Both the position numbers and the translations under genes were made by a program. Source: a virus. Taken from it: a stretch of 64,000 bases of DNA. Shown here piece by piece: positions 1 to 64,000 of the stretch. Positions within the stretch are counted from its first letter, which is position 1, and every line of letters starts with the position of its first letter. The notes below the pieces were generated by a model. It was not told the DNA's origin. It saw only the letters and a program-made list of their open reading frames with translations, and searched no databases. The DNA lies in IMG/VR virus record IMGVR_UViG_3300005533_000002, positions 1 to 64,000 of that record. One strand, 5' to 3'.

Positions 1-309
1 GCGTTTGATTTCGTCCGTGGTTTCCTTGTACATTTCGCGGACATTCTTCACGCTGTCGGACTGGGCGACATTCATTCCGCCCATGCTGCCGCTAACCTTG
101 TTCCGCAGCTGGCCTTCAAGAACCATCAGCAGATGTCGCTTGGTGTACAGGTATTGCAGGAATGGGAAGATGCTCGCCTTCACTGCATAGAAGCTCCACC
201 ACAGCGGGATGTTCGGGGTCAGCACATCCAGTTCCGGACGCGAACGAGCGTCCAAAGTCGCGCCGACTTCAAGGAGAATCGAGTTTTGCCAGTCGGTTGC
301 GACGGGCAT
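1..309 (-). CDS. Putative head-tail connector/head completion protein (3' end beyond window)
   Basis: Open frame MPVATDWQNSILLEVG...KETTDEIKR running off the left edge, downstream of the capsid gene; not in ORF track; function from position only. Confidence 0.5.
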   Translation of the reverse strand, partial: MPVATDWQNSILLEVGATLDARSRPELDVLTPNIPLWWSFYAVKASIFPFLQYLYTKRHLLMVLEGQLRNKVSGSMGGMNVAQSDSVKNVREMYKETTDEIKR

Positions 310-320
310 GGTTCCACCGA

Positions 321-533
321 TTAATGCGGGGCGCCGATCTGGCCAACCGTTCCCCTGCCATTCAAGTTTTCGCCCACATACACCTTGACGACATGACCGC
401 TGGCCGTTTTAAAAAACATCTCGTCGGGATGGCCGCCAGCCGATTCGCCGCGCACAGCCGAAGACAAAGCGGAACCGTCTACCGGGTCCGTAAAACCTGC
501 TTTGGCTGTCGCGAGGCGGACGTTGCTGATCAT
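321..533 (-). CDS. Hypothetical protein, head operon
   Basis: 70-aa ORF tightly packed in the minus-strand operon. Confidence 0.6.
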   Translation of the reverse strand: MISNVRLATAKAGFTDPVDGSALSSAVRGESAGGHPDEMFFKTASGHVVKVYVGENLNGRGTVGQIGAPH

Positions 534-540
534 GGCTCAC

Positions 541-1164
541 CTACTTGGTGCCGTGGTTGACCTGCCGCGCCGGCGAGGGCTTCCCGCCTGGGGGCGGTTG
601 AAGATTGACACCAGTGCTCGTTTGCGGGGCCTCAACGGCCGGCGCCGCAGCGGCGGCGTTTGCTGCCTTGGTTTCCGTGATCGCGTGGGCAATAACGTTC
701 CGCTGCAACAGCTCGGACATCTGTTGCTTGAGGGCCTCGATTTCGGCTTGCTGCTGAGCGATTTTCTCTTCATTCGAACCAACCAAGGCCGTGCTCACCG
801 GCTTCTCTAGATCGAGCCGTTCCGATTGGGATTCGTGGGCGGTCGCCGGACGAATGGCTCCGAGAATCTGAAGGCGATGGATGGCCGCCAAGCATTCCTG
901 TTCGTTCAGGCGCCGCTCCTCCGTGATGAGATGCTCGAAACGCCCCGTGTCCTTGTTCAGAACCTTCTTCGTCACCTGGATGACTTGACGGTCATCGGTG
1001 AAGAAGCGCGTTCCTTCAACAACGTCCCCGCGCGCCCACAGCGGACCGACACCGCTATGCAGCACCACATACTTGGCCGTCAGAACTGGATGGCTGAAAG
1101 ACTGGACGGCCGGCGCCTGGGCGATGGCGTCGGCCGTCGCAACTTGTTGACTCGTCGCCTGCAT
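541..1164 (-). CDS. Hypothetical virion-associated protein with C-terminal coiled coil
   Basis: 207 aa, downstream of capsid gene, AAGGGG upstream. Confidence 0.65.
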   Translation of the reverse strand: MQATSQQVATADAIAQAPAVQSFSHPVLTAKYVVLHSGVGPLWARGDVVEGTRFFTDDRQVIQVTKKVLNKDTGRFEHLITEERRLNEQECLAAIHRLQILGAIRPATAHESQSERLDLEKPVSTALVGSNEEKIAQQQAEIEALKQQMSELLQRNVIAHAITETKAANAAAAAPAVEAPQTSTGVNLQPPPGGKPSPARQVNHGTK

Positions 1165-1183
1165 GGAAAACCCCTTTGTTGCT

Positions 1184-1256
1184 TGGAGGCCGGAGCTGGG
1201 TTCAAACCAGCAACCATTCCCTTATCAGGGACCGCTCTCCCTTGGCGTACCCGGCC
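1184..1256 (-). tRNA. Degenerate tRNA-like element (Ile-GAT-like) with encoded CCA
   Basis: Acceptor GGCCGGG/TCCGGCC, T discriminator, CCA; T-arm GCTGG-TTTGAAC-CCAGC; anticodon loop region CTGATAA with imperfect stem. Confidence 0.5.
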
Positions 1257-1261
1257 GTTGG

Positions 1262-2293
1262 TTACACGTTCATCACGACGATTGCGCTGGGGAAGTAAAT
1301 AACCGGGCCTCCGTTGTGGCCGTCATGAATTTCAATCAGACGCGGCACCTTCACCTCACCCCAGTCCACGACTTTCATGTACGGACCGGCGGCCACGTCA
1401 GCGTTGTTCGCATTGCGAACCATGCGGTACTCACCGATAACCTGCCCGGCGGGTCGTTCGCCTACCACGATGACGGTGTTCTTCGGGATGAAGGTCTGGA
1501 AGTTGCCAAACTCATCGAAGTAGCCGTCATCGTAGACGTAGATTTCCGGCAGGTCGTCACCCGTGAGCAGTTGGTTGATGCCCTGCAAATTATTGAACGT
1601 CCCGAGTCCAGCGGTGCGGCGGCCGTAGATATCGGCGTTGTTCGTATTGGCCCGAAGGTTGTTGAACGTCTGCCGATTCATGTATGCCTTGGCCACGGCG
1701 CCAAAGTCCACGCTGTGGCCACGGTGCAGAAGCTGCACGGTCGAGAAGTCGGCCAACGGCGTTGAGCTGGCTGCCGTGGCCCACGTTGTGGCCGCTGTGA
1801 AAGTCTGAATCGGGAAGCTGTCCGTATGGACGATCGGGCTGCCGCCCGCAACGCTGGGGGCCGCAGGAACCGAGAACGTGCCCGTGGCGAGCAACGTCCA
1901 GATGATGTACTCGACTCGGTCGAGCCGGCGCTGCAAAAGCTGGTCTTGCCGCTCCAGGACCAAATCGCTGATGTTGATCGGGGTGCCGAACGTGCCAGGA
2001 GCACGCCGCTGCGTGATCTCCTGCTCGTTGATCGGGATGTACTCGCCGTAGTAACCGGGAGCGTAGATGTACTGCTTGAGGCCGACCGGTTGCACCTTCG
2101 GGGGCGCACCGTTGAGGCCGCGAATCTGCTGAAGGCCACGGAAGTTATCGAGCTGCTCCCACGTCAGGAAAGCAGCGTCCAGCGTTCGGATCGGGAAGAA
2201 ATCGAACACCGGGCGATCGGCGGTCAATCGCGGCATTTTGTCCTGCGCGATTGCCATGATTTCTTGGTTCGTTGGATACGTGAATGCTGCCAT
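1262..2293 (-). CDS. Major capsid protein, lambda gpE-like family
   Basis: 343 aa; follows scaffold and decoration genes; RRLDRVEYIIWTLLATG and IYVYDDGY...FIPKNTV resemble Phage_cap_E proteins. Confidence 0.85.
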   Translation of the reverse strand: MAAFTYPTNQEIMAIAQDKMPRLTADRPVFDFFPIRTLDAAFLTWEQLDNFRGLQQIRGLNGAPPKVQPVGLKQYIYAPGYYGEYIPINEQEITQRRAPGTFGTPINISDLVLERQDQLLQRRLDRVEYIIWTLLATGTFSVPAAPSVAGGSPIVHTDSFPIQTFTAATTWATAASSTPLADFSTVQLLHRGHSVDFGAVAKAYMNRQTFNNLRANTNNADIYGRRTAGLGTFNNLQGINQLLTGDDLPEIYVYDDGYFDEFGNFQTFIPKNTVIVVGERPAGQVIGEYRMVRNANNADVAAGPYMKVVDWGEVKVPRLIEIHDGHNGGPVIYFPSAIVVMNV

Positions 2294-2367
2294 TGCTGCT
2301 TTCTCCGGTGGGCGAAGGGCGCCAGGTTTTCAAGGCCTGGCACCCTCCGGGGGCGATGTTCCTCTGG

Positions 2368-3438
2368 TTACGTGAGCCGAATGATTCCGCCGTTCGGTGC
2401 GGCGATGTCGCCTTGCACCAATCGGCCCAACAGGTTGACTGCGTTCATGTCCAGGCCAACAAGATCCTGTGTGCGGAAGTAGCCCTTGAAGAACGCCGGG
2501 CACGTCTTTGCTGTCTGGCCAAACCCGCCTGCGCCTTGGCCGCCGGTCTGCCAGCCGAAAGTAAGGTTGCCGTTGGCGTCCGAAGCCACGTCGAATTGCA
2601 GGATGCACTTGGGAATCTGGCTGCCGTCGCTATTGCTGGCGTTGTAGGCCGCGTACTGGCCCGGTGTGCCAGCGGCTCCGGTAGTCGTGTGCGTGTTGAT
2701 GACTGCCGGCGAACTGGTGCCAGTCAGGGCCGACGCCACAGTCATGGCCGTCACCGACTGATTGCCCAGAGCGTTTTGGAAGTTGACAACCACGGGGGTT
2801 CCGGGCAAAGCGCCGCCTGTACAGGAGACGTTCGACGGACCGCCAGGACCGACCTGAGTTAGAGTCGCCGTACCGGCACCCTGAAGCTGAGTCGTATTCA
2901 GCCCAAGGTTCGGCACAAACTGGTTGGCCAAGTTGCCCTGGAACGTGATGGTGACGGCCGTCGTGTTGAGGGCGCCGCCTGTACACGTCACGTTGCCGGA
3001 ACCGATGTTCGGCAGAGCGGCCAGAGCCGTTTGTACCGTAGAGGCGGCGGCGTTGTAAGCAATGGGCGCCGTCGCGTTGCTGCCGAGCGACAGGATGATG
3101 TTCCCGCCGGTGAAGCTGGACAGCGAGAGCGATTGGACATTGTTCGAACCAAGATTGGGCAGGGCCAGCAGTGCCGCCTGAACTTGGGCTGCCGTGGCGT
3201 TCCAGTTGAGCGCCGACGTGGTGTAAGAGCCAAGCGTCAAGGTGAACGTGCCGCCCGTGGCTGTGCCCGTGACAGACAGCGTCTGCACATCGTTGTTGCC
3301 GATCTGCTCGCCAAGCACGGTTCCCTTGGTCAGGGTTTGGCTGGGTGCAAGCGTGATGGGCAGGACTTCGGCTTCATTCTGGTCATACGCCGGAATGACG
3401 CCAGTTTGGAAGAAATAATTGCTCGGTGCGAGAGGCAT
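2368..3438 (-). CDS. Head decoration protein (gpD-like) with two inserted beta-rich domains
   Basis: LTKGTVLG and YAAYNASNSDGSQIPKCIL...AFFKGYF decoration motifs flank Thr/Gly-rich GGTFTLT...NATAAQVQAALLALPN repeats. Confidence 0.7.
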   Translation of the reverse strand: MPLAPSNYFFQTGVIPAYDQNEAEVLPITLAPSQTLTKGTVLGEQIGNNDVQTLSVTGTATGGTFTLTLGSYTTSALNWNATAAQVQAALLALPNLGSNNVQSLSLSSFTGGNIILSLGSNATAPIAYNAAASTVQTALAALPNIGSGNVTCTGGALNTTAVTITFQGNLANQFVPNLGLNTTQLQGAGTATLTQVGPGGPSNVSCTGGALPGTPVVVNFQNALGNQSVTAMTVASALTGTSSPAVINTHTTTGAAGTPGQYAAYNASNSDGSQIPKCILQFDVASDANGNLTFGWQTGGQGAGGFGQTAKTCPAFFKGYFRTQDLVGLDMNAVNLLGRLVQGDIAAPNGGIIRLT

Positions 3439-3451
3439 GGAAGGTCTCCGG

Positions 3452-4825
3452 TTAGTTCTTGCTCCCTGCCAGGATGGACATTCCCAGCGGAGTCAAACCC
3501 AGAAGTTCGCGCTTGCGTTCGTCGCTCATGTTGGCGTTGCTCTTGTCCGGCGTACCAGCCTGCGACAGCAGCACCTGGACGTTCTGATTGTTGCCGAGAA
3601 GCTCTTGCGTCAGCTTGTGCGGCAACCGTGCCGCATAAGCGCCCTGCAGGGCTGCCACACGAGAGGTCTTGCCGCCGTTGAAATCGACCGTGCCACCAAG
3701 CTTGTGATCGGCCTCGGCGGCTAGCTTGTACAAGTCGATGAGATGCTGCTTTTCCGCCGGCATGGCTCGGTTTTCGGCGATGGTCGTATCGGCGAAATGG
3801 ACGGCGTCGGCTGCGATTTTCTCGGTTCGCAGCTTCTCGAATTGGGCCGCTTGCTCAGTTTTTGCCTTCTCCGCTTCGGCAAGCTGGGCTCTGAGGGCGA
3901 GCACCGCCGGGTTTTGTTCGTCTTCAGCAGAGAACTGATAGCCCTTCTGGCCGGCGCTTACTGTGCTGGTCGCCATCGCTGGCGTACCCGTTTGCAACGG
4001 CTTGCCATTTTCATCAACCCTGACCGGTTGGAAATTGCACTTTGCGCCCACCTTGCTGGAAGCATCGTGGATCACCTGGAGAGCATCGCGCTCGGAACCG
4101 TGCATAAACATGGCTTGGCACAGGGCCGCGAAGTCCGCCGGGTCATCAACAGACATATCGCTACGGGTCTTGCCCGAGCCCTTTTCGTCGGCATCCTTGG
4201 AACTCGACTTGTTCTCGCCGCCGCCAGTGTCCTCGACTTCGGCCGGCGTCTTGCAGAGCGAGCCATGATGCGCCGTGAGATCGTGGATCTGCTGCAAGGC
4301 CATCTGGCCGTGCTCGGTCCGGTAGCCGTCGTCAGCCTTCTTGAACTCGGCAAAGGCGACATCCAGGTCCGGCGTTGCCGCAGCGCCCTCTACACGCGGC
4401 TTGGTGACGAGGCCAACATGGGCGATACGCTTGGTGGCCCGATCCCACGAAACCGAGAGCGGAATGGGCTGATCCTTGTACAGATCGTGCAGCCACCGGG
4501 GCAGCAACACTTTGCCGGACATGGTTGCTTCTTTGTCGCCGTCCTGATACTCGGCCCGAATAAACTCGCCCAGCTTGCCATCCAGGATGCTGTCTTTGTG
4601 CTCGATTTTCAGGGGGGCTGGCTTTTTGAAGTCGGCTATGGCTAGCCGTAGCTCGTCCTTGGTCATGCTGAAGTTCTTGTCCGGATAGTTGCCCGACTTG
4701 AACACAAGAGGCGCCCGGCGGATGACGTAGCGGCCATACGGAACGGCGGACTGGGCATCGGCCGCGAAATCAACTTGTGCGAACTCGCTCATGAATGGTG
4801 TCCTCGTGCCAGTCCAGTTGCTCAA
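3452..4825 (-). CDS. Prohead protease/scaffold fusion (Mu gpI-like)
   Basis: VFKSGNYPDK, APLKIEH, LSVSW, HVGLVTKPRVEG protease-like N-terminus; coiled-coil C-terminus; upstream of decoration/capsid; start may be ATG ~4792. Confidence 0.75.
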   Translation of the reverse strand: MSNWTGTRTPFMSEFAQVDFAADAQSAVPYGRYVIRRAPLVFKSGNYPDKNFSMTKDELRLAIADFKKPAPLKIEHKDSILDGKLGEFIRAEYQDGDKEATMSGKVLLPRWLHDLYKDQPIPLSVSWDRATKRIAHVGLVTKPRVEGAAATPDLDVAFAEFKKADDGYRTEHGQMALQQIHDLTAHHGSLCKTPAEVEDTGGGENKSSSKDADEKGSGKTRSDMSVDDPADFAALCQAMFMHGSERDALQVIHDASSKVGAKCNFQPVRVDENGKPLQTGTPAMATSTVSAGQKGYQFSAEDEQNPAVLALRAQLAEAEKAKTEQAAQFEKLRTEKIAADAVHFADTTIAENRAMPAEKQHLIDLYKLAAEADHKLGGTVDFNGGKTSRVAALQGAYAARLPHKLTQELLGNNQNVQVLLSQAGTPDKSNANMSDERKRELLGLTPLGMSILAGSKN

Positions 4826-4984
4826 GGTTTTGAGTGACTCAGTTACTCATTTTGTTTTCTCAGAACAAAGTCGGTGGTTCAATGCCTCGACAAACCCGGC
4901 GCCGCTTTCCACACAATGGCAAAGTGGCTCCTGGCGAATACAACTGTCCCTGGACGACAGAAAATGAACTGGTATAATTTGTCT

Positions 4985-5188
4985 ATGTCCAAAGTCAGCC
5001 ACAATGAACCAGATAATCACGAAGGCTTCGTGACAGTCCGAGAGGCTGCCACATATCTCCACCTGGGAATCAATTCGGTTTACCGACTAATCCAATCTCG
5101 ATTGTTGCCATCGGCGCGATTCGGTTCGCGCTCGGTGCGGATTCCACGCAAAGCGCTGTACGAATACGCGGAGAAGAGCTTGCAATGA
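4985..5188 (+). CDS. Excisionase-like HTH DNA-binding protein
   Basis: TVREAATYLHLGINSVYRLIQSRLLPSARFGSRSVRIP matches HTH_17/Xis pattern. Confidence 0.8.
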   Translation: MSKVSHNEPDNHEGFVTVREAATYLHLGINSVYRLIQSRLLPSARFGSRSVRIPRKALYEYAEKSLQ

Positions 5189-5676
5189 GCACTGAAGGTA
5201 GCGACGTGCGCATCCGCGAAATGGACAGGCCGCTGCAAATCTGGTCTTGCATCTACTTCCTTGTTGGAAATAGCAAGCTTATTTACATCGGCAAGGCCAC
5301 AGAGTTGTATCGGCGCGTCCTGTGCAGCAATCACCACGTATTCCGGGAAGATAAGGTAGACCGCATATTCTACATCCAGATCCCCGGAGCCAACGGCGCG
5401 GAGCTGGAAGCGATCGAGAGGGTTTTGATTCGGCGATTCGCTCCCATAGAAAACACAACGGTTTCCAGGGCCGGACCAAAAGACGTTGCGGTGTACCATT
5501 CCCTGGTAGGCGACTGGGCGATAGACCAGCTCATGAAGATGTTCAAAGAACACGCAATCGACCCCTTTTCAACAGACAAGCATCTTTCCTTCAAAGAGAT
5601 CGGAGAGATAGCAAAGTTAATGGCCGCAAAACAAAAAGCGGAAGATGCTATTGAACAGATAGAGGAGAAACATTGA
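5185..5676 (+). CDS. GIY-YIG nuclease domain protein
   Basis: CIYFL...LIYIGKATELYRR...H...EAIERVLIRRFAPIEN. Confidence 0.75.
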   Translation: MSTEGSDVRIREMDRPLQIWSCIYFLVGNSKLIYIGKATELYRRVLCSNHHVFREDKVDRIFYIQIPGANGAELEAIERVLIRRFAPIENTTVSRAGPKDVAVYHSLVGDWAIDQLMKMFKEHAIDPFSTDKHLSFKEIGEIAKLMAAKQKAEDAIEQIEEKH

Positions 5677-5858
5677 TGCTCTGGCAAGTCTTCAGCGGCG
5701 AACAGTACCTCGGACTAGTCTTTGGGGACGATGACGACGAAGCCATTCGCCGAGCATCCGGCAAATGGGCGATGGCCGGACTGACGGTACGTCCCGTCCT
5801 CTATCGGCACGAGAACAAAGCGGAATACGAACCCGTCCTGCCGGTCTACGAAGCATAA
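5673..5858 (+). CDS. Hypothetical protein
   Basis: Coupled to upstream stop; GAGGAG RBS. Confidence 0.6.
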   Translation: MMLWQVFSGEQYLGLVFGDDDDEAIRRASGKWAMAGLTVRPVLYRHENKAEYEPVLPVYEA

Positions 5859-5931
5859 TCCGCACTAGCGGCATTTCTGACTTGACTTCACCAATCGATG
5901 AGTTACAATTTGAGTAACAGGAGAGTCAAAC

Positions 5932-6063
5932 ATGCCGCACGCAACCGAAATCGTTCTGCCGGAACCAATCGAAACTCAAGTTGACGAGCGCATTGCCAGC
6001 CGCACGGCCGAACGTTTTGAAAGCCTCGTGGCTGACTTAGCGTCTATTTGGGAAGGAGAGTAA
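5932..6063 (+). CDS. Small hypothetical protein (43 aa)
   Basis: AGGAGAG RBS; MPHATEIVLPEP...IWEGE; below ORF-track cutoff. Confidence 0.5.
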   Translation: MPHATEIVLPEPIETQVDERIASRTAERFESLVADLASIWEGE

Positions 6064-6066
6064 TTC

Positions 6067-6378
6067 ATGCTCGCTCTCAGAATTGTGCTGACGACTATTC
6101 TGCTCTCTACGCGCGTAGTGGACTTCGTCTGTACGAGGTATCTGCTTTTGTCGATGCCGCAGGACGCCACAGAAGCCAATCCACTGGCAAATGCCGTGCT
6201 GCAAAGTTTTGGCTGGTTCGGACTGGCCATCTACGTGGCCGCCGGGGCGATGTCGGCAACCGTCGTCTTCTGGTATGCCTGCGCCAAGCGGCCCGCGACC
6301 GGATACGTGGGACTGGCCATCGCAACGGGAGTATCGTTCGGGGTAGCCTGTTACCAGATGTGCCTACTGTCGATATGA
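6067..6378 (+). CDS. Small membrane protein (DUF5658-like)
   Basis: VDFVCTRYLL...EANPLA motif and hydrophobic helices. Confidence 0.6.
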   Translation: MLALRIVLTTILLSTRVVDFVCTRYLLLSMPQDATEANPLANAVLQSFGWFGLAIYVAAGAMSATVVFWYACAKRPATGYVGLAIATGVSFGVACYQMCLLSI

Positions 6379-6386
6379 GGTGCGCT

Positions 6387-6674
6387 ATGCAGCCATCGGT
6401 CGAGCAGCTCGCCTACCGAGAAGCATTAGAGATGCACGAACGCGAACAGACAGACGCACGCTTCGTCGCACTCACAATGGCCGAAACCAACCTCCTCCGA
6501 TGGGCGCAGAAAGCCATTGCAGCGATGCCAGGGCCGCCCGAGCTGCGTCGGCAATCGATGTTCGCCTTCGCGGCCGCGTGCGTTCCCGAGCTTCGTGGCG
6601 AGCTGATTGAATTCTGCGCCAAACTTGATGCCGTGTGGCTAGATCCAGAAATTGCGGCAAGGTATCAGCGTTGA
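6387..6674 (+). CDS. Hypothetical protein
   Basis: GAGGTG RBS before ATG 6387 within track ORF 6048..6674. Confidence 0.55.
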   Translation: MQPSVEQLAYREALEMHEREQTDARFVALTMAETNLLRWAQKAIAAMPGPPELRRQSMFAFAAACVPELRGELIEFCAKLDAVWLDPEIAARYQR

Positions 6675-6751
6675 GCTGTCTCCTGGGCACGCTTGTTGCG
6701 TGTCGGGGTGGCAGGAAGTGGGCCGGTGGGCTGGCGAGCCTCACCGGCCTT

Positions 6752-9700
6752 TTATTTCGCCATTTTCGATGAACGGGCAACAGCAATCCCATAGCGAATA
6801 TACTTGTTGCCATCGATATCCTTATCGTGCCAGTTGTCCAGGAACTTGGACTCTTCAATCATTACGCGGCCCGGCGCCTGGATGCTGCCGCTCTTGCGCG
6901 TGACGTTGTCCTCGCTGGAATCTTGGCAAAACACCAAGCCCAAATTTACGCCGATGACGGTTAGATAGTGTCCGTAAGCGAACTTCGCTTGGGCGGGAAC
7001 TTCGGGGCCGTAGTCCTGAACCGGGCAGATCACAGGCATGCCGGCAAGCCAGTAGCGGCGAAGATCCTCTAAAGTCAAACCGTCGCGAGCCTCAACGCTC
7101 AAGCCAAGTGATTGGAGCACTTCCACGATGGCTGCCGGCCTCGTGGACTGTTCAACGTTCGTGCCCAGAAGCTTCTTCCACTCTTCAAGCGTTGCCGGTC
7201 CGACGCCGAAGTAACGGCCCACACACATGGTCGCAGCCGCTCCGCAATTGCTAATGCAGACATTATTGACTACAATCCATCCAAGAGGAGACTCAAAATC
7301 GTACACGGGGCCGCTGTAATGGAAATTCCTAATCTCGACAATCTCATCCAAGAATATTTGTCCGGAATCTCCCTCGAGAAGCTTGCTCGCCAACACGGCA
7401 TCGGGGAGAAGGCTTTGTCCAGCGCATTCCGAAAGCGCGGCGTTCAGCTCAGAAGCTGGGCCGAAGCAGGCCGCTTGGTGTGGCGCAGAATGAGCCAAGC
7501 CGACAGGAAGAGGCAAGTTGCTGCCGCCCACCAAGCGACCAGGGGTAGCGTTCGATCCTTGGAAAGCAGACTTCAGGCCGCCGCCACATTGCAAAGAACA
7601 CTTGCGCGCACCGGAAACAACGAGATCACCTTGGCCGAATCGCTTAGAAGCCTCGGATATGACGTTGTTCGTCAATTTGCTGTAGGAACCTACAACTTGG
7701 ATATTGCCATCGAATTGCTTGGCGTCGCCGTGGAAGTCGAAAGCAAAAGCTGTAGCTTCAACTGGAAAAACTACCCCGGAGATGTTGAGGAGCGTACCAA
7801 ATACCTTCTCAACAACGGCTGGAGCGTGTTGTTTGTGGTTACTCGCGGATGCGGCCTCATCTTTCCCAACATAGTGCAAAAGACTCTGTCCTTTTTTGAG
7901 TTGGCCGGCAGGAACAAACCCTTCAACGGTCAGTATGGGATGATTAGGGGTAACGGAAAGAATCGCGCCGGAAACAGTTTTGAATTCAACGGTTTGCCCC
8001 GTGTACCTGGCTTTTGAACCGCCGATCACGCGCCCCTGCAACTCTTGGCCGGGCAAAATGCAGCTGTAATGATCGTGCTGGACGATGTCTGGAACGTTGA
8101 GAATGGCTGGACTGCCAGCGGCAAACGGCGCCTCTTCTAGCTCGCGGCGAGGTTTCTTGGCCCAGCTCTTTTCCTTGCCCGCCCTAGAGCCATGCTCAGC
8201 CAAGTGATTGAAGGCTTGCTCGTATGCTTCGGATTCGGTCATCTTTTGTGGATTGCCACGAACCAGCATGTCAAACAACTTGCTCTCTGCCTTCTCGGCG
8301 TCAGTGCCAAGTATATGCGGATAGCTGTTCATCATGCTGCGTGTGAGAAGATCAAATCCCTTCAGCTTGCTTGGGTCCAGATTGCCGCCGGCGTTTCGCA
8401 TTGCCAAGCCCGTAACATCGCCAATGTCCCGAGCCTTGGAAATTTTTCTGGCCTCTTGAAGCATCTTGGCCACGTCACTGTTTGCTTCGGCGTCGTGAGC
8501 CAACATATCGGCCGCGAGCTGGTGTAAGTGCCGCGGGTTGAGTCCCTCTTGCCGAGCCCTTTTGCCCCATCTTGCCCTATCGTATTCGGCCGATTGCTTC
8601 TTTTCGGCGCGGCCCGACTGCTCTTCCGCCGGCTCTTTGAGGGCATCGATTTTTCGTCCGACCAGTCCGGGCGCACCCTTGGTTATCCGCCCGTCCTTGA
8701 TAAAGACGTGCGTTCCACCGCCCTTCTCGTCGCCTTGTCCCGAAGCACCAATTGTGATCCACTGACCATCTTCGTTGTCGGCGGAAAACTCTTTCCGATA
8801 GCCAAGCCTGTCTGGGTGCGGCAATGGTTTATTCAAGTCGCCATATTCCGGCCCGAACGATGTTACCCGCCACTTCTGGCGAGCGGCATCCGCCTTTTCT
8901 TCGCGGACGGCCCTCTTGAACATCTTTTGCGCTTTCTTTTGGGCCGAATCCTGGTTTCTGGCAAATTGCGAATCCTGTTCGATTCCATTGATGTACAGGC
9001 TCACCCAGTGACCCATCTGCAATTCGTCGGGATCGTCATCCAATCCGCCAGCCCTGGTGTGAACTTCAATTTGGGTTTCTGGACGAGTGAACCCCCGAAG
9101 AGAAAAACCAGGAACAGTAATCGCACGGCTGGTAACTGCTTCGCTTTCAGAGCCCGAAGGCTTTTCCGCTTCGCCTCCCGTCGCCGTCCACTTGCCATCT
9201 TCATCGCGCGGCTGATCATCCGAGTAGAAAGAGACCAACTTAGAGAACAACTCGGCCAAGTTCGTCTCGCCGCGTATAAACGCGGTTGCCATTCTTTCCA
9301 ATTCTTCTTCGGTAGGCGCGAAATGGCTGCCGTGCTCGTATGCCTTCTTGAACAAATACCCTTTAAGGGATTCCTTGACGCGCTGGTGCAGGTCCGAGCC
9401 GGGCTCGGCAATCGTTCGCTTGCCCGAAGGCAGATGGAATGACTTGTCAAGTTTCTTGTCAGAACAACTGGTGTATTTTTCTGACAGCAACTGCTCGTAA
9501 TACTCGAAAGCGTCACTGGTTAGCGGATACGGGGTCTGATGCTGGCCGAAATGAACCAAGCCGGCTTCCAGCATAATAATTTGCTCATCGCTAAAGCCGA
9601 GCCATTCCCTCAGATACTTCCATACTTTGCTGGGCATAGACTGGCGCGGTTCGCGTCCTGGCTTGGCAGCGGAAACGGGAACGTGGGCGGCCTGGACGCG

Positions 9701-10417
9701 CTGATTCGCCGGGGTCGCCTTCGCCTTGGTAGCCACGCCGCCGCCGGTAGGCTCATAGTCCCATGAGCCATTCGAGTGAATCCGAATCAGCTTGCCAGCC
9801 TTCTGGCTGCCGCCCGGACTCAAAGTGTAAGGCAGCTGGATAGTAGCCACGGTGGTTTCTTCTGGCTCTTCTTCGGGCGCTTTCTCGGCGGAAGAAAATT
9901 CGAATTCGCAGCCGCAGTTGGTCAAACACTGCGACTCACCAATTTTTGGAAGCGTACCACGTGGCTGCCAGCCCAATGCAGCCGCGTCAAGGCAATCTTG
10001 GCAATGTTCCGTTGGCCCTAATACTCTACGCTCCCATTTCGCATCATCCCCCGCAGCTCCACGCTTAGAGTTCTGGTAAGTCGCATTAGCTGCGTCTGCG
10101 TACATTCCAATCCGCGTCAGCATGGAATTATCGCGCGGCGCGTTACCGCTCGACACCTGTCCGGCGAAGCGAAAGAGGTATTCAATCTGCTTGGCGATCA
10201 GGCTATTCACATGTTCGCGGGCTGCATCATCCAGCTTGTGGCCATAGCCGGCAACGCCGGCGCGACTGTGTAGCGTCGTGATGATTTCGGCCGCCTGCTT
10301 CTGCCACTGTTTGAGCGAGATGCCACCGCCCTCGACGAGGTCTTGCGTCAGATAAACCAACTCGTCGCGCGCCTCATCGATCAGCTTTTTGACGGCCTTG
10401 GTAGCTGTGGTGGGCAT
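6752..10417 (-). CDS. MuF/gp7-like minor head polyprotein with C-terminal C39 peptidase interrupted by an intein
   Basis: EHCQDC...GESQCLTNCGCEF MuF-like Cys motif; QPRDEDGKW and WITIG...HVFI linkers; C39 motifs Q-x4-S/CGAA, YGHYLTVIG, QDSS; between portal and protease. Confidence 0.8.
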   Translation of the reverse strand: MPTTATKAVKKLIDEARDELVYLTQDLVEGGGISLKQWQKQAAEIITTLHSRAGVAGYGHKLDDAAREHVNSLIAKQIEYLFRFAGQVSSGNAPRDNSMLTRIGMYADAANATYQNSKRGAAGDDAKWERRVLGPTEHCQDCLDAAALGWQPRGTLPKIGESQCLTNCGCEFEFSSAEKAPEEEPEETTVATIQLPYTLSPGGSQKAGKLIRIHSNGSWDYEPTGGGVATKAKATPANQRVQAAHVPVSAAKPGREPRQSMPSKVWKYLREWLGFSDEQIIMLEAGLVHFGQHQTPYPLTSDAFEYYEQLLSEKYTSCSDKKLDKSFHLPSGKRTIAEPGSDLHQRVKESLKGYLFKKAYEHGSHFAPTEEELERMATAFIRGETNLAELFSKLVSFYSDDQPRDEDGKWTATGGEAEKPSGSESEAVTSRAITVPGFSLRGFTRPETQIEVHTRAGGLDDDPDELQMGHWVSLYINGIEQDSQFARNQDSAQKKAQKMFKRAVREEKADAARQKWRVTSFGPEYGDLNKPLPHPDRLGYRKEFSADNEDGQWITIGASGQGDEKGGGTHVFIKDGRITKGAPGLVGRKIDALKEPAEEQSGRAEKKQSAEYDRARWGKRARQEGLNPRHLHQLAADMLAHDAEANSDVAKMLQEARKISKARDIGDVTGLAMRNAGGNLDPSKLKGFDLLTRSMMNSYPHILGTDAEKAESKLFDMLVRGNPQKMTESEAYEQAFNHLAEHGSRAGKEKSWAKKPRRELEEAPFAAGSPAILNVPDIVQHDHYSCILPGQELQGRVIGGSKARYTGQTVEFKTVSGAILSVTPNHPILTVEGFVPAGQLKKGQSLLHYVGKDEAASASNHKQHAPAVVEKVFGTLLNISGVVFPVEATAFAFDFHGDAKQFDGNIQVVGSYSKLTNNVISEASKRFGQGDLVVSGARKCSLQCGGGLKSAFQGSNATPGRLVGGSNLPLPVGLAHSAPHQAACFGPASELNAALSECAGQSLLPDAVLASKLLEGDSGQIFLDEIVEIRNFHYSGPVYDFESPLGWIVVNNVCISNCGAAATMCVGRYFGVGPATLEEWKKLLGTNVEQSTRPAAIVEVLQSLGLSVEARDGLTLEDLRRYWLAGMPVICPVQDYGPEVPAQAKFAYGHYLTVIGVNLGLVFCQDSSEDNVTRKSGSIQAPGRVMIEESKFLDNWHDKDIDGNKYIRYGIAVARSSKMAK
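7247..8062 (-). mobile_element. Intein (272 aa, residues 786-1057 of the 1221-aa protein)
   Basis: N-terminal Cys (CILPGQEL), block B SVTPNHPILT, block F YSGPVYDFES, C-terminal ISN followed by +1 Cys; removal restores VQHDHYS-CGAAATM. Confidence 0.9.
7319..8017 (+). CDS. HTH + Vsr/DUF559-like (PD-(D/E)xK) endonuclease encoded antisense inside the intein
   Basis: 232 aa; EYLSGISLEKLARQHGIG...RKRGVQLRS HTH; NEITLAESL...RQFAVGTYNLDIAI...VAVEV...ERTKYLLNNGWSVLFV nuclease core. Confidence 0.8.
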   Translation: MEIPNLDNLIQEYLSGISLEKLARQHGIGEKALSSAFRKRGVQLRSWAEAGRLVWRRMSQADRKRQVAAAHQATRGSVRSLESRLQAAATLQRTLARTGNNEITLAESLRSLGYDVVRQFAVGTYNLDIAIELLGVAVEVESKSCSFNWKNYPGDVEERTKYLLNNGWSVLFVVTRGCGLIFPNIVQKTLSFFELAGRNKPFNGQYGMIRGNGKNRAGNSFEFNGLPRVPGF

Positions 10418-10426
10418 GGCTAACCC

Positions 10427-10597
10427 TTAACGACTTGGCTTTTTCTTGCGTCCACTGCGGCGCCGCATTGCGATCAAAGCCGCTAGCTGCTGCTTGGCCC
10501 GCTTGAAGTAGGTCTCGCCGCCGATGGTTTCCTGGCGTAGCTCGGCAAGGAAAATCATGCGCGCCGGCAAGACTAGAGGCTTGTCTTGTTCATTCAT
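10427..10597 (-). CDS. Small basic hypothetical protein (56 aa)
   Basis: MNEQDKPLVLPARMIFL...; coupled to upstream stop; not in track. Confidence 0.5.
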   Translation of the reverse strand: MNEQDKPLVLPARMIFLAELRQETIGGETYFKRAKQQLAALIAMRRRSGRKKKPSR

Positions 10598-10797
10598 TAC
10601 CCAGCCCTCGGAATGCCCGTGCGCACCAGCGGCGCCAGGTCGCCACGCCTGGCAACCGGCGTTTCCCTTCGAATGCGATGGCCAGCCTCGCAGGTAGCAT
10701 CAAACATGATTACGTTTCGAGACCGATCTAAATCCGCCTTGACGTGAACATAGCTTCGGCCGCATTCCGGGCATAGAAACGTTCGCGTTACCATCAT
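10597..10797 (-). CDS. Small zinc-ribbon protein
   Basis: CPECG...CEAGH. Confidence 0.55.
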   Translation of the reverse strand: MMVTRTFLCPECGRSYVHVKADLDRSRNVIMFDATCEAGHRIRRETPVARRGDLAPLVRTGIPRAG

Positions 10798-11189
10798 GAG
10801 TTGTCCCCCTTTGCGTACCGTCCCTTCGATTGCTTGCGGTTGCTGCTGTCACCGATCGCTGCCGCGTACTCGCCGGTTCGTCGGTTGTCGCGCGTGCCAT
10901 CCCTTCCGCGCGGCGTGGTGTTGTCGCGCGATTCGTTTTGCTTTAAGCCGGCCGAGTCGGTGGCATCATTCCGCCCACCGTCCCGATAGTTCTTGACCAA
11001 CGGCTCCGCGTTCTTGCGGTTTGTCTCGTTCTGGCCATCGGCAATCGCCTTGGCGTACTGCTGCGCGGCCGTCGCACTGACCACCGAAGGCGACAGCGCC
11101 GTAAGCTGTTTCTGCTGCTCGTGCAAGTCAGAGTCGCGCAGAACGGCCGCTTGACCCACTTTGCGGCTGCGTGGCTTACGGTTGAACAT
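10794..11189 (-). CDS. Hypothetical hydrophilic protein
   Basis: MFNRKPRSRK...; overlaps end of portal gene. Confidence 0.55.
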   Translation of the reverse strand: MFNRKPRSRKVGQAAVLRDSDLHEQQKQLTALSPSVVSATAAQQYAKAIADGQNETNRKNAEPLVKNYRDGGRNDATDSAGLKQNESRDNTTPRGRDGTRDNRRTGEYAAAIGDSSNRKQSKGRYAKGDNS

Positions 11190-13128
11190 TCGCCGCCCCC
11201 CGCCGCTGCGGCACAAACCTCTTAATCCTCGCGAGTGAGCGCAACAGTGCCTTGGCCCGCAATTCCTCTTCTGGCGTCAGCCGATATTTGGCCTTGATGT
11301 CATCCAGGCTGAACCCAAGCGTTTCCGCGTCCCCTTCGTCCTCAGAGAATGGCGAGTTGTCGCCGGGTTGCTTCTTGCCGCTCTTGGTGGGCGTTTGGTT
11401 GTTGTCCTTGGGGCTCTTCTCTTTGTTCTTGCTTCCCGGCTTTGGTGCCGGGGGCGATTCACTCGGAGTTGCGCTGCCACCGGCGGCCGCATTCTTCATG
11501 CCCGCAATTTGCATCCCTTGGTCCGCTTCCTTCTCAGCCAAAGAAGCATCAGTCCGTACCGGTAGGCCAAGCTTCTCATCCAAAGCGGCGAATTGGCTTG
11601 GGCTGAGGAACTTGGATGTGACGAGCTTGGCGATGCTGTCCGCGTCCGTGTGCCAGTCGTTTTCTTCAGTGCCGCCGAATGACGCCTTCGGCGTAAGCCG
11701 CCGGGCCGCGTCCTCGCCGTAGTTGTACAGCGTCAGGTAATAGTACACGTCGCGGCGCCAGGTGGTTGCCAACTGCTGCTTCACGTGAGCAATGGGCAAG
11801 TCGAGGATGTCCTTGTGCGTCTCGCTGCTGGCGCGAGCTTGATGCTGACCCTCCATCGTGGCCAGCCGCTGCAAGAGAACTCCCTGCACAATCTGAAAGT
11901 CAAAAGTCTCGATGGCCGAGCGAAACGGCGAACCATCGCCCTGCGCCTGCACCAGCATCACTTCCGAGCCATATGGGAATGCGGCAGCCGAGTGATTGCG
12001 CAGCTGGGCCAGGGCGTTGCTCATGGCCTGTTCTGGCGTTATGAGTGGGGCAGAAGTTGGATTGCCAAGGCTATCAGCCGGCGGCGCCGTCACGGCGTCT
12101 TGCGGCGTGAAGCCGATGTAACTCGGGCTGCCGTGCAGAGCCAGGTAACGGATGTACTCGGGCCAAACTTGTTGCTTCAGCCACCACGGGGTATAGATGG
12201 ACCGCAAAAGACTATTGCCGCGTGGGTCGCCGTTCTTCGGGTTGTACGTGAAGATGACGAACTTTTCGCGCGGTAAAAGATTGGGCAGCACCGATGGATT
12301 GGCCACGATGCTGCCCACCAAGACGGGAAAGCCTTGGCCCGGAATCAAACCAAGCAGACCCACGACGTTCATGTAAGCATCGACCACAAAGCCCGTCGCT
12401 TCGCGGGGCTTTACTTTGATGCTCTTGAGAACCAGCTTGCCCTTGTCTTCGCCCTGTCCGGGGCCGTAGACCTTCTCGCCGATCTTGTGTCCAAGGTAGA
12501 TGCCGGCCAACAGCTCCCAGCAGACCTGCTCGACGGGCTGAAAATCAAGATTCTGGTCGCAACGGCCACAGAACTCGGCAATCTCTTCAGCCAGTGGGTA
12601 ATCTTCGTCGTCCTTATCGTCAATCGCCGGCAACGCCTTGATTCCTTCGGCGAGCACAGAAAGCATGAGCAGGGTAATAGACGAGTAGACTTGCGCGTCG
12701 AGCATCATGCGTTCGTAGATGTCGGAACCGAAATCGCGCGAGAGGTCATCGACGTAATGGGGGAGCGCCTTGAGATAATTGCTAAGGAAAGGAAAATTTT
12801 GGCCGGCGACGTACTCTTGCGTTGGGACCGCTTGCCGGCTTCCGTAAACCTGTGCATGTGGCGCCACAACGGGTGGCCCCTGCGCATCGACGGGAATAGT
12901 CTGCGGTTTTCCCAGCGGCGACTTCTCCGGCTCGCCATCCTGCCAGTCAGTCGCTGCCTGCTGGTCTCTCTTCTTCACTTTAACAGTGTCGGCAGCGGTA
13001 GCGGCTGGATATGCGAATTGCGCCTGATCGGGCTGCTTTGATTCTTCGGCCATTCTGGGCGACTCCGAAAGTAGGCCAAACTCCATCATATAGTTGCTCA
13101 ATTGTTTGAGCAACTCATACCGTCTCAT
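11176..13128 (-). CDS. Portal protein (DUF935/Mu gp29-like)
   Basis: YERMMLDAQV, LPREKFVIFTY...GDPRGNSLLRSIYTPWWLKQ, ARASSETH, LTLYNYG motifs. Confidence 0.85.
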   Translation of the reverse strand: MRRYELLKQLSNYMMEFGLLSESPRMAEESKQPDQAQFAYPAATAADTVKVKKRDQQAATDWQDGEPEKSPLGKPQTIPVDAQGPPVVAPHAQVYGSRQAVPTQEYVAGQNFPFLSNYLKALPHYVDDLSRDFGSDIYERMMLDAQVYSSITLLMLSVLAEGIKALPAIDDKDDEDYPLAEEIAEFCGRCDQNLDFQPVEQVCWELLAGIYLGHKIGEKVYGPGQGEDKGKLVLKSIKVKPREATGFVVDAYMNVVGLLGLIPGQGFPVLVGSIVANPSVLPNLLPREKFVIFTYNPKNGDPRGNSLLRSIYTPWWLKQQVWPEYIRYLALHGSPSYIGFTPQDAVTAPPADSLGNPTSAPLITPEQAMSNALAQLRNHSAAAFPYGSEVMLVQAQGDGSPFRSAIETFDFQIVQGVLLQRLATMEGQHQARASSETHKDILDLPIAHVKQQLATTWRRDVYYYLTLYNYGEDAARRLTPKASFGGTEENDWHTDADSIAKLVTSKFLSPSQFAALDEKLGLPVRTDASLAEKEADQGMQIAGMKNAAAGGSATPSESPPAPKPGSKNKEKSPKDNNQTPTKSGKKQPGDNSPFSEDEGDAETLGFSLDDIKAKYRLTPEEELRAKALLRSLARIKRFVPQRRGAANVQP

Positions 13129-13315
13129 CCGCGCCTTGAGCCGACCGCGCCGCCAGTACGATTATCCCATCCCGCAGCTCGCTTTCCATGACCAGGCGCA
13201 CCGCCCGGCGCACATAGCCGCTGACACTCAACCCGCTGGCCCTGGCAGCCTGCCGAAGTTGCTCCCGATCGTCTACCGTGAATTGGATGATGCGTGACTT
13301 GTCACGTGCTGCCAT
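13115..13315 (-). CDS. Ribbon-helix-helix protein
   Basis: IIQFTVDDREQLRQAARASGLSVSGYVRRAV; GGAGGG RBS. Confidence 0.65.
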   Translation of the reverse strand: MAARDKSRIIQFTVDDREQLRQAARASGLSVSGYVRRAVRLVMESELRDGIIVLAARSAQGADETV

Positions 13316-13498
13316 AGCACCCTCCGAGATATTTGACTGAATTGTACAGATAGAGTTACGGAACATGCAAGTCAAAAGTACCATTGCGTGTACCAGCACA
13401 ATGAGGGTATATTGGAATTGTTGGGCCGACAATGGCGGTCGGGGCTGGTGGGCGACAGCTCCGACCGCTCCTCTTTTTCTCGCCCCTGGAGATTGCGA

Positions 13499-13810
13499 AT
13501 GCGTAGTACTTTCGACAGGTCCGAAGATGTCATGAGGCATGGAACCATCTGCCACCAGTGCCAGGGTTCGGGCAAGGCCAAGAACCCAGCATACTCCCAC
13601 TGGGAAATTTACGTCGGCGCCTATCTGCCTTGGATCATCGCTTCCGACCCGGCCCGCAACGGCACATGGGAGGAACAGGCGGACTGGGATATGCGGGCCG
13701 GCGCTCCACCACGGAGAATCGATTGCTCCAGGTGCCACGGTGAAGGGTACGTACTGCCCACACGCCGCCGCCGCGATAATTATCAAGCTGCGCTCTACGC
13801 TGGCGGATAA
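13499..13810 (+). CDS. DnaJ-type CxxCxGxG zinc-finger protein
   Basis: CHQCQGSG and CSRCHGEG; GGAG RBS. Confidence 0.65.
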   Translation: MRSTFDRSEDVMRHGTICHQCQGSGKAKNPAYSHWEIYVGAYLPWIIASDPARNGTWEEQADWDMRAGAPPRRIDCSRCHGEGYVLPTRRRRDNYQAALYAGG

Positions 13811-13845
13811 CCAGCCATTTCAACCCGTCAACGAAGACGGGTTCA

Positions 13846-14229
13846 TTATCCATCCCTCAACAGGCCAAACCGTGTCGCCGTAATGGTGAGCGACTCACGC
13901 AAGCAGAGTATGTCGTCCACGGCCTGGTTGAACAAGATTTTTCCGGACCGTAGCTTGCGGCACGTCACGCAAATCAAGCCGTCCGTTCCGTCCGTAAGCG
14001 AATCGATAACCCCCATCTCATCCTGGCTCAGGGGCGACGTATGGCCGCGTCCAATCATAGCGGCTTGCGTATGGCTGCGCCGTAGCTCGGTAATCGCGCC
14101 GGCCTCGAACTCAGCCAGTGGAATGGACTTGTTGTACAGTTGGTCGAACAGGTCAAGCAGAACGTCGCGACAGCTCGCGTTGAGTTGGTCGAGCGCGGAC
14201 AGCTTGGCATGAGCGGTTGGGCGACTCAT
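13846..14229 (-). CDS. Stand-alone paralogue of the MuF-like N-terminal domain
   Basis: RDVLLDLFDQL...IPLAEFE...ELRRSHTQAAMIGRGH aligns by eye with RDELVYLTQDL...ISLKQWQ...IITTLHSRAGVAGYGH. Confidence 0.55.
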   Translation of the reverse strand: MSRPTAHAKLSALDQLNASCRDVLLDLFDQLYNKSIPLAEFEAGAITELRRSHTQAAMIGRGHTSPLSQDEMGVIDSLTDGTDGLICVTCRKLRSGKILFNQAVDDILCLRESLTITATRFGLLRDG

Positions 14230-14254
14230 GGTACACCCGCCCCATTGCAACATC

Positions 14255-14557
14255 TCAGGAAACCAGATTCCGGGTTGTTTCCCCGTCTTTGCTGCACTTC
14301 TCGTCCTTGCCCTCGCCAAGCACCTTGGGCGCTTTGCCGGAATCCCTGCCGCTGGTTTTGCCTTTGCGGCGCGCGCTGTTGGAGCCATCAGCTTGGCGAT
14401 TCTTGGCTTCGAGCACGTCACGCCGAGCCTTGATGACTGACTGGCCCAGCTGGGTTTGGCTCAGCAGAAACTCCCGCCGTTCCGGCGTCATTTCGCTGGC
14501 GTCGGCCCGCTGCTGGTTCGCCGCATTCACGTTTTGCTTTTCAGCTTTCCCGCTCAT
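14255..14557 (-). CDS. Small protein carrying a copy of the scaffold C-terminal motif
   Basis: MTPERREFLLSQTQLGQSVI vs scaffold MSDERKRELLGLTPLGMSIL. Confidence 0.6.
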   Translation of the reverse strand: MSGKAEKQNVNAANQQRADASEMTPERREFLLSQTQLGQSVIKARRDVLEAKNRQADGSNSARRKGKTSGRDSGKAPKVLGEGKDEKCSKDGETTRNLVS

Positions 14558-14623
14558 GATGCTGCTCCGAGTTTGTGGTGGGCTCGGCGTGGGGCCGAGC
14601 CGAGCTATGCCGTTATTTTAGAG

Positions 14624-15169
14624 TCATGCCGGCTTGCGCACAATGCACTCTATCGAGTATTCGCCCTGTGGGTGCTCGTTACCGATGCGCCTGTAGCCTT
14701 CATCAAGCACCCGGAACGACACAATCTCACCGTTGGCCAGCGTCTGATACACCGTCTGGAACAACCCGAGCGTATGCGGGTTCTCGGCCCGGTGTGGCAG
14801 GTAAAACCACTTGTGGTCTGGATTCCACTGGCTGGGCAGCTTTTTGCGGCATTCGTACAGATCCCGGTGTGGCACCACGACGATAAGATGTCCGCCCTTG
14901 GCCAGAATACGCCACCAGTTTTGCAAAGCGATGCGCGGCTGCGTCAAGTGCTCAAGAACGTGACTGGCGTAGACAGTCGTGTACGTCTCGTTCTTGACGC
15001 CAGTCATTAACGTGGCATCGCCGTTGCCAAGCTGATAATCCCACTTGCCGAATGTGCTGTGCAGCGGGTCGGCGCCGCAACCGATATCGATGCCCGGCTT
15101 GTCGGCCGGAGCGTACCGATCGTACCAGCCTTCGACGAACCGGCGAGCATGCGACTTAGCGGTTTCCAT
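14624..15169 (-). CDS. Class I SAM-dependent methyltransferase (type 11-like)
   Basis: GIDIGCG, VYASHVLEHL, WWRILAKGGHLIVVVPH. Confidence 0.85.
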   Translation of the reverse strand: METAKSHARRFVEGWYDRYAPADKPGIDIGCGADPLHSTFGKWDYQLGNGDATLMTGVKNETYTTVYASHVLEHLTQPRIALQNWWRILAKGGHLIVVVPHRDLYECRKKLPSQWNPDHKWFYLPHRAENPHTLGLFQTVYQTLANGEIVSFRVLDEGYRRIGNEHPQGEYSIECIVRKPA

Positions 15170-16553
15170 GCTTCATTACCTCTAATTGAAGGTTGCAAAC
15201 TACTTCATGAATTACCGATTCCCAATCGCCATAACGCGGCTGCCGGAACAGCCGCACGGTTGGATACCAAGGCGAATCCGATCGGTCTAGCAGCCAGCGC
15301 CAATCGGGCGCGCAGATGATCAGATTCCAGACGGGACGGCCCATCGCTCCGGCCAGGTGGACCAAGGACGTATCCACCGAGATGATGAGGTCGAGCGCCG
15401 CACAGGCCCCGGCAGCGTCCTCAAATGTCGAGAGATCAAAGCGCCCGCCCCAGTCACGCATCAGCAAGCTGGCCACGCCGGCTTCCAGAGGCTCTTTCGA
15501 CTCGGGACCAGTCTGGAGACTGAAGAAGCGAACACCGGGCAGCCGAAGCAGCGGCTCGAATGTTTGCACGGGCACAGACCGGTCGCGGTCGCGACCGTGA
15601 ACCGGATTGCCGCGCCACTTGAGGCCAACGTTCAGGCTTCGGTGGCTGTGGTCCAGCTCATTGCGCCATTTCGCGGCGGCCGCCTCAGTGGCATGCAGGT
15701 ATGGCACCCCGCCCGGAATCGTCTCCAGCGTCGTGCCGAGAGCGCCAGCGAGGTTGATCAGGCTGCATGACGCATCGAACTTGAAGGCGTGCTTGCCGTA
15801 CGGTACATAGTCATCGACCCAAGGATACGTTCGCCTGAACAGAGGGATAAGGGCCGCCTCGGTGACGAAGATTATCCGCGCCGGATTCTTGGCCTTAACC
15901 AACGGCAGGTAGCGGACGAATTGAATCGTATCGCCCAAGCCCTGTTCCGAGTTGATGAAGATGGTTTTGCCCGTGAGATCGGAGCCATCCCATTGCGGTT
16001 CGCAAATGACGCCCAGCTTGGTATCGCTGCACTTCCACCGCCATTCGTATTGGCCGAAACCACGTCGCAAATCACCTTGCACGAGTCGCAAAATTGCGAT
16101 GTTCCGATGGGCTTCCGGATACACCGGATTGATGGCCAAGGCCATGCTGTAGGCTGCCATCGCCTCATCGTAGTTGCCCAGATAACTGTGAATAACACCG
16201 ATGCCGCAATGAGCCTCGACGTAGCGCGGCCGAAGGCGTAACGCCGCTTGAAAACACTCCATGCCGGCATCATATTCCCCGAATGTCGTCAGGACCGCCC
16301 CAAGGTTGCGGTGCGGGTCCGGGTAATCTGGCTTGATCTTGATGGCCCGGCGAAAGTGGCCGGCGGCCTCGGTGAAGCGCCTCTCGTTACTCAGCATGAC
16401 GCCAAGGTTGTTGTGGCATTCCGGATTGTTCGGATCGGTGCGCATAGCTCGTTCGTAAGCCGCGATTGAATTCGGCGCGTCGCCCTTGCTGGCCATGACA
16501 TTGGCCTTGGCAATGGTAACAGCGTGGGACAAGGCTCGTGCTTTCCGTGACAT
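15156..16553 (-). CDS. TPR-repeat glycosyltransferase (GT9-like fold)
   Basis: About five TPRs; EQGLGDTIQFVRY, LDLIISVDTSLVHLAGAMG, WRWLLDRSDSPWYP. Confidence 0.9.
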   Translation of the reverse strand: MSRKARALSHAVTIAKANVMASKGDAPNSIAAYERAMRTDPNNPECHNNLGVMLSNERRFTEAAGHFRRAIKIKPDYPDPHRNLGAVLTTFGEYDAGMECFQAALRLRPRYVEAHCGIGVIHSYLGNYDEAMAAYSMALAINPVYPEAHRNIAILRLVQGDLRRGFGQYEWRWKCSDTKLGVICEPQWDGSDLTGKTIFINSEQGLGDTIQFVRYLPLVKAKNPARIIFVTEAALIPLFRRTYPWVDDYVPYGKHAFKFDASCSLINLAGALGTTLETIPGGVPYLHATEAAAAKWRNELDHSHRSLNVGLKWRGNPVHGRDRDRSVPVQTFEPLLRLPGVRFFSLQTGPESKEPLEAGVASLLMRDWGGRFDLSTFEDAAGACAALDLIISVDTSLVHLAGAMGRPVWNLIICAPDWRWLLDRSDSPWYPTVRLFRQPRYGDWESVIHEVVCNLQLEVMKHGNR

Positions 16554-16554
16554 A

Positions 16555-16590
16555 AAAATGGGGCCGGCCGCATGCTACGACAGCCGGCCC
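16555..16590 (-). terminator. Putative intrinsic terminator/attenuator hairpin
   Basis: GGGGCCGGC...GCCGGCCCC stem with a T-tract on the minus strand. Confidence 0.4.
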
Positions 16591-16646
16591 CGCGCAAGGA
16601 GAGTGTCTATGAGACCGTGGTTACGACGCCACTCACGGCTTGGCGG

Positions 16647-17156
16647 CTATCCTCCAGATTCGATCTGCGGCACATGGCCATTGTGTTGCGGCTTCGGCGG
16701 CAACTTCACCGGGTGATTCTTCTGCTCTGGCTGCATCAGCAGGTCCAGCTCTTCGAGCTTGCCGAGCCAGTGCCGAAGCAGTCCCGTGTACTCTTTGAGC
16801 CGCTCCCGAAGCGGGCGCAGATTGTCGAATTCGACCACTTCGGGATGCTGGCGGATGAACTCGACCATATTTTCTAGCCTGGTTGGATCAAGACGGGCCG
16901 GCATGTGGTTGAGATACATCACGCCAAACTCTACGCCGAACTCGTAAGGCTTACCGACATTAGACGCCAAGAAGTCTTCGAACTCGGCAATCGCCTTGGC
17001 CTGGTCTTCGTTCTGTGCCACTGCCGGCATGCCGGTGAGAATGGCGATGAGTTCCCGCTTGAGATTGGTTTCGCTCACCTTGAACTTAAGCGTGCAGAAG
17101 CCGCTGCCCGAGACGAAGCACTCATTCGGATCGATATCTACGTTAAGCTGACCCAC
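16647..17156 (-). CDS. Hypothetical protein
   Basis: AAGGAG RBS before GTG 17156. Confidence 0.6.
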   Translation of the reverse strand: MGQLNVDIDPNECFVSGSGFCTLKFKVSETNLKRELIAILTGMPAVAQNEDQAKAIAEFEDFLASNVGKPYEFGVEFGVMYLNHMPARLDPTRLENMVEFIRQHPEVVEFDNLRPLRERLKEYTGLLRHWLGKLEELDLLMQPEQKNHPVKLPPKPQHNGHVPQIESGG

Positions 17157-17176
17157 TGTTTCTGCTCCTTGTTTTA

Positions 17177-17683
17177 TTACGGTGCCGGCCACGCGCCAGC
17201 GTAGTAAGCTTCCGGACCGACGATGCAACGCAAGCGATACAGGCATTCGCGACGCCGGCACCAGAAGTTAGATTCCTCTTGGGCATCGGCCGCCGTACGC
17301 CAGAATTCCGCAAGCTTGCGATCGTTAGCTAGTGCTAGGTCCGCCCAGTCCATCAAGTATAACCGCTCGTGCCGCACCGCTTCCAGCCATATTTGCCGCT
17401 CGGTGACGAAGACGAGGCGTTGCAAACAGGTGGCCTGCGAGGGCAACCGGCGGCAATCGGCAATAGACGGATAGCCAAAGCATTCCCAATAGCGGTTGCG
17501 GACCCAGCAAAGCTCGGACCGGAAGTTGGGCATCCACCTACAGTTCGGCCCGGAAACTTCCAGGTCGTTAGCCACGTCTTTAAGGGCATCCCAGCAGTAT
17601 GCCGGCGCATCGACAGGGATGGCGGATTCCGGGATGCCACAGCAGGGGGCTGTGATCAGGACGAGAATCAAGTATTTGATCAT
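17177..17683 (-). CDS. Cys/Trp-rich putative exported protein
   Basis: MIKYLILVLITAPCC hydrophobic N-terminus. Confidence 0.55.
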   Translation of the reverse strand: MIKYLILVLITAPCCGIPESAIPVDAPAYCWDALKDVANDLEVSGPNCRWMPNFRSELCWVRNRYWECFGYPSIADCRRLPSQATCLQRLVFVTERQIWLEAVRHERLYLMDWADLALANDRKLAEFWRTAADAQEESNFWCRRRECLYRLRCIVGPEAYYAGAWPAP

Positions 17684-17699
17684 GGCAGTTCGCCACTCC

Positions 17700-18116
17700 C
17701 TAGTAAGTGCCGCTGCCAGTCGCGATCGTCGTTCGGTTCCAATTGGTGTCATACCAGTAGATGGTAACGGTGGCACTATCGCCGGGAGCCAAGCCAGCCG
17801 AACCAGGCTCATTCACGGAGTAAGACCCAGTCACGTAACCAAAATCCCAAGGAATATACGTTCCCTGAGGTAGAGGCGCCGAATAGATCCAGGACGTACC
17901 GTTGGCCTGGAATGTCTGCACGGTGATCCAATAGCCATTGCCGCTGCCATTGTCGATGAGATACGGATCAATGATCCCGTAGATGTGGACCGAGCCATCC
18001 TGATTAGCCGCAAACTTGACCGAGACGGTTGTCTGTCCGTTGCCGGCTCGGACAAGAGGCGAGGCCGGACATGCGGCCAACGCCATGACAAAAAACCACA
18101 GAAGAAGACGCTTCAC
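17700..18116 (-). CDS. Putative secreted or lipoprotein beta-sandwich protein
   Basis: MKRLLLWFFVMALAAC signal with possible lipobox; GGAGGG RBS. Confidence 0.6.
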   Translation of the reverse strand: MKRLLLWFFVMALAACPASPLVRAGNGQTTVSVKFAANQDGSVHIYGIIDPYLIDNGSGNGYWITVQTFQANGTSWIYSAPLPQGTYIPWDFGYVTGSYSVNEPGSAGLAPGDSATVTIYWYDTNWNRTTIATGSGTY

Positions 18117-18184
18117 GAAAAAACCCTCCAAACACTTGACTTTGAACAGGGGAAAGCTAAGCTTTCCCCCAAAGGAGAAAAACT

Positions 18185-18634
18185 ATGCGAATCAACCGAA
18201 GAAGGGCTTTGGGTATCCTGGCCGCAGCGCTGGCCGTCCCCAGTGCAGCCCTCACGTATTTCTTCAGACAGCGTCCAAAGCGGAAACTGGACTGCCACGA
18301 TGTCGCCATCGAGTATGCCCGCGCCCTCCTTGGATTCGAAAACGGCAGGCCGACTACTCCGCAAGATTGCTGTTCTCCAGCGCCTCCAGCCGGACTATCT
18401 GAAGAGCAGGCTATCACGATTGGTTGCGTGATAGGTGCTACAAACCGAATATGCGATTCTTCCAATCCATCCGAAGCAGAAATTACAAAACGATTTTTCC
18501 GCGAATACGTTGTGCCACGGGCACGCAAGGCGAAACTTGAAAAATTCATATACGAGATTAAGGATCTTGCCACCAATGCGTACGCTGACAAAATCAAGAA
18601 ATACGGTTTCACTCTCGAACCGTGGCATTACTGA
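18185..18634 (+). CDS. Hypothetical protein with twin-arginine-like leader
   Basis: MRINRRRALGILAAALA; AAGGAG RBS; opposite strand to neighbours. Confidence 0.6.
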   Translation: MRINRRRALGILAAALAVPSAALTYFFRQRPKRKLDCHDVAIEYARALLGFENGRPTTPQDCCSPAPPAGLSEEQAITIGCVIGATNRICDSSNPSEAEITKRFFREYVVPRARKAKLEKFIYEIKDLATNAYADKIKKYGFTLEPWHY

Positions 18635-21600
18635 ACTTTGATCATCGCCGTTGCGGTTGCGCGGCCCCAAGAACCCTGAGCCTCGAATTCTGCCATGCAG
18701 AGGTACGTTCCGGGCGGAAGACTCCACAAAGTGAATTTGGTCGTTCCGTCTGAATTCAGAACGTGGGGGAATGCTTGGTTGTTCTGGAATCCGCTGTAAG
18801 ACATCGTCAGCGTTCCCCGTGGGATTGTACCATCCGAAGACGACACACTCACGTTTAGCGTCGGATCTTTTTGGTTGCCCGAATAGATCGGCGAAAGAGG
18901 AGCAGAGATGGTAATGGTAGTTACCTGGCTCCCCCCCCCTCCAGAAGGCTCCACAATTAAATCGCCCCGACCTTTGCTAGTCTGGAAGTTTCCAGTCGGA
19001 ACAAAAGTAGCGTCTAGAGTGTAATCACCAGGTCCGCCCGTAGGATGCAAGTTGTAGCTGGCGATTCCGCGCGAATCAAGACTGGCGACAATAGGGATTC
19101 CACCACTCACGGATAACTTGACGCTACCAGTGGGAGTGCCGCTGTTCGAAGTCACGCTGACGTTGACAATCGCATTCGAACCGTCCGTCACCGACGGCGC
19201 ACTGATTGACAGCGTTGTGGCGATCGGCCCGCTCCCGCCCCCGCCGTTGCCAAACGGATTGACAGTTAGGTCAGCATGGGCGGTGCAGCCTTGGAAGTTT
19301 CCAGTCGGTACGTAGGTAGCGTCCAGCGTGTAATCACCTGGGCCGCCAGTCGGGAGCAAGTTGATGCTGGCCGTGCCGCTTCCACCCAGCGTAAGCGGGA
19401 ATGGCTTTCCGCCGCTGACAGACATCTGCACAGTTCCGATCGGTGTGCCGCCAGCCGATTGCACCGTTACCGTAACCGTAGCAATCGAGCCGTCCGTGAT
19501 CGGCGGAGCCGAAATAGACATTGTCGTTGCTGCCGGGCTTCCGCCGCCTCCGCCCGTAGTGACGACTTTGATTTGCTGCTTCGTGCTGTCGATCTCGCCG
19601 ATTGAGTTCTGTGCTGGATACTCAGCCCAGACCCTATAGGTGATGCCGGGAGGCTGCATGACGAGACTGGCGAAGTGATAGACCGTCTGGCCGTTGCCAT
19701 CCAGCGTGTGCTGGAAAGGCGAGCCGGGGAAGCCGTCGATATGGAGCCAGACGTTTCCCGACAGTGGGTTGCCCCTGCCGTCCGTCACAGTCACGGTGGC
19801 TGTGGGGTCCTGTCCCGCTATCATCGTGGCCGGGATAGGAGAGACGGATACAGAAGGCACAGCGGGTGCCGGCGGGGGCGGCGAATCGACCAGAATAGAG
19901 CTTATTGGACCATCGTTGGAGCCGGCGTACTTGGTGTCATCGTCGGGCGAGAAGTTAGCGTCGAAACCCACAGCTACGCCCCCGGTTCCCCACGTGTCGA
20001 GCCAATTGTCTGCTGCATTGCCAAATTGTGATGGAAAGAAGGCGAATTGAGATTGGTCCGGATAGTGAAACGAAGCCACCGATAACGCGGCAACGTTCCC
20101 AAAGAGAACCACATCCGTTACTGTCACGGTTCCCGGCGGCGTTGAGCCATCGTCCGCCGTTACCTGAACGGACCCAGTCCGCTGTGTATCGTCTCGGTAA
20201 ATCGGATTCGGCACAGTCAGCTTTATGTGCGTAGGTACCACGCTGGAAACCACGCCCGGATAGACCACCAATGTCTGCGGGCCGCTGTCGCTTTCCTGGT
20301 AGTCGCCTTGAGCGGGAAAGTTGGCGTCTAACTGGTAGGTGCCGGGTGCTAGGCCGCTGAGATCAAAGGCTGCTTGGTTTTGGGTGAATTCAACCGTGCC
20401 AAGAACCAATCCGAACGGGCTACCAGTGAGCGGCGAGAAGTTGCCCGTCTTGGGGTCTTGCACCGAAATGCTCAGATTCACCTTGAAGCCAGCCAGGTTG
20501 GCGCCGTCGTTGGCGTTGGTTTGAACATACGCCGACACTGGCACCACAGGGCCGGCGGTAAAGCTTGACGGAAGCTGCAAGGTTGTCTGAGTCGGAACTG
20601 TTTTGCCAATCACTTCTGTATCGCGCCATCCGGTGCAGCGGCTACTATATCCGTTCTGTCGATCGTAATATGCCATAAGTATCCAGTGCTGCCTTCCAAG
20701 CGACGAGAGATCAAAGTTGGCGTCTCCATTGCTGTCAAGATCCTGGTAAAGAGATAGGCTTTGCCCGTCATCTCCAGTACATACCAATTCCACTGTTCCC
20801 GCCGGACTAGACCAATCAATCGCGTCAACATGCGCCGTTATCGTGGAGCCGCTGTCAGCATAGTATATGTCAGGCGGCTCCAAGGTGATTTCTGTTGCGA
20901 CCTCCTCCTGAACTGTCAGTTCGTATACGTCACTCTGCGCGTCGGCAAAGCCGTTGTCACTGTGGTATCGGAGCTGAATCTGATACACTCCAGGATCGAA
21001 ATCTTGTGAAAACGAGGCGGCCGCCGATTCGTTCAAATTGCAGGTTGTATAAAGTTTTCCATTAACTATAACGTCCACCTTACCCTGTGGCACCGGGTCG
21101 CCATCGTCGTCAGATTTCAAATACATGTAAGCAGTTGGAACCGGTACAGGAATGCTACGAAATTTAGGAATTATCGGAGGAGCTTTCAGCCTTAATTTGA
21201 GTCCTTTCTGCAAAGCTCCGGGAAGTCCGTGCTCAAGCGGAATGCTTATGTCCAATTCCAATTCAAAATTGAGATGTCCAAGGGGGAACGGGTTTGGTAT
21301 TCTTATCTTCTCCTTCTTGTTCTTAAGGTTATTGACGGTGTACCCCCAACGTTCCCCGTTTCCAAAAATCCATGCAGCAACAGCCTTGTCTTTGTCGCAC
21401 GGCCGGTATTTGCTCCACTTAGGAAAGCTGGTTCCTATTTCCAGTTTCGGGTTCGGGTCAAGCTCTGCCCAGCAGCCACCAAAGGTGTTGAGTATCTTTG
21501 CCCCCACGGGGGCTAGAACAAATGGCGGTCCTTTTGCCGACCCAAAAGTAGCGGGCTGATCTATCATGCTGCTGCCGTTGGCATACCAGAACCATTTCTG

Positions 21601-22287
21601 TCGAGTTGTAAAAAGCGGCTGCTCTCTTAGGTGATGATCTGTGCCAATCCAAGGCTCGCCTTCTCTCGCTTTGTCGAAATACATCCATTCTCCCTGTGCA
21701 TACTGAATGGAATACTGTTTCAGCGTGAGCTTTGGCGCGTAGGTGGTTTGGATAATTTGACACCACTGATACAGAGAGCGAGGAATCGTCGTTCCGACCG
21801 AACCAATGGACAGCCTAGCTCCAGAGATTCCGTAATCGTCCTCGTACGGATCTAGGATCGGAATTGGTCGCCAGTCACGCTGGTTCAGGCCTAGGGAAAC
21901 GCCGTTAACGTCTGGGATTCCTGTCTCGGCATACACGCCGTAGCGTACAGGCATAAGGAAGGAACCGATGGCTCCTTGAGCGTTGCGTGGCTCCGGATCT
22001 ATCAGTAAATATGGCACCGGTTTGTCAAGAGGCCCCCGTGGCATATAGAAAAGCTTTTGATACGTCAAGAAAGTGAATTTTGGAAACAGAATGTCTCCCC
22101 CACCCGGATCAGATAACTGAATCCATTCGCTACGGTACGGGGTTGCGGTAACTACAATTTGGTTTCCGTCTGGACCCGCCGGCCCAATTGCTTGGGCCGG
22201 ACTGGCAACCATCGTGCTGACTCTTTGCGCCTGTGCAATCCCAACAGAGAATAGAAGAATGATGGCTGCGAGGGTAAGGTTTCTCAA
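18628..22287 (-). CDS. Large secreted protein with tandem bacterial Ig-like (Big_3-type) repeats
   Basis: Signal peptide ending AQA; repeated TTxxxxxP...VxV...PxGxV...G.Y.L.A.Y units over the C-terminal two thirds. Confidence 0.8.
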   Translation of the reverse strand: MRNLTLAAIILLFSVGIAQAQRVSTMVASPAQAIGPAGPDGNQIVVTATPYRSEWIQLSDPGGGDILFPKFTFLTYQKLFYMPRGPLDKPVPYLLIDPEPRNAQGAIGSFLMPVRYGVYAETGIPDVNGVSLGLNQRDWRPIPILDPYEDDYGISGARLSIGSVGTTIPRSLYQWCQIIQTTYAPKLTLKQYSIQYAQGEWMYFDKAREGEPWIGTDHHLREQPLFTTRQKWFWYANGSSMIDQPATFGSAKGPPFVLAPVGAKILNTFGGCWAELDPNPKLEIGTSFPKWSKYRPCDKDKAVAAWIFGNGERWGYTVNNLKNKKEKIRIPNPFPLGHLNFELELDISIPLEHGLPGALQKGLKLRLKAPPIIPKFRSIPVPVPTAYMYLKSDDDGDPVPQGKVDVIVNGKLYTTCNLNESAAASFSQDFDPGVYQIQLRYHSDNGFADAQSDVYELTVQEEVATEITLEPPDIYYADSGSTITAHVDAIDWSSPAGTVELVCTGDDGQSLSLYQDLDSNGDANFDLSSLGRQHWILMAYYDRQNGYSSRCTGWRDTEVIGKTVPTQTTLQLPSSFTAGPVVPVSAYVQTNANDGANLAGFKVNLSISVQDPKTGNFSPLTGSPFGLVLGTVEFTQNQAAFDLSGLAPGTYQLDANFPAQGDYQESDSGPQTLVVYPGVVSSVVPTHIKLTVPNPIYRDDTQRTGSVQVTADDGSTPPGTVTVTDVVLFGNVAALSVASFHYPDQSQFAFFPSQFGNAADNWLDTWGTGGVAVGFDANFSPDDDTKYAGSNDGPISSILVDSPPPPAPAVPSVSVSPIPATMIAGQDPTATVTVTDGRGNPLSGNVWLHIDGFPGSPFQHTLDGNGQTVYHFASLVMQPPGITYRVWAEYPAQNSIGEIDSTKQQIKVVTTGGGGGSPAATTMSISAPPITDGSIATVTVTVQSAGGTPIGTVQMSVSGGKPFPLTLGGSGTASINLLPTGGPGDYTLDATYVPTGNFQGCTAHADLTVNPFGNGGGGSGPIATTLSISAPSVTDGSNAIVNVSVTSNSGTPTGSVKLSVSGGIPIVASLDSRGIASYNLHPTGGPGDYTLDATFVPTGNFQTSKGRGDLIVEPSGGGGSQVTTITISAPLSPIYSGNQKDPTLNVSVSSSDGTIPRGTLTMSYSGFQNNQAFPHVLNSDGTTKFTLWSLPPGTYLCMAEFEAQGSWGRATATAMIKVQ

Positions 22288-22310
22288 GAAACTTCTCCCG
22301 TTAAAGCGAT

Positions 22311-22340
22311 ATGGGCTCGGGCCGCAAAGCCCGAGCCCAT
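22311..22340. terminator. Strong intergenic hairpin
   Basis: ATGGGCTCGGGC-CGCAAA-GCCCGAGCCCAT; no canonical U-tract on the coding strand. Confidence 0.4.
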
Positions 22341-22351
22341 AAATAAAATGA

Positions 22352-22909
22352 CTAGTCAGGAATCACGGCGACATGGAAGGTCCACGAACCGGGATGGTTA
22401 TTCCACCCAGTCGCCCACTTGGCACGAATCCGCCGGCCGATGCCCCACTGGTTGATGTTGTTCCCGGCAAGACTGCCGTCCGAATTCGTTTGCGGAATAA
22501 CCGGCCACGTCGCCGAGGATGGGTCGGCAAGGGCCAGCGGCACGCAGACCGTCATCGTGTTTGTGAACGAAGCGAACGAAGCCGTGTACGAAGCAAAGTC
22601 GTTCCAGGTTTGCCCATTGTCGGCGCTGCTTTGGAAGTAAACCCACAGCGTTCCGTTTTGTGGCGCCGACGAAATCTGAATCAGCCCCATCAACTTCTTG
22701 TTGAATTTCACGTCTACGCCGTGGGCTCTTGGTGCAACATTTGGCGTAGACCCGAGGCCAATACCAGCATTCCAAATGGACGTTGGCGGAATCAGCTCGA
22801 CCTGACGGCCCATGCCCTGCGTGGAAGAGTACTGGGCATACGACAGGGCAACCAGTGAAGAGGCACCCACCAAAGCGAGAACGGCTAAGATTACTAGCCA
22901 TTTCTTCAT
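22352..22909 (-). CDS. Secreted beta-rich protein, paralogue of 22923..23456
   Basis: Signal peptide; ELIPP...VYFQSSADNGQTWNDF...DGSL...GIGRRIRAK...WTF...PD. Confidence 0.75.
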   Translation of the reverse strand: MKKWLVILAVLALVGASSLVALSYAQYSSTQGMGRQVELIPPTSIWNAGIGLGSTPNVAPRAHGVDVKFNKKLMGLIQISSAPQNGTLWVYFQSSADNGQTWNDFASYTASFASFTNTMTVCVPLALADPSSATWPVIPQTNSDGSLAGNNINQWGIGRRIRAKWATGWNNHPGSWTFHVAVIPD

Positions 22910-22922
22910 GAGGCACCCCCTT

Positions 22923-23456
22923 TCAGTCCGGCGTCACAAATGCCTGGAACGTCCAGTTGCCGGTAGACGTGCCGTAGCTGGTCGAGTATTTGATTCGCAG
23001 CATGTCGCCGATGGGGCCTTGGACAATCGTGTTCGCGCCAAGAGCGCCGTCGCTCGGCGTAGGAACCGAAGTCGAGCCGGCCGTGATGACGCTGACGGGG
23101 ATGTACCAGGTGCCGGTTGCGGATACCTGAAGGTGGGAGAAATCTTGCCACGTCATGCCGCCGTCAACGGAATACTGATAGTACACGTCAAGAAGTTGGC
23201 CGCTGCCGCCGGTGGGGGCCGCCGTTACCTTCACGAAGCCAAGAAGACGCTGGAAAGCCTTGATGGCCTTGCCGAGCGGCACGGGAGCGATTCCGGTCTG
23301 GGCAACGCTCGAAGTGATGGGAGGAACCAGTTCGATGGCACCCGAATTCGGTACGGTGCGAATCTGAGCCTGAGCCCGGTCGTACGAGATTGCTCCGCCA
23401 ATCGCCAACGCCATTACTAACAGCCCGCACAGGGCAACACGCGACTTCTGCATCAT
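22923..23456 (-). CDS. Secreted beta-rich protein, paralogue of 22352..22909
   Basis: Signal peptide; ELVPP...VYYQYSVDGGMTWQDF...DGAL...PIGDMLRIK...WTF...PD. Confidence 0.75.
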   Translation of the reverse strand: MMQKSRVALCGLLVMALAIGGAISYDRAQAQIRTVPNSGAIELVPPITSSVAQTGIAPVPLGKAIKAFQRLLGFVKVTAAPTGGSGQLLDVYYQYSVDGGMTWQDFSHLQVSATGTWYIPVSVITAGSTSVPTPSDGALGANTIVQGPIGDMLRIKYSTSYGTSTGNWTFQAFVTPD

Positions 23457-23527
23457 CAGACCTCCAAAAAGGAAAATGGGAACATCGTGTTCCTTGAAAA
23501 CACAAAACGAGCAATCGCTACGCTGAT

Positions 23528-23776
23528 TCATTTTTTGCCGCCGCGTATGGCCAGCCAGGTGCCAAGGGCGTACCCGGCGGCCGACGGCAGAAGCGTCGAA
23601 TGACTGCTAAGAAACAGCAGGAACGACAGCGATCCAACAATCGGGCACAAGCCAGAGTAAATGCAAGCCGGCAGCACAGCGCGACGAGAAACGCAAATAA
23701 CCCAACGTGCATGGACCACGTCACTCGCGATGGCAAAGGCAAAGGCTGCGGCCCAGAGGGCGATTTGCTGGAGCAT
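23528..23776 (-). CDS. Small membrane protein
   Basis: Hydrophobic 82 aa ending GYALGTWLAI. Confidence 0.55.
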   Translation of the reverse strand: MLQQIALWAAAFAFAIASDVVHARWVICVSRRAVLPACIYSGLCPIVGSLSFLLFLSSHSTLLPSAAGYALGTWLAIRGGKK

Positions 23777-23946
23777 CCTTCAGTCCTCATAAATTCGCCC
23801 TGAGCAACTCAAAACATTGAGCGACTGAAGGAGTCGCGTCCAGTGGTATTATTGTAGAGGCGTCAGTTTTGAGTGTCAAGGGCCAGCGTGTTCGCCGACA
23901 TTCCGTGTGCTATAATTCAAGAGGTCACACACAAAGGAGCACAATC

Positions 23947-24243
23947 ATGGGTCCTGGACCGGGCTTGGCAGTGGCGCTGGCAGCGATGCATCAACCTTCA
24001 TACGCCGAATCCGTCAAAGCGCATCTCGCGACTATTCCGCCTGGAAAATTCGCCTTGGTGGGCTGTCTGACTACTGGATCGCGCATGTCCTACAACCCGG
24101 CCAATCACACGCACGTCTTTGAAACAGAGGCTGCGGCTCATGCCTGGTGGAAAGAGCGGTACGCTCACCCGAAGGGCTATCGCGTCTACCATCGCGACGC
24201 AAACGGCACAATAACTCAAGTGTTCGGCGAGCCACTCGACTAA
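23947..24243 (+). CDS. Hypothetical protein with own putative promoter
   Basis: AAGGAG RBS; TGCTATAAT extended -10-like box ~23908-23916. Confidence 0.6.
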   Translation: MGPGPGLAVALAAMHQPSYAESVKAHLATIPPGKFALVGCLTTGSRMSYNPANHTHVFETEAAAHAWWKERYAHPKGYRVYHRDANGTITQVFGEPLD

Positions 24244-25769
24244 CGCGGTGTCCACACGTCCAGCACAACGGGCACACCAGCTTTTGCAGCAAGTCCGGGA
24301 ACTGCTAGAGCAAGGCGAAGCTGCGGATTGTCTCGAACTGTCTGAAACGTCAGATACTCGTACACGTATCCAAGCTGAGATATCTGGATTGGGGTAATGG
24401 TTTCCGTGCCGTGAAATGGCAGCCACCCTTGCTGTGAAATGTATCCGCTATCCGATGGCGTCGGCTTGAGCGTGGAAGCGTCGGCCGCGATTGCCGCGTT
24501 CAGCAGCGATCCAGTCGAGGCTGAGCCCGGAAGCTGCGGCGGGAAGAGCACGATGAGCGGACGTACAATCCCATCCGTGCAAGTAACCGTCTGGGCCAAT
24601 TGCGACTGCGTTGGCGGTACGGTGGAAACAGAGCAATCATCCGTGCTTCTGGCCCCCAGGCTGAAAATCAGATACCGCAATGGCCCAGTAGGACTATCGA
24701 ACGTCGTCGGAAGGCTCGTCGGCGCAAAGTTTTGATCCAGCCAACATCCGGTGAAAAGTCCGTAAATGTTCAGGGCTGGGGGCAACTCTGAAGAGGCCGT
24801 AGGGGTATCGATAAACCACTGGGGCGTGGCCGTCGCATGCGTCTGGCTCGGCGGAGGAGCGCCAAGAGGGTGAGGCGTATCGTAAAATGGGTCAAGGGGG
24901 TCGCCGGCGTTATCCATCGACCAGTACAGGCCAAGAGAATCGGCCACCGTTGTTACGGCAGCGTCCCCATTCGTCTCAACCAGGTTTTGTCTGCTGGTGC
25001 TGCCAATGACTTGAATCCAATGAGATGTATCGTATCCGGGGTCATTTCCCTTGGGCGTGTAATGCGCCCCAAAGCGCAACCCGCCATAAGACGGCGCGAT
25101 CGGAAAATTCCTGAGTGTATTCCGTGGCATTGCAATTCCGCCGCCATTGGGATCGAGGTAGGGACCGCGCTTGCCAAGTCGTAGAGCATTCGAAATTGCT
25201 GGCAGAGGCGATCCGCCCACCTGAACAGTCGGACTGGCATCCATGCTGCTCAACAGACTTGCCGGCTCAGAAAATGCGTAGTTATTGATTTGGTCAGTGT
25301 ACACCTGGTAGAAGTCAACAATCATGTTGCCGACTATTGGCTTGATGTTTTGGCCGCTGCTTGGCGGTTTGACTCCCGGAACCAGGCCAAGAGCCGCAGC
25401 GAAACCGGCGGCTATAGGGACCGCCGTATTGAATCCAGCCGTCTGGCCAGATGGTGGGCCGAGATTGGCAATCATCGGCGCCAGCAGTCGTTGCACATAG
25501 ATCCCACCGTCATCAAGTTGGAAACTCTTCGAAAATTGATCTGGCTGCTTCGAGAAGAAATTTGACAGGGCATCGGAAATGGGGCCGCTCAGTTTGTACT
25601 GCGAACCCTTTTGTCCACTTCCGCCTGCGTTGATAATGCCGTTGTGCGTGACATCGGTTGTGCATTGCCACTGGATTGTTTGCGTGGCATCGCCAACGAC
25701 TACCGGCGTCAACGTTATCGGCGAGATGCCATCGACGGGACAAATAAGACCGGGCTTAGTGATGGACAT
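24240..25769 (-). CDS. Hypothetical Pro/Thr/Gly-rich protein (509 aa)
   Basis: Likely start MSITKPGLICPVDG at 25769. Confidence 0.7.
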   Translation of the reverse strand: MSITKPGLICPVDGISPITLTPVVVGDATQTIQWQCTTDVTHNGIINAGGSGQKGSQYKLSGPISDALSNFFSKQPDQFSKSFQLDDGGIYVQRLLAPMIANLGPPSGQTAGFNTAVPIAAGFAAALGLVPGVKPPSSGQNIKPIVGNMIVDFYQVYTDQINNYAFSEPASLLSSMDASPTVQVGGSPLPAISNALRLGKRGPYLDPNGGGIAMPRNTLRNFPIAPSYGGLRFGAHYTPKGNDPGYDTSHWIQVIGSTSRQNLVETNGDAAVTTVADSLGLYWSMDNAGDPLDPFYDTPHPLGAPPPSQTHATATPQWFIDTPTASSELPPALNIYGLFTGCWLDQNFAPTSLPTTFDSPTGPLRYLIFSLGARSTDDCSVSTVPPTQSQLAQTVTCTDGIVRPLIVLFPPQLPGSASTGSLLNAAIAADASTLKPTPSDSGYISQQGWLPFHGTETITPIQISQLGYVYEYLTFQTVRDNPQLRLALAVPGLAAKAGVPVVLDVWTPR

Positions 25770-25785
25770 TGGGCGATCTCTTTCA

Positions 25786-26025
25786 TTATCCGAAATGCCG
25801 AGCGGGTGGGGCGGTATTGGGCAACACCGAGGCTGCGTTGCTGGCAACGCCAACCGGTATGGCTGGAGCATCAAGCGGCAGGTTGCCGTTGTGAGTCGGG
25901 TCGTTAACACACTGCCAATCAACCTGTTGCACGTCGATGGCTCCGGGAATCGACGTAACGAACAAGCAGATGGGATACAAACGATCAATCGGACACACAA
26001 GATCAGGAATGGTTGGTGTGATCAT
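25786..26025 (-). CDS. Small protein paralogous to the N-terminus of 24240..25769
   Basis: PDLVCPID...WQCVNDPTHNG vs PGLICPVD...WQCTTDVTHNG; coupled to terL stop. Confidence 0.65.
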   Translation of the reverse strand: MITPTIPDLVCPIDRLYPICLFVTSIPGAIDVQQVDWQCVNDPTHNGNLPLDAPAIPVGVASNAASVLPNTAPPARHFG

Positions 26026-27545
26026 ACCTGAAAATCCCTCATGCGGCCCTTCGGCTCGATGCCGGGCTGCTGAAAATTCGTCACCGCCGGATCGCGTTCG
26101 CCGCTGATGGCAGCCGCGCCAGCCCGCGTCATGGCTAACATATTAAATGCGCCAGATGAAGAGTCTACGATATCATCATGAGTTCCGTTCGGGAACGAAC
26201 ACAACTCATCCAGGAACGCCTTGTTCCAATCGGCCGTCAGAAGCTTAACGTTGCCAGCCTTGGCTTGGCCGCTGAGAGGGTCGGCGCGCTGAATCTTGTT
26301 GTGCCGCCCCAGCGAAGTGGTGCTCATCGTGCCGGCGGGATCGGCGAATACCGGATAGCCGGCCAGAACGTTCACAATGAGGTTGCGAACGGCGATTTTG
26401 GCGCCGGCGCCTGGCTCTTGTTCGATCCAGGTTCGCACTGGCGAGCCCACCACAGATACAGGAAGTCGGGCATCCTCAGCCGCCACACGCTGAATGGTAG
26501 ATTCGACTTGGCCCGGATCGCCCCGGAATCGACAAACATCAAGTACCCAGTACATGCCATTCTTGTCCACTCCCATGAGTACGCCAACCGTGTAATCGGG
26601 GTCGCGTGAAGTCAATGCCGACGTGGCCGCCAGGTCCCAATAACGCACCGCACGAACGCACGGCGGCGCCGTCAGTGAAACGGTGAACCAATTGCGTTGA
26701 AAGATGCCGCCGCCCTCTGGGGCTGGCCGCTGCTGATAGAGGGCGTTCCAGTGGCGCGGCCCCTCGACAATTTCGATTTCGCGAAGCTTGTCGATGGGGT
26801 AACGCTCGGGCCAAAGGGCTTCGCCACGCTGCCGGCCCATGCCGTAGGGAAATGGTGGCTCGTCTTGTTCGGCGATGGCCGGCAGATTGAGAACTGTCCA
26901 CTTCTGGCCACCGCCCTCGGCATCGCGAAGCAACCGGCCCACGAGGTCATCTTCGTGCCAGCGAGTCATGATTATGCAGAACACGCAGCCCGGCTCCTGG
27001 CGTGTGTATACCGTACCGCGAAACCAGTTGTCCGTCTTCTCGCGGTAGACGGGCGAGTCGGCCTCTTCGTCGTTTTTCACGGGGTCGTCGATGACGATTA
27101 TGTGTGCGCCCTTGCCAGTAATCTGGCCCCCAACTCCAGACGTGAACATGTTGCCGCCGCCGGCCAGGGAGAAGTTGTAGCCGCGCCTTGCTTTAAACGT
27201 GAGCTGCGATGCCGGCCCAAAGAGATGGCCATGCTCTTTGAGGACGGCCTTGGCTTGCTCGGCCCAGCTGGCGGCGAAGTCGGCGCCGTAGCTCGTGACA
27301 AGAACGTTGTGCTCTGGAAAGGTGCCGAGATACCAAGCAGCGAAGTATTTCGAGATAATGGTACTCTTTCCGTGACGGGGCGGGACGGTGACCACGAGAT
27401 GCGTTACACTTCGTCCGGCAAGGTCGAGCAGATACCGGTTGAGAAGCATAAGATGCCGGGCCGGTCGCCACGCGCCCCGCGAAGCGAACGCAGCCAGCTT
27501 CGCGGGGCTGGATAGATGCACGAACCAGGGATCAACCTGGCTCAC
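26022..27545 (-). CDS. terL: Terminase large subunit
   Basis: Walker A VPPRHGKST, IVIDDPVKN, MTRWHEDDL, RYWDLA, FPNGTHDDIVDS. Confidence 0.95.
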   Translation of the reverse strand: MSQVDPWFVHLSSPAKLAAFASRGAWRPARHLMLLNRYLLDLAGRSVTHLVVTVPPRHGKSTIISKYFAAWYLGTFPEHNVLVTSYGADFAASWAEQAKAVLKEHGHLFGPASQLTFKARRGYNFSLAGGGNMFTSGVGGQITGKGAHIIVIDDPVKNDEEADSPVYREKTDNWFRGTVYTRQEPGCVFCIIMTRWHEDDLVGRLLRDAEGGGQKWTVLNLPAIAEQDEPPFPYGMGRQRGEALWPERYPIDKLREIEIVEGPRHWNALYQQRPAPEGGGIFQRNWFTVSLTAPPCVRAVRYWDLAATSALTSRDPDYTVGVLMGVDKNGMYWVLDVCRFRGDPGQVESTIQRVAAEDARLPVSVVGSPVRTWIEQEPGAGAKIAVRNLIVNVLAGYPVFADPAGTMSTTSLGRHNKIQRADPLSGQAKAGNVKLLTADWNKAFLDELCSFPNGTHDDIVDSSSGAFNMLAMTRAGAAAISGERDPAVTNFQQPGIEPKGRMRDFQV

Positions 27546-27907
27546 GACAATCCCTCCCCTTCGCTCGCCTCGACGATGACCTTGACGCAGGCGACCCGAA
27601 CTTTTGTGGCCGCTTCTGTGTCGGCATCTTCGCGAGTATCGTGGAAGAATGCTTCCGTCGGGCCGCTATTTGGATAATGGTAAACATTGGCCCACTGCTC
27701 AACTCGAAAACGACGCCGCTCATTGGCGATTGACACTGGCCCGCGCAACGGATTGCCCTCCATATCCCACTGGTCGGAAATCCATTGCTCGTGCATCTTG
27801 CTCCAAAATGCGCCGTGAATCGGATGCGTGCCGCCGCCGCTCAGGTTGTAGACCATGAACTCAGTGGCGATGCTGGCCAGCAACGGCCTCTGAAGATCCA
27901 AAGTCAT
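27542..27907 (-). CDS. Hypothetical protein, W-x-NV(Y/H) family
   Basis: Similar to 40809..41159 and to the C-terminus of 30794..31360. Confidence 0.6.
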   Translation of the reverse strand: MTLDLQRPLLASIATEFMVYNLSGGGTHPIHGAFWSKMHEQWISDQWDMEGNPLRGPVSIANERRRFRVEQWANVYHYPNSGPTEAFFHDTREDADTEAATKVRVACVKVIVEASEGEGLS

Positions 27908-28343
27908 GTCAGTACCCCTCCCGTGTGGCTTCAATGTTCTTGGATTGATACAACTCGTCGCCAGAACTCTTGTGCTTACGAACCGATCGCTTTACTGCTA
28001 CCGACTGCGCTGTTACGTGAAGTTTAATCGCGGTGGGCTTTTCGCGGCCACAAGAGTAGGCGCCGCGTGCCAAGGATGCCGGACGCTCGCCAGGCACCAA
28101 ACAATAGTGCCACCCGCAATAGTGATAGTCATGTCCGTTGACGCATCGGCTTGGCAGATACGGCAATCCAGAAGGTACGTATTCAAGCGAAGGCGCCGCG
28201 CCGCATGTCGGACACTTGGTTGTCATGGAATGGCCAGCAAGAAAGCATGGTAAACAATCCAAGCGAACAACATCGCCGCCAACGCCATGCCAATTCCCTG
28301 GACGAACAATTCTATGAACCGATCGCCGCTGTGCTGCTCTCGT

Positions 28344-28589
28344 TCACGAAGGCTCATTTTCCCAATCCTCTGCAGTGTGGCCGCCGCACTTGGGACAGCG
28401 ATCGGGTTGCATGTTGGCATGGATACTCTCCAGCGCCATGCCAGCATCAGAGAGATCGCCCATGACGCAATTCAAGGCATCGTGCTCAAGATCCTCATTT
28501 ATTCCCTGAAGAATTCTGTGCAGATCGTCCATCCGGATCTGCATGTGATTCAAGTGGTCGAATACCATCGCCAGATTCGGCTTGTTCAT
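28344..28589 (-). CDS. Hypothetical protein with CxxC
   Basis: GAGGGGAG RBS; CPKCGG. Confidence 0.5.
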   Translation of the reverse strand: MNKPNLAMVFDHLNHMQIRMDDLHRILQGINEDLEHDALNCVMGDLSDAGMALESIHANMQPDRCPKCGGHTAEDWENEPS

Positions 28590-29073
28590 TGCTCCCCTCG
28601 TTGTGCGCTTCTTCTAGCTCGGCCAGCTCACACGAGGCCAGCCGAGCGTCAGGATTGCCAAGCATCCGCTGAATCAGGGCCGACACCGTTGGCGAAGTCG
28701 CCTCAACGCCAGTCGTCAAGACAATGGCACTTTCCGGCGCGTCGAGCCCGAGCAGCCGAGCCCGACGCGCCTGGATTTTGAGGACGATATCGGCTGCTTT
28801 TTCATCCCCAGCTCTTGCCAGCGGATACCATGTCTCAAGCAGGCCATCAAGCCTATCCAATTCAAGCGGCCTTAACTTTTCTGCCGGCTCTCGAATAGTC
28901 TCATCCATTGCCGACATAACTGCCTTATAAGAGCCGGCCGTGCCGCTATAACCAAGCTCATCGGCAATCTTTTGATAGCTAGCCCCAGCAAGGCGCATTT
29001 CCATAGCACGGCGTTGCTTTAGCCTTGCCTCAACGCGCCTTTTACTCGCTTTGCTCTCGCCTTGGCCTGCCAT
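28495..29073 (-). CDS. Putative terminase small subunit (HTH)
   Basis: AMEMRLAGASYQKIADELGYS...LELDRLD...RRARLLGLDAP; upstream of terL. Confidence 0.75.
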   Translation of the reverse strand: MAGQGESKASKRRVEARLKQRRAMEMRLAGASYQKIADELGYSGTAGSYKAVMSAMDETIREPAEKLRPLELDRLDGLLETWYPLARAGDEKAADIVLKIQARRARLLGLDAPESAIVLTTGVEATSPTVSALIQRMLGNPDARLASCELAELEEAHNEGSNEQAESGDGIRPLESHADPDGRSAQNSSGNK

Positions 29074-29191
29074 ATCGGCATCCTACCATACCTCTACCAT
29101 CCCGGAAAGGCAAGTTTGAGCCACGCGAGGGTTGCCAGGGCTGTGAGTGCGAAGACGGCCATCACGCCGCACCAAGCGTAGAGGACGGTTC

Positions 29192-29704
29192 TCATGGTGT
29201 CACCTTAACGGAAAAAATTCTGGCGTTCGCTTGTCCGCCGATCTGGCCTGGCTGCGAGCCGGTATCGAGTACAAGGAATTGCACGGATACCTTTTCGCCA
29301 GCATGCACAAGCCGTCCCGTGCCCGCCGGGAAGAACTCGGCAGTAGCGGCGCAGTCGTACATCGTAACAGGGTTTTCCTTGTGCGGACCACGCAGAAAGA
29401 GCTGCGTGCCGTTGTGAATAAGAATGAAGTGTGATTCCAGCACAGATCCCTTGCCGTAGCCGATCCAAGGCGACCAACCGATAAGGTAGCGGTCCTCTGG
29501 CCAAGTGAGATCGGCGTTTTCTGTCTGGATTTGTCCCAGCGCCGGTTTGAGTACATCGGTGCCGAGAATATCGACCTCGACGGACTGCATCGACTGCACG
29601 GGCGCCACTGCGGTTGTCCGCGTCTTGGGATGCGTTGGCGCCCCATCCAGAACCGGGCCGAGCGAGGCCCCGAGCAGGAAGAGAGACAGATAGACAAATT
29701 TCAT
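29192..29704 (-). CDS. Putative secreted protein
   Basis: MKFVYLSLFLLGASLG signal; AGGAG RBS. Confidence 0.65.
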   Translation of the reverse strand: MKFVYLSLFLLGASLGPVLDGAPTHPKTRTTAVAPVQSMQSVEVDILGTDVLKPALGQIQTENADLTWPEDRYLIGWSPWIGYGKGSVLESHFILIHNGTQLFLRGPHKENPVTMYDCAATAEFFPAGTGRLVHAGEKVSVQFLVLDTGSQPGQIGGQANARIFSVKVTP

Positions 29705-29715
29705 GGTTGAGTCTC

Positions 29716-30261
29716 CTACGCTTTCAGATTACCGTGCCGGTATGGGCGAAGCTGGTTGAATGCGTTTTTGGCGGCGATGGCGCCAGCCAAGTCGATGTGA
29801 AGATATTCTGCCAAGTCCATGATGCGAATCACGGCATCGGCCAGCTCGATGGCGAAGCCATCCGGTTTGGGCATCCCCGTTTTGCGATCTACCTTAGGCA
29901 CCCACTCGCCTTTGCGGTTGCGAAAACCAGCCGCAAAGACTTCGTACAGCTCATGTCCTTCGTTGCCTGTCCGGAAGAACTCGACGGCTTCGCTGATCTC
30001 GGAATGGACCAGTATAAGCATTTCCAGGATGTTGCGCGATACTTTTCCTGTGCCGGCACATTCGCCGCACTGGAAGCCAAATTCCGGGCTGCCGCTCCAA
30101 CCGGAGCCCTCGCAGACCTGGCAATCGTGCCAACCTTTTTCTTTGGAAAGGGCGTGAACCCGCTTCTGCCATTCGCGAATTGAATCGTCTGGAACGATGT
30201 CGCCACCAGCGCCAGGGTTGAGAGTGACGCTCTGATAGCCGCCAATGTCATTCGCGCTCAT
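29716..30261 (-). CDS. MazG-like NTP pyrophosphohydrolase with inserted CxxCxGxG zinc finger
   Basis: LVHSEISEAVE...IELADAVIRIMDL...KNAFNQLRPYRHG; CQVCEGSG and CGECAGTG. Confidence 0.85.
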   Translation of the reverse strand: MSANDIGGYQSVTLNPGAGGDIVPDDSIREWQKRVHALSKEKGWHDCQVCEGSGWSGSPEFGFQCGECAGTGKVSRNILEMLILVHSEISEAVEFFRTGNEGHELYEVFAAGFRNRKGEWVPKVDRKTGMPKPDGFAIELADAVIRIMDLAEYLHIDLAGAIAAKNAFNQLRPYRHGNLKA

Positions 30262-30797
30262 AATTCGCCCCCTTGTTGTGCAGCGAGAAGACTGAGAAAA
30301 GAACGCACGCACTGAGCCGCATTCATGCCCCGCAGCATGTTCCACGGCCTTGGAACCAAGATTGCTTGGCCACCGCTGCGCAAGAACTCGATAACGTTCT
30401 TGTCGCTATCGTCAATCAGCACCCGGCCCGGACCAGAGCAGAAATGCTTCGCTGGACCCATGAGATAGCGCCGACCGTAGTTCGGCATGTGGATGTTGAT
30501 CCAAGCAAGCTTCCCCTCAAGGCACCCCCTGGTGAGACAGGGCGAGGTAAGTAAACAGACGTTTTCCGAGCCGAAGCAATCTTCGACAAGGCTGAGAATT
30601 TGCCGTCCGTCTGGTGTCTAGTCGAGCCCGGCCCAAAATTCTTCGTCACATTCATCCCAGAATTCCGCCGGACTTACCGGTAGATTCCGGTCAAAATCCC
30701 ACGTTTCCACCGTGATGCCGAAGCGCTTCTCGACGGCTTCCGTAAACCCCACCAAGACGCCATCCATGTCGAGAAGGCATTGCATTTTCTTGTTCAT
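30258..30797 (-). pseudogene. HAD-family 5'(3')-deoxyribonucleotidase with in-frame TAG at codon 60
   Basis: LLDMDGVL, LTSP, GKLAWI, LIDD motifs in one frame; TAG at 30618-30620 in FWAGLD*TPDG. Confidence 0.75.
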
Positions 30798-31360
30798 TCC
30801 ATGTCCCCCTTTGCCACCGTGAATTTGATCCGCTTCCGAGCGAAGCGGTGCTTTGACCCTCCTAGCCCATCTGCTTCTCGGGGGCTTCTGTACAGGTAGG
30901 CCGAGCCATCCTCATGAACGTTGATCCAAGCCTCAATCGTAAGTTTTTTGAGCTTGGAAGCCAGATCGGTTTTAGGCTTGGACTTCAGCTCTCGGAAAAG
31001 TTGCAGAGAAATCATCGTGTAGGTCGCCAGATCAAGCAGTGAATCCTCTAAAGATTCGTTTTCAAGACGGCCGTTCTTGATGACACTTTTGATGCGCGTC
31101 ACCTTGTCGTTGGCCCGGATCATGGCGCCGACCCACGCCGGCGTGGCGAACTCTTCACTGGCTCGGATATTGGCCAATGGATTCTCGTCCGTACCGTAGT
31201 CCTTGGACTTCTTGGCGTGAATCGCAATGATCTCGTTGGCTATTTCCATGAATCCATTGCGATCCGAAGAGAAAACGGTAACGGGAACAAGAACCTCTTC
31301 TGGGCCCATGCACCCATCAACAAGTACCGTTCTTTTGGGAGCGAATTCATCTTGTGCCAT
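30794..31360 (-). CDS. DUF1599-like nucleotide-modification-associated protein with extra C-terminal module
   Basis: KKSKDYG...NPLAN...IRANDKVTRI...ESLEDSLLDLATY. Confidence 0.75.
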   Translation of the reverse strand: MAQDEFAPKRTVLVDGCMGPEEVLVPVTVFSSDRNGFMEIANEIIAIHAKKSKDYGTDENPLANIRASEEFATPAWVGAMIRANDKVTRIKSVIKNGRLENESLEDSLLDLATYTMISLQLFRELKSKPKTDLASKLKKLTIEAWINVHEDGSAYLYRSPREADGLGGSKHRFARKRIKFTVAKGDME

Positions 31361-31417
31361 GTCCCGTCCTTTCTGTTAAGTAGCGGAAAACCCTTGATAA
31401 GCAGAAAAAGCCGATAG

Positions 31418-32876
31418 TCATCGATCGAATTGGGACTGATGGTTAGTTGCATAAGCCATCAATCTCTTGTGTAGAATTCTAAAAGCAAACGCAGCTTGCA
31501 ACGCCACAACTCCATTGCCGGCTGCCCTGAGCTGATCAACCCGATATTGGTCTATTGCCACCTTTTTAAGGCGTTCCGTCTTCCCAACTCTGCCAGGCAT
31601 TCGGCGCCGCAAACCTTGGTAGTCCTCTTTATGGGAAGAAATTCCTGTTGGCAAATCAGGCACTGTTTCACTTTTCTCTTCGGCTGACTTCCAATTGCCT
31701 GGTCCTCTACGCGATGGCATTGACTGCATAGAACTCTCACCATATCCGGTTGATTGGCAATGTCCGGATGATGTCTTTGCAAACTGTCTGTAGATCCACA
31801 AAGCTCGCACGAAATCAACGTCACCGCTCGCTGAGCGCGCTTCCTGGATGCACGCTTGGATGGCTTCAACAGCTTCTTGGCTTCCCCGTGGCACTTCCGA
31901 GAGCAGTATTTGACTTTCTTCCAATCCTTGCTCTCGATTGGCAACGAACAGTTCAAGCAGACTTTCATTAATTCTTCTCCAGTTATCAAAGTCCACCAAC
32001 TTGGCAATCCCATCATCCAGGAAACGAATGCCGGGTTCAGTCGCCGGCGCGAGGTCCGGACGTTCTCGCAAGATTTCTGCCCAGACGGATGATACTGATG
32101 GGCCTGGAGGGAAAGCGGCGTTCCGCCCTGAGAAAACCTCTTGTAACCGGCTTTGGCCTCTGTGGCTGTCGGAGTTGTCCACATTAGACATTGTTCGCCA
32201 GGGGGGGCGTGAGTTCTTCTCCAGGGTTTCGCGACTGGCCTCTCCCGATTTGTAATCTCTTGAACTCGGTGTCGCCCACCATACTACTGCCGTTTCCAGG
32301 GACAAGTCGTGATGATTCTTGTGCCGCTCCCGTATTGCTACTCTGCCACCATTGGGCACCTTGCAAGTGGGCCAAAATAAAGACTCTCTTGCGGATATGC
32401 GGGGCGCCGATCTGGGCAGCCGAGAAAGTTTCCCAGCAAGCATCATACCCGAGCGCGGCCAGCGACCCGCAAACGGAGTCGATTCCTCGAACAAGGAGGG
32501 CGTCAACGTTTTCCACGAAGACGTAAGATGGTCGAACTTCGCCAACGATTCGAGCCATTTCGTACCAGAGACCGCTTCGCTCGCCACGGATGCCGGCCAT
32601 CTTGCCGGCGTTGCTGATGTCCTGGCACGGGAAGCCGCCAACGACGCAATCCACAACTCCGCGCCACGGTTTGCCGTCGAAGGTTCGGATATCTGACCAA
32701 ATAGGGAACGGAGCCAAGCAGCCTTCTTGCATGCGTTGTACCAGTAAGGCGCAGGCATAAGCCTCCCTCTCCACGCCGCAGACGACGCGAGAGTTTGTAA
32801 CGGCCAACTCGACTCCAAAGTCAAGTCCGTAGCAGCCGCTGAAGAGGGACAGCACGTTAAAGGCATGTGAATCCAC
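31418..32876 (-). CDS. C5-cytosine DNA methyltransferase, two-frame type, frameshifted at G7 32201-32207
   Basis: 32184..32876 has SLFSG, GGFPCQD, VENV, GAPHIRKRVFI (motifs I-VIII); motif X QLRAAGNGVV in ORF 31418..32878; motif IX LNPAFVSWMMGLP in ORF 31552..32184. Confidence 0.85.
31552..31968 (-). CDS. HNH-type zinc-finger endonuclease nested in the methyltransferase gene
   Basis: GGAG RBS; CLNC, YCSRKC, CELCGS...LQRHHPD...VLCSQCH, CLIC...CGAEC. Confidence 0.75.
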   Translation of the reverse strand: MKVCLNCSLPIESKDWKKVKYCSRKCHGEAKKLLKPSKRASRKRAQRAVTLISCELCGSTDSLQRHHPDIANQPDMVRVLCSQCHRVEDQAIGSQPKRKVKQCLICQQEFLPIKRTTKVCGAECLAELGRRNALKRWQ

Positions 32877-32900
32877 ATTACTCCGCTCGCTCGTTAAAAA

Positions 32901-33803
32901 TCACGTTGTTGCAGTAATATCGAACATCACTAACTTACCCTGTTCCGCACAGCGCCTCGTTGCCAGATCGATCTGTGACTGCCTGATATCGATGCCGATT
33001 CCGTTTCGTCCCAGCCTGTCTGCCACAGCAACCGTAGTGCCGCTACCCGAGAACGGGTCGAGAACTGTCCCGCCCGGCGGACAGAAGCTTTTGATGAAAA
33101 ACTCAACCAGCTTCTCGGGGAATGGGGCTTCATTCTGCGAGGCATACTCATCTCCGCCCATGAGGCCGCATCCAACTGGTACGCTAATGATGTTGCCGGG
33201 GTTAGAAATATGGGGATGGATGTATCCATTTGAATCCAGCTTTAATTTTCCTTCTTTACCCCTGCTTCCGCAAGTTGTTGTTTTGTTGCCGATTCTTCGC
33301 CCATCTGGCAAGCGGTGGCTAGCCGCGCCGCCGCTCTGGTATTTCGGCTCATGGCCACATGCCGTGTTGTCCGAGTACGGCAGCTTTCCTTTTCGGGTAA
33401 CGCAGATGATAAATTCGTAATCGTTACGCAGCCAATCCGGGCCGCCAGAGCCTGGTATGCCAACGCGACGGAATATCGGTGGCTTGCGCAGATTGAAGCC
33501 GGCTCCGTGCAAGTCAGCCATCAGTAGGGCTGGCGTGGCGGACCAGCGGAACTTAGTCGTCTTCCCCTCGATGACGCACGCGATCAGACCCCGACAGACG
33601 CGCGCGCATTCGCCAAACACTTTCATCATCCAGGCAACGTATTCCTCGCCGCGCAGATTGAATCCGATCCCGTATGTCCGAGCGTCCTCGTAAGGCGGAG
33701 AAAACATACACAGGTCTACCGAGTCGGCCGGCATCGTCCTTATGACTTCAAGGCAGTCGCCACAGTGGAAGTTCCAGGACACAGGCAGTTCCCCCATGTT
33801 CAC
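32901..33803 (-). CDS. N4-C/N6-A DNA methyltransferase (beta class)
   Basis: GDCLEV...FSPPY...APFPEKL...VLDPFSGSGTT. Confidence 0.9.
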   Translation of the reverse strand: MNMGELPVSWNFHCGDCLEVIRTMPADSVDLCMFSPPYEDARTYGIGFNLRGEEYVAWMMKVFGECARVCRGLIACVIEGKTTKFRWSATPALLMADLHGAGFNLRKPPIFRRVGIPGSGGPDWLRNDYEFIICVTRKGKLPYSDNTACGHEPKYQSGGAASHRLPDGRRIGNKTTTCGSRGKEGKLKLDSNGYIHPHISNPGNIISVPVGCGLMGGDEYASQNEAPFPEKLVEFFIKSFCPPGGTVLDPFSGSGTTVAVADRLGRNGIGIDIRQSQIDLATRRCAEQGKLVMFDITATT

Positions 33804-34166
33804 AGTTACTCAAAACTTTGAGCAGCTCACCCTAATCGAACGGCTCTGATCCACGGCAGCCACGTCCCACGCGCACCATGCTTTTTGTCATCCGGCTAAA
33901 CGGCGTGTTTGAGAACTGGCATTCTTCGGCGGCACACTCTGTGCAGCGACGGCGCATGCTGCCTTGCCTGACGCCAGCAACGGAATGGCCGCACGAGAGC
34001 AAGTACAGCTGCAAGCCCTTGGGCAGATTCTGTAGGACGCGAACGACAGTGCGGAATGGATGCAGTTTCCTGGACATTGAGTGTCTTCGCTTTGAAAGTG
34101 GTTTGATTGTCATCGCCTGATTTTGAACCGCCCGTACCGTAATTATAGCAAACCTGTCTTCCAAGT

Positions 34167-34508
34167 CTATGATGCGGACCCAGTAGATTTGCAAAATGCT
34201 GACCCGAGTAGAGCCAGTGCCTCGCCAGAGCGAATCATGTCTGCGGTGGCACGAATGACGACCCAACCACAGATAGCAGCCTCGCTGTACTTCTGGCAAT
34301 CGTTGGCGTAACCCTTGCCGCGAACGTGGCGCCCACCGGTCCAGGTTGCGCCCTCACGCTCAAAGGCAATCCGCTGCTCAGGCCATGCAAAATCAAAGCG
34401 CCACTTACGCTTGCCGCTAAGACCTGTAAACAGATACTCAGCATGCGGCTCGGGAATGCCACATGCCGCAAATATAACCGCCAGTTTACAGCTCGCCGTT
34501 TTCGCCAT
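34167..34508 (-). CDS. Vsr/DUF559-like small endonuclease (possible resolvase)
   Basis: EYLF...RKWRFDFAWP...IAFEREG...GGRH...DCQKY...GWVVIR. Confidence 0.8.
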   Translation of the reverse strand: MAKTASCKLAVIFAACGIPEPHAEYLFTGLSGKRKWRFDFAWPEQRIAFEREGATWTGGRHVRGKGYANDCQKYSEAAICGWVVIRATADMIRSGEALALLGSAFCKSTGSAS

Positions 34509-36024
34509 GTGATACTACTTTCTTGATTTTGCCGATTTGTGTCCCAGCCTGTTTCTTGGTCATTCCCTCGACCCATGTCCCGTGCATCCTTAGGAAGAAC
34601 TCTTGCTTGCTGGTGGCCGGCGCCGGAAATGTCTGTTCGTAGGCAATGGCCTGGTCTAATAGATACGCTGCTTCGCCCTTGGTGGGGTAGCGAGCTATCT
34701 TTAGTCCGAAGCCGGCCAGTGCCTGTAGCTGCTTCTCGCTGGCGTCGTCATTGTGCCAATTGCGGGTTGCTCGATATCCATCCAGGGAAGGCAACTCGGG
34801 CCACGGACACACGCTTTTGAGTCGCCATTTCACAATGCCGTTGCAACTCTCTTCCCAAACTCTTTCTTGCCGTTCCTTTTCCTCGCGCTCTTCCTGGGCC
34901 AGTACTTCTGTAATACTGATACCTTCCGCGCTCTTTCTCTTGGCCCCAAGAAGAGAAGTAACGGTAATCAGTTTGTGCCGCTTGCAGTTGTCCGTGATGT
35001 CCAGAATCAAGCAATCGCGCTTCTCGTGATTGTGTTTGGGCCGGCGTAGACCCCTGCCGATGCACTGCGTGTAAAAAGCTCGGCTCTCGGTCGGACGGGC
35101 CATGATAATGCACGAGCAATCGGGGTCGTCAAAGCCCTCGGTAAGTATCTCGCAATTGACTAGCACCTGTACTCGGCCAGCAGCGAACCGATGGAGCCAG
35201 TCACGTCTTTCCTCGAGAGCCATCCTGCCGCTCACGCACGCAGAGGCGAAGCCGGCCTCAGAGAATTCGAGAGCCAGATTGTGCGCGTGGGACAGATTCA
35301 CCGCAAACACGATAGCCCTTCTGCTGCCGCCACGCTTCCGGAACGCCTGGACAATGGCTCGATTTCGCGCATGCGTGTTGACCGCTTCAGCAAGCTCGCC
35401 TTCGGCGAAATCGCCCATCCTGGTGGAAACGGTATCCAAGTCGGTTTCCGTCTCAATCTGATACTGGACGATATCCACTAGGTGCTTTTCGCGAATAGCC
35501 TGGATGAGCGGATAGACGTAGACAGGTTCATTCCCGAACCACTTGGCTAAGCCTTTCCCATCTAGACGTTCCGGGGTCGCCGTCACACCGAGCTTGTAGC
35601 CGGCATCGAAGTAAGCGAACGCCCGGTCAAACGTCGGCGCTGGCACATGATGGCATTCGTCAATTATCAATACTCCGAAACGGTCTTTCGGAATCCGTTC
35701 CAATCGTTTAAGCCCGAGGCTCTGTATGGAAGCAACCACTACATCCCCATAATCTTCGTGCCGGTCTGCCTTGATGATTCCGGTAGTTGCCGTTGGCCAC
35801 AGCTCGCATACCGTCCTGATGGTCTGATGGATCAGCTCATCGCGATGCACCATGACCAAGGTCGGCAGCCCGAGCAGACGAGCCAGCTCGGCGAACACAA
35901 ACGTCTTGCCGCAGCCGGTGGGCAGAACGATGAGACCACGCCGTTTCTTATCCAGGATAGCCTCAAGAGCCCTCTCGATTGCCTGGCGTTGGTACGACCT
36001 CAACAGGGGGTTGAGTGCGGCCAT
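34486..36024 (-). CDS. SF2 DExH helicase
   Basis: LRSYQ, LPTGCGKT, IIDECHH, GVTATP, LTEGFD, QCIGRGLR; start uncertain (36024 or 36054). Confidence 0.9.
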   Translation of the reverse strand: MAALNPLLRSYQRQAIERALEAILDKKRRGLIVLPTGCGKTFVFAELARLLGLPTLVMVHRDELIHQTIRTVCELWPTATTGIIKADRHEDYGDVVVASIQSLGLKRLERIPKDRFGVLIIDECHHVPAPTFDRAFAYFDAGYKLGVTATPERLDGKGLAKWFGNEPVYVYPLIQAIREKHLVDIVQYQIETETDLDTVSTRMGDFAEGELAEAVNTHARNRAIVQAFRKRGGSRRAIVFAVNLSHAHNLALEFSEAGFASACVSGRMALEERRDWLHRFAAGRVQVLVNCEILTEGFDDPDCSCIIMARPTESRAFYTQCIGRGLRRPKHNHEKRDCLILDITDNCKRHKLITVTSLLGAKRKSAEGISITEVLAQEEREEKERQERVWEESCNGIVKWRLKSVCPWPELPSLDGYRATRNWHNDDASEKQLQALAGFGLKIARYPTKGEAAYLLDQAIAYEQTFPAPATSKQEFFLRMHGTWVEGMTKKQAGTQIGKIKKVVSHGENGEL

Positions 36025-36514
36025 CCGCCATCTGGATGGTTCCGTTGACGACATAGGCAATCGGCGGCAACTCTCCTTCGTATCGAAGAGAGTGTTCTGT
36101 TTTGAGTAGTTGTTTGTAGAGAGATTCCCACTCATCATAACTCTCGCATTTAACAGACGCAAGGTTAGACAACTCTTTTTTTGCTTGCGGGCTCCACGCG
36201 GTCGCCTGCCGTCTGTATACCGAATCCATCTCAAGGCGCCACTCCTGTTGCCAGTCGATAGGATATTCCGGCTTGGGCTGGGGCCGAAGTAGGGCCATGA
36301 GATTGAATTTGTGTTTCTTGATCTTGGCCCGCAAATCGTCAGAAAGGCCCCCAGGAGACACTTTCACCTGTTCCCCGTCCAAAATGGCTTGGAAGCCGTT
36401 TCGGTGCAATTCCATCAGAACCGTGAGGGCTGTTTCGCCATTCTCTGCTCGGAGCCTGGAAAGGATGTCCGCTGCTCGGGAACGAAGGATGGTGGACCAG
36501 TCATTTTGAGGCAT
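35963..36514 (-). CDS. Hypothetical replication-region protein
   Basis: LMELHRNGF...LSDDLRAKIKKHKFNLMALL segment; between primase and helicase. Confidence 0.6.
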   Translation of the reverse strand: MPQNDWSTILRSRAADILSRLRAENGETALTVLMELHRNGFQAILDGEQVKVSPGGLSDDLRAKIKKHKFNLMALLRPQPKPEYPIDWQQEWRLEMDSVYRRQATAWSPQAKKELSNLASVKCESYDEWESLYKQLLKTEHSLRYEGELPPIAYVVNGTIQMADGRTQPPVEVVPTPGNREGS

Positions 36515-36537
36515 TGCGGTTCTTTCCTATGATTGTT

Positions 36538-36809
36538 TGTCGCACTTGTCGCAACTCGTCGCAACTTTTTTGCGACACATTTAACCCGTTATTTTTCAAT
36601 GGTTTAGATTCGTTTTCCTGTACCTTGTCGCAGTGTCGCAAGGGTTGACTCCCCAAATCTCAGTTTTCACTTTTGTGTGAAAACATGCTCTTTTTTATCC
36701 TTCTTAGTTGCGACATGCGACAAACAGACACAAAAACATCTAAGTGATTGTTATAAGAGACGTTACGACTCAAGAACGTTGCGACAAATCTTTGCGACAA
36801 GTTGCGACA
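36538..36809. repeat. Putative replication origin: TGTCGCA/TGCGACA iterons around AT-rich spacers
   Basis: Ten perfect heptamers (36538, 36547, 36571, 36626, 36634, 36709, 36716, 36780, 36793, 36803) at the 3' end of the primase gene. Confidence 0.7.
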
Positions 36810-39052
36810 GCCTTCGCCAATGCAAATTCGCCTGTTTCTTGTACGCTGCCAATCCCTCGGTCTTCCAAATCCTTGATGATGCTCTTGGCATGACTGGCCT
36901 TTTTGGCGAAGTGGGCGCGCTGAAGGTCCCTGGGTTTGCATTTACCTTGTCCTTTTTCTTTAATCCACTCGATGATTTCTTGCATCCGCTTATCACCCTC
37001 ATCCGCCTTCATGGATTGGTACGTCCGCCTACAGTGTGCTTTGAAGTAGTCTATAGCCAGCCAGGCCCCCATTGCTGCACCCACACCCACATACCGAGCG
37101 TCACAGCCCTCGGTGACATGAGCAAGGAAATGCAGCACCAGGGCTATTCGGTAGTAGTAAGCTTTCATCTTCGCCCACGGTCCGACCATGTTCAGCGGGA
37201 AGTCTTTCGCGTTACGCTCTCTCGCATGTTCGGCGAACCATAGTTCTGATATCTTCTGGCCCTCTGGGTCGAAGTACACAGTGGTCGGAATTTCGGTGCC
37301 GTTGCGACCGATTTCCGGTTCTAGCTGATACAGGCGATTGACGGCATCCCGCCAACTTTCTTCAGCGTCTTCCGAGAGCGGCTCGCCAATCCTTTCCGGC
37401 CATCTCTTGGATGCCGGATAACTGAAGAGGATACGGTGAATGAACCCATCCTCTCTAGCTCTTTCATCACAGAGCATGCCGATCATGTCGGGCTGGATGT
37501 TGCCAAATACGGTTACAAATGGCCGATGGACAATCACCGGACCACTTTCGCCCTGGTTCTTCCTATCCACCTTCGCTTGGCCGCCGCTCCAGCAGCTCAA
37601 CCAGAATTGCCGGTCATTACCCTTGCCGCCGGCCTTGTACTGATTCATCGAACTGACCCAGCTCGTCACTTCGTCCTTCATCATGGCGAAGCCGCGTGGT
37701 GTTTCCTGAAGCATGCAAGCCATCGCTTCGGTGGTCGCATCGCTCGTGTAGACGTGCGGGTAACGCGGCTTGCTTGGGCGCTGCCGGACTATAACTTTCG
37801 AACCCGGCTTTCGCGACATTTGGCGCTCGGCCTCGTAGTGAGCCAATTCATCTTCGTATTGCTGCTTCCTGAACTCGAAATCCCTGGACAGAATCTCTTG
37901 CCGTTCGTACAGAGGTTCGCACACTATGTCGAGCGCCGGGCTTTTTGCTTCGCCGGGGTCCGCCACGAGGGCAAGATACAGCCGTGCGCATTCCCGCCAT
38001 TTCCGGGAAACGTAAATCGCCCTGGACGTGCCAATAGCGGTTGCTGCCACGCCCAGCACAAACAGGGCCGGGAAATCCATCGGACAAGACAGCGATTGCG
38101 AAACTTCGCGCACAAAACGCTGAATAACCGGCGGGAAGATTTCTATTGGCCAATCCGGCACTGGAATCTTGGGAAGCGGCTCAATCGGAACGCCATCGTC
38201 TATGGGTTCGGGTTGGTAGCGGCCGACGCTACGCGCAATCCGCTCAATATCCGCCAATGATAGCGGCGGGTCGCACACCGCCTCATTCATCGCGGCAATG
38301 GCTCTGGCAATCATTGCCGCCGAAGCGCCGTGCCGGCGCATCAAGCCGGCTTGCCGGGTTAGGAAATCGTCGCGCCCACCCTCGGCAATTCTTTGCAGCT
38401 CGCCGAAGACTGGTGCGGCACTTTGTGATTGACTGTCTGGTGTTAATTCTCGCAGTAACCAAGCTGGGGCTGGCGCGGTCTTGGTTTCTTGCGGACTGCG
38501 TCCTGGCTTCCATTCGTACCGGCGTCCGCTTGCGTGCCGCGATGGCGGCAGGACTGTTTGGGCGCCTGTCGCCTGAATACGGACCTCGGACCCTTTGCCC
38601 TGTTGCTCGCTGGTTGTGCGGCAACGGAAACCCGGCGGAATGGCGTACAGCAGCCCGCGCCCGCCGACCTCGCGACCACTGCTAAACTCTAAGGTGCCTG
38701 GCAAATCGCCTTCACTCATTCTCTGTAGAGCGATTTCACCTGCTTCGCCCTCTATGTCGATGCGCACCAGTCCGCTCACTGCGCCCAGAGCGATACCAAC
38801 GTTGGCGTTTGGGTTCTGGTGCCAGCGGTCACGTAGTTCCTCTTCCGTGGGCAAGCGTTCCTGAAATTCCTTCCAAAGCCCGAGCGGCCTTTTGCCGGGA
38901 CTGGAACAGGTTTTGCCATGATCGCGCCCGACGCCAACATGGTCCGGCGGACAGATGGCCAGCGGCGACCAGCCAAGCGAAAGGTAAAAAAGGGCCGCCT
39001 CCAAGCAATCGTTTCCGTCTTGGAGACGGCCCCCTACTCCTGCATCCGTCAT
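36770..39052 (-). CDS. Bifunctional primase-polymerase + PriCT + DUF3987-like domain
   Basis: PGKRPL...NVGIALG...RIDIE...VLPPSRHASG; EGGRDDFL; PGEAKSP, KDEV, GNIQP, DGFIHRIL. Confidence 0.9.
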   Translation of the reverse strand: MTDAGVGGRLQDGNDCLEAALFYLSLGWSPLAICPPDHVGVGRDHGKTCSSPGKRPLGLWKEFQERLPTEEELRDRWHQNPNANVGIALGAVSGLVRIDIEGEAGEIALQRMSEGDLPGTLEFSSGREVGGRGLLYAIPPGFRCRTTSEQQGKGSEVRIQATGAQTVLPPSRHASGRRYEWKPGRSPQETKTAPAPAWLLRELTPDSQSQSAAPVFGELQRIAEGGRDDFLTRQAGLMRRHGASAAMIARAIAAMNEAVCDPPLSLADIERIARSVGRYQPEPIDDGVPIEPLPKIPVPDWPIEIFPPVIQRFVREVSQSLSCPMDFPALFVLGVAATAIGTSRAIYVSRKWRECARLYLALVADPGEAKSPALDIVCEPLYERQEILSRDFEFRKQQYEDELAHYEAERQMSRKPGSKVIVRQRPSKPRYPHVYTSDATTEAMACMLQETPRGFAMMKDEVTSWVSSMNQYKAGGKGNDRQFWLSCWSGGQAKVDRKNQGESGPVIVHRPFVTVFGNIQPDMIGMLCDERAREDGFIHRILFSYPASKRWPERIGEPLSEDAEESWRDAVNRLYQLEPEIGRNGTEIPTTVYFDPEGQKISELWFAEHARERNAKDFPLNMVGPWAKMKAYYYRIALVLHFLAHVTEGCDARYVGVGAAMGAWLAIDYFKAHCRRTYQSMKADEGDKRMQEIIEWIKEKGQGKCKPRDLQRAHFAKKASHAKSIIKDLEDRGIGSVQETGEFALAKAVATCRKDLSQRS

Positions 39053-39090
39053 TGGTGGGGAGTCCTATTTTGCGTTGTAACGTTGGCCGG

Positions 39091-39624
39091 CTAGAAGACT
39101 TCTTCGGCGGGACCGTTGGGGCAACTGGCGCCGTAGTTCGCCTTTGGCTGGCTCTTCGCGCCCGCTGCTTCCTTGGCCGCTTTGAGCTTATCGGCGAACA
39201 GGGCGTTCAGGCGTGAAATGTTGTCCTGCCCAAGCTTGGCGCCCGCCGGCCCCCCGCCCCAGTACAGGTCCCATCGTTCCTTGTCTTCGCCCTTGTACTC
39301 TTCGTGTTTGCAGGTGACGGTGATTTGCTTTCCGGCAAACACAAACGCTTGCGGATGGTTCGGGTCCAGGTATTCGAAGCCTTCCCGGTCGTACCCCAGA
39401 TTTTGCAAATCCCGCAAAACGAAATCGATGGTTTCCGGCGTGATGTACCGGTACAAGGTGCGTTCGAACGCGGGGCACTTGATTGGCTTGCCGTCGCCGC
39501 CGATCTCGTTGAGAAGTGTAAAGGTGAAGAACACGAATGGGGTCTTCTTTTCTTTGGACTCGCCTAGGCCCGAGCTGACGATTTTGGCGAGATACTTTCC
39601 CTCAGATACCACTGCACGCGGCAT
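39091..39624 (-). CDS. Putative single-stranded DNA-binding protein (DUF669-like)
   Basis: EGKYLAKI...KHEEYKG; acidic/Phe tail EEVF; follows AAA ATPase. Confidence 0.65.
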   Translation of the reverse strand: MPRAVVSEGKYLAKIVSSGLGESKEKKTPFVFFTFTLLNEIGGDGKPIKCPAFERTLYRYITPETIDFVLRDLQNLGYDREGFEYLDPNHPQAFVFAGKQITVTCKHEEYKGEDKERWDLYWGGGPAGAKLGQDNISRLNALFADKLKAAKEAAGAKSQPKANYGASCPNGPAEEVF

Positions 39625-39639
39625 GATTCGTACCTTTCA

Positions 39640-40569
39640 TTAAAACGGTGGTTGATTTGGATCGACTTCGGCAACGGGTTCTTGACTGGTTGTCATGGGC
39701 AGCGTTGCGGGAGGATTCTCGGGCTCGGGCTGCGCCTGTCCGGCAGCCCTCGCGCCCTTGATGGCCGCCACAAAATTCGCCCAGCTTTCGTGCGGCTCCT
39801 TCCCCATGCTGATGCGCTCGGGCAATCCGTGCCTGTTCTTGGCGTCGAATGCGGCCGTCCTGGTCGTATACATCGTCCTGCCGCCGGCGCTCTTGCCCTT
39901 GGCCTTCAGCTCGCCCCGCCCCTTTTCTGCCAGCACGTCGAAATTGCCGAACAGGATGATGTCCGCCCACTTGGCCACATGGCCCCAAGTCTTCTCGTGC
40001 ATCTCGGCCGCGTAGCGGTCGTAATCATCTCCCAAAGGGTTTTTGAACGTCTTAATTTTGGAATGAGCCAGAAGAACGAGCATAACCTTTTGCTCTTGCC
40101 TCAGACGGCCGAGCTTTTCGAGCAGCTCGGGCCAAAACTCGTTGGCGGCGATGTCCGGTCCCTTGCCGTAGCTGATGAACTTCTCCCAATCGCCTTGGTA
40201 TTTTATACCGGCAATGTGCTCGAAGCACAAGCGCTCCGCTCCGTTGACCGTGTCGAGTACGACGGTTTTATTACCGCGCGGGTTCTGGATGAGGTAATCG
40301 ATGGACCGAAGCAAATCGGGCCAGTCCATAATCTCGTCGAAATGGTCCGTCGGTGGCACCAAGCCGTTGTCAATCAACGTCAACAGGCCGGTTTCGCCGC
40401 GAGTCATCAAGAAGATCGGCTTTGGAGCGAATGCCGCGTAACTGCTCTTCCCGATCCCCTCCACGCCATGCAGTACAATCCTGCTTGGCAATCCGCCGCC
40501 GCCCCGGCTAATCACCGGGGCCGAATGTCCGTTGAACATGATTTTCCCTCTCACGGGTGATCCATCCAT
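39640..40569 (-). CDS. AAA_24/Sak4-like ATPase
   Basis: HGVEGIGKSS, VVLDTV, LLAHS, WADIILF, AFDAKNR. Confidence 0.85.
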   Translation of the reverse strand: MDGSPVRGKIMFNGHSAPVISRGGGGLPSRIVLHGVEGIGKSSYAAFAPKPIFLMTRGETGLLTLIDNGLVPPTDHFDEIMDWPDLLRSIDYLIQNPRGNKTVVLDTVNGAERLCFEHIAGIKYQGDWEKFISYGKGPDIAANEFWPELLEKLGRLRQEQKVMLVLLAHSKIKTFKNPLGDDYDRYAAEMHEKTWGHVAKWADIILFGNFDVLAEKGRGELKAKGKSAGGRTMYTTRTAAFDAKNRHGLPERISMGKEPHESWANFVAAIKGARAAGQAQPEPENPPATLPMTTSQEPVAEVDPNQPPF

Positions 40570-40593
40570 AACAACAACTCACAAAAACCACAG

Positions 40594-40673
40594 TAGGGCC
40601 GGCACGAATCGAACGTGCCTTCGCCGACTGGTGTACGGCCAGCCGACTTGTCGCGCGTAGCGCCAGCAGCCCC
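40594..40673 (-). ncRNA. tRNA-like structured element with elongated anticodon stem
   Basis: Acceptor GGGGCTG/CGGCCCT-A; T-arm GCACG-TTCGATT-CGTGC; 9-bp stem GTCGGCTGG/CCAGTCGGC with loop CCGTACA; no CCA. Confidence 0.5.
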
Positions 40674-40727
40674 AGATGGCCGCTACGTCTACCAGCGGTC
40701 GAGCCATTCAGTTTGTTGCGCCATTGG

Positions 40728-40792
40728 CGCCCATGCCTAACCATGCCTCACCATGCCTTGCCAGGCCGGGCCAGACCGTACCCCGCCAAGCC
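40728..40792. repeat. Degenerate pentanucleotide tandem array (NNNCC)x13
   Basis: cgccc atgcc taacc atgcc tcacc atgcc ttgcc aggcc gggcc agacc gtacc ccgcc aagcc. Confidence 0.8.
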
Positions 40793-40808
40793 AAGATGGA
40801 CATCGCCA

Positions 40809-41159
40809 TCACTCGAATTCGCCCTCTCGGAACGTCACGGTCAAGTGTTTGCAGGCCACACGACGCAGCGACCCCCAAGCCACCGCCGCATGACTCGTCG
40901 GATGCACCGAGACGCTTTGGTCTGAGTACACATTCAGCCACACATCGACCGTTCTTTCCGGTGCAGGCTTCGGGACCAGGTCGTAGGGGTGGTGTCCGTC
41001 ACCTCCTGAAAAGGCGCCGTCTTCGTTCCAATCCACATTAAACCAACCGCCGATGGGCGCTTCGGCTTCCCCGATAATCGGAAACACTCCCTTCGCTTTG
41101 GTCGTGTAGATCCTGAAATCGAAGCCCCCGCGCGTCTGGACTTTGTCCGGGTCGATCAT
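40809..41159 (-). CDS. Hypothetical protein, W-x-NV(Y/H) family
   Basis: VQTRGG...FPIIG...WNEDG...YDLV...VWLNVY. Confidence 0.65.
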   Translation of the reverse strand: MIDPDKVQTRGGFDFRIYTTKAKGVFPIIGEAEAPIGGWFNVDWNEDGAFSGGDGHHPYDLVPKPAPERTVDVWLNVYSDQSVSVHPTSHAAVAWGSLRRVACKHLTVTFREGEFE

Positions 41160-41644
41160 CGGCCCTCCCCTTTTTCTTCCACGATGATACGCGGTGTGCC
41201 GCGCGGCTCCTGCTTGGCGCCGAGTAGTAGGGACCGGAACTCTTGAAAATCTTCGTCGCCACTCTCGTTGACGAGCTTCTTGGTTTCGATGGCACGTGTC
41301 CTGAGCCGGTCAATCGCGAGATATTGTGTGGCCAGATCGGGCCAAGTTGTCCAGATTTCCCTTAGCACCGATTGGTCCCAATGATAGTCTGGCCACTCAA
41401 CGCGGATGCGAACCCGATCACCCCGAAGCCTGGTGGTACGGCAACCGTCCTGCGTCATTGGCGCCCGCCTGGCGATGGCCGCAGCAAGCTGTATACGAGC
41501 ATTGTGGGCCGCGTCCTCGACGACCCTCTGCTCTTCGTACAGCTGCACCAACTCGTCAACTGGCATGCTGTCTATCCGGCTCATGTCGATCTGCATCTGC
41601 CTGACCACTTCGCCGGCGTCCGGGTCGATCAACTCGTTTCCCAT
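41156..41644 (-). CDS. Hypothetical protein, recombination region
   Basis: 162 aa, GAGG RBS, coupled to neighbours. Confidence 0.65.
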   Translation of the reverse strand: MGNELIDPDAGEVVRQMQIDMSRIDSMPVDELVQLYEEQRVVEDAAHNARIQLAAAIARRAPMTQDGCRTTRLRGDRVRIRVEWPDYHWDQSVLREIWTTWPDLATQYLAIDRLRTRAIETKKLVNESGDEDFQEFRSLLLGAKQEPRGTPRIIVEEKGEGR

Positions 41645-41836
41645 TGTTCTTCCTCTTCTAGTGGCTCAAAACTTTGAGTTACTGAGTACACTTCCGGAAC
41701 GGTTCCAAGAACCGCCTCGGCGCACATCTGGCACAGACGTAGGCCGTTTACTACGTGAGTGGCAGTCTTCGGGCATTGGCCCACCTTGCCGTGCTCGACG
41801 GACAGCATCCGGCATCTGGCGAATCCCTGCGGCGTG

Positions 41837-42232
41837 TCATTTACCATGCCGCGCCCCCTTCCCTGAAGCCTGGTGCCGACGAATCTTTCGGAGCGTTGGC
41901 GTCGATGGCTGCCGCAGCGTTCGCAGGAACATGCGGGCCGCTATGGAACTCTGGAAGACGAGCCGCTGTATAACGCCAAGGTGATCGTCAATCAGCTCAA
42001 AGGGGCCGCCCTGTCGCAGCGCCCGAATCGATCCCTTGGGCAAATTCCGTTGATCAGGTGGAAGAAGATTCCCCTTGGCATCGCGCGGCGGCATGGCCAG
42101 CCGCATCAAGACTTCGATCTCCTCTTGCCGACAGCAGCCCTCAGACATGTCACGATGGTTGTGGCTGCGTTCGGTGGTGTATGTTTCGGCATAGAACCCT
42201 CTGCGGCGGTACTTGGTTGTGATTTCTTGCAT
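41837..42232 (-). CDS. Hypothetical protein
   Basis: GGAG RBS before MQEITTK. Confidence 0.5.
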   Translation of the reverse strand: MQEITTKYRRRGFYAETYTTERSHNHRDMSEGCCRQEEIEVLMRLAMPPRDAKGNLLPPDQRNLPKGSIRALRQGGPFELIDDHLGVIQRLVFQSSIAARMFLRTLRQPSTPTLRKIRRHQASGKGARHGK

Positions 42233-42448
42233 GGACGATTCTCCGATTAGTGAGAAAACCGGTGCGGCGTGCTGGCGAAGCTCCCGATTCTCCAGCACGC
42301 GCTTGCGCGACCCCTGACCACAAGTCAGCATCATCGGGACCGCACCGGATGAAAATTAAAAAGCTCGCCGCAGGCGCCCAGTTTGAATCTGCCTCTCGCA
42401 ACGAGCGAGTCCCCGGAACAGTAGCGGGGAACGGCGAGCCCGAAGAGG

Positions 42449-43354
42449 TTATTCATCAAGCCGCAGCACCCAAGCCAAGACTTCCATCTCTCGCTTGTCT
42501 GCGGCATCCGTCTTGCTTGTATTCTCAAACTCGCTGACAAGTTGGTCGTATCGCTGGCGAACATCCCTGTACTTGCGAACGCGCCTGCGCTCGACACCGG
42601 AGGCGGCGCCTTCCGTGGCGCCGGCGTTTCCTCCGGCTTCCCCATCACCCTCAACATCATCCCCACCTTTGCGAAGAAGCTCCAGAGCTTTGGACATGGT
42701 CAGATTGCCGGAAGCTACGGCTTTCTGCTGTTTCGCTGTCAACTCCAGGAGCCGAAGACGGTTCTTGATGGTCTGTTCCGAGCAACCTTCTCGTTCCGCG
42801 ATTTCTGCCGTGGTACTGCCGCCGTTGACGGCCAGCTGGATGGACCCGGCTCGTTCCATCAGGTTCGGCGCTTTGCGGCATGAGTTCTCCGAGATGCTGC
42901 GATAGAAGTTCTCGGAGTTGCAATCCTTGTTGACGCTGGCCTCGATGTATGGCCGACCGGCACCTTTCAGGAAGTTGAACCAGGTTGCCCAGAATCGGCG
43001 CTCGCCGGCCACGATACTGAACGTCTCGCCGCCACGGTTTTCGCGAAGGACAATCGGGTTGATTGGGCCATTGGCCAAAATCTGGTGCGCCAGTGTTCGG
43101 ATGCCATCCTCGCCTGACTCGTACTGCCCAATCAGCTCCAGGAAGAGAGCGTGGTCCGCCTCGTCTCCCGTAACCAACTCGTAAAGAGTCTTGGCGTCTG
43201 TGTCTGGATCGGCAATCCGGGTGGCGCGCCCGGCGGCCTGCATTTCAGCAGAAAGTGGGTTGCGGCTGTTGTCCGAGTGTGTGATGACTTCCAAGGGCAC
43301 CCGCCACAGTTTGCGCTGCGATTCGCTTCGGGAAGTCGATTGGGCCCTCGCCAT
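42449..43354 (-). CDS. ParB/Srx-domain protein with HTH
   Basis: GPINPIVL...IVAGERRF...ISENSCRK...AEIAEREGCSEQTIKNRLRLL. Confidence 0.85.
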   Translation of the reverse strand: MARAQSTSRSESQRKLWRVPLEVITHSDNSRNPLSAEMQAAGRATRIADPDTDAKTLYELVTGDEADHALFLELIGQYESGEDGIRTLAHQILANGPINPIVLRENRGGETFSIVAGERRFWATWFNFLKGAGRPYIEASVNKDCNSENFYRSISENSCRKAPNLMERAGSIQLAVNGGSTTAEIAEREGCSEQTIKNRLRLLELTAKQQKAVASGNLTMSKALELLRKGGDDVEGDGEAGGNAGATEGAASGVERRRVRKYRDVRQRYDQLVSEFENTSKTDAADKREMEVLAWVLRLDE

Positions 43355-43365
43355 TGGTGAATCTC

Positions 43366-43611
43366 CTATCTGGTGGCCACCATTTCCTTGCTGGCTCGGT
43401 GGTAGTTCACGTAGTTCACCAATACCCATTCAATGATTTCAGCCCGCTCCTCTCGGGTCATGGTCTGCATGGACAGCTCGTAGCGTTGCAGGTTGTAAAC
43501 CTGCACCTGGCAGCCGTAGATGCTGCGAATCGCCGCGATGACATTGTTGATTTGCCAACTATTCCCGAGCCGGCGAAGTGCCGCAACCACGGTGACGATG
43601 CGATGGCTCAT
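43366..43611 (-). CDS. Hypothetical protein, first gene of leftward early operon
   Basis: AAGGAG RBS. Confidence 0.55.
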   Translation of the reverse strand: MSHRIVTVVAALRRLGNSWQINNVIAAIRSIYGCQVQVYNLQRYELSMQTMTREERAEIIEWVLVNYVNYHRASKEMVATR

Positions 43612-43781
43612 GGCTTTCTCTCCTTGTTATGTTTGACTCGACTACCGACACTTTCATACTAGGCTACCAGTAACAGGTAGTCAAGAGCTACTGGTAGTGA
43701 ACATTTGATTTTGCTTCGTATACCAATCCGTGCTAGGATGAACGCATTGCTTCGTGTGTACAGAAAAGGGGAGAAACGCAG

Positions 43782-43970
43782 ATGAAGAAGCGTGACAACG
43801 AAGGCCAGAAGACCTCGACTGTGCGCGTCCGACTCGACATTCTCAATAAGGCGCGCACGGTAGCCATCTGGCGCGGCATGGAAATTTCGGAGTATGTGGA
43901 CTGCATCTTGCGCCCCGTGGTCGAAAAGGAATTTGGCGAGTGGGTACACGCCGCCGCCAAGAAGTCATGA
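43782..43970 (+). CDS. Arc/RHH-like regulator
   Basis: TSTVRVRLDILNKARTVAIWRGMEISEYVDCIL; divergent orientation. Confidence 0.7.
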   Translation: MKKRDNEGQKTSTVRVRLDILNKARTVAIWRGMEISEYVDCILRPVVEKEFGEWVHAAAKKS

Positions 43971-44156
43971 ATCCAGGAAGAAGACCGCGTGTTCGGTAAC
44001 GAATGCTTCGCCGGCCTCAAGGTCTGCGATGATATTCTCTTCGTTTTCGTCGCAACCATTGGCCCGGAGATTGGCTACAGCGGCTTCCATGTCCATATAG
44101 TTCTTCGTACCGTCGCGTTTCCACTGCCTGGTAATTTTGATCTTGGCCAGTCCCAT
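43965..44156 (-). CDS. Small hypothetical protein
   Basis: GGAGAG RBS; MGLAKIKITRQW. Confidence 0.5.
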   Translation of the reverse strand: MGLAKIKITRQWKRDGTKNYMDMEAAVANLRANGCDENEENIIADLEAGEAFVTEHAVFFLDS

Positions 44157-44157
44157 G

Positions 44158-44379
44158 CTACGCACTCTCCACCAAACAGCCCGTGAGCCGCTCGGCGATA
44201 TGGCTTGTTCCCAAAAATGCCTGAACGTCGTCCAGGCGATACCATTCCTTGTTCGCATAGGGTCGGTAGGCCGGAATAAAGCCACGGCTGGACCAGATAT
44301 CAACCTGCTGGACGGCGGTTCCGGCGGCTCGGGCAAACTCAAACCTGTCGATATGCACTACGCCCGCGATCCTCTTCAT
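44158..44379 (-). CDS. MerR/Xis-like HTH protein
   Basis: EFARAAGTAVQQVDIWSSRGFIPAYR...WYRLDDV. Confidence 0.65.
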   Translation of the reverse strand: MKRIAGVVHIDRFEFARAAGTAVQQVDIWSSRGFIPAYRPYANKEWYRLDDVQAFLGTSHIAERLTGCLVESA

Positions 44380-44438
44380 CTCTTCCGCTCCCTTGGGGAG
44401 TTGACTAAGAGAATCCTACGGTGCGTAGACTAGTAGCA

Positions 44439-44882
44439 TCAATGCGAAGTTGCAAAGCTACTAGTATCACTGCCATTCCATTGGACCAAACCGTAGCCGC
44501 GCGGTTCCACGTCCTGGCGATTGTCGATGATTCCCAGCGCGATGAGATGCTTCAGGTATCTCTTGATGGTCTGCGGGTGTGGCCGGCGGCCGCGTTCTGA
44601 TAGAGCCAGCACAAGCGGCTTGAACGTGACACGATGGTTGATTTCCTGAAGGGTTTCGACGATGGCCCGATCGTAGACAGAAGTGGCTGTCGAGCCATTC
44701 GCCGAATTGGGTTGTTGGCGGATCTGCTTGCCGATGGCGAAGTGCTGGCTCATTTCGGAGATGCTGCGCTTCATGCGTTTCAGTTCAGAAATGCTCTCTA
44801 GTAGAGCATTTTCGAGCCGTTCAATCGTGCGAACGATGTCCACTTCCGGCGAAGTGGCAGTGGTAGCGATACTGGGCTGCAT
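44439..44882 (-). CDS. Winged-helix DNA-binding protein
   Basis: AIVETLQE...TIKRYLKHLIALGIIDN...PRGY. Confidence 0.6.
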   Translation of the reverse strand: MQPSIATTATSPEVDIVRTIERLENALLESISELKRMKRSISEMSQHFAIGKQIRQQPNSANGSTATSVYDRAIVETLQEINHRVTFKPLVLALSERGRRPHPQTIKRYLKHLIALGIIDNRQDVEPRGYGLVQWNGSDTSSFATSH

Positions 44883-44980
44883 TCTCTGCTCCTGGTGGAA
44901 ACCGCATTGTTGTGGGGAGCTTCTCTGATGATGTATCCGAATTCTATCTCGTTTTGGTCATATCGACAAGGAGAAGTACG

Positions 44981-45187
44981 CTACTGGTTTGCATCTTTTG
45001 CGCCCGGTGGCTGAACGCCCCGAGCCCGGCGGGCGCGCTCTTCGATGGCGGGAAGAAATTCAACAATCAGTAGCCGCAGCAACGTAGATACATCCACGGT
45101 GAGCATGTTTGCGCAATCTTCGAGCCGATCGGCCAAGTCAAGTGGAATCCGAAAACCCATTTGCCGGTTGCCGCTTTTCTTCTTCAT
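44981..45187 (-). CDS. RHH regulator
   Basis: MGFRIPLDLADRLEDCA...VSTLLRLLI. Confidence 0.65.
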   Translation of the reverse strand: MKKKSGNRQMGFRIPLDLADRLEDCANMLTVDVSTLLRLLIVEFLPAIEERARRARGVQPPGAKDANQ

Positions 45188-45408
45188 GCGGCACACCGTA
45201 ACGTCACGGAGGGAACCCGTCCAGGGCTTCTGGCGGGCCGTCAAACAGCACCAAGCTGCATGACGACAAAAGGATAGCTTATGTTTTGCACCGCAAACCA
45301 AGTGTCCAACATTGTTCCGAACACCAGCACATCAATATATGTCAGCTGAACAGAATAATTTGCAAAAAGTAAGTATCACGGGCTGGTGCGCACATCAAAA
45401 AAAGGATA

Positions 45409-45750
45409 ATGAAGGTGGCACAAAAAACTCGGCACAGAGGAATGAACATGTCTGAAGTTGTTTATAGGTGGTGGTATCTGGTGGCCACAGAGTTGGGGAT
45501 TGAAGTGCTGCCCGACTACGAGGAGGGGGCTTTCCGTGGGGGTCTCGTTTTTGATCCCGGCATCGATGCCGACGACGCAAAACTACCGCTGTACATTCGC
45601 GTCGGCCTCAAGGGACGCAGAGTATTCTCCATCCAGGAAATGAAGGCTTGGGGCGCGAGGGTCTACGTCCCCGGATCAGAGTTACCGGAATGGCTCGTTT
45701 TTGCAACGCAAGAAGAAGCCATCGGTTATATCAGAAAGCATCCTGCCTAA
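45409..45750 (+). CDS. Hypothetical protein
   Basis: ORF in immunity region; start uncertain. Confidence 0.5.
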   Translation: MKVAQKTRHRGMNMSEVVYRWWYLVATELGIEVLPDYEEGAFRGGLVFDPGIDADDAKLPLYIRVGLKGRRVFSIQEMKAWGARVYVPGSELPEWLVFATQEEAIGYIRKHPA

Positions 45751-47150
45751 GCTTCCAACTCTTTGGGCTGTTTTGCTGCACGCACAGACGCCAGTCGGTC
45801 GATGGCCAGTTGGGCGAGACGTGGGGATTGTTCGATGCCAAGGTAGCGGCGCCCGCCCAGCTCCAGGCAGACAACGCCAGCGGTTGCGGCCCCGGCGAAA
45901 AGCTCCACAACCATATCGCCTGGCTCCGAGTGCGCTTCGACGATGGGACGCGCCAGGGCGAGGGGCATTTGTTGCGGAAAATCAAGGATGCGTTCGGCCG
46001 AGTTGTCCGCCAGTAGGCGGATTTCCTGGTCGATACCCCAAACGTCGTTCCAGATTTTTCCGGTTTCCAGGGTGAATGGCGCCGGGTTGAACACGAAGCG
46101 CTTGTTATTCACGCGACAGCGCAGCACCGCCAAGTAGCTGTCGCTGAAGTCGCCACCGCGCGGCTTGCCGTAGGTGTAGTACCACGGGAAGAGTCGCGTT
46201 GTCATGCCGATGCGGTCTGCGATGGTACGGAAACGATGCTCGATAGCCGGATCACACACAATCCACATGGACCCGTCTGGCGTCAAACAGCGGAATGATT
46301 CCCCCATCCACTGTTCGGCCCATTGCCAGCGGCCGGGATCTTTTGGCGGACTGCCGTATTGTGTGAATGGCGGTTCGGTGATGACAAGACGAACCGTAGC
46401 CTTCTCAAGGCTATTGAGGGCCTGAATTACGTCCGAAACTTCGATCTTGTAGGATGGTTTGCCCTTGGTCCGCACCACTTCCTTGGCAGCCTTTCGGAGC
46501 TGGGCTTTCTTCTGTTTGCGCCTCATGAGTTTTTTGGCGTCGGTGATCGCCATTTCGCCGTCAAGCACAGACTGGAACAGCCGCTCACTGTACTGCTTGA
46601 TTCGCTTCACATCGTGGACGTACTGGCGATTAGTGCCGGCGATGCGTGCCGCCTGCTCGGCTGCCGCCCCAGCGGCCTTGGCTTCTTTTCCTTCCACCAA
46701 AACCGGTTCTTCTGACTCGGCGCCCTGTTGACCATCCGGCGCTTCCACTCGTGCCTTCGGCTTGGGCTGGCCACGAAGCTTCAAATTCGCCCTACCAGCA
46801 GCTTCTTGACGCGCCTTGGCCTCTTTGGCCAACTCGGGCTCGATAAGCAGGGCGAGAGCGGCCTTCTGGGCACTGCTAAGATGCCGGCGCGGCAGGTTCC
46901 ATGAGACGACGGCCCCTACGACGGACTGCGCCGGTTCTGGCCGCCATTCCTCTACGATCGGCTCTCGGCCCAGTTCCTCGCAGACCCGATAGCGCGTCCA
47001 GCCGTCGATTACTTTTCCCTCGTACAGTCTGATCGGCTCAAGCTGCCCCTTGGCAGAAATGTCCGCCTTGAGAGACTCGTAATCCTGCTCGTTGGCCGGT
47101 GGGATAAATTTGGCAACGGGGTGCTGCTGGTATTTTGGAGACGCCATCAA
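45747..47150 (-). CDS. ParB-N domain fused to a degenerate amino-methyltransferase domain
   Basis: GQLEPI...IDGWTRY...NLPRRHLS; TEPPF and ELFAGAAT in place of DPPY and DPFxGSGT. Confidence 0.75.
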   Translation of the reverse strand: MMASPKYQQHPVAKFIPPANEQDYESLKADISAKGQLEPIRLYEGKVIDGWTRYRVCEELGREPIVEEWRPEPAQSVVGAVVSWNLPRRHLSSAQKAALALLIEPELAKEAKARQEAAGRANLKLRGQPKPKARVEAPDGQQGAESEEPVLVEGKEAKAAGAAAEQAARIAGTNRQYVHDVKRIKQYSERLFQSVLDGEMAITDAKKLMRRKQKKAQLRKAAKEVVRTKGKPSYKIEVSDVIQALNSLEKATVRLVITEPPFTQYGSPPKDPGRWQWAEQWMGESFRCLTPDGSMWIVCDPAIEHRFRTIADRIGMTTRLFPWYYTYGKPRGGDFSDSYLAVLRCRVNNKRFVFNPAPFTLETGKIWNDVWGIDQEIRLLADNSAERILDFPQQMPLALARPIVEAHSEPGDMVVELFAGAATAGVVCLELGGRRYLGIEQSPRLAQLAIDRLASVRAAKQPKELEA

Positions 47151-47247
47151 ACCTTACCTCTGTCTTTGGACTCAAGGGCGCTGGTACGGTAAACTATAGA
47201 GGTTGCTACCGGTTTATGCTACTGGTTCTTGTGGGGTATTTGCAGCG

Positions 47248-48333
47248 ATGGCCAGCATCTGGCGTCCCATCTACACCGCTTCTGACGGCACAAGGCGACG
47301 TAGCCCAGTGTGGCGTATCGCGTATTTCGACGAGAACGGCGAACGGCACCAGATAGCAGGATTCCGGTCGAAGTCAGAAACTCTTGAACTGGCGAACAAA
47401 ATCGAGCAAGATATTAAGCGGGCCAAGCATGGCCTGCCGGCGGCAGCCAACGCCAACCTGCTCAAAACGGTGGATGAGGCCATCGAAGAGTATCTCGGCG
47501 AGCTGAAGCGTCTGGGACGGTCTAAATCACACTTAGCCAACGAACGCGGCTTTCTCGCCCGGCTGGCTTTCGCCTGCAACTGGAACGTACTGGGAAACCT
47601 ACGTGAGAGCCATTTGCTGGCGTACCTGGCGAAGCTGCACGATGAGGGCAAATCCCCCCGGACCCAGAATGCCTACCGGGACGCTGCATCGGCATTCGCG
47701 GGGTTCCTTGTGCGCAGGAAATGGCTGCCAGAGAATATGTTTCGTGCTGTGCCGAAGGCGAAACTAGCCGGGCGTAGACCCCGGCAGCGACGTGCCTTCA
47801 CGCAGGAAGAGTTCAGTAAACTAGCCGCTGTGCATCCGCAACGCGGCCCGGTGTACCAGGTTGCTGGATTGTCCGGGCTGCGGCGTGAAGAGCTAACGCT
47901 GCTGGAGTGCCAGGATTTTGTTCTCGGCGACTCGCCGCAGTGGCGCGTCCGTGGGGAAATCACGAAGGGGAAGCGTTATGAGATAGTGCCGATGCTGCCC
48001 GAGTGCGCAGAGATACTGGCGCGAATCTGCGCCGGCAAGGCCGCGACGGATCGGGTTTTCGCCAGCGTACCCATCCCGCGAACCTTTAACCTGGATTTGA
48101 CTCGGGCCGGCATCAAGAAGAGAGACGAACGCGGACGGCAGGCCGATTTCCACGGGCTGCGGTACTTCTTCTGCACGTTGGCGGGGCGAAAGCTGGCGAT
48201 TCAAGTTGTGCGGGCTCTGATGCGCCATCGTGATATCCGCACTACCTGCAATCTCTACATGGACCTTGGAATTGAAGACGTGGCACAGGCAGCTTGGAAG
48301 CTACCCAGGCTACTGGTATACGGTTGTGATTAA
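47248..48333 (+). CDS. int: Tyrosine integrase
   Basis: SGLRREEL, TKG, FHGLR, MRHRDIRTT..Y catalytic set; adjacent att core. Confidence 0.95.
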   Translation: MASIWRPIYTASDGTRRRSPVWRIAYFDENGERHQIAGFRSKSETLELANKIEQDIKRAKHGLPAAANANLLKTVDEAIEEYLGELKRLGRSKSHLANERGFLARLAFACNWNVLGNLRESHLLAYLAKLHDEGKSPRTQNAYRDAASAFAGFLVRRKWLPENMFRAVPKAKLAGRRPRQRRAFTQEEFSKLAAVHPQRGPVYQVAGLSGLRREELTLLECQDFVLGDSPQWRVRGEITKGKRYEIVPMLPECAEILARICAGKAATDRVFASVPIPRTFNLDLTRAGIKKRDERGRQADFHGLRYFFCTLAGRKLAIQVVRALMRHRDIRTTCNLYMDLGIEDVAQAAWKLPRLLVYGCD

Positions 48334-48340
48334 GTATACT

Positions 48341-48592
<252 letters not shown>

Positions 48593-48726
48593 GCGGTAGC
48601 TGCGCCTGGTAGCGAAAGATCGATTTGTAATTCTAGATGTAACTCGTATTGACTTACAAGTGGCGGTAGTCTAGGATAGAGTGTGTGTGGAAGAGGAGTC
48701 AAAAGTAACACAACGGAGACTCAAAA

Positions 48727-48930
48727 ATGGAATCAGAAATCAAACTTGTTACGATTCTCGATACAGAAGAGACGGCAGAGCCTTTTGCCGAGGTCCACCT
48801 GATTGGCAAGGAACACGAGATTTACTGCGGCCCAGTGCATAGATGGGCTGGCAGATTGTGGATTAGTTACAAAAACGAGCCCCTGGAAGTGGCTTGGCTT
48901 CATGGGAACCAATACGAGGAACGTAATTAA
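48727..48930 (+). CDS. Small hypothetical early protein
   Basis: GGAG RBS; TTGACT-N17-TAGGAT promoter-like sequence ~48649-48677. Confidence 0.6.
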   Translation: MESEIKLVTILDTEETAEPFAEVHLIGKEHEIYCGPVHRWAGRLWISYKNEPLEVAWLHGNQYEERN

Positions 48931-49172
48931 CCGATCTGATAGAAATTTTGAGGATCACAAATGCCTACCAAGTCAAACGCGCCGCGAACCCCCGAAAACC
49001 TGTCTCGGGACAAACAGTATGCAGCGATGGACTTTCGCCTGTTCTGTGCATCTCGGCTCGCACGTCGGCCCCGCCGTGAGTGCGGTTACGACCGGAAGCG
49101 AGTCGGAACTTCCCACTGCCCGTATTGCGGCAAGGACCCAAGGTGAAACCTGTGATTGAAAGGAAAAGAGCG

Positions 49173-49463
49173 ATGGCAGCACGCAAGAAGAAAGTCGAAA
49201 AGGCAATGAGATTGCCGTCTGAGGAGCTGAGGGAACTAGTTGAGCTAGCTAAGACTCTCAACGTATCAGAGGATACGTTCGAGGGCGAGATTGAGGATTG
49301 TGCCAATGATGACGCGAAAATGATGGCCGAAGAAATCAACGGCGGCACTTGGTACACGAAGCTTGAGTTCCTCTTTTCTCACGGCTTCCGTATGGAAAGA
49401 CTGCGGGGGCTTTTGCAAGAGAACGCCCCGAAGCAGGGCGGGCAAGGAGAAGAGAAGCAATGA
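49173..49463 (+). CDS. Acidic hypothetical protein
   Basis: AAGGA RBS; coupled to next gene. Confidence 0.6.
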   Translation: MAARKKKVEKAMRLPSEELRELVELAKTLNVSEDTFEGEIEDCANDDAKMMAEEINGGTWYTKLEFLFSHGFRMERLRGLLQENAPKQGGQGEEKQ

Positions 49464-49759
49464 CGCCAACTTTGAAAAACTTCCGCCAAGCCAAGAAACG
49501 TTACTCGGACATGCTCGTCCTCATGCTTGTGGACGATTTCTGTGAAACGTTTGACGAAGACGCCCGAACGGTTTCTCGGGAACTTGGCCTATCCGTCATT
49601 GCAAGGGACGGGGTGGATGCGACGGTTGGCTTTCCCCAACGAAACCTAGAAACATACCTGGGGAAACTTTTGAAGGCCGGCCATCGCGTAGCCGTGTGCG
49701 AACCGGTCACAAAAACCAAGATTCCCAAAAATAAAATCACTCGGCAGGTGATCGAATGA
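49460..49759 (+). CDS. Stand-alone MutS domain I (mismatch-binding) protein
   Basis: TP...KKRYSDMLVLMLVDDFCETFDEDARTVSRELGL...GFP...YLGKLLKAGHRVAVCE. Confidence 0.85.
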   Translation: MTPTLKNFRQAKKRYSDMLVLMLVDDFCETFDEDARTVSRELGLSVIARDGVDATVGFPQRNLETYLGKLLKAGHRVAVCEPVTKTKIPKNKITRQVIE

Positions 49760-50127
49760 TTTACCTACTCCATTTTGACCGGCCGCTAGCCCACGCATCC
49801 CACTATCTGGGATACACCAAGGACGGACAGTCTTTGGAGGCTCGCCTTGAGCAACATCGGTCCGGGCGCGGCGCCCGTCTGATGGCCGTCATCAAGGAGG
49901 CCGGCATCGGCTTTACGCTGGTGCGGACGTGGGAAGGCGGCCGTACAGAGGAACGGCTACTCAAAAAACTGAAATGCGGACCAAGGCTTTGCCCGATCTG
50001 TAACCCAAAAGTCTCAACAGAAGGAGAGCAACCGCGCAACGAACAAAAACCAAAACTGGCCGCCGGTACGGCGTTGACCCGGCAACCACAAAGCGCGAGT
50101 ACAGTGAGCGAGAGTTTGAGTTTTTGA
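49756..50127 (+). CDS. Small GIY-YIG-like endonuclease
   Basis: IYLLHF...HYLGYT...RLEQHRSGRGA...EERLLK...CPIC. Confidence 0.75.
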   Translation: MIYLLHFDRPLAHASHYLGYTKDGQSLEARLEQHRSGRGARLMAVIKEAGIGFTLVRTWEGGRTEERLLKKLKCGPRLCPICNPKVSTEGEQPRNEQKPKLAAGTALTRQPQSASTVSESLSF

Positions 50128-50261
50128 AGGCGATGCAGCGATACAAAACCGAGAACCGCCGCCCATTCCCGACACTCAGCGAGACGCTCGAAGTCCTGCA
50201 CGCCATCGGATATCGCAAAGTGGCCGAGCCCGAGCAACTGCCAGGGTTGTGTCGGCCGTGA
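50034..50261 (+). CDS. Planctomycete-type small protein, missed by the track, with GCG at the start position
   Basis: RRYGVDPATTKREYSEREFEFLKAMQRYKTENRRPFPTLSETLEVLHAIGYRK; AAGGAG RBS at 50021. Confidence 0.6.
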   Translation, partial: AQRTKTKTGRRYGVDPATTKREYSEREFEFLKAMQRYKTENRRPFPTLSETLEVLHAIGYRKVAEPEQLPGLCRP

Positions 50262-50278
50262 CAGAGTGGAGGTTGACA

Positions 50279-50620
50279 ATGAGTTGGGAAATTGAAACTG
50301 AGGCTGAAGCCGAAGCGAGACGAAAAACCGGAGCCATCGACGGCCGCTTTCAGGTTTGTCATCCAGCCGCCGGCTTTGTAGATTCGGCCAATACGCTCGC
50401 TGAGGCGTTTGAGATTGCAGACCGGTACGCGGCACGCAAGATGCCAGATGGCGGGCTTTTTCTTGGCGATCCGTTCGAAATTGAAGTGTATGACCGAATG
50501 GCTAGGCGCGGGAGGGCAAGAACATGGAGAAGGCGGCCAAAAAACGGCACCTACTCAGTCAAGTATGGAGACAAGTTTAGCAAGGACGCCTTTTGGCAAT
50601 GCGTAGATATTCGCAACTAG
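50279..50620 (+). CDS. Hypothetical protein
   Basis: GGAGGT RBS. Confidence 0.6.
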   Translation: MSWEIETEAEAEARRKTGAIDGRFQVCHPAAGFVDSANTLAEAFEIADRYAARKMPDGGLFLGDPFEIEVYDRMARRGRARTWRRRPKNGTYSVKYGDKFSKDAFWQCVDIRN

Positions 50621-50686
50621 AAGTTGGGCCGGCGGCCGTGTCAGCGGCCCCGGCCCGTGGACTCAAACCGCAATGGAGTTTGAATC

Positions 50687-51358
50687 ATGAGCAAGTCTAC
50701 CAGCGATTGGACTGAACGTCACCCCGAAGATATCGTCATCACCGATACCGAAGACGACTTGTGCGCCCTCTGCGGCGGCGAAGAGTGCATTCTGAACCCG
50801 GATTACATTACCTGGGAAGAAACCGAGTGCGAGCGGCTTCCCTGGTGGGTACAGAACGATTCACGCCGGCATGGGCCGTGCGGCGGCCAACGACAGTGGG
50901 ACGAAGACGTTGGCGCTCCGCCGCGATACATCCCTTGCCCCCGTTGCGGCAGTCCGAGCACCATGCCGGAAGCGGCCCGCAAGGTTTGGCGTGAAGGTAT
51001 CCTGCCCAATATAAGCACCGAAGGATTGCAGGCGCTACGGTTGGCCTTACTCAAGGATGACAAAGCGTTGATTCAAGGTGCCACCACGAACCCGCCGGCG
51101 TTCCAATCGTTCCTGGAATGCCCAGTGCACGGATGCTGCCTGATCTGCTACACCGGCTGGAAAGGGCTCGGGCTCGATACGATTGCCGATGTCGAAGATT
51201 ACTTTTCCGGACTGTGCCACGCGGCCGAAGAGCGCTTGGGCGAGCCGGCGGTCACCCGCTACCTCATGAGCTGGTACGACGAAACGCCACGAGAGCAGAT
51301 GCTGGCAACCATGCTGGCAGAAGTCCACGCAAACCTTGCTGAGCGTGCCAAATCGTAG
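50687..51358 (+). CDS. CxxC-containing protein with Gemmataceae-type C-terminal domain
   Basis: RKVWREG...GLQAL...LIQGATT.PP...RLGEPA...WYDETPREQM; family attribution from memory. Confidence 0.65.
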   Translation: MSKSTSDWTERHPEDIVITDTEDDLCALCGGEECILNPDYITWEETECERLPWWVQNDSRRHGPCGGQRQWDEDVGAPPRYIPCPRCGSPSTMPEAARKVWREGILPNISTEGLQALRLALLKDDKALIQGATTNPPAFQSFLECPVHGCCLICYTGWKGLGLDTIADVEDYFSGLCHAAEERLGEPAVTRYLMSWYDETPREQMLATMLAEVHANLAERAKS

Positions 51359-51364
51359 TACACT

Positions 51365-51622
51365 GTGGGTGCCAAAATGCAACACGAAAAGGGGGAACAC
51401 ATGGCAGGGCACCCAAGGGAAGATTCGCCAATGTTTGAACATGGCCGGGAAAATCTCTCGAAGACTGTAAGCGTCAGGATGACAGAACGGGAGTTTGACT
51501 TTCTGAACAAAGAGGCCGAGCGGACTGGGCTGGGCAAGGCGGATATCCTTCGCCGGGCGCTCGGACTGCTGTACAACATGGCGCATGGTGAGATCGACAA
51601 AATCCTAAAGAGGAGAAAGTGA
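51365..51622 (+). CDS. CopG/RHH regulator
   Basis: VSVRMTEREFDFLNKEAERTGLGKADILRRAL. Confidence 0.75.
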   Translation: MGAKMQHEKGEHMAGHPREDSPMFEHGRENLSKTVSVRMTEREFDFLNKEAERTGLGKADILRRALGLLYNMAHGEIDKILKRRK

Positions 51623-51623
51623 A

Positions 51624-51824
51624 ATGCTGTTCTTCAAGTGGATTAGGGACCAGATACGCCAAGCCGTAGTGGCCGGCTTCCAGGACGGCATGGAAGACCT
51701 GAACAACATGGCCGCCGCGAACGCTCCAGCGACGTCCGATAAGCTACTCGGGCGGTTCGACCGAGTTCTTTCCATGACCGCTACGGAAGCGGCGGGGCCG
51801 GTCGAGAAGAAGGCGAAAAGATGA
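51624..51824 (+). CDS. Small hypothetical protein
   Basis: GAGGAG RBS; last gene before terminator. Confidence 0.6.
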   Translation: MLFFKWIRDQIRQAVVAGFQDGMEDLNNMAAANAPATSDKLLGRFDRVLSMTATEAAGPVEKKAKR

Positions 51825-51851
51825 GTGGCTTGATTGGGGCGCCAGTTGGCG

Positions 51852-51897
51852 AACAAAAGGGGCCGCAGCAGATATTCTGCTGCGGCCCCTTTTTGTT
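51852..51897. terminator. Bidirectional intrinsic terminator between convergent operons
   Basis: AAAAGGGGCCGCAGCAGA-TAT-TCTGCTGCGGCCCCTTTTT. Confidence 0.9.
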
Positions 51898-51913
51898 GTG
51901 GCGATCTGCTTGG

Positions 51914-52225
51914 TTAGCGATGGTGATGGTGCCAGCGGTATCCGTGCCACGGACGATAGTAAAGCGGCGCCCAGAAGCCAACTGGTCCCACGCGAATGCC
52001 GACTGCCGGGGCAGGTGCCACCACTACCGGCGGAGCAGCCGGGACAACCAGGACCGGCGGTTGGCAATCGCAGCGTGGATTACATTGGTACGCCGGCCCG
52101 CACTGGCACTGCGGACCGCATGGGCAGCCGGGGCAGCATTCACAGCCGGCACTGGCGATTCCGGCACCAGCCAACAGCAACGCGGCAAGCATGGCTAAGA
52201 CAGTCAAAATTTTGACAGACTGCAT
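51914..52225 (-). CDS. Small secreted Cys-rich protein with His-rich tail
   Basis: Signal peptide, CECCPGCPCGPQCQC..., WHHHHR; AAGGAGG RBS. Confidence 0.65.
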   Translation of the reverse strand: MQSVKILTVLAMLAALLLAGAGIASAGCECCPGCPCGPQCQCGPAYQCNPRCDCQPPVLVVPAAPPVVVAPAPAVGIRVGPVGFWAPLYYRPWHGYRWHHHHR

Positions 52226-52238
52226 ATCGGAACCTCCT

Positions 52239-52487
52239 TCAGATTGAGAACTGTTTGCGAAGCTCGGCAATGTGTTGTTCGAGTGCCTGCCTGGCACGCT
52301 CGGCGGCCACGTCGGCATCGGCCTTCTTCTTGGTCGCGTCCTGATGCGCAACATGAAGCCTGCCGAGCTGCGTTGCCAGGTCGTTCAGCGGCTTGGGAAT
52401 TTTCTCCATAATGCCAGCTCCCGTCTCGATGCCAATAACCAAGGCAACACAGCACGCGCCGATCATGAGCAGCAAATCAACGTTCAT
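52239..52487 (-). CDS. Membrane-anchored coiled-coil protein
   Basis: N-terminal transmembrane segment then helical region. Confidence 0.55.
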   Translation of the reverse strand: MNVDLLLMIGACCVALVIGIETGAGIMEKIPKPLNDLATQLGRLHVAHQDATKKKADADVAAERARQALEQHIAELRKQFSI

Positions 52488-53326
52488 CGGGCTGCCGGCC
52501 ACAACGCCGGCCTCCAGCCGCTGAACTTCTGGTATCCGGCTGGCGGGCCATTGGCGGATGCCGGCGGCACACCGAGCGGAATGGACTGAAGCGGACTACC
52601 TTGGGGAGTAGGCGCTGGGCTCGCTTGCGGAGTGGGCGCCGGTTCAGCCTTGGGCATTTGCGGCACTGGAACCGGTTGCGGCTGCTGCGGAGTTGGTGCC
52701 GGCACAGGAGATGATTGGCTTGGTGGCACCAGCGGAATAATCTGCTGCGGCCCCTGGCCCAACGGGATGTTTTGCTGGGGAAGCGTCCCAATAGGAATGT
52801 TTTGAATCGGTGGTCCGCCCAGTGGGATATCTTGGCGCGGTGGTCCGCCCAGCGGGATGTTTTGCAACGGCGGACCGCCTAGCGGGATGTTTTGCAACGG
52901 CGGATACTGCGGGTTGAATTGCGGCTGCGGCGCCGGCTGATTGATGATAATCGGCGGCAACTGTTGCGGATGCGCCTGCTGCTGAAGCTGGTTGATCTGA
53001 TTCTGAAGCTGCTGTTCCAACTTCAATAGACGCTGCTCATGGTTGGCCCGGAATGGCAACACAAAGCCGCGCGATTGGGCCGATGCCATTCCGGGCAACA
53101 GAAGCAAGCAGAGCAAGATTCCAGTCGCCTTGATGGCCGCGCTCGGCGGTTGGTCTTTCGGATCTTTGATCGGTGACGGCAGCAGATGCGTCAAAATGGC
53201 ATAGAGACAGCCAAGGACGGCCGCCGGCGTCGGATTCTGTGCCAAATACTGTTGGATCTGAGTGCTGTACGCGGTAGCAACCATCACTAGGACTGGCAAG
53301 ACAGAGGGAAGCCAATTCGTGTTCAT
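52484..53326 (-). CDS. Membrane protein (holin-like N-terminus) with Pro/Gln-rich decapeptide repeats
   Basis: Three hydrophobic segments; PPLQNIPLGG-type unit about six times (30-nt repeats ~52725-52905). Confidence 0.65.
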   Translation of the reverse strand: MNTNWLPSVLPVLVMVATAYSTQIQQYLAQNPTPAAVLGCLYAILTHLLPSPIKDPKDQPPSAAIKATGILLCLLLLPGMASAQSRGFVLPFRANHEQRLLKLEQQLQNQINQLQQQAHPQQLPPIIINQPAPQPQFNPQYPPLQNIPLGGPPLQNIPLGGPPRQDIPLGGPPIQNIPIGTLPQQNIPLGQGPQQIIPLVPPSQSSPVPAPTPQQPQPVPVPQMPKAEPAPTPQASPAPTPQGSPLQSIPLGVPPASANGPPAGYQKFSGWRPALWPAAR

Positions 53327-53370
53327 GGGCGATACTCCTGCCCCGCACGGGGGCAATGCGTTGTCTATCG

Positions 53371-54108
53371 TCAGCCGCCGCCGGGGCATGGCTGTGGTCG
53401 AAAGTATTGACGCTCCGGCTGCCATATCGGTTGCAGTGGCTGCTGTTGCTGGTTCTGCTGTGCGTTGTGCTTGGCCCGGTAGCGATCCAAAAAGTTGTGG
53501 ATTGTGGCAAGGTCTACATACATCCCTCGCCGGCTTGGGGAAGAGTAAGGAGTCTCGTATCCTTGACATGTTCCGATGAGCTGCCCCTTCGTGATATCGA
53601 TCAGTCCGCCGCCGCTGCGGCCGTGCCACGGCTTTTCGCGCGTGTACCACGTCCCGCCCTCATCGCTGAGAATCGTCGTGGGCACCTGGTGCATGGGGAA
53701 TTCCATCTTGTCGAAGCCGCACGAGAGAATGTTGTCCCCAGACGGATTGAATCCGCGCGGCGCCACGGGGGCAACATACTCAAGCGGACCATCGTTGAGC
53801 AGCACAAGCGACAGATCGGCCTCGTAGTCCAGAAACACCAGTTTCGAGCCTACTTGCTTCGGCGGCCCCTGGTTCGCCCGGCAGATATCGAAGACCATCG
53901 GTTTGTTGCGACTGCTTCCTTGGTAAGCGTGGCCACAGCCGAGAATCCAGCTGTAGCCCTGTGCGGTATCGATTACCGTTGCCGATGCTCCATGCGAAGG
54001 GATGCGCACAACCGCATACTGCTCGTTGGCGGCATTGGCAACTTGGGCAATGACGCCAACGAGCACCGCAGCCAGCGAAGTGGCCAGCAGGGGGGCAGAG
54101 AATTTCAT
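53371..54108 (-). CDS. Secreted trypsin-like serine protease
   Basis: Signal peptide; triad LGCGHAY, ADLSLV, HGRSGGGL. Confidence 0.85.
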   Translation of the reverse strand: MKFSAPLLATSLAAVLVGVIAQVANAANEQYAVVRIPSHGASATVIDTAQGYSWILGCGHAYQGSSRNKPMVFDICRANQGPPKQVGSKLVFLDYEADLSLVLLNDGPLEYVAPVAPRGFNPSGDNILSCGFDKMEFPMHQVPTTILSDEGGTWYTREKPWHGRSGGGLIDITKGQLIGTCQGYETPYSSPSRRGMYVDLATIHNFLDRYRAKHNAQQNQQQQPLQPIWQPERQYFRPQPCPGGG

Positions 54109-54135
54109 GGGCGAAACCTCGGCGTTGAGGTTGTC

Positions 54136-54567
54136 TTATCCAGCGGCAGCGCCAGCCAGGGCGCCGCTCACGGCTTGAGCCACACCGGCAACCGTGCTGG
54201 CGATTTGCGACACTTGGCCAACCGCCGTTCCCAGTGGAATCGGATTGGAGCTGACCGGGCCGGACGGAGCCGACGTAGCCGGCGGCGATGCCGGACCGAC
54301 TGGCTTGGCCGGCGCGGGAATCGGGGTCACAACGGGCTTCGGCAGCACTGGATCGGGCCAGATTCCAGTTTGGTCCTGGAACGCCTGGAGCAAGACGGCA
54401 TAGAAAATCTTCGCGCCTTCGTACAGCGCGACGTTCTTCGACTGCTCGGCCGCGTCCTTAAACGTCGGGTCTACGTTGACCGGACTGGCGCCGAATTCGG
54501 CGGCCGCCAGGACGCACGATGCGTTCATCAGCATCGCTTTAATTTGTGCGGTTGGAAGATCAGTCAT
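54136..54567 (-). CDS. Hypothetical Pro/Ala-rich protein
   Basis: GAGGAG RBS. Confidence 0.65.
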   Translation of the reverse strand: MTDLPTAQIKAMLMNASCVLAAAEFGASPVNVDPTFKDAAEQSKNVALYEGAKIFYAVLLQAFQDQTGIWPDPVLPKPVVTPIPAPAKPVGPASPPATSAPSGPVSSNPIPLGTAVGQVSQIASTVAGVAQAVSGALAGAAAG

Positions 54568-54582
54568 GGGCGATACTCCTCG

Positions 54583-55521
54583 TTAGCGAGACACTTGCGG
54601 AAAGCGGTTAGCCATGAGTCCAGGAACGTTCTGGGCCGCCGGCTGAATGTGCTGAACTGGCGGTTGTGCCAGCATTGTCGGGTTCGACTCAACAGCAATG
54701 GCTTGCTTCGGTGGATTTTTGGTCTCTTGCAGCCATATGGCATATTCGGTCAATCCGACCAGGAAGAACGGATTCGGATTCGTTGCCGAACGTTTGGCCC
54801 GAACCATTGACAGGGCCTGGTCGCGATTCCAGCCGCATGATTTCATGTGGTACGCCACATCCACGAGGCCGGCGCGACTCTGGCCATCCGAGCAGTGAAC
54901 CAGGACGGTCCAGCCGTGCGAACGCCATGCAGCAATCGTGTCAACAGCGGCGTCCAGCCAGTCAATGCCGGGGAATTGATGGTCTTGGATTGGCATCCAG
55001 ACAAACGCGCGGGGCGCGTGCGTCGGATAGAAGGTGTCCTGCCGCTCGTTGGCCAGGCTCATGATGGCCTGCACGCTATCCGGCATGGACTGGATGAAAC
55101 CGCTGGTCATGATGCCGTCATCGACGAATTCCGGGGAAACTTCGATTGTGGCAGTATCAGGGCACGGCTGCTGACTGATGATTGGTTGCATTGGTGTCGC
55201 TTCGACTTGCGGGGGTTTTTGCTCAGCCAGAGGCGGCGTGTTGTTCGGCCAGTGCCAAGAGTTGACCTCGTTGCAGCGTGCGCTATAGCGTGCGCTACGA
55301 GCGATCTGCAACGCACCAGATTGGTGGTGAACGTTCACAACCGGATCAGCGGTCGGATCAATCATCACGTGGCAGTCGATCACGCCGTCAACGTGGTCAA
55401 GAACCTTACTGATCCAGGCCGCACGGATTTCGCCATTCGAAAGAACGTATCGAATTTCCCGCCCAATTTGAATTGGAAATGGTTGGAACGGATTGGAGAG
55501 CCTGCTCGGCAAATTGTTCAT
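54583..55521 (-). CDS. Dual-specificity (PTP-fold) phosphatase domain protein
   Basis: WMPIQD loop, VLVHCSDGQSRAG (HCx5R), RAKR...PNPFF. Confidence 0.85.
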   Translation of the reverse strand: MNNLPSRLSNPFQPFPIQIGREIRYVLSNGEIRAAWISKVLDHVDGVIDCHVMIDPTADPVVNVHHQSGALQIARSARYSARCNEVNSWHWPNNTPPLAEQKPPQVEATPMQPIISQQPCPDTATIEVSPEFVDDGIMTSGFIQSMPDSVQAIMSLANERQDTFYPTHAPRAFVWMPIQDHQFPGIDWLDAAVDTIAAWRSHGWTVLVHCSDGQSRAGLVDVAYHMKSCGWNRDQALSMVRAKRSATNPNPFFLVGLTEYAIWLQETKNPPKQAIAVESNPTMLAQPPVQHIQPAAQNVPGLMANRFPQVSR

Positions 55522-55532
55522 GGTTCCCCCCG

Positions 55533-55856
55533 TTATTTCTTGTTTTGCTGATTGAGCATGGCGGCCAGCATGCCGTTTTGGCCGTCTTTCTCAATCAACT
55601 CTTCGACCCACGCCGGACTGAAACCGGCACGCCGCAGCTTTTCCGCCATGTCGAGTACAGCTTCGCCGTGTCGCACAAAAGCGTTGACGATGCTGGCCCA
55701 TTTCAGACCGAGCGTAATGGCGCGCGAAACGCAGTAGTTCAAGTCGTGATGCTCGGCCGCAACTGCGGCCTCGACTGGGGCCTGCGTTTGGCCCGGCGGA
55801 CCGTCGGCGCCGCGCCCACTATCGACCGCCACAAAGTTCTTGACTTCTTCACTCAC
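55533..55856 (-). CDS. Hypothetical protein
   Basis: Coupled minus-strand ORF. Confidence 0.55.
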   Translation of the reverse strand: MSEEVKNFVAVDSGRGADGPPGQTQAPVEAAVAAEHHDLNYCVSRAITLGLKWASIVNAFVRHGEAVLDMAEKLRRAGFSPAWVEELIEKDGQNGMLAAMLNQQNKK

Positions 55857-56151
55857 CCGTTTTCCCCTTTGTGTTGCGAATTACCGTAGCCACTTCCTCA
55901 AGAAATATGCGCCCCTGCACGATGGCAGCGTGATTATCTGCAATGCACCGCCTGAGATCGTCGCACATTTCCTTGTGATGGGCCTGAATCGTACCAAGCG
56001 ATTGCAGGTAGCCCCTTCTGTCCGCGCTCGACTCTTCGCGTTGCTCTTGCAGCTCGGAAAACAGCCGGCGCACCACCCACGAGAGCAACCCCATGAGCAT
56101 GAGGAAGCCAGAGGCAAAGGCCCCAACCAAGCTGACGTTGACGTTTTCCAT
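55849..56151 (-). CDS. Single-TM holin-like protein
   Basis: One transmembrane helix then coiled coil, directly after tail genes. Confidence 0.5.
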   Translation of the reverse strand: MENVNVSLVGAFASGFLMLMGLLSWVVRRLFSELQEQREESSADRRGYLQSLGTIQAHHKEMCDDLRRCIADNHAAIVQGRIFLEEVATVIRNTKGKTGE

Positions 56152-56209
56152 TGTTGGGCGCTCCAATGGTTCACTACATGATAGCGAAACTCTGCCATTT
56201 TTGACAAGT

Positions 56210-57460
56210 CTACATCCTACTAACGGTTGCGTTGGACTCGTAGCCGAAGCCGCCGTCCTGGCAAAGGAGATTCTTGTTTGGCCCGAGAATGTCTTGAGGG
56301 GTCCAGGTTGGGCCGACGAATTGCGTGGGGTCAAAAACCCCCTGCACCAGCGCCACTACATTGCCGACGCACGGGCCGCCGCTATTCCAACCAAGAACAA
56401 AGCTGGCCGCAAACATCCCATTCACACCGATGACGGCAGTTGGCGTGCCAGTGGCCGTCAGAATGGTTCCTGTCTGCATGCCGTTGTAAGGTGCTCCCAC
56501 GGACGGGAAGTACGCCGAATCGCATGTTGCCGGGCCAGCAACTACCTGTTGCCCCTGTGGGCTCGTGTAGAACAGCCAAAGCTGTAGCGCCAGCCTGTCG
56601 AAAGAATCAAAATCGACGGCGCCCGGCACGGGCAGGTTGCTAGCCCGGCTGTTGGCATCTGCGGCGCCTGGATAGTACATCATGCACGCCGAGATCGTGG
56701 AATTGTCCGGACGGGCCATGCCGCCGTACCAGGCCACTACGCCCGACTTGGACATGAGAGCGTCGTTGAAATCCTGGACTGTAACAATGCTGGCAATATC
56801 CTTGTTGGGCGAACCGTAGTACCCGGACAGCACTAGAAACGGGATGGTATTGTATAGTGGCTCCAGGTATGGCCCCGGCGTCTGGAATTGGCCGAAATCG
56901 AGCTGGATTTGCGTCCCCGCGACAGCCGCGCACCCGAACAGATTGGACAGGGTCAATACCAGTCTGGTCGGAAAGCACGCCGGACCGAGTTGCTGCTGCG
57001 AGCCGAATGGCGGTGGAACCGGCGTGTTGACACTGTAGTCGCTCGGGTAGCCGAGTGGATCGGCGGCGCTCGCCAAACTGAAATCGAAAACGTTGCCGGG
57101 GTCCGGCCATTGGTAGGACATAAGCGGCACGTTCGGATTGTTGTTCAGCTCTTTGACGGTAATCGATCCAGAGCCCACGTTAATGGTGCCGTCACTGTTG
57201 AGGACAACCGGAACAGCGGTGTATTGCGGCTGGCCAAATCGGTCGGTTCCCGTGCCGGTAATCTGCACGGGCGTTTGGCCGAGTGTGCCGCCGGCCCCAC
57301 CCGTTGTCTTGAGCCGCAGCGTCACGCCGCGCGAATCGCGCCACACCTTGAATGGCGGAGCGACGTTGACCATTGCGTTGCGCCGCTGCTGCTCCAGCAT
57401 GGCATTCAGGTCTGCGGCCGTTACTGGCGTCTTGCCGCCGACGTAGTTGGGGTAGGTCAT
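56210..57460 (-). CDS. Minor tail/receptor-binding protein
   Basis: Distal tail position; N-terminal TAADLN...RR...APP motif shared with two neighbours. Confidence 0.6.
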   Translation of the reverse strand: MTYPNYVGGKTPVTAADLNAMLEQQRRNAMVNVAPPFKVWRDSRGVTLRLKTTGGAGGTLGQTPVQITGTGTDRFGQPQYTAVPVVLNSDGTINVGSGSITVKELNNNPNVPLMSYQWPDPGNVFDFSLASAADPLGYPSDYSVNTPVPPPFGSQQQLGPACFPTRLVLTLSNLFGCAAVAGTQIQLDFGQFQTPGPYLEPLYNTIPFLVLSGYYGSPNKDIASIVTVQDFNDALMSKSGVVAWYGGMARPDNSTISACMMYYPGAADANSRASNLPVPGAVDFDSFDRLALQLWLFYTSPQGQQVVAGPATCDSAYFPSVGAPYNGMQTGTILTATGTPTAVIGVNGMFAASFVLGWNSGGPCVGNVVALVQGVFDPTQFVGPTWTPQDILGPNKNLLCQDGGFGYESNATVSRM

Positions 57461-57645
57461 TCCCGTGCACCCCCACAGCACCCACCAGAGCGGCGAACGA
57501 TATCTTGGCTGACTGCCAGGGCCGCGTATTCTTGTGCCGTAAGTTGCCGGCCTTCGCAACGGGCACGATAGCGCACGTCGGTCTCGTATAGCCGACAGAA
57601 CTTGCAGGTTCCCGAATACTCGCAAAGACAAGGTCCAGGTCTCAT
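57457..57645 (-). CDS. Small Cys-rich protein
   Basis: Coupled ORF MRPGPCLC...GGCCGG. Confidence 0.45.
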   Translation of the reverse strand: MRPGPCLCEYSGTCKFCRLYETDVRYRARCEGRQLTAQEYAALAVSQDIVRRSGGCCGGARE

Positions 57646-58598
57646 TGATGCACCGTAGCGGTTATATCCCCATTGCAGCCCAATCCGAAGCCGGCGAGAT
57701 CGAAGGAAACGTTTAGCGGCGGCCCGCAATTGGCTGACAGGATGCTTCCGGCGTTGGGTGAGCCACCGTTAGGACAGAGCCAGGAAAAACAGAAGCTGCC
57801 GGCGGGTGTAAAGTTGCAGGGCGCTGGATCAGAGCCCGTACAGCAGCGGAACGCAAACGGCGCCAGGATATTGTTCGATGGCGGATTGTCTTCCCACTGG
57901 CCATCGGTGCTGTTGAACACGAGGGCAATGCCCGACTCATTCGCGCCGGCAAAGTCCCCGGTGCCACCGGCCAAATCCAGGGTTAGGGTATTGGGAAGCT
58001 GGCCGGGACAGCAACCAGTCATCTGGCCACCGCCAGTAATCTGCACGCTGGCCGAGTCCCGGCCCTGGCCGCGTTCGGTATCAATTACCTGCCGCGCGTT
58101 TGGCGCGTAGGCGTCAAACCACCAAACGCCCGTGGGGTTGCCGTGATTGTCGAGAACCGGATAGAGCAATACAACCTGGTTAACCTTCGTGGTGGGAACG
58201 CTGGCTGATGGCGCCAGTCCATCTTGATCGAAGAATGCGTTCCCTGCATTCAACGCGAATGCTGCCGTGTCGCCAAACGGCGTAGTGGATTCGCCGTGCA
58301 TCAGGATGGTCCGGTGGCCACCCGGCTTCGGAACGAAATCGTGGCGAACCTCATCGTACTCGACTTCGATGAAATCAAAGGGGGCAAAACCAATGGCTGC
58401 GCCAGTCTGGAAGCGATGCAGCCTGGCTAAGACGCGCTGCGACGCGACAACGCCGGCCAGCTTGGCCTTGAGCCGCATGGCGTCCGGCAGGTTGAGCGAG
58501 TCGAGCGGCGGCGCGGACCATAGCCGGTTCCGGCGCATCATTTCTTGGCGAAACCGCTGGAAGAAATCTGGAGTCAGTTCGTCGCCCGGCGAAATCAT
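57642..58598 (-). CDS. Minor tail protein with Cys-rich C-terminus
   Basis: Position and shared N-terminal motif. Confidence 0.6.
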   Translation of the reverse strand: MISPGDELTPDFFQRFRQEMMRRNRLWSAPPLDSLNLPDAMRLKAKLAGVVASQRVLARLHRFQTGAAIGFAPFDFIEVEYDEVRHDFVPKPGGHRTILMHGESTTPFGDTAAFALNAGNAFFDQDGLAPSASVPTTKVNQVVLLYPVLDNHGNPTGVWWFDAYAPNARQVIDTERGQGRDSASVQITGGGQMTGCCPGQLPNTLTLDLAGGTGDFAGANESGIALVFNSTDGQWEDNPPSNNILAPFAFRCCTGSDPAPCNFTPAGSFCFSWLCPNGGSPNAGSILSANCGPPLNVSFDLAGFGLGCNGDITATVHQ

Positions 58599-58600
58599 GG

Positions 58601-59083
58601 TCAGCTCATCACAATGTTGGTGCCCTCGTAACCTTGGCCGTAGTCGGCCACCACGAAAGTAGTGGGCTGGCGTTCCTGATGGTAAAAGACCCAGCGAAAG
58701 CGATTGTACGTCGGCGAGAACACGCGCATCAACTCAACTGGTGTGCCGGCCGCAATGTTAGCCCGCCCGTTCTGCTCGATGGCCGGATCAGTATTCACGT
58801 CGGATTGTAGGCCGCCGGGGCGCGGCACCAAGACACCGCCCTGAACAATCTGTTCAGTCCAAGCGTACACGTTGCCGTTGGACGCACCGAGTCGAGCCGA
58901 GAGCGTGCCAGCATCCTGATTGGTCGGTGAGCTGGCCAGTCGAATAAGCCAGCCGAAGCTTCCGAAAATTGCGTGGATTGGAGGTGCCGGACTGACGATG
59001 CTTTGGCGGCGCAAGTCGGCAACGGCCCGGTTCAGCTCTTCGGCTGTGGGAATGGGCGCATCATTGTTCAGATTCCAGGGCAT
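58601..59083 (-). CDS. Minor tail protein
   Basis: TAEELNR...RR...APP, YAWTEQ, AIEQNG. Confidence 0.6.
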   Translation of the reverse strand: MPWNLNNDAPIPTAEELNRAVADLRRQSIVSPAPPIHAIFGSFGWLIRLASSPTNQDAGTLSARLGASNGNVYAWTEQIVQGGVLVPRPGGLQSDVNTDPAIEQNGRANIAAGTPVELMRVFSPTYNRFRWVFYHQERQPTTFVVADYGQGYEGTNIVMS

Positions 59084-59450
59084 GGGCTCTTCCGATAATG
59101 TTTTCAGCGTCCTGGTAGGCCACGGCCCGATTGTCGCCGACTAACAGCCAGTCCCCCGGAAGAATGGGTCTCGATGAATTGCCTATTGCTGCTCCAGGCT
59201 TCAGCCACGCAGAGCAACCCACGCTATCTGCCGGGACAGCAAAAACAAGTTCGTAGGGTCCGGCATACCACTCGTCCTTACGAGCATCCCAACGGTAAGC
59301 GTCCGGATTGGTGGCAAGAAGATTCCTGACCATGTCGAGCTGATGGTGATTTTTGCAGCGCACAACCACGATAATATATCCGTTGGCGCGCCGGTCCGAT
59401 GTACCATAGCCCTCGGGATGCCGGTTCCTGGCAAAGACTGCGAGAATCAT
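59061..59450 (-). CDS. Hypothetical tail-region protein
   Basis: GAGGT RBS; coupled. Confidence 0.55.
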   Translation of the reverse strand: MILAVFARNRHPEGYGTSDRRANGYIIVVVRCKNHHQLDMVRNLLATNPDAYRWDARKDEWYAGPYELVFAVPADSVGCSAWLKPGAAIGNSSRPILPGDWLLVGDNRAVAYQDAENIIGRAHALESEQ

Positions 59451-59459
59451 GCGTAAACC

Positions 59460-60668
59460 TCACAGGAAGTACAATAGCGGGGTGAAATCCGCAAGAGCGT
59501 AAATGAAGCCGTAGTCGTTTACGGCTATCCCGACGTTGTTTGTGTACGGACCGATTTGGCTGCCATCCGTCCACAGCAGCGGCGGCGATGGCTGCGTTTG
59601 CGACATGGCTGCCGGTGTGGCCAGCGAGCGGACGTACTGGTATCCAGGTTGCGTGGTGCCGGCCTTGCCATCGGGGTTCCCGTTGTAAAGGGACAGCCAC
59701 GAGTTGGGCTGAAATGATGTCTTGAACACAATATCCCACACCGGCGCACCGTTGAGCGTCCATGTGCGCCGCGCCTCCATGCCCACAACCAGTAATGTAC
59801 TCGGCTGAAAGCCAAGGAAGCTGGTGCTGTTGACAGCGCCAATTATCTGGGCAATGGGGGCGAAGTACGGTGCCGGCAGATAGTGCCGCGTCAGACTGAA
59901 CTCGCCGCCCGGAATGATCTTGCCAACATCTTCGGCCAGCGTCGTGTAGGCCGATGGATTCGTGGTGCCGTAAACATCCTGGAGTCCCTTGCGAATGTCG
60001 GTGCCCAGCCAGGCTAATTGCGTCGATGGCACAGACAGGATTTGCCCGCTCACGTTCAGGGTGACATCCATGTCGAGCGGCATGTACGTGGCCGTTATTT
60101 TGGCGCGTTCGTAATAGATGCGCGGCGTTAGCGGATCGGCATCGTAGCCGCGAATCAAGCCCTCGATGCCCTCAACTTCCAGCTCGCGGCAGAACATCCA
60201 CGGCATGCCGGCGGAAAACACGTCGGGCAGATAGTAGGTTGGCACGCCGCCGGACTGGTTGACTGAGTAACCGAGCAAAGCGTTGCCGAAGTCCATCCAC
60301 TGAAACCACGGCACTTCGAAAATGCGCGTCCCCTTCCAGCCCGATCGGTTATACGAAACCTTCCCCGAGCCGGCGTACTCCTTCATGCTGATGAAGGTGG
60401 ATAGGTAGCCATTACCCTGGAAATAGGGCACCCACACACCTACCGGCGGGGCGTTGCCCTGCTGGCCGCTGCTTGTCTGATAGAATACTTGGCCCGTGGG
60501 AACGCCCAGCGTGGCCGGTTGGATCTTGTCCGGGTCGTCTGGCGTCCCCGTTGGCGAAGGAAATGCTTGCGGCGGCTGCGGGATGACGCTCGGCTGAAGC
60601 GGGTAACTCTGCTGCTCGGGCGGGAACGTGCCGGGCACAATCAGGTTTTCGAAGTCGTTGAGCGGCAT
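59460..60668 (-). CDS. Tail tip/hub-like protein
   Basis: Directly after tape measure; IGAVNSTSFLGFQPSTLL and terminal IYALADF. Confidence 0.65.
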   Translation of the reverse strand: MPLNDFENLIVPGTFPPEQQSYPLQPSVIPQPPQAFPSPTGTPDDPDKIQPATLGVPTGQVFYQTSSGQQGNAPPVGVWVPYFQGNGYLSTFISMKEYAGSGKVSYNRSGWKGTRIFEVPWFQWMDFGNALLGYSVNQSGGVPTYYLPDVFSAGMPWMFCRELEVEGIEGLIRGYDADPLTPRIYYERAKITATYMPLDMDVTLNVSGQILSVPSTQLAWLGTDIRKGLQDVYGTTNPSAYTTLAEDVGKIIPGGEFSLTRHYLPAPYFAPIAQIIGAVNSTSFLGFQPSTLLVVGMEARRTWTLNGAPVWDIVFKTSFQPNSWLSLYNGNPDGKAGTTQPGYQYVRSLATPAAMSQTQPSPPLLWTDGSQIGPYTNNVGIAVNDYGFIYALADFTPLLYFL

Positions 60669-60674
60669 GAGCGA

Positions 60675-62162
60675 TTATCCGGCCACGGCCATGAGTTTCG
60701 GTTTCTTGGGGTCAAGCTTATCGGCGATCTTGTCGAGCTTGTTGTTCGTCTGCACCTGCTGATCGTATTGCTTCCGTGCCCAAATGGACGGGTCGTTGAT
60801 GGCTCCCTGCTGGAGCTTCTTCCAGAAGCCCGCCAAATCCGAGAATTCGGCCGGCTTGCCACCGCCTTCGATTTTCGGGACGTTAACCCTATCGCCCGTA
60901 GCGCCGTCTCCCGTTGCTCCGGTGGACTGGATGGAAGCTTTGAGGCGATCGAGCAGTGCCGTGCCGCCCGGAATCCACGCAGCAATCCGTTGCCAGAGAT
61001 TGCCCAGAACCTCCGTCAGCATGCGCACGCCCCCGACGACCCAGCCCATTACCGTGATAAGTCCCACGAAGCCAAAGTAGACCGCCGTGATAATGGGAAA
61101 CAGATAGGGCAGCAGTTTCTTGAGCGGCTCGATTAACTGACGGAAGTTGTCCACTCCGGCTGCCCGGTACAATTCCTTGACCATGTCCATGATGTTGCGG
61201 AGCGCATCGGCAAGAACTTCCAGGATGGCGACAAAGGCCGGACCAACCATCTTGCCAATTTCTTCGATAACCTGACCGAAGGACTTCTTTACCTGTTCGA
61301 ATTTGAAGCCGGATGTTTCGCGGTCGGCAGCGGCCATTGTCGAGCCCTGACCGGCGAACTTTTCCAGGATTTTGCGGACGGCGTCCGGGTTCTGCGCTTC
61401 GAGTAGCTCGGCACGCATTTCCGGTCCCAGTTGCCTTCCCAGACGCATCTTGGCCGGGGCGAAGCCGCCTGGCTGGCGCATCATTTCCAAGGCACCCTGA
61501 AGCGACTTGTTGACTTCGGCAATCCGTTCGGCGGATGGTGCGGTGCCGGGCTCGGCGAAACGATGGGCGAGCATGACGGCGACTTTGGCCCAGTCGGCAG
61601 CGTCCTTGTACGACTTGGCCACCTTCTCGTTTTCCAGGATGAGGCGCCGGGCCTCGCCCACGGACAGGCGCGTGCTTTGGGCCAGCTGGTAGGCCCCTTC
61701 GGAAACCTTGTCCATCTCGCCCGCACTCTTGCCCAGCGCGTCCAGCAGGGACTTGGAACGAATCATCTCATCGTTCCACTTGATGAACGCGGACGTGGCC
61801 ATTGTGATAAAGGCTATTTCCGCAACCAGTACAGCCAAGACTGCCACAATGGCAGTGGCCAGCAGAGCAGTGGCGCCGGCGGTGGCACTGAGGCCACTCG
61901 TCAAGGGTCCGAGAGCCTGGGTGAGGCTGCTACTCACGCCCAGCATGTTGGCCATCTTGCTGACGGATTGCTTGAGGCTTTCTTGGAGCGTTTCCAGCGC
62001 CTTGGTAGTCCGTTCGATTTCCTTCTTGTCGATGACGGGCGCTCTACCGAGCATTTGGAGCTTGTCTAGCTGCCGGTGTACGGCGTCAAGGGTAGGTTGC
62101 AACTTTCCCGTTTCGGTGACGAGGTTGACAACCAAACGCGCCAGCTCAAATGTAGGACCCAT
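60675..62162 (-). CDS. Tape measure protein (short, 495 aa)
   Basis: Helical Ala/Leu-rich, follows chaperone genes; FELARLVVNL N-terminus. Confidence 0.75.
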   Translation of the reverse strand: MGPTFELARLVVNLVTETGKLQPTLDAVHRQLDKLQMLGRAPVIDKKEIERTTKALETLQESLKQSVSKMANMLGVSSSLTQALGPLTSGLSATAGATALLATAIVAVLAVLVAEIAFITMATSAFIKWNDEMIRSKSLLDALGKSAGEMDKVSEGAYQLAQSTRLSVGEARRLILENEKVAKSYKDAADWAKVAVMLAHRFAEPGTAPSAERIAEVNKSLQGALEMMRQPGGFAPAKMRLGRQLGPEMRAELLEAQNPDAVRKILEKFAGQGSTMAAADRETSGFKFEQVKKSFGQVIEEIGKMVGPAFVAILEVLADALRNIMDMVKELYRAAGVDNFRQLIEPLKKLLPYLFPIITAVYFGFVGLITVMGWVVGGVRMLTEVLGNLWQRIAAWIPGGTALLDRLKASIQSTGATGDGATGDRVNVPKIEGGGKPAEFSDLAGFWKKLQQGAINDPSIWARKQYDQQVQTNNKLDKIADKLDPKKPKLMAVAG

Positions 62163-62373
62163 ATCCCCTCGCTTCCATTATCTTCCTGGCGCGTTTCAGG
62201 GCATCTTCCGGACGTTGCTGCTGTCGCATGCGGCGCACCCACGCGGCGTATTCTTCCGGGGAACCGATCCGCACCCCCTGGCCATCCGCTTTGCTGGCCC
62301 GACTGATCGCCACAAGCTGAGCCGGTGTCATGCGGGCGATTTCGTCGGGCAGCTTCTTGAGCCCCTGCATCAT
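62146..62373 (-). CDS. Tail chaperone downstream (gpT-like) frame
   Basis: PDEIARMTPAQL; frame open upstream to AAACCCT. Confidence 0.6.
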   Translation of the reverse strand: MMQGLKKLPDEIARMTPAQLVAISRASKADGQGVRIGSPEEYAAWVRRMRQQQRPEDALKRARKIMEARGYGSYI

Positions 62374-62951
62374 TTCAAGAAAGAACTTGGGCCAATCGGG
62401 CTCGCCGGCCTCACCATTGCAATGTTCATCTCCGGCGGCGTCTCCGGCACCAGGCTCGCCGCCGGCTTCGTAGGGTTTGTGTCTGAACCCTTGACTTGCA
62501 TGCTGTCTTGCAGTAACTGAGCAATCCTGTCCACCTTCTGCTTGAGGCTGGCGATCGGCTCGGCCAAGACAAGCTCGCGAACCGTGTCGTAATCCAACGT
62601 AGGATGGTTCGGCCGCGCTGCCAGCCAGATGAGCAGTGCGACTCCTTCGCCCTCTTGCAGAAGCCTCAAGGCGCCGCTGGAGTCGATTCCACCCGCGCCG
62701 CTCTTGGCGTCGTCGTGCGCCGCGCGCAGAATCAGTTCAGAAGCGTCCTTGAGAACCTGCGGCGCAAGGCCACGCCCGGAAAGGCTCTTGAGCGCCTCTC
62801 CGGCAACTTCCCACGGATCGGGCAAGCGTTCCTTGAGCCATGCCCGGATCGTCCCAAGCGCGCCAACGCTGTACTGAGACAGAAACAGCGTGCGGCCACC
62901 CAGCTCGATGGTGCCGGCCGCACCGGTCATCGTATGCAACTCTACTCCCAT
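62370..62951 (-). CDS. Tail assembly chaperone (gpG-like)
   Basis: Between tail tube and tape measure. Confidence 0.65.
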   Translation of the reverse strand: MGVELHTMTGAAGTIELGGRTLFLSQYSVGALGTIRAWLKERLPDPWEVAGEALKSLSGRGLAPQVLKDASELILRAAHDDAKSGAGGIDSSGALRLLQEGEGVALLIWLAARPNHPTLDYDTVRELVLAEPIASLKQKVDRIAQLLQDSMQVKGSDTNPTKPAASLVPETPPEMNIAMVRPASPIGPSSFLK

Positions 62952-62995
62952 ACCGTCGCCTCCATCAGTGGCTCAAAAAGTTGAGCCGCTCGCGT

Positions 62996-63448
62996 TTAGG
63001 CCGGATCAAGAATCGGGCCGCTGAAGCTGGCGGCCAGCCGCCAATCGACGGCACCGGAATTCGGATCTAGCACGACGCTGTTATCTTCCACAAAGATGGT
63101 GCCGACGTAGGCCGAACCGGGATCGGCGGCGTTGAGCCAGCCAGGGCGACGGACATACGCGGAAATCGCGTACAGGGCACCCTGGCGAAGCTGCGGCGGC
63201 GTGATGGGCTGGCCGACGCGCCAGTGGCCTTCGGCGGAAAGTGAACCCCCGGACGGACCGGGCGAATACTCTTGCCAAATCTGATTGACACCAGCAACGA
63301 CGGCGCCAGAGGTCGAACCGGTGACCTCGGTTTTCTTGGCCATTTTCTTGATTTCGACCTTGCTCATAGGCATTTCAGTCGAATTTACGAAGAGAGCCAC
63401 AGAAGCGCCGGTCAGGGTGACCGAACTCTGCTCAACTGGGGCTGCCAT
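62996..63448 (-). CDS. Major tail tube protein
   Basis: ~150 aa beta-rich; LTG...TEVT...WQEY.PG...GSLSAEG...FSG; GAGGA RBS. Confidence 0.7.
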   Translation of the reverse strand: MAAPVEQSSVTLTGASVALFVNSTEMPMSKVEIKKMAKKTEVTGSTSGAVVAGVNQIWQEYSPGPSGGSLSAEGHWRVGQPITPPQLRQGALYAISAYVRRPGWLNAADPGSAYVGTIFVEDNSVVLDPNSGAVDWRLAASFSGPILDPA

Positions 63449-63464
63449 AGGAGTATCCTCTTGG

Positions 63465-63998
63465 TTAGGCGACGAAGACAAACGGTTTGTCTGCCTTCAA
63501 TTGGTGTTTGCAAATACCACTAATCCTCTTTGACATCTGGCAGTTCAAACAAAGAACCTGGAGACCGTCAGCAGAAAACTCTCTCTTTAGTAGTCTCCTG
63601 TATAGGTGCATGCCCCCGGCCCGCCAGCCGTGCTCTCTCCGGTGCTTACCACCGTCGTTGTTGACATGATCAACGCTGAGAAAATCGATTTCGTCTTCTC
63701 CGCAACAGCGACAAAAACAACCCCCTAACAACTCAAAGCATCGCCTCTTTAGAGCCAGATGAGCGCGCTTGCCCGCACTTCTGAATTTATCCAGGCATCC
63801 TGAACACGCCTTTCGACCGGGAACGTCCAGTTCCGAACCGCAGTTTTTGCAAAGCCCCGCCTCCCGAAAACGCTGGCGTCTCGTTTTCAAATCGTTGCAC
63901 AAAACTGGAAGACAACAATCCAAGCAGAGCGCCCTCCGATAAACCTCGTTGGAGCCGCACTTCTGACATTTGCCATTTCCGAGCGGGCATCTTTCGTG
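63465..63998 (-). CDS. HNH homing-type endonuclease (5' end beyond window)
   Basis: Repeated CxxC; CRCCGE...LSVDHVNNDG...LQVLCLNC; frame open to the window edge. Confidence 0.85.
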   Translation of the reverse strand, partial: HERCPLGNGKCQKCGSNEVYRRALCLDCCLPVLCNDLKTRRQRFREAGLCKNCGSELDVPGRKACSGCLDKFRSAGKRAHLALKRRCFELLGGCFCRCCGEDEIDFLSVDHVNNDGGKHRREHGWRAGGMHLYRRLLKREFSADGLQVLCLNCQMSKRISGICKHQLKADKPFVFVA

Positions 63999-64000
63999 CT

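Follow-up and report, generated by a model that had tools for sequence, protein, structure and literature searches.

Organization of the locus

The window analysed here is a stretch of 64,000 nucleotides (positions 1 to 64,000 of IMG/VR record IMGVR_UViG_3300005533_000002) from an uncultivated soil/mine virus. On its minus strand, directly downstream of the portal gene, lies a gene for a minor head protein that contains an intein, and within the intein, on the plus strand, lies a second open reading frame (ORF) encoding a predicted nuclease. The features are as follows.

11176-13128, minus strand: portal gene
6752..10417, minus strand: host minor head protein gene, a single 1221-aa ORF
8063..10417, minus strand: N-extein, 785 aa, with the C-terminal end ...VPDIVQHDHYS
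7247..8062, minus strand: HINT intein, 272 aa (816 nt, host residues 786-1057), with Cys1, block B, block F, a terminal Asn and Cys at +1
7940-7951, minus strand: intein block B, TPNH (T38-P-N-H41), read on the plus strand as MIRG in the nuclease tail
7289-7306, minus strand: intein block F, VYDFES
7484..7678, minus strand: intein residues 129-193, the sense read-through of the nuclease gene, a predicted disordered linker (pLDDT <50)
6752..7246, minus strand: C-extein, 164 aa plus stop, a C39-like papain-fold peptidase domain whose first residue is the invariant Cys of Q-x5-C-G
7319..8017, plus strand: antisense nuclease gene, 232 codons with no internal stop (stop at 8015-8017), a helix-turn-helix (HTH) plus a Vsr-fold nuclease
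7724..7738, both strands: 15 bases read as VAVEV on the plus strand (nuclease active-site strand with E139) and as DFHGD on the minus strand

The host gene, which has portal and major head protein genes among its neighbours, is of the phage minor capsid/head-morphogenesis type, as indicated by its adjacency to the portal gene and by the MuF-like motif TNCGCEF in the N-terminal part of its product. A blastn search of the phage collection with this gene gave no match. The MuF-like part of the protein is N-terminal (phrog_24776 matches residues 9-180) and the C39-like peptidase domain is C-terminal. The C-extein of the window itself matches Pfam PF13529 weakly (E 0.012, 16.6 bits, below threshold), and among its intein-free homologues both Peptidase_C39_2 (PF13529) and C39 (PF03412) reach Pfam scores above the cut-off, up to 42.8 bits for the former and 51.6 bits for the latter. 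Across 51-54 homologues neither the Gln six residues ahead of the junction nor the +1 Cys varies, and together they form the Gln...Cys motif of papain-type enzymes. The insertion point is just ahead of the C39-like catalytic Cys, as opposed to the usual MuF site, HPN|CRC. Of 51 proteins homologous to the peptidase domain, ~47 are uninterrupted at this junction (...Q-x4-S|CGAA...), which in them represents an empty site, while three other homologues have an intein at the same C39 point.

The intein, which ends at the C-junction ...CISN|CGAA, has all of the sequence features of the canonical minus-strand intein described in an earlier sequence-only reading of this DNA. Residues C1, T38, H41 and N272 are invariant in 37 aligned intein homologues, and the class 1 characters are present, namely Cys1, TxxH, Asn|Cys, a HINT fold and an insertion that homologues of the host protein lack. 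The intein is predicted to be competent for splicing. The same reading had found no LAGLIDADG or HNH motif in the central region of the sense frame, and in the structural model this region has no endonuclease fold, with intein residues 129-193 of very low confidence and no structural matches to the intein model outside HINT. In the predicted structure the sense middle of the intein is filler between the two HINT halves.

The antisense ORF

Codons on both strands start at coordinates for which the remainder modulo 3 is 2, and the two frames are thus exactly in codon register, as the sequence-only reading had it, with intein residue r lying opposite nuclease residue 249-r. The double readings that it had given for the VAVEV/DFHGD and TPNH/MIRG stretches are likewise correct. 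One consequence of this register is that avoidance of TTA, CTA and TCA in one frame keeps the other frame open.

The protein encoded on the plus strand had been read as an HTH, a putative basic NUMOD3-like linker and a Vsr/DUF559 core, and the predicted fold is that of an HTH domain followed by a Vsr/EDxHD-like nuclease. Its N-terminal part matches HTH domains (2lvs, E 4e-6; HTH_28, E 0.005). A profile of the nuclease gave a weak match to 3r3p (E 0.011), and a Foldseek search of the PDB with the model returned nothing at E<=0.001, with 3r3p ranked second at probability 1.0. The model is nevertheless confident and it matches the Vsr fold, the informative search being VIA-align; confidence is low in the loop formed by residues 141-160. 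The nearest protein relatives (P0004, P0005 and P0018) are 50-52% identical.

Conservation of both reading frames

The simplest alternative explanation is that the plus-strand ORF is an untranslated shadow of the intein gene, passively open in the register where stops are rarest. In the window alone this is not far-fetched, as it has a GC content of 57%, TTA, CTA and TCA together make up 1.2% of host codons, and the chance of an open antisense frame of 232 codons is mildly low (P ~0.06). For GC-rich actinophages the chance per locus is even higher, at 0.1-0.25. Across homologous inteins, however, neither frame is interrupted by a stop at any of the 105 loci that were checked, which comprise the window itself, 80 loci from metagenomes, 13 from prokaryote genomes and 11 phage records. 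These loci include AT-richer phages for which the chance per locus is very small (Aaphi23, 5e-5; an Idiomarinaceae phage, 1e-5; a Vibrio phage, 7e-6).

Selection along the overlap was analysed on 75 non-redundant loci, and divides the nuclease gene into three segments.

7319..7714, plus strand: nuclease residues 1-132, with the HTH, a helical linker and the first nuclease strands including D128; nuclease frame constrained
7715..7894, plus strand: nuclease residues 133-192, opposite intein residues 57-116, with VAVEV/DFHGD, R159 and GW167-168; mixed or dual constraint
7895..8014, plus strand: nuclease residues 193-232, opposite intein residues 17-56 (splicing blocks A/B); intein frame constrained

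In the first segment amino acid identity in the nuclease frame is nearly twice that in the sense frame (0.33 vs 0.19, p 2e-20), and the third position of the nuclease codons is the most variable. In the middle segment the two values do not differ significantly (0.285 vs 0.271), and in the last the order is reversed (0.28 in the nuclease frame vs 0.44 in the sense frame, p 1e-5), with the first nuclease codon position being the most variable. Frame-specific identity and codon-position variability together show purifying selection on the antisense ORF, acting in the nuclease frame, among the homologous inteins. The dual coding is real, with the protein of each strand under selection in its own segment. 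The codon-position test already contradicts a passive shadow ORF, and, with the confident model and its match to the Vsr fold also standing against it, we regard that explanation as having almost no chance of being correct. The sequence-only reading had proposed that the sense frame need only remain open and splice, which is true of part of the overlap but not of nuclease residues 193-232, where the constraint falls on the intein frame.

A second alternative concerns the minus strand. Endonuclease genes of the Vsr type are known from between the halves of split inteins (Dassa et al., 2009, PMC2677866), and the host here might likewise be a fractured gene, in which two separate polypeptides, each carrying half of a split intein, would be made from either side of a free-standing nuclease gene, with no read-through into a single chain. 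The disordered middle of the sense frame would be in keeping with this. Against it, the sense frame is unbroken in every one of the 105 loci, which in the AT-rich phages is strongly non-random; a single CDS is annotated across the region in all 11 inspected phage records; and the nuclease gene is on the other strand, where it supplies neither stop nor start codons to the host halves. A fractured gene is accordingly very improbable.

Distribution and occupancy

The nuclease belongs to a family with 1756 representative clusters at E<=1e-3 and 1057 at E<=1e-10. A tblastn search with the protein from the window matched 88 phage records, and in each of the 11 that were inspected (11/11) the match lies opposite an annotated MuF/minor-capsid CDS. 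None of these 11 public records annotates the nuclease gene, and inteins that have been filed as 'mini' or 'decaying' may for that reason hide working endonuclease genes. The arrangement is found beyond the actinophages in phages of Salmonella, Pseudomonas, Vibrio and Cronobacter, in Aaphi23 and in many metagenome lineages, and the same intein lineage is found at many different extein junctions. There were no free-standing relatives of the nuclease among the 105 loci, a sample that is tilted toward intein-embedded copies because one of the two locus search patterns was the intein-shadowed tail motif. A search of viral contigs with the single nuclease protein gave no related loci.

The patchy occupancy of the C39 site is typical of mobile elements. 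Within the lineage of the window itself, a second study provides four mine-metagenome runs in which contigs have exactly the same intein-containing sequence and span both intein junctions (7246|7247 and 8062|8063). These four runs showed no intein-less joint, several bins being without cover in individual runs, and no presence/absence polymorphism of the intein in this lineage. One joint, from 6922 to 7194, was discounted; it has 27 letters on its shorter side and 80% likeness, and probably comes from another organism.

Predicted catalytic residues of the nuclease

Seven residues of the nuclease (E102, Q119, Y125, N126, D128, E139 and R159) are at least 95% conserved among the 84 closest family members, with E102 in 81/84, D128 in 84/84, E139 in 83/84 and R159 in 81/84. 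Based on motif order and structural alignment ranges, as distinct from residue-level superposition, E102 and D128 correspond to the conserved Glu and the metal-binding Asp of I-Bth0305I (Glu170/Asp196) and of Vsr (Glu25/Asp51), and E139 provides an extra acidic residue at the position of Vsr Phe62. Candidates for the final Asp (cf. Asp222 of I-Bth0305I and Asp97 of Vsr) are D155, E157 and E158, which precede R159 and whose columns are not conserved in the family. The general-base His (His213 of I-Bth0305I; His69 of Vsr, in GxxWH) has no counterpart, as the sequence at this point reads SKSCSF and the nuclease core (residues 96-200) contains no His at all.

The sequence-only reading had taken the degenerate GxxWH motif as a sign that this copy may be inactive. 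That interpretation is not supported, since the GGxWH/GxxWH His is also missing from ~70/84 of the closest relatives, in which the loop at this point is hypervariable, while the seven other residues are retained. Judged from these alignments, the missing His does not mark this copy as decayed. The same observations can be taken further, to a third alternative in which the antisense protein of the His-less subfamily is no longer a nuclease and is kept as a sequence-specific DNA-binding protein, for example to regulate genes, to assist repair or recombination or to work with a nuclease supplied in trans, or in which the element is now only vertically inherited. The core without a His and the loss of the GGxWH of DUF559/Vsr-like relatives from most of the nearest members are consistent with this, as are the apparently vertical inheritance of several antisense-VSR intein groups (bioRxiv 10.1101/2025.01.02.630785) and the identity of the present virus in two studies with no intein-less allele seen. 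However, the seven residues that are conserved across His-less members surround the metal site of the Vsr/PD-(D/E)xK enzymes, and a remnant whose sole role was to bind DNA could do without them. The many extein junctions used by a single intein lineage, together with a C39 site that is mostly empty, also point to continuing mobility. Loss of nuclease function is thus a minority view, unlikely on balance yet carrying appreciable weight, and a nuclease in the service of a mobile intein is preferred.

Candidate expression signals

A promoter-like sequence was found upstream of the nuclease gene.

7248..7276, plus strand: sigma-70-like match TTGCTA-17-TACAAT, 43 nt upstream of the nuclease ATG and antisense of intein block G and the terminal Ser-Asn

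It was the one promoter-like match found in the region, where 0.9 would be expected by chance. The three nearest relatives at the DNA level (L014-L016) have a match at the same position and with the same spacing, and 8/59 loci have a full match. The -10-like hexamers that follow the -35-like site peak at spacers of 2, 17 and 21, which reflects coding periodicity and is therefore not evidence of promoter function. At most, these data hint that positions 7248-7276 might serve as a promoter for the antisense transcript, uncoupled from late expression of the host gene, that the sequence-only reading had proposed. No Shine-Dalgarno-like motif precedes the nuclease ATG in this copy. The start codon of the nuclease is always antisense of the His codon directly ahead of intein block F. 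Read in antisense, block F (YDL-E/Q) yields a ribosome-binding site, GAGG/GGAGG, in several phages, and in the subclade of the window block G together with the terminal Ser-Asn yields TTGCTx-17-TACNAT.

These observations suggest a more speculative possibility, in which the most conserved splicing motifs of the intein double as expression signals for the antisense endonuclease, so that the two genes share signals and not just space, and in which the His-less majority of the family cuts DNA without the general base of Vsr. We put this combined proposal forward tentatively and think it rather unlikely. If true, it would give the endonuclease a programme of transcription independent of the late head operon.

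Proposed mechanism

Taken together, the locus is probably a mobile intein with its homing-endonuclease gene on the opposite strand. On the minus strand, the minor head protein would be translated straight through the 816-nt intein ahead of the C39-like catalytic Cys, and protein splicing involving Cys1, TPNH, the terminal Asn and Cys +1 should then excise the intein and restore the Q...C active site. The plus strand would give rise, presumably from a transcript of its own, to a separate protein of 232 amino acids, with an HTH, a helical linker and a Vsr/EDxHD-like core of the PD-(D/E)xK superfamily. This nuclease most likely cuts intein-less peptidase-coding alleles in co-infecting relatives, and recombinational repair would then copy the intein, and the nuclease gene with it, into the cut allele. 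The shared DNA appears to be divided between the two proteins, with approximately the first 130 nuclease codons serving the nuclease, the last 40 or so serving the intein and about 60 in between serving both. In this virus, ~700 bp is double coding in antisense with each protein measurably selected in its own segment, and the layout fits the view that inteins gain mobility genes through invasion by free-standing endonuclease genes.

Comparison with known systems

The sequence-only reading had left room for the arrangement being unreported, and this is not so. Gosselin, Arsenault and Gogarten have described antisense VSR-like endonucleases in full inteins of actinophage minor capsid genes and read them in the same way (bioRxiv 10.1101/2025.01.02.630785). 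Their inteins and the present one have in common a contiguous intein in a phage minor capsid/head-morphogenesis gene, a complete VSR-fold ORF inside it on the opposite strand and a sense middle without a recognisable fold. Two of their Gordonia phages, Affeca and 'Angelicase' (apparently Angelicage), are direct tblastn matches of the window nuclease; section 15 of the preprint treats these two under another HEN type. The present case differs in its source, which is an uncultivated virus and not a PhagesDB actinophage; in its insertion at a C39-like catalytic Cys and not at the MuF site; in the extent of the nuclease ORF, which here and in 75 relatives crosses the N-terminal splicing blocks to intein residue 17; and in a distribution that reaches well beyond the actinophages.

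Antisense LAGLIDADG cases from 1998-2002 are cited by the same preprint (bioRxiv 10.1101/2025.01.02.630785). As far as these accounts go, such inteins (Synechocystis DnaX and others; Gorbalenya 1998, Gogarten 2002) also have an endonuclease opposite a contiguous intein, with a LAGLIDADG enzyme in place of the Vsr fold and with cellular genes as hosts.

I-Bth0305I (Taylor et al., 2011, PMC3239194) and the fractured-gene endonucleases (Dassa et al., 2009, PMC2677866) resemble the window nuclease in having a modular DNA-binding N-terminus and a Vsr-fold catalytic C-terminus, in their acidic residues (Glu170 matched by E102, Asp196 by D128, and the one at the position of Vsr Phe62 by E139), and in being tied to self-splicing elements in phage genes. 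Their genes, however, share the strand of the host gene and lie within group I introns or between the two halves of a split intein, and the enzymes keep the general-base His213 that is absent here. Dassa et al. (2009, PMC2677866) do not mention an antisense arrangement, and the present host gene, a single 1221-aa ORF with the nuclease on the opposite strand, is not of the fractured type.

Canonical large inteins such as PI-SceI and PI-PfuI, with an in-frame LAGLIDADG or HNH endonuclease, share with the present intein a HINT domain that an endonuclease module splits at the same position in its topology, and they too are inserted at a residue with a catalytic role in the host protein. The difference is that the endonuclease here is a separate polypeptide from the opposite strand, so that the excised intein is without a nuclease domain. 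The layout is already known and is not a discovery; this locus is a further, well-documented example in which the host site, at the catalytic Cys of a C39-like peptidase in a phage, is new, and the layout itself reaches far past the actinophages of the published cases.

The Intein and the Frame Opposite It

The intein lies in a minor head protein gene that is directly downstream of the portal gene and is followed by a protease-like gene and the major head protein gene, in a virus record that is a complete 77-kb genome with terminal repeats. The features of the locus are as follows.

11176-13128 (-): portal gene
6752-10417 (-): host gene, a single ORF of 1221 aa by ORF reading
7247-8062 (-): intein, 272 aa (host residues 786-1057), with Cys1, TPNH, VYDFES and ...ISN|C at the C-junction
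7940-7951 (-): TPNH sequence motif of the intein
7289-7306 (-): VYDFES sequence motif of the intein
7319-8017 (+): nuclease ORF, 232 codons translated without a stop

The codon starts of the intein and nuclease frames all fall at coordinates equal to 2 modulo 3, and the two are therefore codon-in-register, with nuclease residue 249-r opposite intein residue r. VAVEV is opposite DFHGD (7724-7738) and MIRG is opposite TPNH, exactly as a sequence-only reading of this DNA had stated. Contigs from four 2024 mine-metagenome runs also contain the stretch 6752-10417 without a single difference and, since that study differs from the 2017 soil sample that is a possible source of the record, the virus was present in more than one sampling campaign.

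The Antisense ORF as a Predicted Nuclease Gene

Pfam matches of the ORF are weak (REase_MTES_1575, 1e-4; DUF559, 0.09; HTH_28, 0.005). The stronger evidence is of three kinds. When a set of 1.84 billion representative proteins was scanned in full with HMMER, 1756 clusters passed E<=1e-3 and 1057 passed E<=1e-10, and almost all of them align over the full nuclease length. A profile of 84 family members matches the structures 3hrl (DUF559-like, 1.9e-5) and 3r3p (the I-Bth0305I catalytic domain, 0.011), as well as the tandem-HTH protein 2lvs (4e-6), and the AlphaFold model built from the same alignment has a mean pLDDT of 93.5 and a pTM of 0.79, being uncertain only at residues 141-160. The lack of any nuclease-fold match, which would have spoken against a nuclease, is excluded by these clusters, profile matches and model.

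His is absent from the nuclease core of the window copy. The GGxWH motif is kept in only ~14 of the 84 closest family members, while E102, Q119, Y125, N126, D128, E139 and R159 are each >=95% conserved among them (D128 in 84/84), such that the missing His is a trait of the subfamily and does not mark this copy as decaying. Among 11 phage records, a GG-x-W(H)-like motif follows the VEV strand only in Gordonia phage Malisha (L005) and Salmonella phage SE1 (L011); the remaining inspected records have a short hypervariable loop there, often with His directly after the strand or a few residues on (VEVH, YSxH).

A sigma-70-like match, TTGCTA-17-TACAAT, is found at 7248-7276, 43 nt upstream of the nuclease ATG, and chance alone would place ~1 such match in the region. 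The motif stands in the same place in the three nearest DNA relatives, much of which coding periodicity explains. In several other phages GAGG or GGAGG, the antisense of block F, stands 12-13 nt before the ATG, and none is present there in the window copy.

Recurrence and Origin of the Overlap

With the nuclease as tblastn query, 88 phage records were matched, including phages of Salmonella, Pseudomonas, Gordonia, Escherichia and Vibrio, Aaphi23, Cronobacter ES2 and Mycobacterium Sejanus. In all 11 records that were opened, the match faces an annotated MuF/minor-capsid CDS on the other strand, and none of the 11 annotates the antisense ORF. The set was enlarged with 80 metagenome loci and 13 from prokaryote genomes or MAGs, among them Pseudomonas paraeruginosa ATCC 9027, Atlantibacter, Thiothrix and lineages of Acidobacteriota, Chloroflexota and Actinomycetota. 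Both the nuclease frame and its in-register opposite are open across the whole overlap in 105/105 loci, most of which have sense-frame ends N|C...PG and (S/H)N|C. Computed from each phage's own TTA, CTA and TCA usage, the probability that the opposite frame is open by chance is 0.06 for the window and 0.1-0.25 for GC-rich actinophages, and falls to 5e-5 for Aaphi23, 1e-5 for an Idiomarinaceae phage and 7e-6 for a Vibrio phage.

The nuclease start (ATG or GTG) lies, in 11/11 curated phage loci, antisense to a His codon just before block F (VYDL-type), and the nuclease stop is at most ~25 residues from the intein N-terminus (residue 16 in the window). This shared placement points to a single ancestral intein-nuclease fusion that later spread, rather than to repeated independent invasions.

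Selection Along the Overlap

To assess which frame is constrained, 75 non-redundant nuclease genes were aligned codon by codon.

Table. Constraint by segment (amino acid identity, nuclease frame vs. sense frame)
Nuclease 1-132 / intein 117-248: nucleotide identity at codon positions 1/2/3 ~0.44/0.51/0.32; 0.33 vs. 0.19, p 2e-20; nuclease frame constrained
Nuclease 133-192 / intein 57-116: no clear codon-position pattern; 0.285 vs. 0.271, p 0.37; neither frame dominates
Nuclease 193-232 / intein 17-56: codon position 1 most variable; 0.28 vs. 0.44, p 1e-5; intein frame constrained

The pattern holds over a short evolutionary distance as well, in the closely related pair Fosterous/Angelicage. 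On this map, the conserved tail QYGMIRGDG of the nuclease family is largely a shadow of intein blocks A/B, and the sense motif DFHGD, likewise conserved, shadows the nuclease strand VAVEV. The antisense frame is thus both open in every locus and under purifying selection, which is the outcome sought by the test proposed with the sequence-only reading. The map also refines the idea of a sense frame that needs only to remain open, in that the intein frame (-) is itself constrained opposite nuclease residues 193-232.

Insertion Site and Probable Host-Site Switching

Most related inteins occupy the MuF motif HPN|CRC. The MuF-like motif of the window host protein itself, TNCGCEF (9902-9922, -), is uninterrupted, and the intein splits ...VPDIVQHDHYS|CGAAATMCVG.... 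Homologues of this C-terminal domain are continuous through the intein point in ~47/51 cases, with Gln and Cys invariant, and in three others a related intein occupies that very position. Homologues without the intein score above the Pfam thresholds for Peptidase_C39_2 and C39 which, with the invariant Gln and Cys, indicates that the intein interrupts a papain-type peptidase immediately before its nucleophile. Protein P0169, a metagenomic portal-peptidase fusion of 1323 aa, has an uninterrupted C39-like domain and, at another position, a related intein that is 57% identical over the N-terminal half.

Besides CRC/CKC, at least 10 further extein junction types are occupied by the same intein and antisense-nuclease lineage (loci within L013-L092), implying that it has switched repeatedly between host sites. 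Examples are N|CKYGF, N|CLCY, N|CMLGF, N|CQIVE, N|CGGKC, N|CKTPL, N|CLGAL, N|CAAIP and N|CVVAA, and loci with such junctions include L013, L014, L015, L017, L023, L025, L031, L063 and L069.

Other Features of the Window

Within the head module, which is otherwise on the minus strand, lie two overlapping plus-strand ORFs (4874-5676). One encodes an HTH_17 (excisionase-type) protein of 104 aa (Pfam, 6e-11); the second, of 163 aa, has zero Pfam or PHROG matches. The N-terminus of the latter (…IYFLVGNSKLIYIGKA…) is GIY-YIG-like by eye, and the region may therefore be a free-standing mobile nuclease cassette. A 1219-aa ORF at 18628-22287 (-) has seven Big_3_5 Ig-like repeats (Pfam, 5e-48) without a PHROG match and is probably a decorated structural or adhesion protein.

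Relation to Published Systems

The sequence-only reading, an intein with a nuclease ORF on its opposite strand, holds in coordinates, motifs and register, and its interpretation was largely right. The layout is already published, since Gosselin, Arsenault and Gogarten (bioRxiv 10.1101/2025.01.02.630785, October 2025 version) surveyed PhagesDB and reported 63 non-canonical inteins, among them anti-sense VSR-like endonucleases within full inteins in minor capsid genes. Beyond this, the window contributes another member, inserted at a new extein site, and evidence that the layout is frequent well beyond actinophages, together with a quantitative account of the constrained strand in each segment. 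The Vsr-like homing endonucleases defined earlier (Dassa et al., 2009, PMC2677866; Taylor et al., 2011, PMC3239194) are encoded on the same strand, in introns and between split-intein halves, whereas the nuclease of the window is encoded on the opposite strand.
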